Of a stretch of DNA of 15,003 nt, positions 1-15,003 are shown one piece after another (positions within the stretch are counted from its first letter, which is position 1; each line of letters starts with the position of its first letter). The stretch lies in the IMG/VR virus record IMGVR_UViG_2695420897_000031. The stretch is one strand, 5' to 3'. The DNA is from a virus (lineage: Duplodnaviria > Heunggongvirae > Uroviricota > Caudoviricetes). A model generated the notes under the pieces. That model was not told the origin of the DNA and searched no databases. It worked only from the letters and a program-made list of their open reading frames with translations. The position numbers and the translations under genes are program-made.

Positions 1-483
1 ATGACGAAGAAAAAAGCACATAAACCTGGTTCAGCGACCATCGCGCTTAACAAGCGCGCCCGTCACGAATACTTTATCGAAGAAGAGTTCGAAGCGGGAC
101 TTGCCCTGCAAGGCTGGGAGGTTAAATCCCTGCGCGCAGGAAAAGCCAATATCAGCGACAGCTACGTCCTTCTGCGTGACGGAGAGGCATTTCTGTTTGG
201 CGCTAACATCACGCCAATGGCCGTGGCCTCCACGCATGTGGTGTGCGATCCTACCCGTACCCGCAAGTTACTTCTCAACCAACGCGAACTGGACTCATTG
301 TACGGTCGCGTCAATCGAGAAGGCTATACCGTAGTGGCGCTCTCCCTGTACTGGAAAAATGCCTGGTGCAAAGTGAAAATCGGCGTCGCCAAAGGTAAAA
401 AACAGCACGATAAACGTTCAGATATCAAAGAACGCGAATGGCAGGTGGATAAAGCACGTATCATGAAAAACGCCCACCGTTAA
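1..483 (+). CDS. smpB: SsrA-binding protein SmpB (tmRNA partner in trans-translation)
   Basis: 160-aa ORF that I recognise along its full length as enterobacterial SmpB ([55 protein letters not shown]...KNAHR). It lies immediately upstream of ssrA, as in E. coli. Confidence 0.97.
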
Positions 484-649
484 ACCTGCACTCCAATTAT
501 TGACCAGTTCCTCACCGCGCCTCCCTCTCCGGCGGCGCGAATGAACATCTTATTGGCTATCACATCCGACACAAATGTTGCCATCCCATTGCTTAATCGA
601 ATAAAAATCAGGCTACATGGGTGCTAAATCTTTAACGATAACGCCATTG

Positions 650-690
650 AGGCTGGTCATGGCGCTCATAAATCTGGTATACTTACCTTT
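650..690 (+). promoter_or_regulatory. putative ssrA promoter region (-10-like TATACT at 678-683)
   Basis: TATACT hexamer sits 15-20 nt upstream of the mature tmRNA 5' end at 698, consistent with a short 5' leader on the precursor. I could not place a -35 element confidently. Confidence 0.35.
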
Positions 691-697
691 ACACATT

Positions 698-1060
698 GGG
701 GCTGATTCTGGATTCGACGGGATTTGCGAAACCCAAGGTGCATGCCGAGGGGCGGTTGGCCTCGTAAAAAGCCGCAAAAAATAGTCGCAAACGACGAAAA
801 CTACGCTTTAGCAGCTTAATAACCTGCTTAGAGCCCTCTCTCCCTAGCCTCCGCTCTTAGGACGGGGATCAAGAGAGGTCAAACCCAAAAGAGATCGCGT
901 GGAAGCCCTGCCTGGGGTTGAAGCGTTAAAACTTAATCAGGCTAGTTTGTTAGTGGCGTGTCCGTCCGCAGCTGGCAAGCGAATGTAAAGACTGACTAAG
1001 CATGTAGTACCGAGGATGTAGGAATTTCGGACGCGGGTTCAACTCCCGCCAGCTCCACCA
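698..1060 (+). ncRNA. ssrA: tmRNA (SsrA), 363 nt
   Basis: Starts GGGGCTGATTCTGGATTCGACGGG and ends with the tRNA-like GGTTCAACTCCCGCCAGCTCCACCA. The tag reading frame GCA AAC GAC GAA AAC TAC GCT TTA GCA GCT TAA (ANDENYALAA-stop) is at 787-819. Confidence 0.95.
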
Positions 1061-1188
1061 ATCATGATTGGACGGTGTAAGGACAACACCAACAAAAACA
1101 GGAAGTTAGCAGTCTCAGCAGGACACCGACCAGACGGTGAGGAGACAAAAAAGGATACGCAAAGGAGCCGCGGCTCTCAAGTGTGAAA

Positions 1189-1216
1189 GAAGCCCGCAAA
1201 TTGCGGGCTTTTTTAT
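1189..1216 (+). terminator. rho-independent terminator-like hairpin upstream of ORF1
   Basis: GC-rich inverted repeat AAGCCCGCAA / TTGCGGGCTT followed by TTTTTTATT. It lies about 130 nt downstream of the tmRNA CCA end. Confidence 0.55.
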
Positions 1217-1269
1217 TGATCAGTCAACAATAAACAGTAACCGAATGAGAATTTAATAAGGATATTCAT

Positions 1270-2301
1270 ATGGAAGCTACTGTGGATTCGATTGATTTTC
1301 TGATCCGTAGTGAAGATGATTTTCTAAACTTTCTGGAAGAAATGAAAGCCCGAGAGGGGCTTGATTCTAAAGAGTTTATTTTCCCTAACGTAAAGTTTGC
1401 AGGCTGGCCATCCTTAGACATAAATGTAAAAGGAGAGCGGTATCATTCATCAATTACATCAGCAATGTTGTTTGGTATGTCAATGCTCAACGAGGAGATA
1501 CAGCGGGCGTTTGCAACCATACGATACGGATCGCAGAATCTTCAACGCTTGACTAATGAAGACAAGCAACGACTTGATATAAATTTTAAAATTAGCGAAG
1601 GTTCTAGTGATGCGGAAGGCACCACTGACAAGATCATCAACGCAGTAACTGATTTTTTGCGAGATACTATGTCTGGACTGAACGGCTGGCAGAAAATGCT
1701 TGTTATAATCACAATGGTTGGCGCGGCCAGCACATGTGGTTATCACTACATTTCAGAAAATGCCGTAACAGAAAGACATGCAACTGATCGGCAGGTTGAA
1801 ATTGCAAAAACCACATCCGATGGCATAAACAAAGCCATAGAAGCAACATTAGATTATAAAATCTATGGGAAATCAGCGATTAGCGATAAAGTTACTAGTC
1901 ACGGACAAGCAGGTAAAAGTGCTTTAGTGAAGCAATTAGCTGCTGATCCTACTGTCGAAACCGTGACTTTAGGAAATGAGAAACTAACACGACAAGACCT
2001 AAATACCTACAACAGCCGACAATCTGTAGATAGAGAACGTAAAGAACGAACTGATATATTTTCCATCAAAGGTGTAACCAGAACAGGGCCAACAAATCAG
2101 GATATTAATATTAACGTTGTTAGGGTCTCTAATGACGAATGCTTCACAATCAAAGCTTCAGCTGATGTTATCACCCAAGATGAGTTGACAGCTATTGTTG
2201 ACGCTTTGTCAAACAACTCTCATATTAAAATCAGTTACTTAGAGGTAATTGAAAAGGGTGCTGTTTCTATAGGTCAGTTCAACACTATTGTTTCAGAATA
2301 A
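1270..2301 (+). CDS. hypothetical protein, 343 aa (ORF1); unknown function, with one hydrophobic stretch
   Basis: Long uninterrupted ORF with an AAGGA Shine-Dalgarno 7 nt upstream of the ATG. Markedly AT-rich compared with the flanking pin and baseplate genes (judged by eye). Hydrophobic stretch MLVIITMVGAASTCGYHY at residues 143-160 (nt 1696-1749). No family recognised, no canonical Walker A. Confidence 0.6.
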   Translation: MEATVDSIDFLIRSEDDFLNFLEEMKAREGLDSKEFIFPNVKFAGWPSLDINVKGERYHSSITSAMLFGMSMLNEEIQRAFATIRYGSQNLQRLTNEDKQRLDINFKISEGSSDAEGTTDKIINAVTDFLRDTMSGLNGWQKMLVIITMVGAASTCGYHYISENAVTERHATDRQVEIAKTTSDGINKAIEATLDYKIYGKSAISDKVTSHGQAGKSALVKQLAADPTVETVTLGNEKLTRQDLNTYNSRQSVDRERKERTDIFSIKGVTRTGPTNQDININVVRVSNDECFTIKASADVITQDELTAIVDALSNNSHIKISYLEVIEKGAVSIGQFNTIVSE

Positions 2302-2352
2302 TCACTTAACCCCATTTATGTCGGTTGAGGTTATAAGTCACGGAGACCAGAT

Positions 2353-2697
2353 ATGTCCTTAAAGTATGCACATGAAAAATTTCATACTGCAGTACTTACT
2401 CTTGCGGGCCATGGAAGTATTCAAGAACGCTTGATTAATTCGTATGTTTTTAGCCTTGGGCATCTTAAAACAGCCGATGATATTCCAAATGCCTTACAAA
2501 GCAGGTTCGATGAATTATGTAAGGAACTGACTAAGTTTGATGCCACTGGCGATGAGGGGCGAGTTCAAGCAACAGTATCAAAACTTAACGATTTCGAGAT
2601 CAATAAACTGATCGAAGATATTGTCAGTCTTAACGATGATATTTGCATGAAATTGGCTCTGACGGATGAGACTTACCAAGACATACACCAAAGTTAA
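2353..2697 (+). CDS. hypothetical acidic protein, 114 aa (ORF2); probably co-transcribed with ORF1
   Basis: ORF starts 52 nt after ORF1 on the same strand, with GGAG 6-9 nt upstream of the ATG. AT-rich and D/E-rich. No family recognised. Confidence 0.55.
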   Translation: MSLKYAHEKFHTAVLTLAGHGSIQERLINSYVFSLGHLKTADDIPNALQSRFDELCKELTKFDATGDEGRVQATVSKLNDFEINKLIEDIVSLNDDICMKLALTDETYQDIHQS

Positions 2698-2724
2698 TTG
2701 ATTAAATTCAAAAAGTTAACGTTC

Positions 2725-2747
2725 AACCAGCCAGTTTTTGGCTGGTT
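2725..2747. terminator. hairpin between convergent ORF2 (+) and ORF70 (-), possible bidirectional terminator
   Basis: Perfect 8-bp stem AACCAGCC / GGCTGGTT with a 7-nt T-rich loop, T-rich on both flanks, located between two convergent ORFs. Confidence 0.45.
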
Positions 2748-2781
2748 TATTGTCTTATAATATTCTTGCTCGAATGATGCA

Positions 2782-2994
2782 CTATTTATGATGTAATCCG
2801 GACATCAGTTCATGGACAAGATTATCTCTTTCATTGTGTTGCAACCGTAAATGCATAGCAAAAAGGTGAGCACTATCCTCATTCCTCTTCAAGCCATGCT
2901 GTTCAAGATACCCGAAAAAACGGCTTCTCTTATCCGCTATTTCCTGAGTCTGACGTGCAACATTTACCAAATTTTCTAGCGTTTTTCTTGGCAT
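2782..2994 (-). CDS. hypothetical small protein, 70 aa (ORF70), downstream of pin on the same strand
   Basis: ORF with a strong AGGAGG Shine-Dalgarno 7 nt upstream of the ATG (reverse complement of 2995-3010). No cysteines, no recognised family. Confidence 0.5.
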   Translation of the reverse strand: MPRKTLENLVNVARQTQEIADKRSRFFGYLEQHGLKRNEDSAHLFAMHLRLQHNERDNLVHELMSGLHHK

Positions 2995-3192
2995 ACTATT
3001 TCCTCCTGAAATTGTTGTAATTCACTAGGATATTCATTTTAATTTGTATCATTTAGTACCAAAACCGCTATCAATTAATAAAGCCATCGTTGTGGTTTAC
3101 CTTGCAGCCGTTTTTTGTCATTGACTCTATGTGAAAATAATGAATCATCATGAGATTGGCTCACACGTTCTTGAATTCGACGAGCTGTGTCT

Positions 3193-3747
3193 TTATTTAT
3201 CTCCTGCCGGAAACCTCTGATACAAAGTCGATACGCCAACATCATAGATAATCGCAACTTTCTGGCGCGGAACTCCTGATGCAATTAATCGTCCGGCTTG
3301 TGCCCATTGTTCTGGTGTAAGTTTGGGACGACGTCCACCAATTCGTCCCTGTGCGCGAGCAGCTTCCAGTCCAGCTTTTGTTCGTTCAACAATCAGTTCT
3401 CGTTCCATTTCAGCCAGGGCCCCCATCACATGAAAGAAAAAGCGCCCCATTGGGGTACTGGTATCAATTGAATCCGTCAGACTACGAAAGTTGATGCCTC
3501 GTTCGCGCAACTCCTCCACCAGCACGACAAGATGCCGCATACTGCGCCCCAGTCGGTCCAGTTTCCAGACCACCAGCGTATCGCCTGCCGATAATGTCCT
3601 GAGCAGTTTTTTCAGTCCCGGCCTTTCGGACTTTGTACCGCTTATCTTGTCTTCAAAAATCAGCTCGCATCCTGCACAGTTCAGCGCATTACGTTGTAGA
3701 TCTGTGTTCTGGTCATTTGTTGACACACGTACATAGCCAATAAGCAT
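3193..3747 (-). CDS. pin: serine DNA invertase, Pin/Gin/Cin/Hin family (184 aa)
   Basis: Starts MLIGYVRVSTNDQNTDLQRNALNCAGCE... and continues with VVWKLDRLGRSMRHL and GRFFFHVMGALAEMEREL, which I recognise as the small serine invertase family. Its 5' end abuts a cix-like site and a tail-fibre cassette. The six-frame ORF extends 12 codons upstream (to 3783) but the family start is the internal ATG at 3745-3747, which has a GGGAG RBS. Symbol pin is by analogy with the e14 arrangement, not from exact identity. Confidence 0.9.
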   Translation of the reverse strand: MLIGYVRVSTNDQNTDLQRNALNCAGCELIFEDKISGTKSERPGLKKLLRTLSAGDTLVVWKLDRLGRSMRHLVVLVEELRERGINFRSLTDSIDTSTPMGRFFFHVMGALAEMERELIVERTKAGLEAARAQGRIGGRRPKLTPEQWAQAGRLIASGVPRQKVAIIYDVGVSTLYQRFPAGDK

Positions 3748-3801
3748 GGTAGATCTCCCTGACAAAAGCAGGAATGATGCCATTTGCTCGTTATTTCTGC
3801 A

Positions 3802-3827
3802 TTTTCATAAACGTTGGTTTAAGAGCA
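3802..3827. other. cix-like recombination crossover site, pin-proximal (TTTTCATAAACG TT GGTTTAAGAGCA)
   Basis: 26-bp site with imperfect dyad symmetry around a central TT, resembling gix/cix/hix sites (AAACC-NN-GGTTT core). Sequence identity with the Sc-proximal site at 14085-14110 begins exactly at the central dinucleotide. Confidence 0.7.
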
Positions 3828-4124
3828 AGCGGGCAGTACACCGATAATTTGTTATTTACAGGTCCTGATGGTCTTAAGATTCAGGTGTTTCGCCGGACGC
3901 TCGCAAATTTGACTACTGTCGGTGTAGTAAATTCTGTGCCAGTGACTTTCCCTGTCCCGTTCCCTGTTAATTGCTGGGGCGTTTTTTCTACCAAATTAAC
4001 ATGGGTTCAGATAACTAACTCATGCGAGTGGGTAAGCAATACAGGATTTACCGCTCAGGTCATGATGAATATTGCTGTAAATACAAACACCTCAGACGCT
4101 ATGTTTTTAGCTATAGGATATTAA
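3816..4124 (+). other. tail-fibre variable C-terminal cassette SvA, promoterless copy facing pin (silent orientation)
   Basis: Identical to the C-terminal 103 codons of the tail-fibre CDS at 13808-14407, but here it has no constant N-terminal part. The six-frame ORF 3774..4124 is a read-through from the pin leader and not a real start. Confidence 0.65.
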
Positions 4125-4125
4125 T

Positions 4126-4566
4126 ATGAATCGTTTTGTGTTCAGTCCATCTGAGTCCCGTTTTTATGCCATCGAGTGGCAGGCTGATTATGTTGATAAT
4201 AATTGTTGGCCACATGATGCCATTAACGTTAGTGACAGTATTTATTATGAGTTTTCCGGCACTCCCCCTACAGGTAAGCAACTTATAACTTTAAATAACA
4301 TGCCAGCATGGGGTGATATTCCTCCACCTACACGAGAAGAATTAATTGTCGCTGCTGATGTGGAGAAGCAAAAAAGAATAGATTTAGCCAATGATTACAT
4401 GAACGGTAAGCAATGGCCTGGTAAAGCAGCTATTGGTCGTCTGAAAGGTGGGGAACTGGCACAATATAATTTGTGGCTGGATTATCTGGACGCACTGGAG
4501 CTGGTCGATACCGCCAGTGCGCCAGATATTGAATGGCCTACGCCTCCGGCAGTTCAGGCAAGATGA
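4126..4566 (+). CDS. tail fibre assembly protein (Tfa/Mu-U-like chaperone), variant A
   Basis: 146-aa ORF beginning 2 nt after the SvA stop. Sequence (MNRFVFSPSESRFYAIEWQADY...LWLDYLDALELVDTASAPDIEWP) is typical of the phage Tfa family that pairs with invertible fibre cassettes. Confidence 0.8.
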   Translation: MNRFVFSPSESRFYAIEWQADYVDNNCWPHDAINVSDSIYYEFSGTPPTGKQLITLNNMPAWGDIPPPTREELIVAADVEKQKRIDLANDYMNGKQWPGKAAIGRLKGGELAQYNLWLDYLDALELVDTASAPDIEWPTPPAVQAR

Positions 4567-4736
4567 CATCCGGCGCGGTGCTGGTATCTGTTGCCGTCAC
4601 CGCGTCAATGTAATCCAGCACAGTGTTAAGGCTGGTTGTTTCTGCCTGCGTCAGTTTACGTCCGGCCTGCAATTTCAGCTGAATCAGACTGATTGAAGCC
4701 ATTGCAGCATCAATCAGTGACTGGCGCTGTGCTTCA
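4538..4736 (-). pseudogene. 3' fragment of tail fibre assembly gene tfaB, cut at junction 4736|4737
   Basis: Reverse complement of the 3' end of the complete tfaB at 8924-9526. It differs from the other copies at one base (4708 C versus T, Thr to Ala in the tfaB frame). It ends abruptly where smpB-derived sequence resumes. Confidence 0.6.
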
Positions 4737-5091
4737 CCTGCGCGCAGGAAAAGCCAATATCAGCGACAGCTACGTCCTTCTGCGTGACGGAGAGGCATTT
4801 CTGTTTGGCGCTAACATCACGCCAATGGCCGTGGCCTCCACGCATGTGGTGTGCGATCCTACCCGTACCCGCAAGTTACTTCTCAACCAACGCGAACTGG
4901 ACTCATTGTACGGTCGCGTCAATCGAGAAGGCTATACCGTAGTGGCGCTCTCCCTGTACTGGAAAAATGCCTGGTGCAAAGTGAAAATCGGCGTCGCCAA
5001 AGGTAAAAAACAGCACGATAAACGTTCAGATATCAAAGAACGCGAATGGCAGGTGGATAAAGCACGTATCATGAAAAACGCCCACCGTTAA
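4737..5091 (+). pseudogene. smpB: smpB 3' fragment (lacks the first 128 nt)
   Basis: Identical to smpB 129-483. The six-frame ORF 4693..5091 is an artefactual fusion of tfaB antisense sequence to the smpB frame. Confidence 0.7.
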
Positions 5092-5305
5092 ACCTGCACT
5101 CCAATTATTGACCAGTTCCTCACCGCGCCTCCCTCTCCGGCGGCGCGAATGAACATCTTATTGGCTATCACATCCGACACAAATGTTGCCATCCCATTGC
5201 TTAATCGAATAAAAATCAGGCTACATGGGTGCTAAATCTTTAACGATAACGCCATTGAGGCTGGTCATGGCGCTCATAAATCTGGTATACTTACCTTTAC
5301 ACATT

Positions 5306-5668
5306 GGGGCTGATTCTGGATTCGACGGGATTTGCGAAACCCAAGGTGCATGCCGAGGGGCGGTTGGCCTCGTAAAAAGCCGCAAAAAATAGTCGCAAAC
5401 GACGAAAACTACGCTTTAGCAGCTTAATAACCTGCTTAGAGCCCTCTCTCCCTAGCCTCCGCTCTTAGGACGGGGATCAAGAGAGGTCAAACCCAAAAGA
5501 GATCGCGTGGAAGCCCTGCCTGGGGTTGAAGCGTTAAAACTTAATCAGGCTAGTTTGTTAGTGGCGTGTCCGTCCGCAGCTGGCAAGCGAATGTAAAGAC
5601 TGACTAAGCATGTAGTACCGAGGATGTAGGAATTTCGGACGCGGGTTCAACTCCCGCCAGCTCCACCA
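5306..5668 (+). ncRNA. ssrA: tmRNA (SsrA), second copy
   Basis: Identical to 698-1060 (offset +4608). Confidence 0.9.
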
Positions 5669-5877
5669 ATCATGATTGGACGGTGTAAGGACAACACCAA
5701 CAAAAACAGGAAGTTAGCAGTCTCAGCAGGACACCGACCAGACGGTGAGGAGACAAAAAAGGATACGCAAAGGAGCCGCGGCTCTCAAGTGTGAAAGAAG
5801 CCCGCAAATTGCGGGCTTTTTTATTGATCAGTCAACAATAAACAGTAACCGAATGAGAATTTAATAAGGATATTCAT

Positions 5878-6909
5878 ATGGAAGCTACTGTGGATTCGAT
5901 TGATTTTCTGATCCGTAGTGAAGATGATTTTCTAAACTTTCTGGAAGAAATGAAAGCCCGAGAGGGGCTTGATTCTAAAGAGTTTATTTTCCCTAACGTA
6001 AAGTTTGCAGGCTGGCCATCCTTAGACATAAATGTAAAAGGAGAGCGGTATCATTCATCAATTACATCAGCAATGTTGTTTGGTATGTCAATGCTCAACG
6101 AGGAGATACAGCGGGCGTTTGCAACCATACGATACGGATCGCAGAATCTTCAACGCTTGACTAATGAAGACAAGCAACGACTTGATATAAATTTTAAAAT
6201 TAGCGAAGGTTCTAGTGATGCGGAAGGCACCACTGACAAGATCATCAACGCAGTAACTGATTTTTTGCGAGATACTATGTCTGGACTGAACGGCTGGCAG
6301 AAAATGCTTGTTATAATCACAATGGTTGGCGCGGCCAGCACATGTGGTTATCACTACATTTCAGAAAATGCCGTAACAGAAAGACATGCAACTGATCGGC
6401 AGGTTGAAATTGCAAAAACCACATCCGATGGCATAAACAAAGCCATAGAAGCAACATTAGATTATAAAATCTATGGGAAATCAGCGATTAGCGATAAAGT
6501 TACTAGTCACGGACAAGCAGGTAAAAGTGCTTTAGTGAAGCAATTAGCTGCTGATCCTACTGTCGAAACCGTGACTTTAGGAAATGAGAAACTAACACGA
6601 CAAGACCTAAATACCTACAACAGCCGACAATCTGTAGATAGAGAACGTAAAGAACGAACTGATATATTTTCCATCAAAGGTGTAACCAGAACAGGGCCAA
6701 CAAATCAGGATATTAATATTAACGTTGTTAGGGTCTCTAATGACGAATGCTTCACAATCAAAGCTTCAGCTGATGTTATCACCCAAGATGAGTTGACAGC
6801 TATTGTTGACGCTTTGTCAAACAACTCTCATATTAAAATCAGTTACTTAGAGGTAATTGAAAAGGGTGCTGTTTCTATAGGTCAGTTCAACACTATTGTT
6901 TCAGAATAA
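5878..6909 (+). CDS. hypothetical protein, 343 aa (ORF1, second copy)
   Basis: Identical translation to 1270-2301. Confidence 0.6.
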   Translation: MEATVDSIDFLIRSEDDFLNFLEEMKAREGLDSKEFIFPNVKFAGWPSLDINVKGERYHSSITSAMLFGMSMLNEEIQRAFATIRYGSQNLQRLTNEDKQRLDINFKISEGSSDAEGTTDKIINAVTDFLRDTMSGLNGWQKMLVIITMVGAASTCGYHYISENAVTERHATDRQVEIAKTTSDGINKAIEATLDYKIYGKSAISDKVTSHGQAGKSALVKQLAADPTVETVTLGNEKLTRQDLNTYNSRQSVDRERKERTDIFSIKGVTRTGPTNQDININVVRVSNDECFTIKASADVITQDELTAIVDALSNNSHIKISYLEVIEKGAVSIGQFNTIVSE

Positions 6910-6960
6910 TCACTTAACCCCATTTATGTCGGTTGAGGTTATAAGTCACGGAGACCAGAT

Positions 6961-7305
6961 ATGTCCTTAAAGTATGCACATGAAAAATTTCATACTGCAG
7001 TACTTACTCTTGCGGGCCATGGAAGTATTCAAGAACGCTTGATTAATTCGTATGTTTTTAGCCTTGGGCATCTTAAAACAGCCGATGATATTCCAAATGC
7101 CTTACAAAGCAGGTTCGATGAATTATGTAAGGAACTGACTAAGTTTGATGCCACTGGCGATGAGGGGCGAGTTCAAGCAACAGTATCAAAACTTAACGAT
7201 TTCGAGATCAATAAACTGATCGAAGATATTGTCAGTCTTAACGATGATATTTGCATGAAATTGGCTCTGACGGATGAGACTTACCAAGACATACACCAAA
7301 GTTAA
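6961..7305 (+). CDS. hypothetical acidic protein, 114 aa (ORF2, second copy)
   Basis: Identical translation to 2353-2697. Confidence 0.55.
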   Translation: MSLKYAHEKFHTAVLTLAGHGSIQERLINSYVFSLGHLKTADDIPNALQSRFDELCKELTKFDATGDEGRVQATVSKLNDFEINKLIEDIVSLNDDICMKLALTDETYQDIHQS

Positions 7306-7389
7306 TTGATTAAATTCAAAAAGTTAACGTTCAACCAGCCAGTTTTTGGCTGGTTTATTGTCTTATAATATTCTTGCTCGAATGATGCA

Positions 7390-7602
7390 CTATTTATGAT
7401 GTAATCCGGACATCAGTTCATGGACAAGATTATCTCTTTCATTGTGTTGCAACCGTAAATGCATAGCAAAAAGGTGAGCACTATCCTCATTCCTCTTCAA
7501 GCCATGCTGTTCAAGATACCCGAAAAAACGGCTTCTCTTATCCGCTATTTCCTGAGTCTGACGTGCAACATTTACCAAATTTTCTAGCGTTTTTCTTGGC
7601 AT
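7390..7602 (-). CDS. hypothetical small protein, 70 aa (ORF70, second copy)
   Basis: Identical translation to 2782-2994. Confidence 0.5.
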   Translation of the reverse strand: MPRKTLENLVNVARQTQEIADKRSRFFGYLEQHGLKRNEDSAHLFAMHLRLQHNERDNLVHELMSGLHHK

Positions 7603-7800
7603 ACTATTTCCTCCTGAAATTGTTGTAATTCACTAGGATATTCATTTTAATTTGTATCATTTAGTACCAAAACCGCTATCAATTAATAAAGCCATCGTTG
7701 TGGTTTACCTTGCAGCCGTTTTTTGTCATTGACTCTATGTGAAAATAATGAATCATCATGAGATTGGCTCACACGTTCTTGAATTCGACGAGCTGTGTCT

Positions 7801-8355
7801 TTATTTATCTCCTGCCGGAAACCTCTGATACAAAGTCGATACGCCAACATCATAGATAATCGCAACTTTCTGGCGCGGAACTCCTGATGCAATTAATCGT
7901 CCGGCTTGTGCCCATTGTTCTGGTGTAAGTTTGGGACGACGTCCACCAATTCGTCCCTGTGCGCGAGCAGCTTCCAGTCCAGCTTTTGTTCGTTCAACAA
8001 TCAGTTCTCGTTCCATTTCAGCCAGGGCCCCCATCACATGAAAGAAAAAGCGCCCCATTGGGGTACTGGTATCAATTGAATCCGTCAGACTACGAAAGTT
8101 GATGCCTCGTTCGCGCAACTCCTCCACCAGCACGACAAGATGCCGCATACTGCGCCCCAGTCGGTCCAGTTTCCAGACCACCAGCGTATCGCCTGCCGAT
8201 AATGTCCTGAGCAGTTTTTTCAGTCCCGGCCTTTCGGACTTTGTACCGCTTATCTTGTCTTCAAAAATCAGCTCGCATCCTGCACAGTTCAGCGCATTAC
8301 GTTGTAGATCTGTGTTCTGGTCATTTGTTGACACACGTACATAGCCAATAAGCAT
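7801..8355 (-). CDS. pin: serine DNA invertase, Pin/Gin/Cin/Hin family (second copy)
   Basis: Identical to 3193-3747 (offset +4608). Confidence 0.9.
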   Translation of the reverse strand: MLIGYVRVSTNDQNTDLQRNALNCAGCELIFEDKISGTKSERPGLKKLLRTLSAGDTLVVWKLDRLGRSMRHLVVLVEELRERGINFRSLTDSIDTSTPMGRFFFHVMGALAEMERELIVERTKAGLEAARAQGRIGGRRPKLTPEQWAQAGRLIASGVPRQKVAIIYDVGVSTLYQRFPAGDK

Positions 8356-8409
8356 GGTAGATCTCCCTGACAAAAGCAGGAATGATGCCATTTGCTCGTT
8401 ATTTCTGCA

Positions 8410-8435
8410 TTTTCATAAACGTTGGTTTGGGAGAA
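8410..8435. other. cix-like crossover site, pin-proximal, second copy (TTTTCATAAACG TT GGTTTGGGAGAA)
   Basis: Left half and central TT are the same as at 3802-3815. The right half belongs to the SvB cassette instead of SvA. Confidence 0.7.
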
Positions 8436-8924
8436 GGCTCTGCATTACCTGTTGGTGTGCCTGTTCCGTGGCCTTCCGCCACTCCGCCGACAGGCTGGCT
8501 GAAATGCAACGGTGCCGCTTTTTCTGCTGAAGAATACCCGGAACTGGCAAAGGCTTATCCGACAAATAAATTGCCTGATTTACGTGGTGAGTTTATTCGT
8601 GGCTGGGATGACGGGCGTGGTATTGATGCTGTACGTGCCTTGCTAAGTCTTCAGAATGGAGGAGTGGAATCACACACCCACCAAGGGCAGCTCTTCAGAG
8701 TTAGTGATTATCGTACAAAAGAAATACCAGCATCAGAAGTTATGGGAAGAGGATATATTGCAAGCCTGACGCCGGGTGCTGATAGCCCACTTGATTTTGA
8801 TGATTATTATGTATCTTCTAATCCAAATGGATATTTTGTCGGGAATCAGAGAACAACAGCATATGGGATAAATGAAACCCGTCCACGGAATATTGCATTT
8901 AACTATATCGTGAGGGCTGCATAA
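8424..8924 (+). other. tail-fibre variable C-terminal cassette SvB (silent orientation, facing away from pin)
   Basis: Encodes ...LKCNGAAFSAEEYPELAKAYPTNKLPDLRGEFIRGWDDGRGID...ETRPRNIAFNYIVRAA, which resembles the receptor-binding C-terminal domain common to enterobacterial phage side tail fibres. The frame is continuous with the crossover site, so inversion would fuse it to the constant N-terminus. Confidence 0.7.
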
Positions 8925-9526
8925 TGGATAACGCTGTATTAAATAGCGAGTTTATTGCTACAAAGGCGGGGAATATTACCGTCTATAACTATGATGGCGA
9001 AACACGGGAATATATTTCCACATCAACTGAATATCTTGCCGTTGGTGTCGGTATCCCTGCATATTCCTGTTTAGATGCCCCTGGCACATACAAAGCTGGT
9101 TATGCAATCTGCCGATCTGTAGATTTTAACTCATGGGAATATGTGCCAGACCATCGCGGTGAAATCGTCTTTAGCACCGAAACAGGAGAATCAAAAGAAA
9201 TCACAGCTCCGGGTGATTACCCTGATAATACAACCACTATCGCCCCGTTAACGCCATACGATAAATGGGATGGTGAGAAATGGGTGACGGATACCGAAGC
9301 ACAGCATAGCGCCGCAGTAGATGCAGCAGAAGCACAGCGCCAGTCACTGATTGATACTGCAATGGCTTCAATCAGTCTGATTCAGCTGAAATTGCAGGCC
9401 GGACGTAAACTGACGCAGGCAGAAACAACCAGCCTTAACACTGTGCTGGATTACATTGACGCGGTGACGGCAACAGATACCAGCACCGCGCCGGATGTCA
9501 TCTTGCCTGAACTGCCGGAGGCGTAG
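8924..9526 (+). CDS. tail fibre assembly protein (Tfa family), variant B
   Basis: 200-aa ORF whose ATG overlaps the SvB stop by 1 nt. Its C-terminal region (...LDYIDAVTATDTSTAPDVILPELP) parallels the C-terminus of tfaA. Confidence 0.75.
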   Translation: MDNAVLNSEFIATKAGNITVYNYDGETREYISTSTEYLAVGVGIPAYSCLDAPGTYKAGYAICRSVDFNSWEYVPDHRGEIVFSTETGESKEITAPGDYPDNTTTIAPLTPYDKWDGEKWVTDTEAQHSAAVDAAEAQRQSLIDTAMASISLIQLKLQAGRKLTQAETTSLNTVLDYIDAVTATDTSTAPDVILPELPEA

Positions 9527-9938
9527 GCCATTCAATATCTGGCGCACTGGCGGTATCGACCAGCTCCAGTGCGTCCAGATAATCCAGCCACAAATTATAT
9601 TGTGCCAGTTCCCCACCTTTCAGACGACCAATAGCTGCTTTACCAGGCCATTGCTTACCGTTCATGTAATCATTGGCTAAATCTATTCTTTTTTGCTTCT
9701 CCACATCAGCAGCGACAATTAATTCTTCTCGTGTAGGTGGAGGAATATCACCCCATGCTGGCATGTTATTTAAAGTTATAAGTTGCTTACCTGTAGGGGG
9801 AGTGCCGGAAAACTCATAATAAATACTGTCACTAACGTTAATGGCATCATGTGGCCAACAATTATTATCAACATAATCAGCCTGCCACTCGATGGCATAA
9901 AAACGGGACTCAGATGGACTGAACACAAAACGATTCAT
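9498..9938 (-). CDS. tail fibre assembly protein, variant A (inverted copy)
   Basis: Identical translation to 4126-4566. Its 3' end overlaps tfaB by 29 bp in convergent orientation. Confidence 0.8.
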   Translation of the reverse strand: MNRFVFSPSESRFYAIEWQADYVDNNCWPHDAINVSDSIYYEFSGTPPTGKQLITLNNMPAWGDIPPPTREELIVAADVEKQKRIDLANDYMNGKQWPGKAAIGRLKGGELAQYNLWLDYLDALELVDTASAPDIEWPTPPAVQAR

Positions 9939-9939
9939 A

Positions 9940-10248
9940 TTAATATCCTATAGCTAAAAACATAGCGTCTGAGGTGTTTGTATTTACAGCAATATTCATC
10001 ATGACCTGAGCGGTAAATCCTGTATTGCTTACCCACTCGCATGAGTTAGTTATCTGAACCCATGTTAATTTGGTAGAAAAAACGCCCCAGCAATTAACAG
10101 GGAACGGGACAGGGAAAGTCACTGGCACAGAATTTACTACACCGACAGTAGTCAAATTTGCGAGCGTCCGGCGAAACACCTGAATCTTAAGACCATCAGG
10201 ACCTGTAAATAACAAATTATCGGTGTACTGCCCGCTTGCTCTTAAACC
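9940..10248 (-). other. tail-fibre variable cassette SvA (inverted copy), ending at a cix half-site
   Basis: Reverse complement of 3816-4124. Here it is not preceded by the constant fibre N-terminus; it meets gp44-like sequence instead. Confidence 0.65.
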
Positions 10249-10250
10249 AA
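10237..10250. other. cix half-site plus central AA, ending exactly at the non-canonical junction 10250|10251
   Basis: TGCTCTTAAACC AA matches the reverse complement of the cix right half and centre. The expected partner half (GGTTTTCGAGA, as at 14085-14096 in reverse) is replaced by ATGGCCGGGAGA. Confidence 0.6.
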
Positions 10251-10251
10251 A

Positions 10252-11211
10252 TGGCCGGGAGATGAGGGTATCACCACGCTTCAGCCGCGCATTAAAAACG
10301 GTTCAAAAGTGGAAGTGCTGATTGGTGATGAGCTGGTGATCACCGGCTGGGTGGAGGCGACTCCCGTTCGTTACGATGCCCGTTCGGTCAGCACCGGTAT
10401 TGCCGGACGTAGTCTGACGGCTGACCTGATTGACTGTGCAGCCGAACCGACACAGTTTAACGGACGCTCGCTGGTGCAGATTGCGCAGGCGCTTGCTGCG
10501 CCTTTCGGCATTGAGGTGGTGAACAGCGGTGCGCCATCGGGTGTTATTCCTGATGTTCAGCCTGATCACGGTGAAACGGTGATTGAGGTAATCAACAAAA
10601 TACTCGGTCAGCAGCAGGCGCTGGCTTACGACGACCCGCACGGTAGGCTGGTGATTGGTGGTATTGGCTCAACGCGGGCACATACCGCGCTGGTACTTGG
10701 GGAAAACATCCTTTCCTGTGATACGGAGAAGAGTATCCGGGAGCGGTTTTCTGTTTACCAGGTGGCGGGGCAGCGTGCCGGAAACGACGATGATTTCGGT
10801 GAGGCCACCACCACCGCGCTGCGGGCCCGCACAGAGGACGCATTTATTGCCCGTTACCGTCCGATGTATATCAGGCAGACAGGGCAGGCTACGGGGGCAG
10901 GCTGTATTGCCCGTGCGGACTTTGAAGCCCGACAACGGGCGGCGCGGACGGATGAAACCACCTATGTGGTGCAGGGCTGGCGACAGGGTAACGGTACGCT
11001 GTGGCAGCCCAACCAGCGGGTGATTGTCTTCGATCCGGTCTGTGGTTTCGACAATACCGAACTGCTTGTCTCGGAAGTCACGTTTACTCAGGACCAGAAC
11101 GGCACCCTGACGGAAATCCGTGTCGGCCCGCCTGATGCTTATCTGCCTGAACCCGAAGCTCCCGGCGCGCGGAAAAAGAAAAAAGCCAGAGTACAGGAGG
11201 ACCCGTTCTGA
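10252..11211 (+). pseudogene. 5'-truncated Mu gp44 (P) / P2 gpD-like baseplate or tail protein
   Basis: Reading frame is open from the junction (WPGDEGITTLQPRIKNGSKVEVLIGDE...) with no start codon or RBS in a sensible position. Family assignment rests on gene order, size and GC-rich phage-like composition. The stop overlaps the next start (TGATG). Confidence 0.5.
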
Positions 11212-11759
11212 TGAGGACGATTGAAGCCATGCAGCGACAACTTCTCGGCCTGATTGGGCGGGCAGTGGTGAAAAGCATCAGTGCCGCCACGAAATGCCAG
11301 ACCGTGGATGTGTCCCTGATTGCCGGTGAACCCAAAGCCGGGGTTGAACATCTTGAACCCTACGGTTTTACCGCAAGGGCAAACAGCGGTGCGGAAGCGG
11401 TGGTGTTGTTTCCGGATGGCGACCGTTCTCATGCGGTGGTTGTTACGGTGTCGGACCGGCGCTACCGCCTGAAAGGGCTGCAGACGGGTGAGGTGGCTGT
11501 CTATGACGATCAGGGGCAGTCCGTGACGCTGACCCGGGAGGGGATCGTGGTGGACGGTGCAGGTAAAACGATCACGTTTCGCAATTCACCTAAAGCACGT
11601 TTTGAAATGGACCTGGAAGTGACCGGACAGGTGAAAGACCTGTGCGACTCCGGCGGCACCACCATGTCAGCGATGCGGCTTGCCTATAACGGGCATCGTC
11701 ACAGAGAGAACGGTCAGGGCAGTAACACCGACAAACCTGATAAAGCGATGGAGGCATGA
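11211..11759 (+). CDS. baseplate assembly protein V / Mu gp45-like spike (182 aa)
   Basis: Contains ...PYGFTARANSGAEAVVLFPDGDRSHAVVVTVSDRRYRLKGLQTGEVAVYDDQGQSVTL... and a DSGGTT motif, which I recognise as the Mu gp45 / P2 gpV family. Translationally coupled to neighbours. Confidence 0.7.
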   Translation: MRTIEAMQRQLLGLIGRAVVKSISAATKCQTVDVSLIAGEPKAGVEHLEPYGFTARANSGAEAVVLFPDGDRSHAVVVTVSDRRYRLKGLQTGEVAVYDDQGQSVTLTREGIVVDGAGKTITFRNSPKARFEMDLEVTGQVKDLCDSGGTTMSAMRLAYNGHRHRENGQGSNTDKPDKAMEA

Positions 11760-12184
11760 TGGAACTGTGGCTGACGGTGAGCGGTAAACGCACCTGCGCC
11801 AGCGCACCGCTGGATCCGCTGACCCGCGCCGTGGTGATTTCCCTGTTTACCTGGCGGCGGGCGGAGCCTGATGACAACGCCGACGTCCCGATGGGATGGT
11901 GGGGGGATACCTGGCCTGCGGTACAGAATGACCGTTACGGCTCCCGACTGTGGCTGCTTCAGCGCAGCAAACTGACCAATCAGCTGGTGCAGACGGTAAG
12001 GGGGTATATCCGCGAATGCCTGCAATGGATGATTGATGACGGCGTGGTGTCCCGTATTGATCTGGATATCCGCCGTACCGGGATTAATGAACTGGGTAAC
12101 AGTATCACTCTCTGGCGTCGTGACGGACCGGTAATGATTTCTTTTGATGATCTGTGGAGTGCGATAACGCATGGCGGACAGTGA
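11756..12184 (+). CDS. Mu gp46-like baseplate protein (142 aa)
   Basis: Small ORF overlapping its neighbours by 4 and 14 nt, in the position of gp46 in Mu-like tail modules. Confidence 0.5.
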   Translation: MMELWLTVSGKRTCASAPLDPLTRAVVISLFTWRRAEPDDNADVPMGWWGDTWPAVQNDRYGSRLWLLQRSKLTNQLVQTVRGYIRECLQWMIDDGVVSRIDLDIRRTGINELGNSITLWRRDGPVMISFDDLWSAITHGGQ

Positions 12185-13229
12185 ATTTCAGCGCCCGACG
12201 CTGGCAGAAAATATCAGTATGCTCCGTAACGATTTATTCGCCAGGCTGGACGTCAGCAACACGCTCCGGCGCATGGATGAAGACGTGCGGGCAAAGGTGT
12301 ATGCGGCGGCGCTGCATACGGTCTACGGGTACATCGATTATCTGGCAATGAATATGCTGCCTGACCTGTGCGATGAGTCCTGGCTGGCGCGACATGCTGC
12401 GATGAAACGGTGTCCGCGCAAGGGGGCCACGGCTGCCAGCGGGTATATGCGCTGGGAAGGTGTCAGCGATGGCCTGAAGGTGACTGCCGGGAGCGTGATT
12501 CAGCGCGATGACCTGGTTCAGTACACGGCAACTGCCGATGCAACCAGCTCCGGTGGTGTCCTGCGTGTGCCGATCACTTGCTCAACTACAGGCGCGGTCG
12601 GTAACGCTGACGACGGTACGGCATTAATCCTGGTCACGCCGGTGAATGGTCTGCCGTCTTCCGGTGTTGCAGATACCCTGACTGGCGGATTCGATACTGA
12701 AGATCTGGAAACGTGGCGCGCCCGCGTCATTGAGCGGTATTACTGGACGCCGCAGGGCGGGGCTGACGGGGACTATGTCGTCTGGGCTAAAGAAGTGCCC
12801 GGCATTACCCGCGCATGGACATACCGTCACTGGATGGGAACGGGAACTGTCGGTGTGATGATTGCCAGCAGTGACCTGATTAATCCCATTCCGGAAGAAT
12901 CAACGGAAACGGCGGCAAGACAACATATCGGGCCACTGGCCCCGGTGGCAGGCTCTGATTTGTATGTATTCAGGCCGGTGGCACATAAAGTGGATTTTCA
13001 TATCCGCGTGACGCCGGATACACCGGAAATACGGGCTGCCATCACCGCGGAGTTGCGTTCGTTCCTGCTGCGTGATGGTTATCCGCAGGGAGAACTGAAG
13101 GTGTCGCGTATCAGTGAGGCGATTTCCGGTGCGAACGGGGAATACAGCCATCAGTTGCTTGCACCGGCAGACAATATCTCCATTGCAAAAAATGAACTGG
13201 CGGTTCTGGGGACGATTTCATGGACGTGA
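12171..13229 (+). CDS. baseplate J-like protein (Mu gp47 / P2 gpJ family, 352 aa)
   Basis: Size, position between gp46-like and gp48-like genes, and overall sequence character are consistent with baseplate J. Confidence 0.6.
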
Positions 13230-13804
13230 CAAACGATGATTACATCCGTCTGTTGTCTGCACTGTTGCCCCCCGGTCCGGCGTGGTCAGCCAGCGATCCG
13301 GCGATTGCCGGTTCGGCACCGTCATTAACCCGCGTTCATCAGCGTGCGGATGCCCTGATGCGGGAGCTGGATCCGCGCACCACCACCGAACTGATAAACC
13401 GCTGGGAGCGTCTGTGCGGCCTGCCGGATGAATGTATTCCCGCAGGGACACAGACCCTTCGCCAGCGTCAGCAACGACTGGATGCGAAGGTTAACCTGGC
13501 GGGCGGCATCAATGAGGATTTTTACCTTGCACAGCTTGCTGCCCTGGGCAGACCAGACGCTACCATCACGCGATACGACAAAAGCACGTTCACCTGCTCA
13601 TCAGCCTGCACTGACGCTGTGAATGCGCCGGAATGGCGGTATTACTGGCAGGTCAACATGCCAGCCGCCACCAACACCACCTGGATGACATGTGGCGATC
13701 CCTGTGATTCCGCACTGCGTATCTGGGGCGACACCGTTGTCGAGTGTGTGCTTAACAAACTCTGCCCGTCGCATACCTACGTAATTTTTAAATATCCGGA
13801 GTAA
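13220..13804 (+). CDS. Mu gp48-like tail protein (P2 gpI-like, 194 aa)
   Basis: Position immediately upstream of the tail-fibre gene, overlapping the baseplate J-like gene by 10 nt. Confidence 0.5.
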
Positions 13805-13807
13805 TTC

Positions 13808-14407
13808 ATGCATCGTATAGACACGAAAACCGCGCAGAAGGATAAGTTCGGCGCGGGTAAGAACGGTTTTACCCGTGGTAACCCCCAGACCGGCACACCT
13901 GCCACCGATCTGGATGATGACTACTTTGACATGTTGCAGGAGGAGCTTTGCAGCGTTGTGGAGGCCTCCGGTGCCAGCCTGGAGAAAGGGCGGCACGACC
14001 AGTTGCTTACCGCGCTTCGTGCGCTGCTGTTAAGCCGCAAAAATCCGTTTGGCGATATCAAATCGGACGGCACGGTGAAAACGGCTCTCGAAAACCTTGG
14101 TTTAAGAGCAAGCGGGCAGTACACCGATAATTTGTTATTTACAGGTCCTGATGGTCTTAAGATTCAGGTGTTTCGCCGGACGCTCGCAAATTTGACTACT
14201 GTCGGTGTAGTAAATTCTGTGCCAGTGACTTTCCCTGTCCCGTTCCCTGTTAATTGCTGGGGCGTTTTTTCTACCAAATTAACATGGGTTCAGATAACTA
14301 ACTCATGCGAGTGGGTAAGCAATACAGGATTTACCGCTCAGGTCATGATGAATATTGCTGTAAATACAAACACCTCAGACGCTATGTTTTTAGCTATAGG
14401 ATATTAA
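13808..14407 (+). CDS. short side tail fibre protein: constant N-terminus (Sc) fused to variable cassette SvA (199 aa)
   Basis: N-terminus [75 protein letters not shown] is a widely conserved enterobacterial prophage tail-fibre N-terminus. The cix site at 14085-14110 lies inside the CDS at the Sc/Sv boundary, as in Mu S and e14 fibres. Confidence 0.8.
14085..14110. other. cix-like crossover site, Sc-proximal (TCTCGAAAACC TT GGTTTAAGAGCA), inside the tail-fibre CDS
   Basis: Same right half and central TT as 3802-3827, with a different left half. Both halves contain the AAACC/GGTTT core. Confidence 0.7.
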
Positions 14408-14408
14408 T

Positions 14409-14849
14409 ATGAATCGTTTTGTGTTCAGTCCATCTGAGTCCCGTTTTTATGCCATCGAGTGGCAGGCTGATTATGTTGATAATAATTGTTGGCCACATGA
14501 TGCCATTAACGTTAGTGACAGTATTTATTATGAGTTTTCCGGCACTCCCCCTACAGGTAAGCAACTTATAACTTTAAATAACATGCCAGCATGGGGTGAT
14601 ATTCCTCCACCTACACGAGAAGAATTAATTGTCGCTGCTGATGTGGAGAAGCAAAAAAGAATAGATTTAGCCAATGATTACATGAACGGTAAGCAATGGC
14701 CTGGTAAAGCAGCTATTGGTCGTCTGAAAGGTGGGGAACTGGCACAATATAATTTGTGGCTGGATTATCTGGACGCACTGGAGCTGGTCGATACCGCCAG
14801 TGCGCCAGATATTGAATGGCCTACGCCTCCGGCAGTTCAGGCAAGATGA
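14409..14849 (+). CDS. tail fibre assembly protein, variant A (expressed orientation, downstream of Sc-SvA)
   Basis: Identical translation to 4126-4566. Confidence 0.8.
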   Translation: MNRFVFSPSESRFYAIEWQADYVDNNCWPHDAINVSDSIYYEFSGTPPTGKQLITLNNMPAWGDIPPPTREELIVAADVEKQKRIDLANDYMNGKQWPGKAAIGRLKGGELAQYNLWLDYLDALELVDTASAPDIEWPTPPAVQAR

Positions 14850-15003
14850 CATCCGGCGCGGTGCTGGTATCTGTTGCCGTCACCGCGTCAATGTAATCCA
14901 GCACAGTGTTAAGGCTGGTTGTTTCTGCCTGCGTCAGTTTACGTCCGGCCTGCAATTTCAGCTGAATCAGACTGATTGAAGCCATTGCAGTATCAATCAG
15001 TGA
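14821..15003 (-). CDS. tail fibre assembly protein variant B, 3' portion (runs off the window end)
   Basis: Reverse complement of the 3' end of tfaB (8924-9526). Carries T at the position where the copy at 4708 has C. Confidence 0.6.
   Translation of the reverse strand, partial: SLIDTAMASISLIQLKLQAGRKLTQAETTSLNTVLDYIDAVTATDTSTAPDVILPELPEA

Follow-up and report, generated by a model that had tools for sequence, protein, structure and literature searches.

The window analysed here, a stretch of 15,003 nucleotides, carries a 3.7-kb direct repeat and two non-canonical junctions, and it raises the question of whether a prophage locus had been rearranged in a genome or had been put together wrongly in an assembly. 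The original prediction offered both readings, a multi-copy amplification accompanied by rearrangement and a chimera that the inversion repeats had caused during assembly or concatenation; the chimera was borne out by Ns in the source record, by the collapse of the blocks to one normal locus and by the absence of the junctions elsewhere, and the amplification was not. Judging from the sequences compared, the mosaic very probably consists of three redundant draft contigs of one ~9.5-kb Escherichia coli prophage locus, chained by single Ns, and would then be an assembly artefact with no rearrangement of the genome. As a whole, the mosaic is not a real feature.

Self-alignment of the window divided it into three blocks (c1, c2 and c3, Table 1). 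Positions 129-3820 recurred at 4737-8428 over 3,692 nt with 100% identity and 0 mismatches, exactly as had been predicted, 3814-4735 matched the reverse complement of 9329-10250 with one mismatch (at 4708), and 9344-10250 was identical to the reverse complement of 14097-15003 (907 nt, 100%). One half of a tail-fibre cassette was present in three copies (3814-4735, the reverse complement of 9329-10250, and 14097-15003). Homology broke at 4735/4737, where the interior of a tail-fibre assembly gene (tfa) gave way to nucleotide 129 of smpB, and at 10250/10252, where the core of a crossover site gave way to the interior of a gp44-like baseplate gene on the opposite strand. The genes named in the original prediction (smpB, pin, tail-fibre assembly and the gp44-like baseplate gene) and the crossover sites had been identified correctly.

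The window corresponds to the final 15,003 bases of the draft record GCA_001285125.1 / CYAN01000050.1 (39,303 nt), with coinciding right ends; a literature search for the accession GCA_001285125.1 found no paper mentioning it. Compared over 14,695 nt, locus L011 (CYAN01000050.1 24609-39303) and window positions 309-15003 differed at two positions only, 4736 and 10251, each reading 'A' in the window and 'N' in CYAN01000050.1. These were the sole Ns in the locus, and both fell exactly on the break points located independently by self-alignment of the window. As the junction bases are N in the source record, both non-canonical junctions are single-N joins between three contigs and hold no sequenced DNA. 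The deposited record thus had, at 4736 and 10251, the gap symbol that marks a scaffold join, and the continuously sequenced novel join of a tandem duplication or amplification was not found, the base at 4736 being N. The two predicted junctions hold as breaks of homology in the text of the window, but not as continuous DNA. Displayed as 'A', the Ns made two gaps resemble sequenced illegitimate junctions.

The first join reads tfa...GTGCTTC-x-CCTGCGCGCAGG...smpB (x being position 4736) and the second ...CTCTTAAACCAA-x-TGGCCGGGAGATG... (x being position 10251); the base shown at 4736 matched neither flanking block. The first junction had been explained by a 4-bp CTGC microhomology, an explanation that falls away, CTGC (4738-4741) being smpB bases that happen to match tfa beyond the gap. 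A chimeric 'smpB' ORF spans this join (4693/4729-5091), and look-ups of its product (132 aa; 120 aa with a V or M start) returned no match, likely because the product called on the record has an X at the N. No place spanning either junction was found in 5,426 complete E. coli genomes. Exact-pattern scans of genome, viral and metagenome contigs with 'A' at the join found nothing, and patterns with an N wildcard at the join had no match in viral or metagenome contigs. A join recoverable in independent sequences, as a duplication or amplification could provide, was accordingly missing from the complete E. coli genomes and from the viral and metagenome contigs.

Table 1. Coordinates of contig blocks, gaps, genes and crossover sites in the 15,003-nt window.
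Feature	Position	Strand	Description
Contig block c1	1-4735		Defined by self-alignment; smpB, ssrA, three cargo ORFs, pin(-), crossover site, then part of the invertible segment
Contig block c2	4737-10250		From smpB nt 129: ssrA, cargo ORFs, pin(-), crossover site, entire invertible segment
Contig block c3	10252-15003		Baseplate genes, fibre gene, tfa'; runs to record end
Scaffold gap	4736		N in source record, A in window
Scaffold gap	10251		N in source record, A in window
Redundant stretch	129-3820 (copy 4737-8428)	+	Between-contig redundancy of c1/c2
ssrA (tmRNA, tag ANDENYALAA)	698-1060; redundant copy 5306-5668	+	
pin, 184-aa serine DNA invertase	3193-3747; redundant copy 7801-8355	-	Pfam Resolvase + HTH_7
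Crossover site, pin side + Sv'	3802-3827		TTTTCATAAACG TT GGTTTAAGAGCA
Crossover site, pin side + Sv	8410-8435		TTTTCATAAACG TT GGTTTGGGAGAA
Complete invertible segment, about 1.83 kb	8422-10250		Sv, tfa (200 aa, +), tfa' (146 aa, -), Sv' (-)
Half-site + core at c2 end	10237-10250		Outer half supplied by the reverse complement of 14085-14096 after merging c2 and reversed c3
Tail-fibre gene, state A, 199 aa	13808-14407	+	96-codon constant part + Sv'
Crossover site, fibre constant part + Sv', intact 26 bp	14085-14110		CTCTCGAAAACC TT GGTTTAAGAGCA

The contents and the ends of the three blocks were those of overlapping contigs. Block c1 carried the first 922 nt of the invertible segment with Sv' beside pin ('state B'), and c2 had Sv adjoining pin ('state A'). 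The end of c1 lies inside the antisense of the 200-aa tfa gene, and within its last 28 nt it has the C variant found in other tfa paralogues, a C/T difference at 4708; in five other genomes, the alignment to c1 halted exactly at 4735, where their sequence continues naturally. The right end of c2 falls in the TT/AA core, on the last base that every crossover-site context shares. Block c3 encoded a gp44-like baseplate hub without its first ~40 codons, followed by gp45-like, gp46-like, baseplate J and gp48/YmfQ genes, the fibre gene (constant part, crossover site, Sv') and tfa', and its orientation relative to c2 is the reverse of the natural one. The third cassette copy is cut off by the end of the record 16 nt before the point at which c1 ends, so that the c1 and c3 ends lie 15-16 nt apart in tfa, just past the site where c1 has the tfa-paralogue allele. 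Block ends at repeat or branch points, a mark of scaffold-join artefacts, were therefore observed at the right end of c2 and, for c1 and c3, in tfa. The repeat 129-3820 / 4737-8428 is redundancy between two contigs and not a duplication.

The blocks collapsed to a single normal locus. The suffix of c2 and the prefix of the reverse complement of c3 overlapped perfectly over 907 nt, and merging 1-128, c2 and reversed c3 gave a 9,487-bp locus that was collinear, in order and strand, with the complete genome of E. coli NWU_1 (L001: 1-4029, 4265-5070, 5624-9487). Each of the three blocks was also collinear on its own with normal loci of complete genomes, and in the complete genome CP148277.1 the genes after a 99.2% identical cassette were fibre(-), ymfQ(-) and J(-), the arrangement of c3 in reverse. 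Redundant blocks that collapse to the locus of finished genomes, another mark of such an artefact, were thus found through perfect overlaps of 3,692 and 907 nt and through NWU_1 and CP148277.1. The real locus, beside ssrA, forms the terminal part of an SfV-like prophage whose baseplate is of the Mu type, and reads smpB, ssrA, three cargo ORFs, pin(-) and the invertible segment [Sv, tfa, tfa'(-), Sv'(-)], then the fibre constant part(-), ymfQ(-), J(-), gp46(-), gp45(-) and gp44(-). Searches of Pfam, PADLOC, NCBIfam and PHROGs gave no function for the three cargo ORFs.

Within this locus, a classical inversion switch of the Pin/Gin type is a real element, present in both orientations (c1 versus c2 and c3). 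Pin is a small serine recombinase with an N-terminal resolvase domain (PF00239, 1.8e-51) and a C-terminal HTH (PF02796, 4e-13); it matched the Gin invertase structure 3uj3 at E = 1.3e-93 (3uj3 and 4m6f at E = 1e-93 to 1e-92, residues 1-181), and the pin gene of relatives is annotated pinE. The predicted intact cix site at 14085-14110 was confirmed (Table 1). In the merged locus the segment is bounded by two inverted 26-bp sites with an identical 2-bp core (TT/AA), one at 8410-8435 and the other at 10225-10250, the reverse complement of 14085-14110; no more than about 55 nt separate the crossover site from the start codon of pin. Sv is a C-terminal fibre exon with a Collar domain, Sv' has a gp53-like C domain, and two Caudo_TAP genes are present. 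Joining the constant part of the fibre gene to Sv at 8422 gave an in-frame alternative of 263 aa, and a single constant N-terminus can thus receive alternative C-termini (199 aa, 263 aa) with their cognate assembly proteins. The sister genomes NWU_1 and NWU_3 have the segment in opposite orientations at the same chromosomal locus, and the pin|Sv' and pin|Sv joints both occur within the single assembly GCA_001285125.1; both orientations therefore exist in nature.

The two-orientation redundancy, together with the tfa paralogues, most likely misled the assembler or the scaffolder. Pin (Gin/Hin/Cin-type) flips the segment between the two inverted 26-bp sites, and the fibre constant part is thereby fused to Sv' in a protein of 199 aa or to Sv in one of 263 aa; the culture was presumably a mixture of the two orientations. 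Both the pin|Sv' and the pin|Sv joints were among the reads, and paralogues of the tfa region exist elsewhere in the genome; these two conditions may have led the assembler to emit three contigs with long stretches in common, one (c1) representing state B and two (c2, c3) state A. Scaffolding or gap-filling could have linked these contigs through their common sequence with a non-positive estimated gap, leaving one N per join where an end-to-end overlap was not found, and c3 was set in the wrong orientation. A single N in the output of SSPACE, ABySS or GapFiller would by convention denote an overlap that was estimated but not found, although literature searches for this convention, the GapFiller paper included, gave no direct confirmation. 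GapFiller extends both edges of a gap and closes it only with an overlap of at least 10 nt of the expected size, so that unclosed joins with redundant flanks can persist (PMC3446322). The window shares with short-read scaffold joins of this kind (SSPACE, GapFiller, ABySS) exactly one N per join, flanking blocks that overlap elsewhere rather than abut and that collapse to a normal locus, block ends at repeat boundaries and a record end inside a repeat; it differs from the usual cases in an unusually long redundancy of 3.7 kb and in the mis-orientation of c3.

A genuine rearrangement would combine a tandem duplication of 4,608 bp (from smpB nt 129 into the interior of tfa) by illegitimate recombination, Pin recombination between a crossover site and a quasi-site in the gp44-like gene and a further duplication, with the Ns as ambiguous calls; in principle, reads might support a junction in which one ambiguous consensus base is written as N, but neither junction was sequenced, and this reading is very improbable. 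Its second break falls on the position of serine invertase cleavage, the core of the site, and close relatives have CC AA TGG in gp44 at this place, with an AA dinucleotide beside the break. Cin and Gin use quasi-sites at low frequency, and as in their quasi-site recombination a genuine site is broken at its core dinucleotide and the partner has an AA close by; here, however, the partner half-site resembles a site weakly, the reciprocal product is absent and the join is N. Since the site core is also the end of the common sequence, a node of the assembly graph, the position of the break cannot separate artefact from rearrangement. Inversion at a quasi-site further predicts a hybrid site after the fibre constant part, whereas the site at 14085-14110 is complete and the 907 nt after it match c2 without a difference. 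Inversion by Pin at the gp44 quasi-site was accordingly rejected, given the weak half-site resemblance and the missing reciprocal hybrid site, and the earlier argument from the intact 14085-14110 site that a single Pin inversion or deletion cannot yield this order was right. The first break is formally head-to-tail, as in a tandem duplication. Tandem and tandem-inversion duplications form at microhomologies, as known from amplification in Salmonella and E. coli, and the block order, with head-to-tail and head-to-head units, is superficially like theirs; here, by contrast, the novel join is an N and the copies overlap in part, representing a single locus in its two inversion states. A rearrangement would also require at least three independent events within 10 kb, the record stops in the third cassette copy 16 nt short of the c1 end in the pattern of a contig end, and the junctions were absent from the 5,426 complete E. 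coli genomes and the other collections scanned. A large inversion from the first-copy site to the right site, acting on an earlier tandem duplication, was also rejected, as it gives a join of c3 to a cassette half and not the c2|c3 join, and the Ns make the scenario unnecessary. Nor is the window periodic or rolling in units of 10,283 bp, the distance at which one of the repeats recurs, 1-3808 not being equal to 10284-14091. Slightly less credible still is that the scaffold links came from real read pairs of a sub-population of cells, in which Pin had recombined with the CC AA TGG quasi-site in the gp44-like gene and a 4.6-kb tandem duplication from ssrA to pin had arisen.

Two further readings also make the mosaic an artefact and place its origin differently. 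It is unlikely, though far less so than a rearrangement, that the redundancy stems from a second, near-identical copy of pin and the cassette in another prophage, fixed in the other orientation, with the ssrA side threaded through the common pin into both. The cassette occurs twice in the complete genome CP122451.1 (L019, L020) and also in several prophage types, the crossover site is about 55 nt from the pin start while unique sequence is more than 600 nt away, and part of c1 comes from a second tfa-like sequence, as the C/T difference at 4708 shows. Against such a copy, c1 and c2 are 100% identical over 3,692 nt, the cassette halves differ at one base, 28 nt from the contig end, no second baseplate or pin variant is visible within the window, and NWU_1 and NWU_3 show this very locus both ways, which means that switching occurs here. 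A chimera made during preparation of the window by concatenating unrelated pieces absent from the public record would fit the differences between window and record at the two junction bases, but over 14,695 nt the three blocks of CYAN01000050.1 agree in order and orientation with those of the window, the replacement of N by A being the only change; this origin is refuted by that block structure and has a negligible probability.

The scaffolded mosaic carries no weight as biology and serves as a caution. Where both orientations of an invertible fibre segment coexist in a culture and the segment recurs among prophages, draft assemblies can yield redundant contigs that scaffolders chain, and once a real base is substituted for N such gaps look like junctions of illegitimate recombination. 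Counts of real genes in the record should leave out the chimeric 'smpB' ORF as well as the duplicates of ssrA, pin and the cargo ORFs. If the rearrangement were true after all, it would be a natural example of Pin quasi-site recombination with local amplification, of moderate relevance to specialists, and the sub-population reading, if true, would show an invertase causing off-target prophage rearrangements caught in routine isolate sequencing.

The biology of the switch itself is already known and ordinary. Like the Pin/P segment of e14, the Gin/G segment of Mu and the Cin/C segment of P1, it has a 184-aa Resolvase + HTH_7 invertase transcribed away from the segment, two inverted 26-bp sites with the TT/AA core, and in-frame alternative fibre C-termini, each with its own tfa chaperone, here with both orientations in sister genomes. 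Compared with e14, which is at icd, it sits in an SfV-like prophage beside ssrA, without a difference in kind, and it differs from the e14, Mu and P1 systems in carrying a particular Sv' allele with the gp53-like C domain.

Self-comparison of the window bore out the 3.69-kb direct repeat of the original prediction, with 4737-8428 repeating 129-3820 over 3,692 nt without mismatch. The reverse complement of 9329-10250 matched 3814-4735 save for one mismatch at 4708, and 14097-15003, which reaches the window end, was the exact reverse complement of 9344-10250 (907 nt). The self-alignment lost homology at two points, 4735/4737 and 10250/10252, and base 4736 agreed with neither flank. The CTGC microhomology proposed for the first junction proved to be four smpB bases that chance to agree with tfa past the break.

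Positions 24609-39303 of the source record (GCA_001285125.1 / CYAN01000050.1; 39,303 nt), which run up to the record end, were identical base for base to window positions 309-15003 except at 4736 and 10251, which are 'N' in CYAN01000050.1 and 'A' in the window. The 14,695 nt contained no other N, and these two fell exactly on the break points of the independent self-alignment. Neither junction is therefore sequenced: at each, a one-base gap symbol stands where two separately assembled pieces meet, and the mosaic is no real genomic feature. The same substitution of A for N in supplied windows can make false junctions in other windows too. Probes of 240 nt across each break, searched with BLAST against 5,426 complete E. 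coli genomes, gave thousands of half-matches and no place spanning either break, and viral and metagenome contigs, scanned for the junction patterns with an N wildcard, gave no match.

Features of the locus in the window
Feature	Position (strand)	Second copy	Details
smpB	1-483		
ssrA (tmRNA)	698-1060	5306-5668	
ORF, 343 aa	1270-2301 (+)	5878-6909	between ssrA and pin
ORF, 114 aa	2353-2697 (+)	6961-7305	between ssrA and pin
ORF, 70 aa	2782-2994 (-)	7390-7602	between ssrA and pin
pin, 184-aa serine invertase	3193-3747 (-)		Resolvase and HTH_7; matches Gin structure 3uj3 at E = 1.3e-93
Crossover site	3802-3827		TTTTCATAAACG TT GGTTTAAGAGCA
Crossover site	8410-8435		TTTTCATAAACG TT GGTTTGGGAGAA
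Crossover site	14085-14110		CTCTCGAAAACC TT GGTTTAAGAGCA
Tail-fibre C-terminal exons Sv (Collar domain) and Sv' (gp53-like C domain)			inside invertible segment
Two Caudo_TAP tail-fibre assembly genes			inside invertible segment
Mu-type baseplate genes (gp44-, gp45-, gp46-, gp47/J- and gp48/YmfQ-like)	10309-13804 (+)		

The same chromosomal locus in the complete genomes NWU_1 and NWU_3 comprises smpB, ssrA, hypothetical ORFs, pinE (-) and a segment of ~1.8 kb, oppositely oriented in the two genomes, past which lie fibre (-), ymfQ (-), J (-), gp46 (-), V (-), baseplate assembly (-) and, farther on, tape measure (-) genes. By this order, the window consists of three contig blocks: c1 (1-4735), in the natural order with Sv' adjoining pin; c2 (4737-10250), in the natural order from smpB nucleotide 129, with Sv adjoining pin; and c3 (10252-15003), which carries the natural fibre and baseplate region as its reverse complement and begins ~40 codons into the gp44-like gene. 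The final 907 nt of c2 are the opening 907 nt of reverse-complemented c3, and merging 1-128, c2 and reverse-complemented c3 gave 9,487 bp that aligned to NWU_1 in a single order and strand (1-4029, 4265-5070 and 5624-9487), the gaps being the allelic fibre exons. The complete genome CP148277.1 carried the same cassette at 99.2% identity, then fibre (-), ymfQ (-) and baseplate J (-), which is c3 reversed. In five other genomes aligned to the tail of c1, the match ended exactly at 4735 and the genomes continued into tfa. Nine of the ten listed occurrences of the 116-aa Sv' ORF led on to tfa' (+), then tfa (-), a fibre exon (-) and baseplate/tail genes (-); the tenth (locus L021) had an IS transposase gene after tfa (-). 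Phage matches were to SfV, SfI, SfII and SfIV. The public record's chimeric smpB ORF and its second copies of ssrA, pin and the cargo genes are artefacts of annotation. This chimeric ORF, at 4693-5091 (+), crosses the N at 4736; the record's own gene call is 4729-5091.

The contig ends carried further signs. The end of c2 is the final base that every crossover-site context shares (pin side ...AAACG/TTGGTTT; fibre side ...AAACC/TTGGTTT), at once an assembly-graph branch and the invertase cut site, so its position cannot separate biology from artefact. Within one and the same stretch of tfa, the ends of c1 and c3 are separated by 15-16 nt, and the record ends within the third cassette copy. The three cassette-half copies differed solely at 4708, within the last 28 nt of c1, which has C there; c2 (9356), c3 (14991) and CP148277.1 have T. 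The C allele is shared with tfa paralogues of other prophages (comparison loci L001, L002, L003 and L008), suggesting that the c1 end was assembled from another tfa copy of the same genome.

What is real here is a standard Gin/Hin/Cin/Pin-type switch, an inversion system already well known. The complements of its three crossover sites correspond in essence to the pix sites of e14, and an in-frame fusion joins the constant fibre part (96 codons) to either Sv' (199 aa) or Sv (263 aa). The ssrA-side sequence is identical in c1, where pin adjoins Sv', and in c2, where it adjoins Sv; the sequenced culture therefore probably contained both segment orientations. A second near-identical copy of pin and cassette elsewhere in the genome, such as the two cassette copies of CP122451.1 (L019 and L020), is an unlikely substitute for the mixed culture and would leave the verdict unchanged.

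By scaffolder convention, a lone N would mark an unresolved join of this kind. Two orientation states would yield redundant contigs with long identical stretches in common, which a scaffolding or gap-filling step presumably linked while estimating no positive gap, leaving one N at each join for want of terminal overlap. GapFiller, for one, extends both gap edges, and closure requires that an overlap of 10 nt or more, of the expected size, be found (PMC3446322). Block c3 was placed forward in the record, i.e. reversed relative to the natural locus. The original prediction had offered amplification with rearrangement or an assembly chimera, and the latter stands, with Ns at the joins and blocks that collapse into one locus. 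A real tandem duplication with quasi-site recombination is very improbable: it needs several independent events, the reciprocal hybrid site expected of such recombination is absent, and no junction is sequenced.

An identical Sv'/tfa'/tfa/Sv cassette (loci L014-L023) was joined to two baseplate types, one Mu/SfV-like (gp44-48) and one with Phage_Wedge1 and Sheath_initiator, which illustrates that entire switches are exchanged horizontally among prophage lineages.

The three ORFs between ssrA and pin, situated at the prophage end, gave no match to Pfam, PADLOC or NCBIfam; the sole match of the 343-aa protein was phrog_6191, which has no assigned function. In other genomes, this slot beside pin was occupied either by GmrSD or by an EcoRII-type R-M system together with a LEM-3-like GIY-YIG nuclease (loci L013, L015, L018, L020, L021 and L023), and two of the GmrSD loci had an RVT_1 reverse-transcriptase gene farther upstream. 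The slot looks like a hot-spot for defence or moron cargo, in which the three ORFs may represent uncharacterised cargo.

The gp44-like baseplate hub gene was also broken within ~25 nt of the equivalent of 10230-10275 in several unrelated assemblies (among loci L003-L012), by a TAG stop (L006, L012), a G-run (L007), a 13-N gap (L008) or unrelated upstream DNA (L004, L005, L009, L010). Part of this clustering is selection bias, because the truncated 300-aa gp44-like ORF was the query; the zone may also be a mosaic boundary between prophage modules.

Follow-up and report, generated by a model that had tools for sequence, protein, structure and literature searches.

The K-12 prophage e14, integrated in icd, carries tail fibre genes, an invertible segment, pin and then a small cargo slot at the prophage end, and the same succession is found at the locus described here. 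The slot holds mcrA in e14 and ORF1-3 here, while the target is icd in e14 and ssrA here. Moreover, the integrase end of e14 adjoins the intact gene and its pin-mcrA end the displaced fragment, whereas the polarity at the present locus is the reverse. In e14 and phage 21, a stretch of attP about 165-209 bp long reportedly shares homology with the icd transcript at its 3' end, which would keep the gene expressed; the role of this homology stretch is matched here by a copy of about 190 nt that comprises the ssrA end, its trailer and a terminator. A second group of relatives, SfV, SfI, SfII and SfIV, integrates at tRNA-Thr (thrW) and carries O-antigen modification cargo. The baseplate and tail genes at 10252-14113 share 97-98% nucleotide identity with these phages, and the overall gene order of the SfV group matches that of complete prophages related to ours at ssrA, whereas an ssrA-specific integrase, Pin and ORF1-3 set the ssrA lineage apart.

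Among the elements that share the target, CP4-57-type islands form tandem arrays with the prophage studied here (loci L007 and L056). In these arrays, no more than about 170-210 nt separate the ssrA core copy from the start of their integrase gene downstream, and their arm continues with AAATTC directly past CCA, without the Escherichia-type trailer. P2-like (Fels-2-like) ssrA prophages have the same integrase-distal polarity as our prophage, with the ogr end on the ssrA side and int beside the displaced fragment, yet they differ from it in a 45-nt identity block, in the integrase family and in the lack of a conserved trailer on the ssrA-proximal arm. More generally, Islander-type islands combine an intact target gene with a displaced, direct 3' fragment and an internal tyrosine integrase; integration restores the gene because a piece of the target travels in the attP of the island, and arrays in tandem occur often, also at the tmRNA gene (PMC4383910). 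The present locus does not differ in kind from these islands, although the restored part extends about 165 nt past the mature 3' end.

The window analysed here is a stretch of 15,003 nucleotides. We read its positions 1061-1269 as the attL arm of a temperate SfV/e14-like prophage that integrates at the 3' end of ssrA, has a distal integrase and brings a phage-borne trailer, and we give this reading a probability of roughly 0.78. According to the proposed mechanism, a tyrosine integrase would recombine within the last 25-30 nt of ssrA, in the T-arm region, and attP would carry, 3' of the core, its own copy of the ssrA 3' end, an Escherichia-type trailer of about 116 nt and a terminator hairpin. 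After integration, as the junctions suggest, ssrA would be rebuilt, processed and terminated on phage DNA. The circular order would be int, 1.5-2.4 kb of variable cargo, core, trailer and terminator, ORF1-ORF2-ORF3 and pin; in the integrated state, the pin/ORF1 end would adjoin the intact ssrA and the integrase would lie 37-40 kb away beside the displaced ssrA fragment. Read in this way, there is nothing out of the ordinary here: a prophage of a known kind has its attL end at a familiar hotspot of integration.

The features of the window are compiled in Table 1. The intact target gene that marks one end of Islander-type islands is represented by the first tmRNA gene, whose encoded tag is ANDENYALAA. 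As the original prediction stated, the first plus-strand gene past ssrA in the list of open reading frames is ORF1, no integrase lies between ssrA and the cargo, and the nearest recombinase, pin, is a serine invertase rather than an integrase. In the Pfam domain search, no ORF of the 15-kb window contained a Phage_integrase domain, and no tyrosine integrase was found among them. The position directly downstream of ssrA, which the integrase occupies in CP4-57-type islands, is taken here by ORF1, which has no integrase domain. Pfam did recover the Mu-type baseplate genes gpP, gp45, gp46, gp47 and gp48 that are typical of SfV/e14-like phages, and a small serine invertase lies beside a tail-fibre segment with inverted crossover sites, as in that group. 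The attachment site of the type phages (icd for e14, tRNA-Thr for SfV) is not the one used here, which is ssrA. The prophage is thus a relative of e14 and SfV with a different integration module, and is neither e14 nor SfV itself.

Table 1. Features of the 15,003-nt window (+ and -, strand; empty cells, nothing recorded).
Feature	Position	Strand	Description
smpB	1-483	+	complete, 160 aa; Pfam SmpB E = 1.5e-57; annotated smpB in relatives
Repeated block, first copy	129-3820		smpB (from nt 129), ssrA, trailer, ORF1-3, pin (self-BLAST)
Promoter-like site of ssrA	654-683		promoter scan
ssrA (tmRNA), copy 1	698-1060	+	ARAGORN; Rfam RF00023, 295.8 bits; mature end CCA
Attachment-site identity block (core)	1031-1060	+	last 25-30 nt of ssrA, T-arm and acceptor 3' strand
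Core sequence ACGCGGGTTCAACTCCCGCCAGCTCCACCA			ssrA 3' end
Palindrome CCAATCATGATTGG	1058-1071		perfect, 14 bp; spans the mature CCA end of ssrA
ssrA 3' trailer copy, prophage-borne (proposed)	1061-1176	+	nearly identical to the native Escherichia ssrA-ypjA spacer
Direct repeat within trailer, GACGGTGTAAGGACAA and GACGGTGAGGAGACAA	1071-1086, 1133-1148	+	62-nt spacing
Small conserved hairpin GGAGC-CGCG-GCTCT	1164-1177	+	fold; holds the 12-bp palindrome 1165-1176
Predicted intrinsic terminator of ssrA, variant "W"	1186-1216	+	13-bp stem; specific to the prophage arm
End of native-spacer homology (~1225), GC drop, ORF1 leader	1217-1269	+	alignment, GC, sequence
RBS AAGGA of ORF1	1258-1262	+	sequence read directly
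ORF1	1270-2301	+	343 aa, AT-rich cargo; PHROG 6191 (unknown function)
ORF2	2353-2697	+	114 aa
Terminator-like hairpin past ORF2	2725-2747		
ORF3	2782-2994	-	70 aa; always accompanies ORF1-ORF2
pin	3193-3783	-	small serine invertase, 184-196 aa; Resolvase E = 1.8e-51, HTH_7
Pin crossover site	3803-3828		central TT 3814-3815; comparison of three sites
Invertible tail-fibre segment, part A	3814-4736	+	self-BLAST match to 4741; gp53-like C-terminal exon and tail-fibre assembly gene; Pfam Gp53-like_C, Caudo_TAP
Repeated block, second copy	4737-8428	+	100% identical to 129-3820 over 3,692 bp
ssrA, copy 2	5306-5668	+	complete; trailer 5669-5877
Equivalent Pin crossover sites	8411-8436, 14078-14103		
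Invertible segment, opposite state	8429-10250		part B (+) 8429-9322, then part A inverted 9323-10250
Baseplate block	10251-14091	+	Mu-like baseplate: gpP fragment, gp45, gp46, gp47/J, gp48; tail-fibre constant part (Pfam)
Part A again	14092-15003	+	

The window contains the block from smpB to pin twice, the second copy consisting of an smpB gene that lacks its first 128 nt (~43 codons), ssrA with its trailer, ORF1-3 and pin. The second complete ssrA and trailer (5306-5877) had been missed in the original prediction. When the window was searched for a further copy of the ssrA 3' end, as had been proposed there, a match was indeed obtained at 5644-5668, which proved to be the end of the complete gene at 5306-5668 and not an att fragment; no partial ssrA copy is present in the window, and only the full duplicate matches the 3'-end query. 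The repeat boundaries of the self-BLAST fall exactly at the Pin crossover site, and the segment 8429-10250 likewise ends exactly at its central dinucleotide. The invertible segment is present in both orientations within the window, and the two copies of the repeated block carry it in opposite states. Two joints are abnormal. The first, 4736/4737, leads from the interior of the tail-fibre assembly gene to nt 129 of smpB, at the palindrome CCTGCGCGCAGG, and was absent from 5,426 complete E. coli genomes, IMG/VR, GTDB representatives and JGI metagenomes; the second, 10250/10251, connects a Pin crossover site, exactly at its central dinucleotide, with the inside of the gpP-like baseplate gene, and was absent from the 5,426 E. 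coli genomes. Since these joints are seen nowhere else, the long-range structure of the window is untrustworthy. The region 10251-15003 is oriented relative to ssrA in the reverse of what is found in every relative, and the last block is the reverse complement of the expected continuation of the second, with an overlap of at least 907 identical bases. The window is therefore probably mis-joined, through an artefact of assembly or concatenation. Most simply, one locus would have been captured in three overlapping versions, possibly alternative contigs of the two inversion states, that were then joined end to end, while a real tandem combined with a fold-back rearrangement is possible. Other findings from this window, such as two ssrA genes and an inverted tail module, need care because it appears mis-joined; the finding on the trailer is unaffected, because both copies of 1061-1269 are identical.

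We then considered where the island becomes visible. A query covering 1040-1290 was searched against the 5,426 complete E. coli genomes: most of it is present in only 45 of them, and the part from 1040 to about 1220, which covers the ssrA end, trailer and terminator, is matched at 80-95% identity in 4,173. Strain ET82 has an empty site, where a spacer of 160 nt lies between ssrA and the convergent ypjA, and in K-12 this ssrA-ypjA spacer is located at the right end of CP4-57, just before ypjA. Alignment revealed that the ET82 spacer equals the window through 1176, the end of the palindrome, without a single difference, and that 1177 to about 1225 is a diverged homologue of the native terminator (GCCCGC...GCGGGC versus native GCCCAC...GTGGGC). 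Similarity to the native spacer ceases after about 1225, and the GC content falls at the same place, from 52% at 1001-1200 to 35% at 1201-1400. The original prediction had placed the visible start of the island immediately 3' of the CCA end, which does not hold, as the next 116 nt are essentially native trailer and the break comes at about 1225. Nor can the palindrome and the hairpin serve as signals of the island: 1061-1176 equals the native spacer and the following stretch is homologous to the native terminator, and both elements therefore belong to the conserved trailer and terminator of ssrA.

Both elements are nevertheless real. The 12-bp palindrome GAGCCGCGGCTC was recovered at exactly 1165-1176, and for the terminator hairpin, originally placed at 1189-1216, RNAfold returned a 13-bp stem at 1186-1214 followed by a T-run. 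A simple terminator scan omitted this hairpin, since it counts the T-run inside the stem, whereas the RNAfold structure is clear. Being preceded by an A-run and followed by a T-run, the terminator is bidirectional in form, and it would be expected to end transcription of ssrA. Its hairpin is 100% paired across 12 distinct variants, the native allele showing one G-C to A-U compensatory change; in the small hairpin that contains the palindrome, five pairs likewise persist in all 12 variants, one of them through a compensatory change from C-G to U-A. The 165-nt trailer as a whole folds with z = -3.7 (RNAfold). Perfect 12-bp palindromes occur five times in the 9.5 kb of non-redundant window, compared with 2.3 expected, and this count is reached by 6% of shuffles; such a palindrome alone is not rare, and it is conservation that makes the one at 1165-1176 meaningful. 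The original prediction had overlooked the 14-bp palindrome CCAATCATGATTGG. We also observed that many lineages of elements share the 116-nt trailer with remarkably little variation, and this trailer could hold integrase arm sites or processing signals.

As the trailer looks native, it was essential to determine on which side of the crossover it lies. The core is repeated directly 37.6-40 kb downstream of ssrA, over 27 nt in L007 and 30 nt in both L056 and FDAARGOS_1287, and a repeat of 25 nt was found in L062; no such direct core repeats are expected by chance. From these sequences we infer that the recombination joint probably lies inside ssrA, within its last 25-30 nt, and neither at the CCA end nor at about 1225. 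Beyond the far-end repeat, each of three complete relatives has a different further element, and none of these is preceded by the trailer: one is a P2-like arm, the other two are CP4-57-like islands with integrases of their own. Therefore, the prophage would have crossed over inside ssrA and brought the trailer along. In FDAARGOS_1287, a second, different trailer allele lies past the last repeat of the array.

Linkage within the trailer points in the same direction. Among 50 sites, drawn from contigs of IMG/VR and from genomes, there are 11 variants of the terminator, and each goes 1:1 with one downstream sequence, with the reservation that the IMG/VR sites were gathered by a pattern containing the trailer start and elements without this trailer are hence under-sampled. 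At 57 sites, the SNP haplotype of the trailer tracks the downstream DNA irrespective of the core on the upstream side, which may be full-length or measure 23, 27 or 45 nt; this linkage rules out a crossover at the palindrome. In one non-E. coli genome, in which the 3.4 kb upstream of ssrA match no E. coli genome, the ssrA body differs at 9 positions while the trailer is identical at 209/209 positions and ORF1 is identical as well; a bapABCD-like operon lies upstream of ssrA in this genome, a region that we read as Salmonella-like. Among 185,579 species representatives, the exact junction of ssrA end and trailer was found only in Escherichia, plus one contig that is probably a contaminant. Taken together, the tandem arrays, the linkage and the identical copy in a non-E. 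coli genome indicate that the trailer travels with the prophage, and the array junctions, the linkage and the non-E. coli arm all agree with the Islander principle that island-borne sequence restores the 3' part of the target. A free-phage attP, sought as right arm, core and trailer with the right-arm variant of strain 0-4 only, gave 0 matches in IMG/VR, and because 0 virion or circular attP sequences were found, the phage-borne status of the trailer is argued from array logic and linkage only. Locus L053 was considered as an attP and rejected, since it is a tandem array behind a different prophage, without homology to the right end of the prophage studied here.

The arrangement ssrA-ORF1-ORF2-ORF3-pin is common to 43 complete E. 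coli genomes. Three complete relatives with the same arm were fetched, strain 0-4, YZB902 and FDAARGOS_1287; in the first two, the ssrA arm forms the left end of the prophage, and the distance from ssrA to the att repeat is 37.6 kb (0-4) and 39.7 kb (YZB902). The prophage runs from pin through the invertible tail-fibre segment, Mu-type baseplate and tail genes, HK97-type head genes, lysis genes and a lambdoid early region to the integrase. In all three relatives, this far-end integrase is a protein of 389-390 aa with Arm-DNA-bind_2 and Phage_integrase domains (encoded at 35844-37016 in L007). Between it and a 27-30 nt repeat lies a stretch of variable cargo, 1.5-2.4 kb long, which comprises STAS-like genes in 0-4, DarTG in YZB902 and SecB-like cargo in FDAARGOS_1287. 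In FDAARGOS_1287, the order of the prophage has been disturbed by a large inversion, which took place between the invertible tail-fibre segment of this prophage and that of the neighbouring P2-like prophage. One of the two options offered in the original prediction, an element of opposite polarity with its integrase at the far end, is thus what all three complete relatives display, and with integrase and att repeat in place there, the boundary at ssrA is of the ordinary type.

A census of polarity by tblastn, with four query integrases against all fetched loci, extended this observation. For 22 displaced ssrA fragments the sequence reached 3 kb or more upstream, and for 21 of them an integrase lies 0.7-3.1 kb upstream, read in the orientation of ssrA, while an integrase within 4 kb downstream of the intact ssrA occurred at none of 32 sites, 31 of which carry the conserved trailer. 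The sampling reservation on the IMG/VR sites applies to this census as well. The premise that the integrase adjoins ssrA is accordingly valid for CP4-57-like islands, the only elements with integrase-proximal geometry in this census, and in the integrase families found here the gene is normally distal. The missing integrase beside ssrA is the normal geometry of this class of element and not a mark of decay. When the phage is circular, attP and the integrase gene still lie near each other, the latter 5' of the core.

The other option, that the integrase end was lost and the block from ORF1 to pin was fixed as an immobile leftover beside ssrA, is unlikely for this genome. Such remnants do occur: in strains 602687, L060 and L064, all that is left is ORF1 through ymfQ, truncated by IS3 beside a ypjA fragment, and a window with neither integrase nor att repeat would fit them. 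Yet the genes of the window reach beyond their point of truncation, with gp47, gp46, gp45 and part of gpP; these baseplate genes are 99.8% identical to those of FDAARGOS_1287, a full prophage, and the relatives fetched that carry them are complete in 3/3 cases. Because the window carries baseplate genes past the remnant cut at this level of identity, a complete prophage is the more likely state of the genome from which it came, and the far end would then be present there.

It is very unlikely that the trailer is instead chromosomal, with an island inserted past the terminator at about 1225, at the 3' end of ypjA, by way of some other site or by crossover at the palindrome GGAGCCGCGGCTC. The identity of 1061-1176 to the empty-site sequence, the homology and GC break at about 1225 and the resemblance of the palindrome to a core-type recombinase site would all accord with such an insertion, whereas the far ends of the three complete prophages repeat the ssrA core only, without terminator or palindrome. 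The trailer SNPs left of the palindrome follow the downstream DNA and not the upstream element, the same trailer stands in a non-E. coli genome, and FDAARGOS_1287 has two different trailer alleles, one per array end. Hardly credible is the notion that the ORF1 cassette is moved by Pin or by some other mechanism that needs no integrase. No recombinase lies nearer than Pin, and the ORF1-3 cassette is mosaic, being found also at the ends of lambdoid prophages without pin (L057, L058 and L063); this last point counts against Pin as well, which is a 184-aa invertase with its own inverted crossover sites around the tail-fibre segment, and the cassette boundaries coincide with the ssrA att core, as fits a tyrosine integrase. 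We therefore favour the attL arm of an ssrA-integrating prophage with a distal integrase and a phage-borne trailer.

The cargo next to this arm is AT-rich, and the ORF1-ORF3 cassette, ORF1 included, has no Pfam or PADLOC match. Homologues of ORF1 form 76 clusters of hypothetical proteins in Enterobacterales, and the exact protein is listed in 4,671 index blocks. The AlphaFold model of ORF1 is poor (pLDDT 66.8, pTM 0.32) and confident only for the C-terminal ~110 residues; in a Foldseek search against the PDB it matched nothing at E <= 0.001, with weak OB-fold-like matches only. In the lambdoid prophages without pin, ORF1 together with the same trailer constitutes the ssrA-proximal arm, and in the slot of ORF1-3, e14 has mcrA and a related prophage has a GIY-YIG nuclease. 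It is plausible that ORF1-3 serve in defence or as morons. Relatives annotate the neighbouring invertase as pinE, a protein of 184 aa corresponding to 3193-3747.

For K-12, which has a CP4-57-type arm past ssrA, RNase E processing was mapped on CACCA-A-A-AUU (PMC5291269), and this sequence matches the CP4-57-like arm past the repeat in YZB902. Each resident element would therefore supply the trailer for tmRNA maturation. A review of RNase R contained nothing on pre-tmRNA. We further speculate, as a quite unlikely extension, that the trailer could be the P' arm of attP for its integrase family rather than a flank copied passively, with the GACGGTGNNNGNGACAA repeat (N = any base; 1071-1086 and 1133-1148), the palindrome spanning CCA and the GGAGC/GCTCC hairpin as putative protein-binding or processing signals, and that the "native" spacer would itself be a fossil phage arm. 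As a further part of this speculation, ORF1-3 might be expressed by read-through from the strong ssrA promoter. If the spacer were such a fossil, every Escherichia tmRNA would be processed and terminated on phage-derived DNA.

At this locus, the boundary of homology and GC content (~1225) and the boundary of recombination (1031-1060) lie about 190 nt apart. The trailer and terminator delivered by the phage resemble those of the host; island callers relying on empty sites will misplace such ends, and a comparison with the empty site would misread the palindrome and the terminator as features of the island. An island should not be taken for unusual or dead merely because the tRNA or tmRNA gene has no integrase beside it, as whole integrase families end up with the integrase gene at the far end.

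The stretch at 4737-8428 is an exact direct repeat of 3,692 bp that spans smpB' to pin, the gene of a small serine DNA invertase, and two complete tmRNA genes are found in the window, with the second copy of ssrA at 5306-5668. At the joint 4736|4737, a tail-fibre assembly gene is fused to nucleotide 129 of smpB at the palindrome CCTGCGCGCAGG, and this joint was detected in none of 5,426 E. coli genomes and in none of three contig collections. The duplication, together with its joint, is probably an artefact of assembly or concatenation.

The invertible tail-fibre segment points one way beside the first copy of the pin region and the other way beside the second (3814-4736 versus 8429-10250): pin is adjoined by part A of the segment in one copy and by part B in the other. 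Should these copies represent alternative contigs, Pin was inverting the segment in the culture that was sequenced. An SNP at 4708 sets the first copy of A apart from the other two. Further downstream, 10251-15003 is the reverse complement of the sequence expected after 10250, and this tail/baseplate block shares at least 907 identical bases, inverted, with the block that precedes it (9323-10250 region). The joint before 10251 falls precisely on the dinucleotide at the centre of a Pin crossover site, from which the sequence continues into a gpP-like gene. A contig end at a repeat boundary or a fold-back chimera is a possible cause of this joint, while the action of Pin on a quasi-site is less likely.

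A palindrome spans the mature CCA end of ssrA, and the 3' trailer contains a direct repeat; both are candidates for signals of processing or for integrase-arm sites. In a second native trailer allele, the 12-bp hairpin palindrome of the trailer (1165-1176 in the window) reads GAGTCGCGACTC, a symmetric double change by which the hairpin is kept. The terminator loop of this allele is seen as TGATG and as its mirror form ATCAG, and the allele occurs in strains that lack ypjA.

Beyond the trailer lies the AT-rich (35-45% GC) ORF1-ORF2-ORF3 cassette (1270-2994), which is without assigned function and lies in the slot taken by mcrA in e14. The sole confidently predicted domain of ORF1 is C-terminal and OB-like. 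Index blocks that list the exact ORF1 protein number 4,671; among them are ends of pin-less lambdoid prophages and a genome other than E. coli. The far-end integrase is separated from the att repeat by a second cargo slot, whose content varies by strain.

Coordinates of trailer features, of the second native trailer allele and of the second cargo slot
Feature	Location	Description
Perfect palindrome CCAATCATGATTGG	1058-1071	14 bp; spans mature CCA end
Direct repeat in trailer	GACGGTGTAAGGACAA 1071-1086 / GACGGTGAGGAGACAA 1133-1148	16 nt; 62 nt apart
Second native trailer allele	L008 (FDAARGOS_1287) 19740-19921	- strand
Second native trailer allele	IMG/VR loci L015, L020, L033, L042	
Second cargo slot	L007 (strain 0-4) 37008-38878	STAS-like genes
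Second cargo slot	L056 (YZB902) 39074-40390	DarT/DarG
Second cargo slot	L002 (FDAARGOS_1287) 41343-42662	SecB-like + two genes without known function
Second cargo slot	L062 7747-9669	ParA-like ATPase + two genes without known function

Outside E. coli, the arm of trailer, ORF1-3 and pin recurs in identical form at locus L059 (GCA_028892975.1, CP117307.1), where the 3.4 kb before ssrA include a bapABCD-like operon and have no E. coli match. This implies that the prophage arm has moved between genera. The Escherichia ssrA end and trailer also appear on a 428-nt contig of an assembly labelled Phyllobacterium myrsinacearum (NZ_PVBT01000021.1), most likely as a contamination of that assembly.

A ~47-kb inversion was observed in E. 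coli FDAARGOS_1287 at about 84.3-131.4 kb of the record. It connects the invertible tail-fibre segments of two prophages, the SfV-like element at ssrA and a P2-like prophage with an invertase of its own, and the genomes of both are interleaved through it. Invertase sites appear to serve as recombination points between prophages.

Follow-up and report, generated by a model that had tools for sequence, protein, structure and literature searches.

Three open reading frames lie between the tmRNA gene ssrA and the serine invertase gene pinE of a prophage element found in E. coli and Salmonella, and their setting raises the question of whether they work together against other phages. The window analysed here, i.e. 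the whole 15,003-nt stretch from the IMG/VR virus record IMGVR_UViG_2695420897_000031 (Caudoviricetes), had been read in a preliminary description as carrying an undescribed accessory or defence system, made up of a two-gene operon and a convergent small gene. These are referred to below by their lengths in amino acids as ORF343, ORF114 and ORF70. All three are placed as in that description (Table 1), and a Shine-Dalgarno sequence precedes each start by 7-9 nt (AAGGA for ORF343, GGAG for ORF114 and AGGAGG for ORF70). The block is also AT-rich in comparison with its neighbours: its GC content is 0.365-0.43 over positions 1201-3200, while pin has 0.50-0.525 and the baseplate genes have 0.54-0.61. 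The stretch from a hairpin at 1190-1217 to the ATG of ORF343 showed no sigma-70-like promoter, and an Rfam scan of positions 1-5200 returned the tmRNA only. Positions 129-3820 are repeated at 4737-8428 with 100% identity, a repeat that the preliminary description does not mention, and the window therefore holds the three-ORF block two times, with copy 2 at 5878-7602. The slot between ssrA and pin is a genuine cargo position of the prophage, and the earlier view of the three genes as horizontally acquired cargo of no recognisable family was borne out by scans of Pfam, NCBIfam, PADLOC and PHROGs.

Table 1. Features of the duplicated block, numbered from the first letter of the window
Feature	Position	Strand	Remarks
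ssrA (tmRNA)	698-1060
ORF343, copy 1 (RefSeq WP_021530618)	1270-2301	+	343 aa; ORF with ribosome-binding site
ORF343 N-terminal domain, residues 1-135	1270-1674	+	Predicted cytoplasmic; no signal peptide
ORF343 predicted single transmembrane helix, residues 143-161	1696-1752	+	Hydropathy peak
ORF343 C-terminal OB-fold domain, residues 255-343	2032-2298	+	From structure model
ORF114, copy 1 (WP_000054185)	2353-2697	+	114 aa; 51 nt 3' of ORF343
Hairpin terminator common to the convergent ORF114 and ORF70	2725-2747		10-bp stem, then T-run
ORF70, copy 1 (WP_001137529)	2782-2994	-	70 aa; downstream of pinE in the same direction
pinE serine invertase, copy 1	3193-3747	-	RefSeq annotation in locus L001; Resolvase and HTH_7 domains
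ORF343, copy 2	5878-6909	+	Identical to copy 1
ORF114, copy 2	6961-7305	+
ORF70, copy 2	7390-7602	-
pinE, copy 2	7801-8355	-

In those scans the sole match of any of the three proteins was that of ORF343 to phrog_6191, over its full length (E 7e-38). PHROG 6191 has no annotation, and membership gives no functional information. At E <=1, none of the three proteins matched any of the 5027 defence protein models in PADLOC-DB 2.0.0. The family around ORF343 comprises 76 clusters at 90% identity and 833 at 50% identity, with a range covering Enterobacterales, Pseudomonas, Pseudoalteromonas and Moraxella phages. Given hundreds of homologues and a dN/dS of 0.07 at its C-terminus, ORF343 is more than a chance reading frame. 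Frameshifted copies occur at three loci (L023, L035 and L069) and could reflect either errors in sequencing or true decay. The viral contigs were scanned for the family with one alignment (A1); a second (A2), without a conserved stretch, holds 97 diverse members. Those 97 had no Pfam match and gave only two stray single hits in PADLOC. Profile searches of the PDB with A1 and A2 likewise yielded insignificant matches only, including those to MotB and PBP, which fall on the hydrophobic stretch and the residues beside it. Homology to housekeeping or phage structural proteins, which the preliminary description had named as a ground for refuting its own proposal, was found for none of the ORFs. Judged from sequence comparison, the ORF343 family is large, widespread, unannotated and without detectable relatives among known systems. 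We found no characterisation in the literature on ORF343 or PHROG 6191; a relative may have been tested by Brenes and Laub (2025, Cell Host Microbe).

The proteins of this family share a simple layout. Each of the 97 diverse members has one hydrophobic segment only, as had been noted for ORF343. In ORF343 itself the segment is of borderline hydrophobicity (KD19 peak of 1.41 at residues 143-161), with values of 1.6-2.2 in 26 homologues; by hydropathy, a peak is found at the aligned position in 96 of the 97 diverse members and is at least 1.6 in 70 of them. The net charge of the flanks favours an N-in orientation in 25 of 27 close members, and among distant members by 55 for to 30 against. From this charge bias and the lack of a signal peptide, which are the basis for the topology, we infer that the N-terminus lies in the cytoplasm and the C-terminus in the periplasm.

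The predicted cytoplasmic domain, residues 1-135, is the most conserved part of ORF343, and the C-terminal half the most variable: across the 97 diverse members the mean information is 1.87 bits in the former and 1.36 in the latter, with identities of 29% and 13-16%, respectively. The only nearly invariant positions are G55, L94, G111 and M137. No polar residue is invariant across these 97 members, which favours a role in binding rather than in catalysis. AlphaFold2 modelled the N-terminal domain with a pLDDT of ~40-70 and residues 150-202 with a confidence below 50. The protein has a coiled coil, and long helices at residues 165-225 precede the C-terminal domain. The latter (residues 255-343) was modelled with confidence as a barrel of five strands, the third and fourth of which are joined by a helix, i.e. 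an OB-fold. A structure search with this model found generic OB-folds only, likening it to SilF and to the B subunits of AB5 toxins.

One homologue, in phage PhiR12, carries the annotation T2SS GspM-like. The bitopic layout of ORF343, in which a transmembrane helix is followed by a helical stalk and a small C-terminal domain, does resemble GspM, but the annotation could not be reproduced. Neither the PhiR12 protein nor any of the 97 family members matched the Pfam GspM families. Moreover, the modelled C-terminal domain is an OB-fold, where that of GspM has a ferredoxin-like fold, and the N-terminal domain of 135 aa is absent from GspM.

The preliminary description had linked the block to ssrA and pin. 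In the window ORF343 does lie beside these genes and not next to a cI gene, but the family is not specific to these two neighbours, and a position just 3' of cI in lambdoid phages is commoner for it. At 19 of 40 IMG/VR viral loci a homologue lies directly 3' of a cI-type repressor gene on the same strand, and the same is true of phages phi458 and PhiR12_1-5, with a gap of 25 nt in the phi458 type. These cI-linked homologues, which include two with 66-72% identity to the ORF343 of the window (L034 and L060), lie upstream of N where N is recognisable, and at least five different repressor types adjoin them. This is the slot that rexA-rexB occupies downstream of cI in lambda, in the P_RM operon. 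Elsewhere a copy opens the prophage as its first gene, next to an attachment site at tmRNA in E. coli, Mangrovibacter and locus L036, at tRNA-Pro in Serratia and Enterobacter, or at icd in L007, where it lies between icd and int. In L057-L061 the homologue is found at the contig end with the same opposite-strand ORF of ~375 aa. In ~60 loci no recurrent downstream partner of the homologues was seen. ORF343 is stand-alone cargo that travels alone.

How, then, should the two small genes beside it be regarded? ORF114 is acidic (pI 4.9), as had been reported, with an all-helical AlphaFold2 model of pLDDT 52, and ORF70 is a basic helical protein (pI 9.4). ORF114 had no match in phages and ORF70 was absent from phage records. 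The former is represented by only six near-identical clusters, at least one of them a frameshifted copy, and the latter by three clusters, all at least 95% identical. Of the apparent ORF114 homologues at 84-86% identity, some came down to a near-identical copy with a frameshift (L069) and the rest to a single true variant (L070). Both genes are restricted to one E. coli/Salmonella element, as lineage-specific orphans. In the variant L070 the ORF343-ORF114 pair is kept at a dS of 0.25-0.49, a related but diverged hairpin stands in the same place as the terminator, and ORF70 is replaced by an SRAP-like gene. The comparison with L070 gives ORF114 a dN/dS of 0.15 at a dS of 0.49, so that it is more than a chance ORF and is under purifying selection. 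For ORF70 the divergence is too small to allow such a test.

That ORF343 and ORF114, with or without ORF70, make up a lineage-specific system of two or three components is improbable, although several of these observations would suit it. ORF114, which might be a modulator, an antitoxin or a specificity factor, follows ORF343 closely with its own ribosome-binding site and is itself followed by a terminator; it gives a low dN/dS, and the pair persists in the diverged variant despite the replacement of ORF70. The order pin-ORF70-ORF114-ORF343 is constant wherever ORF70 occurs, and the block is intact across thousands of samples. However, the element is nearly clonal (at least 98% identity, in 46 of 5426 genomes), and co-occurrence inside it says nothing on functional linkage. 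Neither small gene has relatives beyond the element, whereas 833 family clusters do without ORF114 and the other ~60 loci offer no recurrent partner. Mangrovibacter and Citrobacter relatives of ORF343, at 81% and 47% identity, abut pin directly without ORF114 or ORF70. We read the small genes as insertions between ORF343 and pin; they are not conserved partners. It is very unlikely, on the other hand, that they are non-functional leftovers at a decaying prophage end. This might be thought above all of ORF70, which was lost in L070 and has no divergent homologue for a selection test, and neither small ORF matched any family. But its ribosome-binding site is the consensus at the right spacing, its sequence is 100% conserved across thousands of samples and annotated in RefSeq, and ORF114 passes the selection test. 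The proposal of an undescribed defence system survives in part: ORF343, with its predicted membrane helix, is a credible candidate for an anti-phage or exclusion protein, but neither the three genes nor the ORF343-ORF114 pair is a conserved system, and the pair, far from being maintained as a unit across genomes, recurs only in the close variant L070.

What might ORF343 do on its own? The chances are about even that it is a membrane protein acting alone, produced in lysogens and serving to exclude other phages or to defend against them, a reading based mainly on genomic position. The positions adjacent to cI and to att, the solitary gene and the architecture of its product support this role, as does an independent prediction. 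Table S10 of the DefensePredictor study (Science 2026, PMC13092281) lists a cluster, WP_021530618.1, which has the accession of ORF343, with a mean log-odds of 6.86, where the strict cut-off is 4, and the label 'Putative novel defense gene'. In those tables of the study that were available, the cluster does not appear among the tested units; of the predicted units that were cloned, 45% were validated. The entry is a machine-learning prediction, partly context-based, and it comes there with no architecture, context analysis or mechanism.

A non-defence role is less probable than exclusion but still merits some weight. ORF343 could be an accessory protein expressed in lysogens as an envelope conversion or fitness factor, or as a regulator of the prophage's own lysis-lysogeny decision. 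The slots by att, by cI and in tail modules house non-defence genes in known phages as well, bor and lom of lambda being examples of such cargo. An extracytoplasmic OB-fold resembles periplasmic proteins that bind sugars or metals, e.g. SilF, as well as AB5-toxin B subunits, and ORF343 has no enzymatic domain of the defence type. Against this, in the characterised cases a gene directly 3' of cI serves exclusion or defence, as with rexAB and BstA; the BstA gene lies next to the repressor gene. A variable C-terminus combined with a conserved N-terminus fits the pattern of an arms race, and DefensePredictor scores ORF343 as defensive. A tail-associated structural or assembly role is extremely unlikely. 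A few copies do lie within tail modules (L015-L017 in Klebsiella, and L064, between DUF6246 and the tape-measure gene), and tail-fibre genes are neighbours of ORF343 in the window. The tail-module copies, however, look like inserted cargo, with the next ORF on the opposite strand, and the majority of copies sit next to cI, int or att, at a distance from structural genes and in many cases on the strand opposite to the late operon. In addition, most related phages have no homologue, and a transmembrane helix is atypical of virion proteins.

If ORF343 is taken as an exclusion or defence protein, lambda RexA/RexB offers the closest positional likeness: the lambdoid relatives occupy the same slot, directly 3' of cI, co-directional with it and 5' of N, they are presumably expressed in the lysogen, and a membrane component is included. 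Homology was rejected, as the hhalign probability of the A2 profile was 0.4% against RexA and 0.3% against RexB, and there was no PADLOC match. The organisation is also different. RexA/RexB has two components, a sensor and a membrane channel, and brings about abortive exclusion of T4 rII and other phages; ORF343 is one protein, predicted to have a single transmembrane helix next to large soluble domains, and RexB by contrast is small and crosses the membrane several times. A putative likeness of another kind is offered by SieA of P22, a prophage-encoded inner-membrane protein for which a single gene suffices and which acts on the DNA-delivery conduit of the incoming phage (PMC10883804). Here too homology was rejected, with an hhalign probability of 0.2% for SieA and of 9% for SieB, in which the hydrophobic helix alone aligns. 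SieA has 164 aa, against 343 aa in ORF343 with its predicted large cytoplasmic domain and OB-fold. A mechanism of the SieA type is nevertheless the one that we hold most likely for ORF343.

The exclusion reading can be set out as follows. ORF343 would cross the inner membrane once, with a conserved N-terminal domain of ~135 aa in the cytoplasm, while on the periplasmic side the helix would lead into a coiled-coil stalk and then a variable OB-fold. The protein would be made in the lysogen, in lambdoid relatives from the repressor transcript in the manner of lambda rexAB. In the window its gene comes first in a prophage that has a Mu-like tail, carries pin and lies at the ssrA attachment site. 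Its most likely job would be to protect the lysogen from other phages, more likely by hindering, at the inner membrane and without enzymatic action, the genome-delivery apparatus of an incoming phage (superinfection exclusion), and less likely by a membrane-triggered abortive response. A bolder extension, which we put forward tentatively and hold to be rather less than evenly probable, is that the family is a new and widespread class of single-protein anti-phage factors, which takes the place of RexAB in the repressor operons of many lambdoid phages and in other settings is carried at the ends of prophages. The variable periplasmic OB-fold would then recognise a component of the injection machinery and the conserved cytoplasmic domain would block genome entry or trigger abortion, amounting to transmembrane sensing of an infection by a single polypeptide.

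For future work, cloning experiments would be misdirected if ORF343, ORF114 and ORF70 were treated as one system. Should ORF343 prove to be an exclusion or defence protein, it would add a family of more than 800 clusters at 50% identity, without detectable kin among known systems, and this family occupies what in lambdoid phages is the most classical "immunity" position. With its bitopic layout and outward OB-fold, the protein would then be a tractable model for the interception of phages at the inner membrane by lysogens, with escape mutants as a guide to its target. Part of the prophage-mediated resistance in carrier E. coli strains would also be explained, which would matter for phage therapy panels.

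Between ssrA and pinE, the three AT-rich open reading frames ORF343, ORF114 and ORF70 were re-found at the positions and on the strands given in the preliminary description. Each is preceded by a Shine-Dalgarno sequence, in keeping with the good ribosome-binding sites noted there, and the lower GC content of the block was borne out, at 0.37-0.43 against 0.50-0.61 for pin and the baseplate genes. ORF343 does have a single hydrophobic stretch, with its sole peak at residues 143-161, and ORF114 is indeed small and acidic (predicted pI 4.9); ORF70 is basic (predicted pI 9.4). No promoter was evident upstream of ORF343 on inspection of the sequence in the window context. The 160 nt 3' of ssrA (1061-1220), which contain a strong hairpin and T-run (1190-1217), show ~89% conservation across 4170 of 5426 E. 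coli genomes irrespective of the island downstream, so the cargo starts at about 1221 and not at the end of ssrA.

Coordinates of features in and around the three-ORF block
Feature	Position	Strand	Remark
smpB	1-483		start of window; the whole window is E. coli DNA
ssrA (tmRNA)	698-1060		
ORF343 (WP_021530618)	1270-2301	+	
ORF114	2353-2697	+	
hairpin terminator	2725-2747		between convergent ORF114 and ORF70
ORF70	2782-2994	-	
pinE	3193-3747	-	followed by invertible tail-fibre segment
second copy of three-ORF block	5878-7602		in repeat 4737-8428
hix/pix-like crossover site	3805-3830		…AAACNTTGGTTT…
hix/pix-like crossover site	8413-8438		…AAACNTTGGTTT…
hix/pix-like crossover site	10238-10263	-	…AAACNTTGGTTT…
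hix/pix-like crossover site	14085-14110		…AAACNTTGGTTT…

The block had been described as belonging to no recognisable family, and for ORF343 this held: its only match is a full-length one to PHROG 6191, of unknown function (E 7e-38), with zero matches in scans of Pfam, NCBIfam and PADLOC. Homologues form 76 clusters at 90% identity in the Enterobacterales, and a profile search returned 833 clusters at 50% identity, 479 of them with E <=1e-10; no Pfam or PADLOC domain was found in 97 diverse members. The proposal of a two- or three-gene system did not survive this comparison. A Mangrovibacter relative (81% identity), likewise at smpB-ssrA, and a Citrobacter relative (47% identity) have pin directly next and carry neither ORF114 nor ORF70, and no recurrent co-directional gene was found 3' of the homologues across ~60 loci. 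The small ORFs are local: ORF114 forms six clusters, every one near-identical or a frameshift artefact, ORF70 forms three, and neither had a match among 50,697 phage records. Conservation across genomes, by which the preliminary description had proposed to judge the gene pair, was not seen for ORF343 with ORF114 or ORF70. In the one genuine variant (locus L070), the ORF343-ORF114 pair is retained at dS 0.25-0.49, with dN/dS of 0.15 for ORF114 and 0.07 for the C-terminus of ORF343. By this ratio and the restricted distribution, ORF114 is a real gene, yet a lineage-specific addition. After the pair in L070, a SRAP/YedK-like gene (896-1276; MCGRFAQ…) replaces ORF70, of which only the last ~30 nt of the 3' end remain. 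From these comparisons, ORF343 is the conserved unit, one that moves on its own.

In complete E. coli genomes, the usual order is smpB, ssrA, hyp343 (WP_021530618), hyp114, hyp70 (-), pinE (-) and the invertible segment; beyond this, a Mu-like-tailed prophage that reads towards pin has its tail fibre and baseplate genes (-). Of 5426 complete genomes, 46 carry the full 2.1-kb block, and across thousands of sequencing samples its order is invariably pin-ORF70-ORF114-ORF343. The block is one nearly clonal element, with identity of at least 98%, and co-occurrence of the three genes is therefore uninformative on functional linkage. One IMG/VR contig (L032) has pin-ORF70 twice in inverted orientation and is thus palindromic; in L027 the block adjoins fbaA-pgk-epd, without tail genes; and ORF343 is split by frameshifts in L023, L035 and L069, possibly through decay or sequencing error.

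Within the window, 129-3820 is repeated at 4737-8428 with 100% identity, a 3.7-kb block comprising the 3' part of smpB, ssrA, ORF343, ORF114, ORF70 and pin. The segment order is (smpB 5' end)-A-B-A-C-B'-D-B. Here D (10251-14096), the baseplate segment, has the opposite orientation to that in normal genomes and lies between inverted repeats of 928 bp (9323-10250 and 14097-15003); at its left end a baseplate gene is cut short, encoding 300 aa where the reference has 359 aa. The arrangement of the window can be read as a 10.3-kb tandem duplication followed by an invertase-mediated deletion in the first copy, or as an artefact of assembly at the invertible repeats. The crossover site at 3805-3830 exactly combines the left half of the site at 8413-8438 with the right half of that at 14085-14110, the expected product of invertase recombination between two hix-like sites. 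The junction at 4736/4737 is a novel joint linking DNA downstream of tfa (tail-fibre assembly) to smpB nucleotide 129, and neither this junction nor at least 80% of the window was found in any of the 5426 complete E. coli genomes.

Beyond this locus, members of the family are found next to the repressor. Phages phi458 (46% identity) and PhiR12_1-5 (26%) carry the homologue directly 3' of cI on the same strand, with a gap of 25 nt in the phi458 type, and in PhiR12 it is also just upstream of N. The same arrangement was seen in 19 of 40 loci in an IMG/VR scan. Their repressors are of five or more distinct types, including LexA-like S24+HTH and lambda-cI-like proteins, and the relatives encoded at two of these loci (L034, L060) share 66-72% identity with the window protein. 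By their position, the cI-adjacent homologues are predicted to be expressed in the lysogen. Elsewhere, the homologue is the first gene inside a prophage, adjoining tmRNA (E. coli, Mangrovibacter, L036) or tRNA-Pro(GGG) (Serratia L004, Enterobacter L012), or between icd and a lambda-type integrase (L007); in L057-L061 the homologue is at the contig end with the same opposite-strand ORF of ~375 aa. A few copies are in tail modules ahead of the tape-measure gene (L015-L017, L064). The cI-adjacent, prophage-end and tail-module sites are classical positions of accessory cargo. Adjoining the homologue in Enterobacter L014 is an inverted duplication (9797-15250) that includes an ISL3 transposase, a 79-aa ORF, an S24 peptidase and a SopB_HTH protein.

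In 96 of 97 diverse members a hydrophobic segment, the sole one per protein, falls at the same place in the alignment. Its KD19 is at least 1.6 in 70 of the 97 and a borderline 1.41 in the window ORF343. Flank net charge points to N-in for 25 of the 27 close members, and by 55 to 30 among distant ones; no signal peptide was found in ORF343. On these grounds we take the protein to be probably bitopic, the N-domain lying in the cytoplasm and the coiled coil and OB-fold predicted to face outward. Conservation is highest in the N-domain (1.87 bits vs 1.36) and the C-terminal half is the most variable; only G55, L94, G111 and M137 are near-invariant across the superfamily. No catalytic signature is apparent in the superfamily, which speaks for a binding or steric action.

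The cI-adjacent homologues occupy precisely the rexA-rexB position of lambda, whereas profile-profile probabilities were 0.4% for RexA and 0.3% for RexB. Those for the exclusion proteins SieA of P22 and SieB were 0.2% and 9%, the latter aligning the hydrophobic helix alone; ORF343 belongs to neither the Rex nor the Sie families. The "T2SS GspM" label of the PhiR12 homologue was unsupported by Pfam or fold comparison. Table S10 of the DefensePredictor study, covering 3,000 E. coli strains (Science 2026, PMC13092281), lists WP_021530618.1, the accession of ORF343, as a cluster_id in its uncharacterised-cluster sheet, labelled "Putative novel defense gene" and without homology or Foldseek hit. 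The mean log-odds of the cluster is 6.86 (range 5.17-8.95; strict cut-off 4), and its top-scoring member is WP_001272876.1, of 348 aa (PMC13092281). In that study 45% of the predicted units cloned gave phage protection, and this cluster was not found in its tables of cloned and tested units (PMC13092281). The family is thus already flagged computationally as putative defence and remains uncharacterised.

The earlier reading of the block as candidate defence or accessory cargo therefore holds in part: it stays plausible for ORF343 and falls for a multi-gene system. What argues for it is the recurrence of the family at cI-adjacent and att-adjacent positions, and not the ssrA-pin slot. That ORF343 would act by blocking genome entry is a tentative and rather doubtful prediction; that it is a prophage-encoded exclusion or defence protein, for which it is a good candidate, we put at about an even chance.

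Follow-up and report, generated by a model that had tools for sequence, protein, structure and literature searches.

An e14-type invertible tail-fibre segment at ssrA of Escherichia coli, presented in a 15-kb window that is most likely a composite of three pieces of one locus

Main finding

The tail-fibre switch in the window (by which we always mean the whole stretch of 15,003 nucleotides that was analysed, IMG/VR record IMGVR_UViG_2695420897_000031) is an invertible segment of the Din family, of the same type as the e14 P segment and the Mu G segment, and all features of membership in this family that we tested were found. The locus belongs to a prophage of the e14/SfV-like kind, which has a Mu-type baseplate and ssrA of E. 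coli as its integration site. A first-pass annotation of the same DNA had proposed that both orientations of the switch are captured in one window as two co-resident copies. This view could not be maintained. The window shows both orientations because three overlapping stretches of one single-copy locus are joined in it at two unsupported junctions, neither of which occurs in any other public sequence. Taking everything together, we consider it probable that this is a standard e14-type P segment and that the window is a chimera or mis-join of three overlapping pieces from a sample mixed for orientation.

Content of the window

Sc denotes the constant N-terminal region of the fibre, SvA and SvB denote the two alternative variable cassettes, and tfaA and tfaB their chaperone genes. 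The features are as follows.

1-483, + strand: smpB, complete, 160 aa (open reading frame; chromosomal flank; 100% identical to E. coli smpB)
698-1060, + strand: ssrA (tmRNA), the integration site of the prophage (ARAGORN and annotated loci of relatives); identical second copy at 5306-5668
1270-2994: cargo block between ssrA and pin; duplicate at 5878-7602
1270-2301, + strand: cargo ORF of 343 aa
2353-2697, + strand: cargo ORF of 114 aa
2782-2994, - strand: cargo ORF of 70 aa
3193-3747, - strand: pin copy 1, serine DNA invertase, 184 aa (open reading frame, domains, identity to PinE and Gin)
3774-4124, + strand: pin-proximal ORF of 116 aa, a 13-codon leader (MMPFARYFCIFIN...) in frame with the SvA exon (3816-4124), without the Sc head
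3802-3827, + strand: crossover site of 26 bp, pin side and SvA (TTTTCATAAACG TT GGTTTAAGAGCA)
4126-4566, + strand: tfaA, tail-fibre assembly chaperone of SvA (Caudo_TAP, E = 1.5e-25); further copies at 9498-9938 (-) and 14409-14849 (+)
4538-4735, - strand: 3' fragment of tfaB, cut by junction 1, with a singleton SNP at 4708
4736: junction 1, an orphan A between tfaB (4735) and smpB nucleotide 129 (4737)
4737-8421, + strand: exact second copy of 129-3813 (truncated smpB, ssrA, cargo, pin)
7801-8355, - strand: pin copy 2, identical to copy 1
8382-8924, + strand: pin-proximal ORF with SvB, 180 aa
8410-8435, + strand: crossover site of 26 bp, pin side and SvB (TTTTCATAAACG TT GGTTTGGGAGAA)
8422-10250: complete invertible segment, 1,829 bp, colinear with the natural loci L001 and L004; its parts are the SvB exon (8424-8924, +), tfaB (8924-9526, +), tfaA (9498-9938, -) and the SvA exon (9940-10248, -)
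10239-10250: right-hand half-site only (TGCTCTTAAACC AA)
10251: junction 2, an orphan A that replaces the Sc-side half of the site
10252-13804, + strand: Mu-type baseplate block, reverse-complemented relative to the natural order
10309-11211: baseplate block, GpP/Gp44-like gene, 5'-truncated
11211-11759: baseplate block, Gp45/V
11756-12184: baseplate block, GP46
12171-13229: baseplate block, Baseplate_J
13220-13804: baseplate block, Gp48/YmfQ
13808-14407, + strand: expressed tail-fibre gene, Sc (13808-14096) plus SvA, 199 aa
14085-14110, + strand: crossover site of 26 bp, Sc side and SvA (CTCTCGAAAACC TT GGTTTAAGAGCA)
14409-15003: third tfaA (14409-14849, +), followed by the 3' end of tfaB (14821-15003, -), which runs off the end of the window

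Three overlapping pieces of one locus

Positions 129-3813 and 4737-8421 are the same sequence, with zero differences over 3,685 nt. A further repeat, block X, consists of the SvA exon, tfaA and the 3' end of tfaB and is present three times, forward at 3814-4735, reverse-complemented at 9329-10250 and forward at 14097-15003, with a single mismatch among the copies, at 4708. Between the repeats lie SvB-tfaB (8422-9322) and the Mu-type baseplate block that ends in Sc (10252-14096). As far as the plain arrangement is concerned, the first-pass annotation was right: SvA-tfaA stands beside pin copy 1 and faces away from it (ORFs 3774-4124 and 4126-4566, both on the + strand), SvB-tfaB stands beside pin copy 2 (8382-8924 and 8924-9526, +), where SvA-tfaA is inverted (9498-9938 and 9940-10248, -), and 3814-4735 is the reverse complement of 9329-10250 except for the one mismatch.

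The window can be divided into three pieces. In piece 1 (1-4735) the invertible segment is flipped. Piece 2 (4737-10250) contains the unflipped state and breaks off precisely at the core of the crossover site, and piece 3 (10252-15003) comes from the opposite strand, again with the segment unflipped. We rebuilt a single-copy locus of 9,487 bp from 1-128, 4737-10250 and the reverse complement of 10252-14096, and this locus is colinear with the natural contigs L001 and L024. L001 (strain H1827/12) runs continuously from pin through the segment to the baseplate genes, in the order smpB, ssrA, cargo, pin (-), site, SvB-tfaB (+), tfaA-SvA (-), site, Sc (-), YmfQ (-), baseplate J (-). L024, which possesses the same cargo, matches both flanks of the rebuilt locus at 99.6-99.9%, and the baseplate block is 99.8% identical to FDAARGOS_1287.

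The invertase, the crossover sites and the fibre cassettes

Pin possesses a Resolvase domain (E = 1.5e-51) and an HTH_7 domain, and the YVRVS context of its active site is intact. A small serine recombinase with catalytic domain, active-site serine and C-terminal HTH is therefore located beside the segment, as is typical of the Din family. The protein is identical to PinE of E. coli K-12 at 181 of 184 amino acids (98%) and to Gin of phage Mu (PDB 3uj3) at 141 of 181 (78%). On the nucleotide level, pin and K-12 pinE share 94% identity, with 10 silent-type differences within the first 200 nt.

The crossover sites had been read from the points of sequence divergence, with strand exchange at or near the central TT. 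The divergence does confine the crossover to TTGGTTT (3814-3820, 8422-8428 and 14097-14103), but it does not lead to the TT itself, where we place the exchange on the assumption that this enzyme behaves like the rest of its family. The motif AAACSTTGGTTT is found at three positions, compared to an expectation of 0.22. All three full sites (3802-3827, 8410-8435 and 14085-14110) are direct repeats with TT on the + strand and the fourth is only a half-site, so that the window as written contains no invertible pair. An inverted pair of 26-bp sites with a shared 2-bp core, TT and AA on one strand, is present in the rebuilt locus and in L001. The pin-side site at 8410-8435 is identical to the pin-side site of e14 in K-12, and the left half of the site at 14085-14110 is identical to the stfP site of K-12. 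For e14, the inverted repeat has been reported as TTGGTTTGGGAGAAGG (PMC12529663).

Sc has a length of about 96-97 aa and corresponds to the N-terminus of StfP with one substitution. The Sc-SvA fusion at 13808-14407, which the first reading had identified, is indeed intact, encodes 199 aa and is found as an identical protein on natural contigs. The Sc-SvB fibre that inversion should create is predicted to be in frame as well, with 263 aa and the end ...ETRPRNIAFNYIVRAA. SvA contains a Gp53-like_C domain, and SvB contains a Collar domain and is StfE-like. The products of tfaA and tfaB both belong to Caudo_TAP; that of tfaB is 90% identical to TfaE, that of tfaA only 42% identical to TfaP, and the two genes converge with their 3' ends overlapping by 29 nt. 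At the core, the Sc ORF and the leader ORF beside pin share one codon phase and, therefore, either cassette is in frame at either position. A constant 5' exon outside the segment and two opposed in-frame 3' exons, each with its own chaperone, are thus present, as is characteristic of Din-family switches.

Domains, identity to PinE and sites all agree with a Pin-driven switch of the G-segment or e14 P-segment type, the known class to which it had been assigned. The remark that its cassettes and sites can be defined with precision brings no novelty, as the pin-side site is the K-12 site and Sc-SvA, SvB and the tfa genes are already annotated in RefSeq. Class, sites and cassettes are already known and annotated, and there is nothing new in them. 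Fibre switches of the Pin/e14 type have been known since the 1980s.

Origin of the two junctions

Both junctions carry a single A (4736 and 10251) that is absent from both parental sequences. On the right side of junction 1, the first base of piece 2 is also that of the perfect 12-bp palindrome CCTGCGCGCAGG, one of only about 10 palindromes in the locus with arms of at least 6 bp. At its other end, piece 2 stops directly after the AA core, in the centre of the hix quasi-palindrome at the Sc-side site.

BLAST searches with junction-spanning sequences returned half-matches only, for both junctions in 5,426 complete E. coli genomes and likewise in PLSDB. The exact junction strings were found in none of the GTDB genomes, IMG/VR and the JGI metagenomes, and a look-up of the ORFs that the junctions create gave none on record. 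The truncated baseplate ORF of 300 aa recurs in several unrelated truncation or frameshift contexts and is therefore not diagnostic. The cargo/pin block is single-copy in 46 of the 46 carriers among the complete genomes. Of the two signs of a genuine segmental duplication that we looked for in these data, junctions in independent data and a copy number above one in relatives, neither was found. Judged by the absence of the junctions elsewhere and by their anatomy, a chimeric molecule, read or contig, or a mis-join is the most likely origin of the window.

That public assemblies do yield spurious small records at such loci follows from two examples. CP019275.1 (p13P477T-2, L029) is a 37-kb "plasmid" that actually consists of recN-smpB-ssrA and a P2-like prophage. 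NZ_CP148395.1 (pZ1323HEC0010-5, L036) is a 2,637-bp "plasmid" equal to positions 1177-3813 of the window, with one end precisely on the hix core and the other immediately behind a 12-bp palindrome. What these records have in common with the window is that smpB-ssrA or pin-cargo sequence of the chromosome is presented as a small record of its own, but they are simple excerpts, whereas the window joins three pieces and two orientations.

It is unlikely that the window is a faithful stretch of chromosome that underwent a recent local rearrangement, in which 4.6 kb were duplicated directly (from smpB nucleotide 129 to inside tfaB) and the 3.8-kb baseplate block was joined back in inverted orientation. 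Such a structure could have arisen when replication switched template at sequence prone to hairpins, or when a break set by Pin in the Sc-side site was repaired illegitimately. It would agree with the origin of all pieces from one 9.5-kb locus and with their consistency with one strain (100% identity between the copies of the smpB-pin block, and one nucleotide of difference among those of X), as well as with the position of the ends of piece 2, at a perfect 12-bp palindrome and right after the AA core where Pin would cut. Moreover, in FDAARGOS_1287 the two parts of a P2-like prophage lie on either side of an e14-like prophage, with the split at the fibre segments. However, the junctions are missing from the 5,426 complete genomes and from all other collections searched, the cargo block is never duplicated in its 46 carriers, and the partner sequences at smpB 129, at tfaB 4735 and in the baseplate gene do not resemble hix (2/12 at junction 2; no AAACC/GGTTT). 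The untemplated base at both joins and the zero divergence between the copies fit a chimera better, and piece 3 in its natural order would return into an inverted smpB, which is a difficult topology for a chromosome.

A definite route in vivo can be formulated for the triplication, although we regard it as highly unlikely. A Pin-made double-strand break at the Sc-side core would have been connected illegitimately, and inverted, with a position at a distance of 3.8 kb. The 4.6-kb direct duplication would go back to a second switch of template, at the palindrome of 12 bp within smpB. If this were true, the cell would contain two pin genes, two ssrA genes and three sites in the same orientation, and an invertase-initiated genome rearrangement would have been captured.

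Three further models were discarded. Junctions made by Pin itself at secondary (pseudo) sites were ruled out, because the partners at smpB 129, at tfaB 4735 and in the baseplate gene lack AAACC/GGTTT and any likeness to a crossover site, and because every register requires an extra or mutated base, as is the case at junction 2 with its half-site symmetry of 2/12. A tandem-inversion-duplication (forward-inverted-forward), with or without later Pin inversions, was rejected by reasoning, since the window has two forward smpB-pin blocks in a row and no site pair flanks a single smpB-pin copy that would be able to flip. A circular molecule that was read more than once does not fit either, as the repeat spacings of 4,608 and 10,283 bp agree with no single period and the start and end of the window match only in block X.

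Some details of the junctions and copies deserve mention in their own right. The AA core of the Sc-side site is the point at which the orientation states of a mixed population diverge, and it is also the predicted position of the Pin cut. The start of piece 2 at the edge of a palindrome and its end at the centre of hix fit chimera formation or template switching. Three pieces from one 9.5-kb locus would be unlikely under random ligation; this speaks against an artefact of that kind and for a locus-specific process, which might equally be a real rearrangement in vivo. At 4708, the C corresponds to the allele that L024 and L025 have in a paralogous tfa cassette. A pure sequencing error at this position is therefore unsupported and, as a natural allele, the C is uninformative; it is also a point against an artefact in that it need not be an error.

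If the favoured reading, a chimera from an orientation-mixed sample, is correct, the window would indirectly indicate flipping of the switch in the source culture, and would be no evidence of two copies of the pin switch. Caution is needed in general with a switch that seems to be caught in both states within one contig, as this can be a chimera from an orientation-mixed culture and not a duplicated locus. Should the source reads confirm both states, this would be routine evidence of an active switch in that strain.

Role of the switch

The Din family of DNA invertases comprises Gin, Hin, Cin and Pin, and by analogy to its members the switch would work as follows. Dimers of Pin would bind to both 26-bp sites, which are inverted relative to each other, and cleave the DNA at the TT/AA in their middle, leaving a stagger of 2 nt. 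With Fis bound to a putative enhancer in the 5' part of pin, the subunits would rotate and the strands would be religated. The segment of 1.83 kb would thereby flip, and Sc would be fused in frame either to SvA, with tfaA as chaperone, or to SvB, with tfaB as chaperone. In analogy to the family, the altered fibre might then bring about a change in receptor specificity. Such a host-range role is plausible by homology, since the relatives of this locus keep full tail and head modules.

A different role has been described for e14, where inversion of the P segment yields StfE2, which blocks adsorption of T2, so that a pin-proximal chimeric ORF provides phage defence (PMC12529663). We consider it rather improbable that the switch described here, though real, serves mainly the defence of the host, with the leader ORF fused to the pin-facing cassette (116 aa with SvA, 180 aa with SvB) as a headless receptor-binding protein that would block the adsorption of other phages in the manner of StfE2. 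In that case, the cassette beside pin would not be silent. The pin-proximal ORF (3774-4124) is the counterpart of the stfE/StfE2 position in e14, and both the start of this ORF and its reading frame through the core are conserved in K-12 stfE (MPFACYFFIFINVGL vs MMPFARYFCIFINVGL). A defence role would be in line with this conservation, with the reported block of T2 adsorption by StfE2 (PMC12529663) and with the adjoining slot, which in related loci holds mcrA, an EcoRII-type R-M system or GmrSD. However, a scan of the segment for promoters and terminators remained at background level, and the promoter signal relevant to the leader ORF is no higher than that. The AGGA motif directly abuts the ATG, which is a poor spacing for a ribosome-binding site, and SvA as a cassette differs from StfP of K-12. 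Moreover, the related loci retain complete tail and head modules, so that a host-range role in the virion is available.

Inversion among natural genomes

Both orientations of exactly the SvA/SvB pair occur in natural genomes. Between L001 and L016, which have their cargo at ssrA in common, the 7,529 bp that lead to the site agree at 100%; the next 1,700 bp stand in opposite orientation, with an identity of 99.94%. A sister cassette pair at this locus behaves likewise in L002 and L003. The two orientations are thus found among otherwise identical genomes with the breakpoint at the core of the site, as is expected of the Din family. A census of the four junctions with probes of 161 nt in the 5,426 complete E. 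coli genomes gave 11 occurrences of pin|SvA, 8 of Sc|SvA, 860 of pin|SvB and 561 of Sc|SvB.

It appears extremely improbable that the segment is a frozen relic, whose orientations go back to old events or to homologous recombination between prophages and not to ongoing activity of Pin. Many related loci are decayed, L016 has a deletion beside the segment, and in FDAARGOS_1287 the annotation splits the Sc-SvA gene, all of which might point in this direction. However, the crossover sites and pin are intact, the latter at 98% identity to the active PinE, and the inversion of L001 against L016 between 7.5-kb flanks of 100% identity indicates that the flip was recent. Inversion of e14 has also been documented within clonal cultures (PMC4272514, PMC12529663), in the first of these studies from counts of junction types in reads.

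Fibre segments can mediate much larger rearrangements, as is illustrated by the P2-like prophage of FDAARGOS_1287 that is split around an e14-like one.

Comparison with known systems

The closest counterpart is the e14 P segment of K-12 with PinE (stfP-tfaP / tfaE-stfE, pinE, mcrA), with which the invertase (181/184), the pin-side site and the Sc-side left half-site are shared. The architecture is the same, too: Sc, site, Sv and tfa, inverted tfa and Sv, site, pin and then cargo. A cassette of the StfE type and a TfaE (90% identical) are also present here, and the segment has 1,829 bp compared to 1,797 bp in e14. There are also clear differences. The prophage described here is integrated at ssrA and e14 at icd, and the second cassette is the gp53-like-C SvA, with a tfaA that is only 42% identical to TfaP. 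As a consequence of this different second cassette, the two sites share only TTGGTTT, whereas those of e14 share an inverted repeat of 16 bp. The cargo consists of three unannotated ORFs in place of mcrA, and e14 is a remnant, in contrast to the relatives of this locus, which have kept a module of Mu-type baseplate and tail genes in full.

The Mu G segment with Gin belongs to the same family of serine invertases (Gin is 78% identical), as do the P1 C segment with Cin and Hin of Salmonella. The sites of 12+2+12 bp with AAACC-NN-GGTTT cores are common to these systems and to the one described here, as are the alternative C-terminal fibre exons, each with its own chaperone. The fibre proteins and the phage backbone are different, and the dependence on Fis and the enhancer is assumed here by homology.

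The inversion of e14 driven in trans by PinQ and PinR, which was described as a defence (Kirigo et al., NAR 2025, PMC12529663), acts on the same target architecture and site sequence. The equivalent pin-proximal leader ORF would likewise give a chimeric, headless fibre fragment after inversion; the cassette is SvA here and the variable part of StfP there.

Cargo genes

The three cargo ORFs gave no match in Pfam, NCBIfam or PADLOC. For the 343-aa protein, the predicted structure has a pLDDT of 64.5, which is of low confidence, and a comparison of the model to the PDB gave no match at E below 0.01. The cargo block is present in 46 of the 5,426 complete E. coli genomes. Since the same slot holds restriction and defence genes elsewhere, the 343-aa and 114-aa proteins encoded beside pin are the only lead at this locus with real potential for discovery. 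In the model of the 343-aa protein, the C-terminal domain shows a weak, OB-like resemblance only.

Cargo genes in the interval between ssrA and pin

The ORFs between ssrA and the serine DNA invertase gene pin form a cargo block that is present twice in the window:

1270-2994: cargo ORFs of 343, 114 and 70 aa in the ssrA-pin interval
5878-7602: second copy of the same ORFs

None of the three ORFs gave a match in Pfam, NCBIfam or PADLOC. In the search made, the family of the 343-aa protein was confined to Enterobacterales and every member is labelled hypothetical. The AlphaFold model of this protein is of low confidence and offers nothing beyond a weakly OB-like C-terminal domain. The genomic slots occupied by distant homologues of the 343-aa protein are of two kinds. 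At two loci (L033 and L034) the homologue lies between the cI repressor gene, which is directly upstream, and N, the slot that rexAB occupies in lambda; at two others (L030 and L031) it is found at a prophage end, adjoining DinI and tail-fibre genes. In sister loci, the slot next to pin is filled by mcrA, by an EcoRII-type restriction-modification system together with a LEM-3 GIY-YIG gene, by GmrSD or by DUF4145. The cargo gene is a candidate for a defence gene expressed in the lysogen.

A small circular record consisting of pin and the cargo block

A 2,637-bp circular "plasmid" of a complete E. coli assembly (NZ_CP148395.1) equals 1177-3813 of the window and contains exactly pin and the cargo block. 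One of its ends lies at the core of the hix crossover site (3813|3814), the other immediately after the 12-bp palindrome GAGCCGCGGCTC (1165-1176). Since a cargo probe matched only this record within its genome, the chromosome of the strain appears to lack the cargo block. The record could be an assembly artefact or else an excised or amplified circle. The same end pattern, a palindrome edge and a hix core, is also seen in the middle piece of the window (4737-10250).

Rearrangements and breakpoints in related prophages

In strain FDAARGOS_1287 (NZ_CP070071.1, 78-136 kb), a P2-like prophage is present in two halves:

78-84 kb: lysis genes to H
122-130 kb: invertase and FI to ogr

A complete e14/SfV-like prophage sits between these halves and the breakpoints are located at tail-fibre invertible segments. 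The implication is that two different prophages recombined over a span of about 45 kb, via crossover sites or homologous cassettes.

In three unrelated contexts, the GpP/Gp44-like baseplate gene (10252-10330 in the window) breaks off at nearly the same position, to within about 20 bp:

Window: at junction 2 (10251)
Locus L007: adjoining an integrase fragment
Locus L008: third context

The 300-aa ORF of the cut gene is also called in frameshifted copies (loci L009 and L010). The near-identical position could reflect a recurrent breakpoint or be a mere effect of gene calling.

A further record, CP019275.1 (37,446 bp), carries the label of a plasmid in its deposition and also figures in phage listings. 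In fact it consists of the chromosomal recN-bamE-ratA-smpB-ssrA region and a P2-like prophage whose fibre segment is invertible, and frameshifts are abundant throughout. The contig was probably misassembled or mis-circularised.

The three copies of the repeat composed of the SvA exon, tfaA and the 3' end of tfaB differ at a single position, 4708, which is C in copy 1 (3814-4735) and T in the others. This difference changes Thr to Ala in the fragment of the chaperone gene tfaB (4538-4735, minus strand). The C is the allele of a paralogous tfa cassette in L024 and L025, the two loci nearest to the window by flank sequence.

Follow-up and report, generated by a model that had tools for sequence, protein, structure and literature searches.

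A gp44 baseplate gene that seems cut at a Pin crossover site most probably reflects a scaffolding join in a draft Escherichia coli assembly

How does the gene for a phage baseplate protein come to begin, to the base, at the crossover centre of a site-specific invertase? This question is raised by the window, i.e., the whole stretch of 15,003 nt that was analysed, in which a gp44-like gene directly follows one half of a cix site of a Pin inversion system. The window corresponds to positions 24301-39303 of CYAN01000050.1 (GCA_001285125.1, a draft assembly of E. coli; locus L011) and represents the final 15,003 nt of this 39,303-nt record, up to the record end. The locus was retrieved via the exact 300-aa product of the gp44 ORF that starts with GTG, and its gene order is the same as in the window.

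The truncated gp44 gene and the block structure of the window

In the initial annotation it was stated that the gp44-like frame runs open from the junction without a start codon, and the letters confirm this description. The gene is present from position 10252 onward, which corresponds to codon 41 (W41, WPGDEG...). In this frame a TAA is located at 10243-10245, and a start codon is first encountered with the GTG at 10309. The N-terminal GpP domain of Pfam is covered only at positions 42-85 of 85. An intact gp44 homologue has 359 aa (1,080 nt, 5883-6962 in locus L001), and in comparison 40 codons are absent from the gene in the window. On the plus strand, the junction reads ...CTTGCTCTTAAACC-AA, followed by (A)TGGCCGGGAGATG... 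The identity of the preceding Sv1/tfa sequence to its copies at 3814-4741 and 14092-15003 stops at 10250, the last base of the central AA dinucleotide of the crossover site.

A self-comparison revealed that the window is assembled from a few re-used blocks in the order A-B-A-C-B'-D-B. Block A (129-3820) begins within smpB and includes the 3' part of this gene, ssrA, three ORFs of low GC content, and, on the minus strand, the gene for a serine invertase; a 100% identical copy is found at 4737-8428. Block B, of about 0.92 kb, comprises a cix half-site, the tail-fibre C-terminus Sv1, and the gene for a tail-fibre assembly protein of 146 aa; it occurs three times (3814-4741, plus strand; 9323-10250, minus strand; 14092-15003, plus strand). 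Block C (8428-9323) encodes a second tail-fibre C-terminus, Sv2, which has a collar domain, and the larger part of a further assembly protein. Block D (10252-14098) harbors the partial gp44 gene, gp45, gp46, gp47, gp48/ymfQ, and the constant part of the tail-fibre gene. The features of the window are:

1-483, plus strand: smpB, the intact chromosomal copy (Pfam SmpB, E=1.5e-57; annotated as smpB in colinear complete genomes)
698-1060, plus strand: ssrA (tmRNA), the genuine copy, which adjoins the prophage end (ARAGORN, tag ANDENYALAA)
3193-3747 (mechanical ORF to 3783), minus strand: pinE-type serine DNA invertase, 184 aa according to RefSeq (Pfam Resolvase and HTH_7; pinE is found at the colinear place in loci L002 and L013)
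3802-3827: genuine 26-bp cix site, pin flank/Sv1, TTTTCATAAACG-TT-GGTTTAAGAGCA, with the segment in the second orientation
4736: single-N scaffold gap of the record, shown as A in the window, at which the tfa region is joined to nt 129 of smpB
4737-8423, plus strand: artefactual second copy of smpB (from nt 129), ssrA, cargo and pinE, 100% identical to 129-3815 and present as a single copy in complete genomes
8410-8435: genuine cix site, pin flank/Sv2, TTTTCATAAACG-TT-GGTTTGGGAGAA
8424-10248: complete invertible P segment (Pfam Collar, Caudo_TAP twice, and Gp53-like_C; gene order as in L001, L002 and L013), with Sv2 including the collar domain to 8924 (plus), tfa2 at 8924-9526 (plus), tfa1 at 9498-9938 (minus) and Sv1 at 9940-10248 (minus)
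10237-10250: half a cix site, CTCTTAAACC and the central AA, the end of assembly piece 2
10251: single-N scaffold gap of the record, shown as A in the window, identical to the reported junction, at which the cix half-site is joined to codon 41 of gp44
10252-11211, plus strand: incomplete gp44/GpP-like baseplate hub gene, nt 121 (codon 41) to the stop codon (Pfam)
11211-11759, 11756-12184, 12171-13229 and 13220-13804, plus strand: gp45, gp46, gp47/J and gp48/YmfQ, respectively (Pfam for L011, RefSeq for L001 and L013)
13808 to 14098, plus strand: constant part of the tail-fibre gene (Pfam for L011, RefSeq for L001 and L013)
14085-14110: genuine cix site within the tail-fibre gene, Sc/Sv1, CTCTCGAAAACC-TT-GGTTTAAGAGCA
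14099-15003, plus strand: third copy of Sv1-tfa1, to the end of the public record

The genuine Pin inversion system

The genuine locus is an ordinary and well-known e14-type Pin switch of tail fibres, situated on a tail module of the Mu/SfV type that adjoins ssrA, and in many complete genomes all of these parts have been annotated already. It shares its components with the Pin/P-region system of e14, a member of the Din family together with Gin-G of Mu, Cin-C of P1, and Hin of Salmonella. The pinE invertase of 184 aa contains the Resolvase and HTH_7 domains of Din-family recombinases (3193-3783, minus strand; Pfam Resolvase 1.8e-51, HTH_7 4e-13). The crossover sites are 26-bp sequences with an AAACC-NN-GGTTT dyad and a central TT/AA, they are found at 3802-3827, 8410-8435, and 14085-14110, and they fit the consensus published in Table 3 of PMC4134206. 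As in e14, a segment of 1.8 kb encodes two alternative C-termini of the tail fibre together with their cognate assembly proteins, namely Sv2 (Collar) with tfa2 and Sv1 (Gp53-like_C) with tfa1, in mirror arrangement at 8424-10248, and a constant 5' part of the tail-fibre gene is preceded by ymfQ/gp48. In contrast to the e14 remnant at icd, the prophage described here has a complete baseplate module of the Mu/SfV type and adjoins ssrA. The gp44 junction is no part of an e14 Pin-type system.

The record contains the pin/Sv1 join (3802-3827) as well as the pin/Sv2 join (8410-8435). For the presence of both orientations in one record there are two explanations, ongoing inversion of the segment within the sequenced culture or a second copy.

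The interval between ssrA and pinE contains three ORFs of low GC content (about 38%), which encode products of 343 aa (1270-2301, plus strand), 114 aa (2353-2697, plus strand), and 70 aa (2782-2994, minus strand). They have been kept at the same place in about 20 complete genomes. No match was found for any of these cargo ORFs in Pfam, NCBIfam, or PADLOC, and their products are annotated as hypothetical in RefSeq.

The source record and the case for recombination

The initial annotation had taken the sequence to be continuous across the join, which is contradicted by the source record. A base-by-base comparison of the window with L011 yielded only two differences, positions 4736 and 10251, at each of which the record has an N where the window shows an A. 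The letters around the two Ns in L011, read directly, are 'aaccaantggccggg' and 'gtgcttcncctgcgcg', and the record at the reported junction is ...TCTTAAACCAA-N-TGGCCGGG... Consequently, the third A of 'CCAAATGG' (10251) stands in for an unknown base or a gap, and the N in the record shows that no sequence across the join was available to the assembler. At the other position, the homology to complete genomes ends at 4735, and the A at 4736 matches neither parent sequence. The two Ns are located precisely at the two points at which the colinearity with natural sequence is lost, and thus both joins are single-N scaffold gaps, neither of which has been sequenced across. From this position at both colinearity breaks and from general knowledge about SSPACE and GapFiller we infer that a single N stands for an unclosed or zero-length gap. 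For the As at 10249-10251 and the one at 4736, an origin as untemplated or microhomology bases of an illegitimate recombination had also been considered, and this idea was dropped, because 4736 and 10251 are Ns.

The main idea of the initial annotation was a historical event at a pseudo-site in gp44. A crossover between a quasi-site in gp44 and the cix site of the Sc/Sv1 boundary would have been catalysed by Pin or by a related invertase acting in trans, the baseplate block would have been inverted or duplicated, the prophage would be defective, and the N would be a single uncalled base. Several features of the join are in agreement with such an event. Its left side ends exactly after the central AA of the cix half-site, intact gp44 has CC-AA-TGG at this place and thus offers the matching AA dinucleotide, and the orientation, reverse-complement Sv1 next to forward gp44, is the one expected on one side of an inversion between cix and gp44. 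In addition, recombination at quasi-sites (cixQ) has been described for Cin, with a crossover at the 2-bp centre of a real and a degenerate site that share the central dinucleotide (Iida and Hiestand-Nauer, 1986, 1987, as cited in PMC4134206), and its dependence on that dinucleotide has been documented (Iida and Hiestand-Nauer, 1987, as cited in PMC4134206). This is the mechanism that the initial annotation invoked, and it is valid in general; at this join, however, it fails for each feature that was tested.

One such feature is the target sequence. Intact gp44 reads AGATCACTCGCC-AA-TGGCCGGGAGAT at the homologous place, the AA is the sole resemblance to cix, and the partial dyad of a quasi-site is absent. 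A position weight matrix was derived from the window's four genuine half-sites, and three registers of the centre were tried. The two genuine cix sites of the intact locus L001 reached +27.6 and +27.8 bits, and no other position in the 12.2 kb scored above +8.7 bits. In contrast, the place in gp44 scored -2.7 bits with AA as the centre (half-sites -1.9 and -0.7), and the neighbouring registers scored -22.9 and -17.1 bits. Only three of the ten core positions of AAACC..GGTTT match there, a level that is reached at 46% of all positions. Hence, with the weight matrix and in all three registers, no cix-like site was found at the break in intact gp44, and the absence of such a sequence from intact relatives is one of the two findings, next to missing read support for the junction, that the initial annotation itself had named as refuting its proposal.

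The junction does not have the form of a recombination product either. A sequenced hybrid junction is lacking, since the junction base is an N, and the spacing is one position too long: a precise crossover at the AA would give AAACCAATGGCC, in contrast to the AAACCAA-N-TGGCC of the record. No reciprocal junction was found in the sequence examined. The far end of block D retains the natural order Sc-cix-Sv1 (14085-14110), which excludes a simple inversion and would make an extra copy of the segment necessary. More generally, none of the three routes that were considered, namely circle formation by Pin, unequal sister exchange leading to a tandem duplication, and simple inversion, yields the order A-B-A-C-B'-D-B without extra copies. 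In these respects, i.e., the N in place of a sequenced junction, the absence of a degenerate dyad at the target and of a reciprocal product, and the spacing, the join differs from the cixQ events of Cin.

Independent occurrences of the junction were not found either. A 401-nt probe centred on the join matched 1,104 of 5,426 complete E. coli genomes, and in none of them did a match span the join; each match was restricted to positions 1-201 or 201-401 of the query. A junction pattern with zero to two free bases, chosen so that the precise Pin-type product AAACCAATGGCC would match as well, was absent from genome_contigs (species-representative genomes), metagenome_contigs, and viral_contigs. Last but not least, the sister join at 4736 has the same form as the join at 10251, yet it contains no cix-like sequence. 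It is located 5.5 kb upstream and creates an implausible tandem arrangement of smpB'-ssrA-pinE. Taken together, the N at the join, the missing cix-like site, the absence of the join from 5,426 genomes and three collections, and the sister N-join speak against a historical Pin event at gp44, which we regard as extremely improbable.

A variant of this proposal is that the link made by the scaffolder reflects real read pairs that stem from a minority of the cells, in which Pin used the very poor gp44 site (CC-AA-TGG) and flipped the baseplate block of 3.8 kb, so that the base at the junction could not be called. If this were true, it would represent the natural use, by a Din invertase, of a target with essentially no half-site similarity. 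The probability of this variant seems to be close to negligible.

A real rearrangement could also have occurred in the isolate without site specificity; illegitimate recombination or template switching at the inverted Sv1 copies, for instance, could have produced an inverted duplication, again with one ambiguous base. The three Sv1-tfa1 copies in alternating orientation could in principle result from fold-back replication errors, and a single base difference at 4708 (C versus T) hints at templates that were not identical. However, both abnormal joins carry an N, and the direct repeats of 3.7 kb and the inverted repeats of 0.9 kb are otherwise 100% identical, as expected when the same reads are re-used. 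The base difference is 28 nt away from the end of an assembly piece, where the extension is likely to have run into a paralogous tfa gene, and neither the tandem duplication of smpB'-ssrA nor the inverted baseplate block was present in any of the 5,426 complete genomes. Such a rearrangement is therefore very unlikely.

Assembly of the record and recurrent trouble in gp44

The join between 10250 and 10252 can be explained best as a scaffolding join of two assembly pieces of a short-read draft, with no sequence read across it, and we assign a probability of about 0.95 to this explanation. It is based on the Ns, the colinearity tests, and the absence of a pseudo-site. The reported junction is not a real feature, and it is not a recombination event. 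The initial annotation had offered an assembly graph that breaks at the boundary of the inversion repeat as its second choice, and it is this suggestion that is borne out by the N at the join and the colinearity tests.

The colinearity tests made use of complete genomes. Those that contain block A with 99.7-99.9% identity have the order smpB-ssrA-cargo-pinE(-)-[P segment], followed by the tail-fibre gene, ymfQ, gp47, gp46, gp45, and an intact gp44 gene of 1,080 nt, all on the minus strand. When block D was aligned with L013 (18551-14700), the alignment started exactly at 10252, and the orientation of the block was the reverse of the natural one. In addition, a reconstruction of 2,748 nt was made from positions 8300-10250 of the window and the reverse complement of 13300-14096, which were overlapped on the common Sv1 block. 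Its content is the pin 5' end-cix-Sv2-tfa2-tfa1'-Sv1'-cix-Sc'-ymfQ'. It was found as one colinear piece in five complete genomes, with 100% coverage and 98.2-98.3% identity, and in a sixth with 96% coverage and 99.3% identity. Therefore, undoing the scaffold join alone restores the natural arrangement.

These results suggest the following course of events. The natural locus is a prophage of the SfV/Mu-tail type adjoining ssrA, with the order smpB-ssrA-cargo-pinE(-)-cix-[Sv2 tfa2 tfa1' Sv1']-cix-(tail fibre Sc, ymfQ/gp48, gp47, gp46, gp45, gp44, all minus). The Pin segment would have been present in two contexts among the reads, due to inversion in the culture or to related copies, and the assembler could not have extended beyond the crossover centre and would have halted at ...AAACCAA. 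The record indeed contains two continuations of Sv1, AAACCAA followed by GGTTTTCGAG toward Sc and AAACCAA followed by CGTTTATGAA toward pin, with G as the next base in one context and C in the other, and position 10250 is the last base that is common to both. Because the flanks change at the crossover point, an extension that proceeds only while it is unambiguous must halt at that base. The initial annotation had stressed that the break coincides to the base with the position of Pin cleavage. This coincidence is real, as the identity ends after the central AA, but a halt at the crossover centre is mechanically expected from the assembly, and thus the match carries no evidence for catalysis.

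The piece reaching from codon 41 of gp44 to Sc-cix-Sv1 would then have been placed, wrongly oriented, behind piece 2 and separated from it by one N, and gp44 is incomplete because this piece starts at 10252. Its placement by a scaffolder would need some read-pair links. The second single-N join, at 4736, generated a false tandem copy of 4,608 nt, comprising smpB'-ssrA-pinE-Sv1. With ARAGORN two identical tmRNA genes were found 4,608 nt apart, the second one at 5306-5668, and both this pair and the copy of smpB with a cut 5' end follow from the false duplication. In the window both Ns are written as A, so that the joins look continuous.

Comparable artefacts have been described. Joins made by SSPACE leave N gaps, and SSPACE as well as GapFiller work greedily and may produce false joins (PMC5320598). 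GapFiller extends contig edges, and the gaps that it does not close are repeats whose alternatives have equal support (PMC3446322). The genome paper of EC958 reported that invertible tail-fibre segments lead to alternative contigs, and that artefactual duplications arise if these are merged (PMC4134206). The two N-joins, the false tandem copy of 4.6 kb, and the flipped baseplate block resemble the EC958 case (PMC4134206) and the artefacts of greedy scaffolding (PMC5320598, PMC3446322). One difference is that EC958 was assembled from PacBio data and its alternative contigs were kept apart, whereas in the present record they were linked into one sequence by single Ns. A literature search did not reveal which assembler or scaffolder was used for GCA_001285125.1, and the attribution of the joins to particular software is an inferred one.

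The pieces measured from the cix centre have lengths of 3,687 and 3,847 nt leftward and 920 and 905 nt rightward. It is tempting to speculate that these oddly regular lengths are in line with pieces that grew through a set number of rounds of extension. A further observation concerns position 4708, located 28 nt from the N at 4736, which is a C in the first Sv1/tfa copy and a T at the equivalent positions 9356 and 14991. This is the sole base difference between the first copy and the other two, and it is probably due to an extension that drifted into a paralogous tail-fibre assembly gene, or to a second, non-identical genomic copy.

The 300-aa product of the truncated gp44 gene is shared by the loci L003-L012, and a common breakpoint hot spot was considered. 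It was rejected, because the lesions differ. Two loci (L006 and L012) have a TAG nonsense codon at W41 of gp44, L007 has a poly-G run in the gene, and L008 a run of 13 Ns. L009 has a frameshifting deletion of 91 nt, which was mediated by the 12-nt repeat copies AATGGCCGGGAG (L009 9942-9953). L003 (GCA_900481245.1, UDEA01000003.1) contains another single-N false tandem duplication within the same prophage module, at 9884, in which ...gp44-gp45 is followed by the N and by gp44 from nt 62 onward. The remaining lesions are a fold-back in L005 (about 9959-9970), a join to the middle of a tyrosine integrase gene in L004 (about 9958), which was absent from all complete genomes searched, and a join to an unrelated gene in L010 (about 9961).

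Independent assemblies break or are misjoined within about 30 nt of one spot, at nt ~119-150 of gp44, where the gp44 piece of the window starts as well; the joins in L004, L005, and L010 correspond to 6017-6020 of L001, and the 13-N run of L008 and the poly-G run of L007 also belong to this cluster. This region looks like a trouble spot for sequencing or assembly, or is possibly a branch point between prophage copies. Within gp44, the direct repeat AATGGCCGGGAG of 12 nt is present at 5910-5921 and 6001-6012 of L001 (gp44 nt 28 and 119), and the gp44 piece of the window begins 2 nt into its second copy. The base directly 5' of codon 41 is an A in some prophage copies and a G in others, and the start of the piece at this codon could represent a branch point between two prophage copies in one genome. 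The TGG-to-TAG nonsense mutation at W41 in several prophages (L006, L012) affects the same codon with which the piece of the window starts. It follows from these nonsense copies that truly defective copies of the gp44 baseplate gene do circulate.

In the scanned window the Ns of the draft record had been rewritten as A, and thereby two scaffold gaps became seemingly continuous junctions that are biologically suggestive. Scans for recombination scars should therefore begin with a check of the source record for Ns. Invertible tail-fibre segments of phages are a systematic source of such joins. The base at which the assembler is forced to halt is the same base at which a recombinase cuts, and thus the artefact mimics site-specific recombination to the nucleotide.
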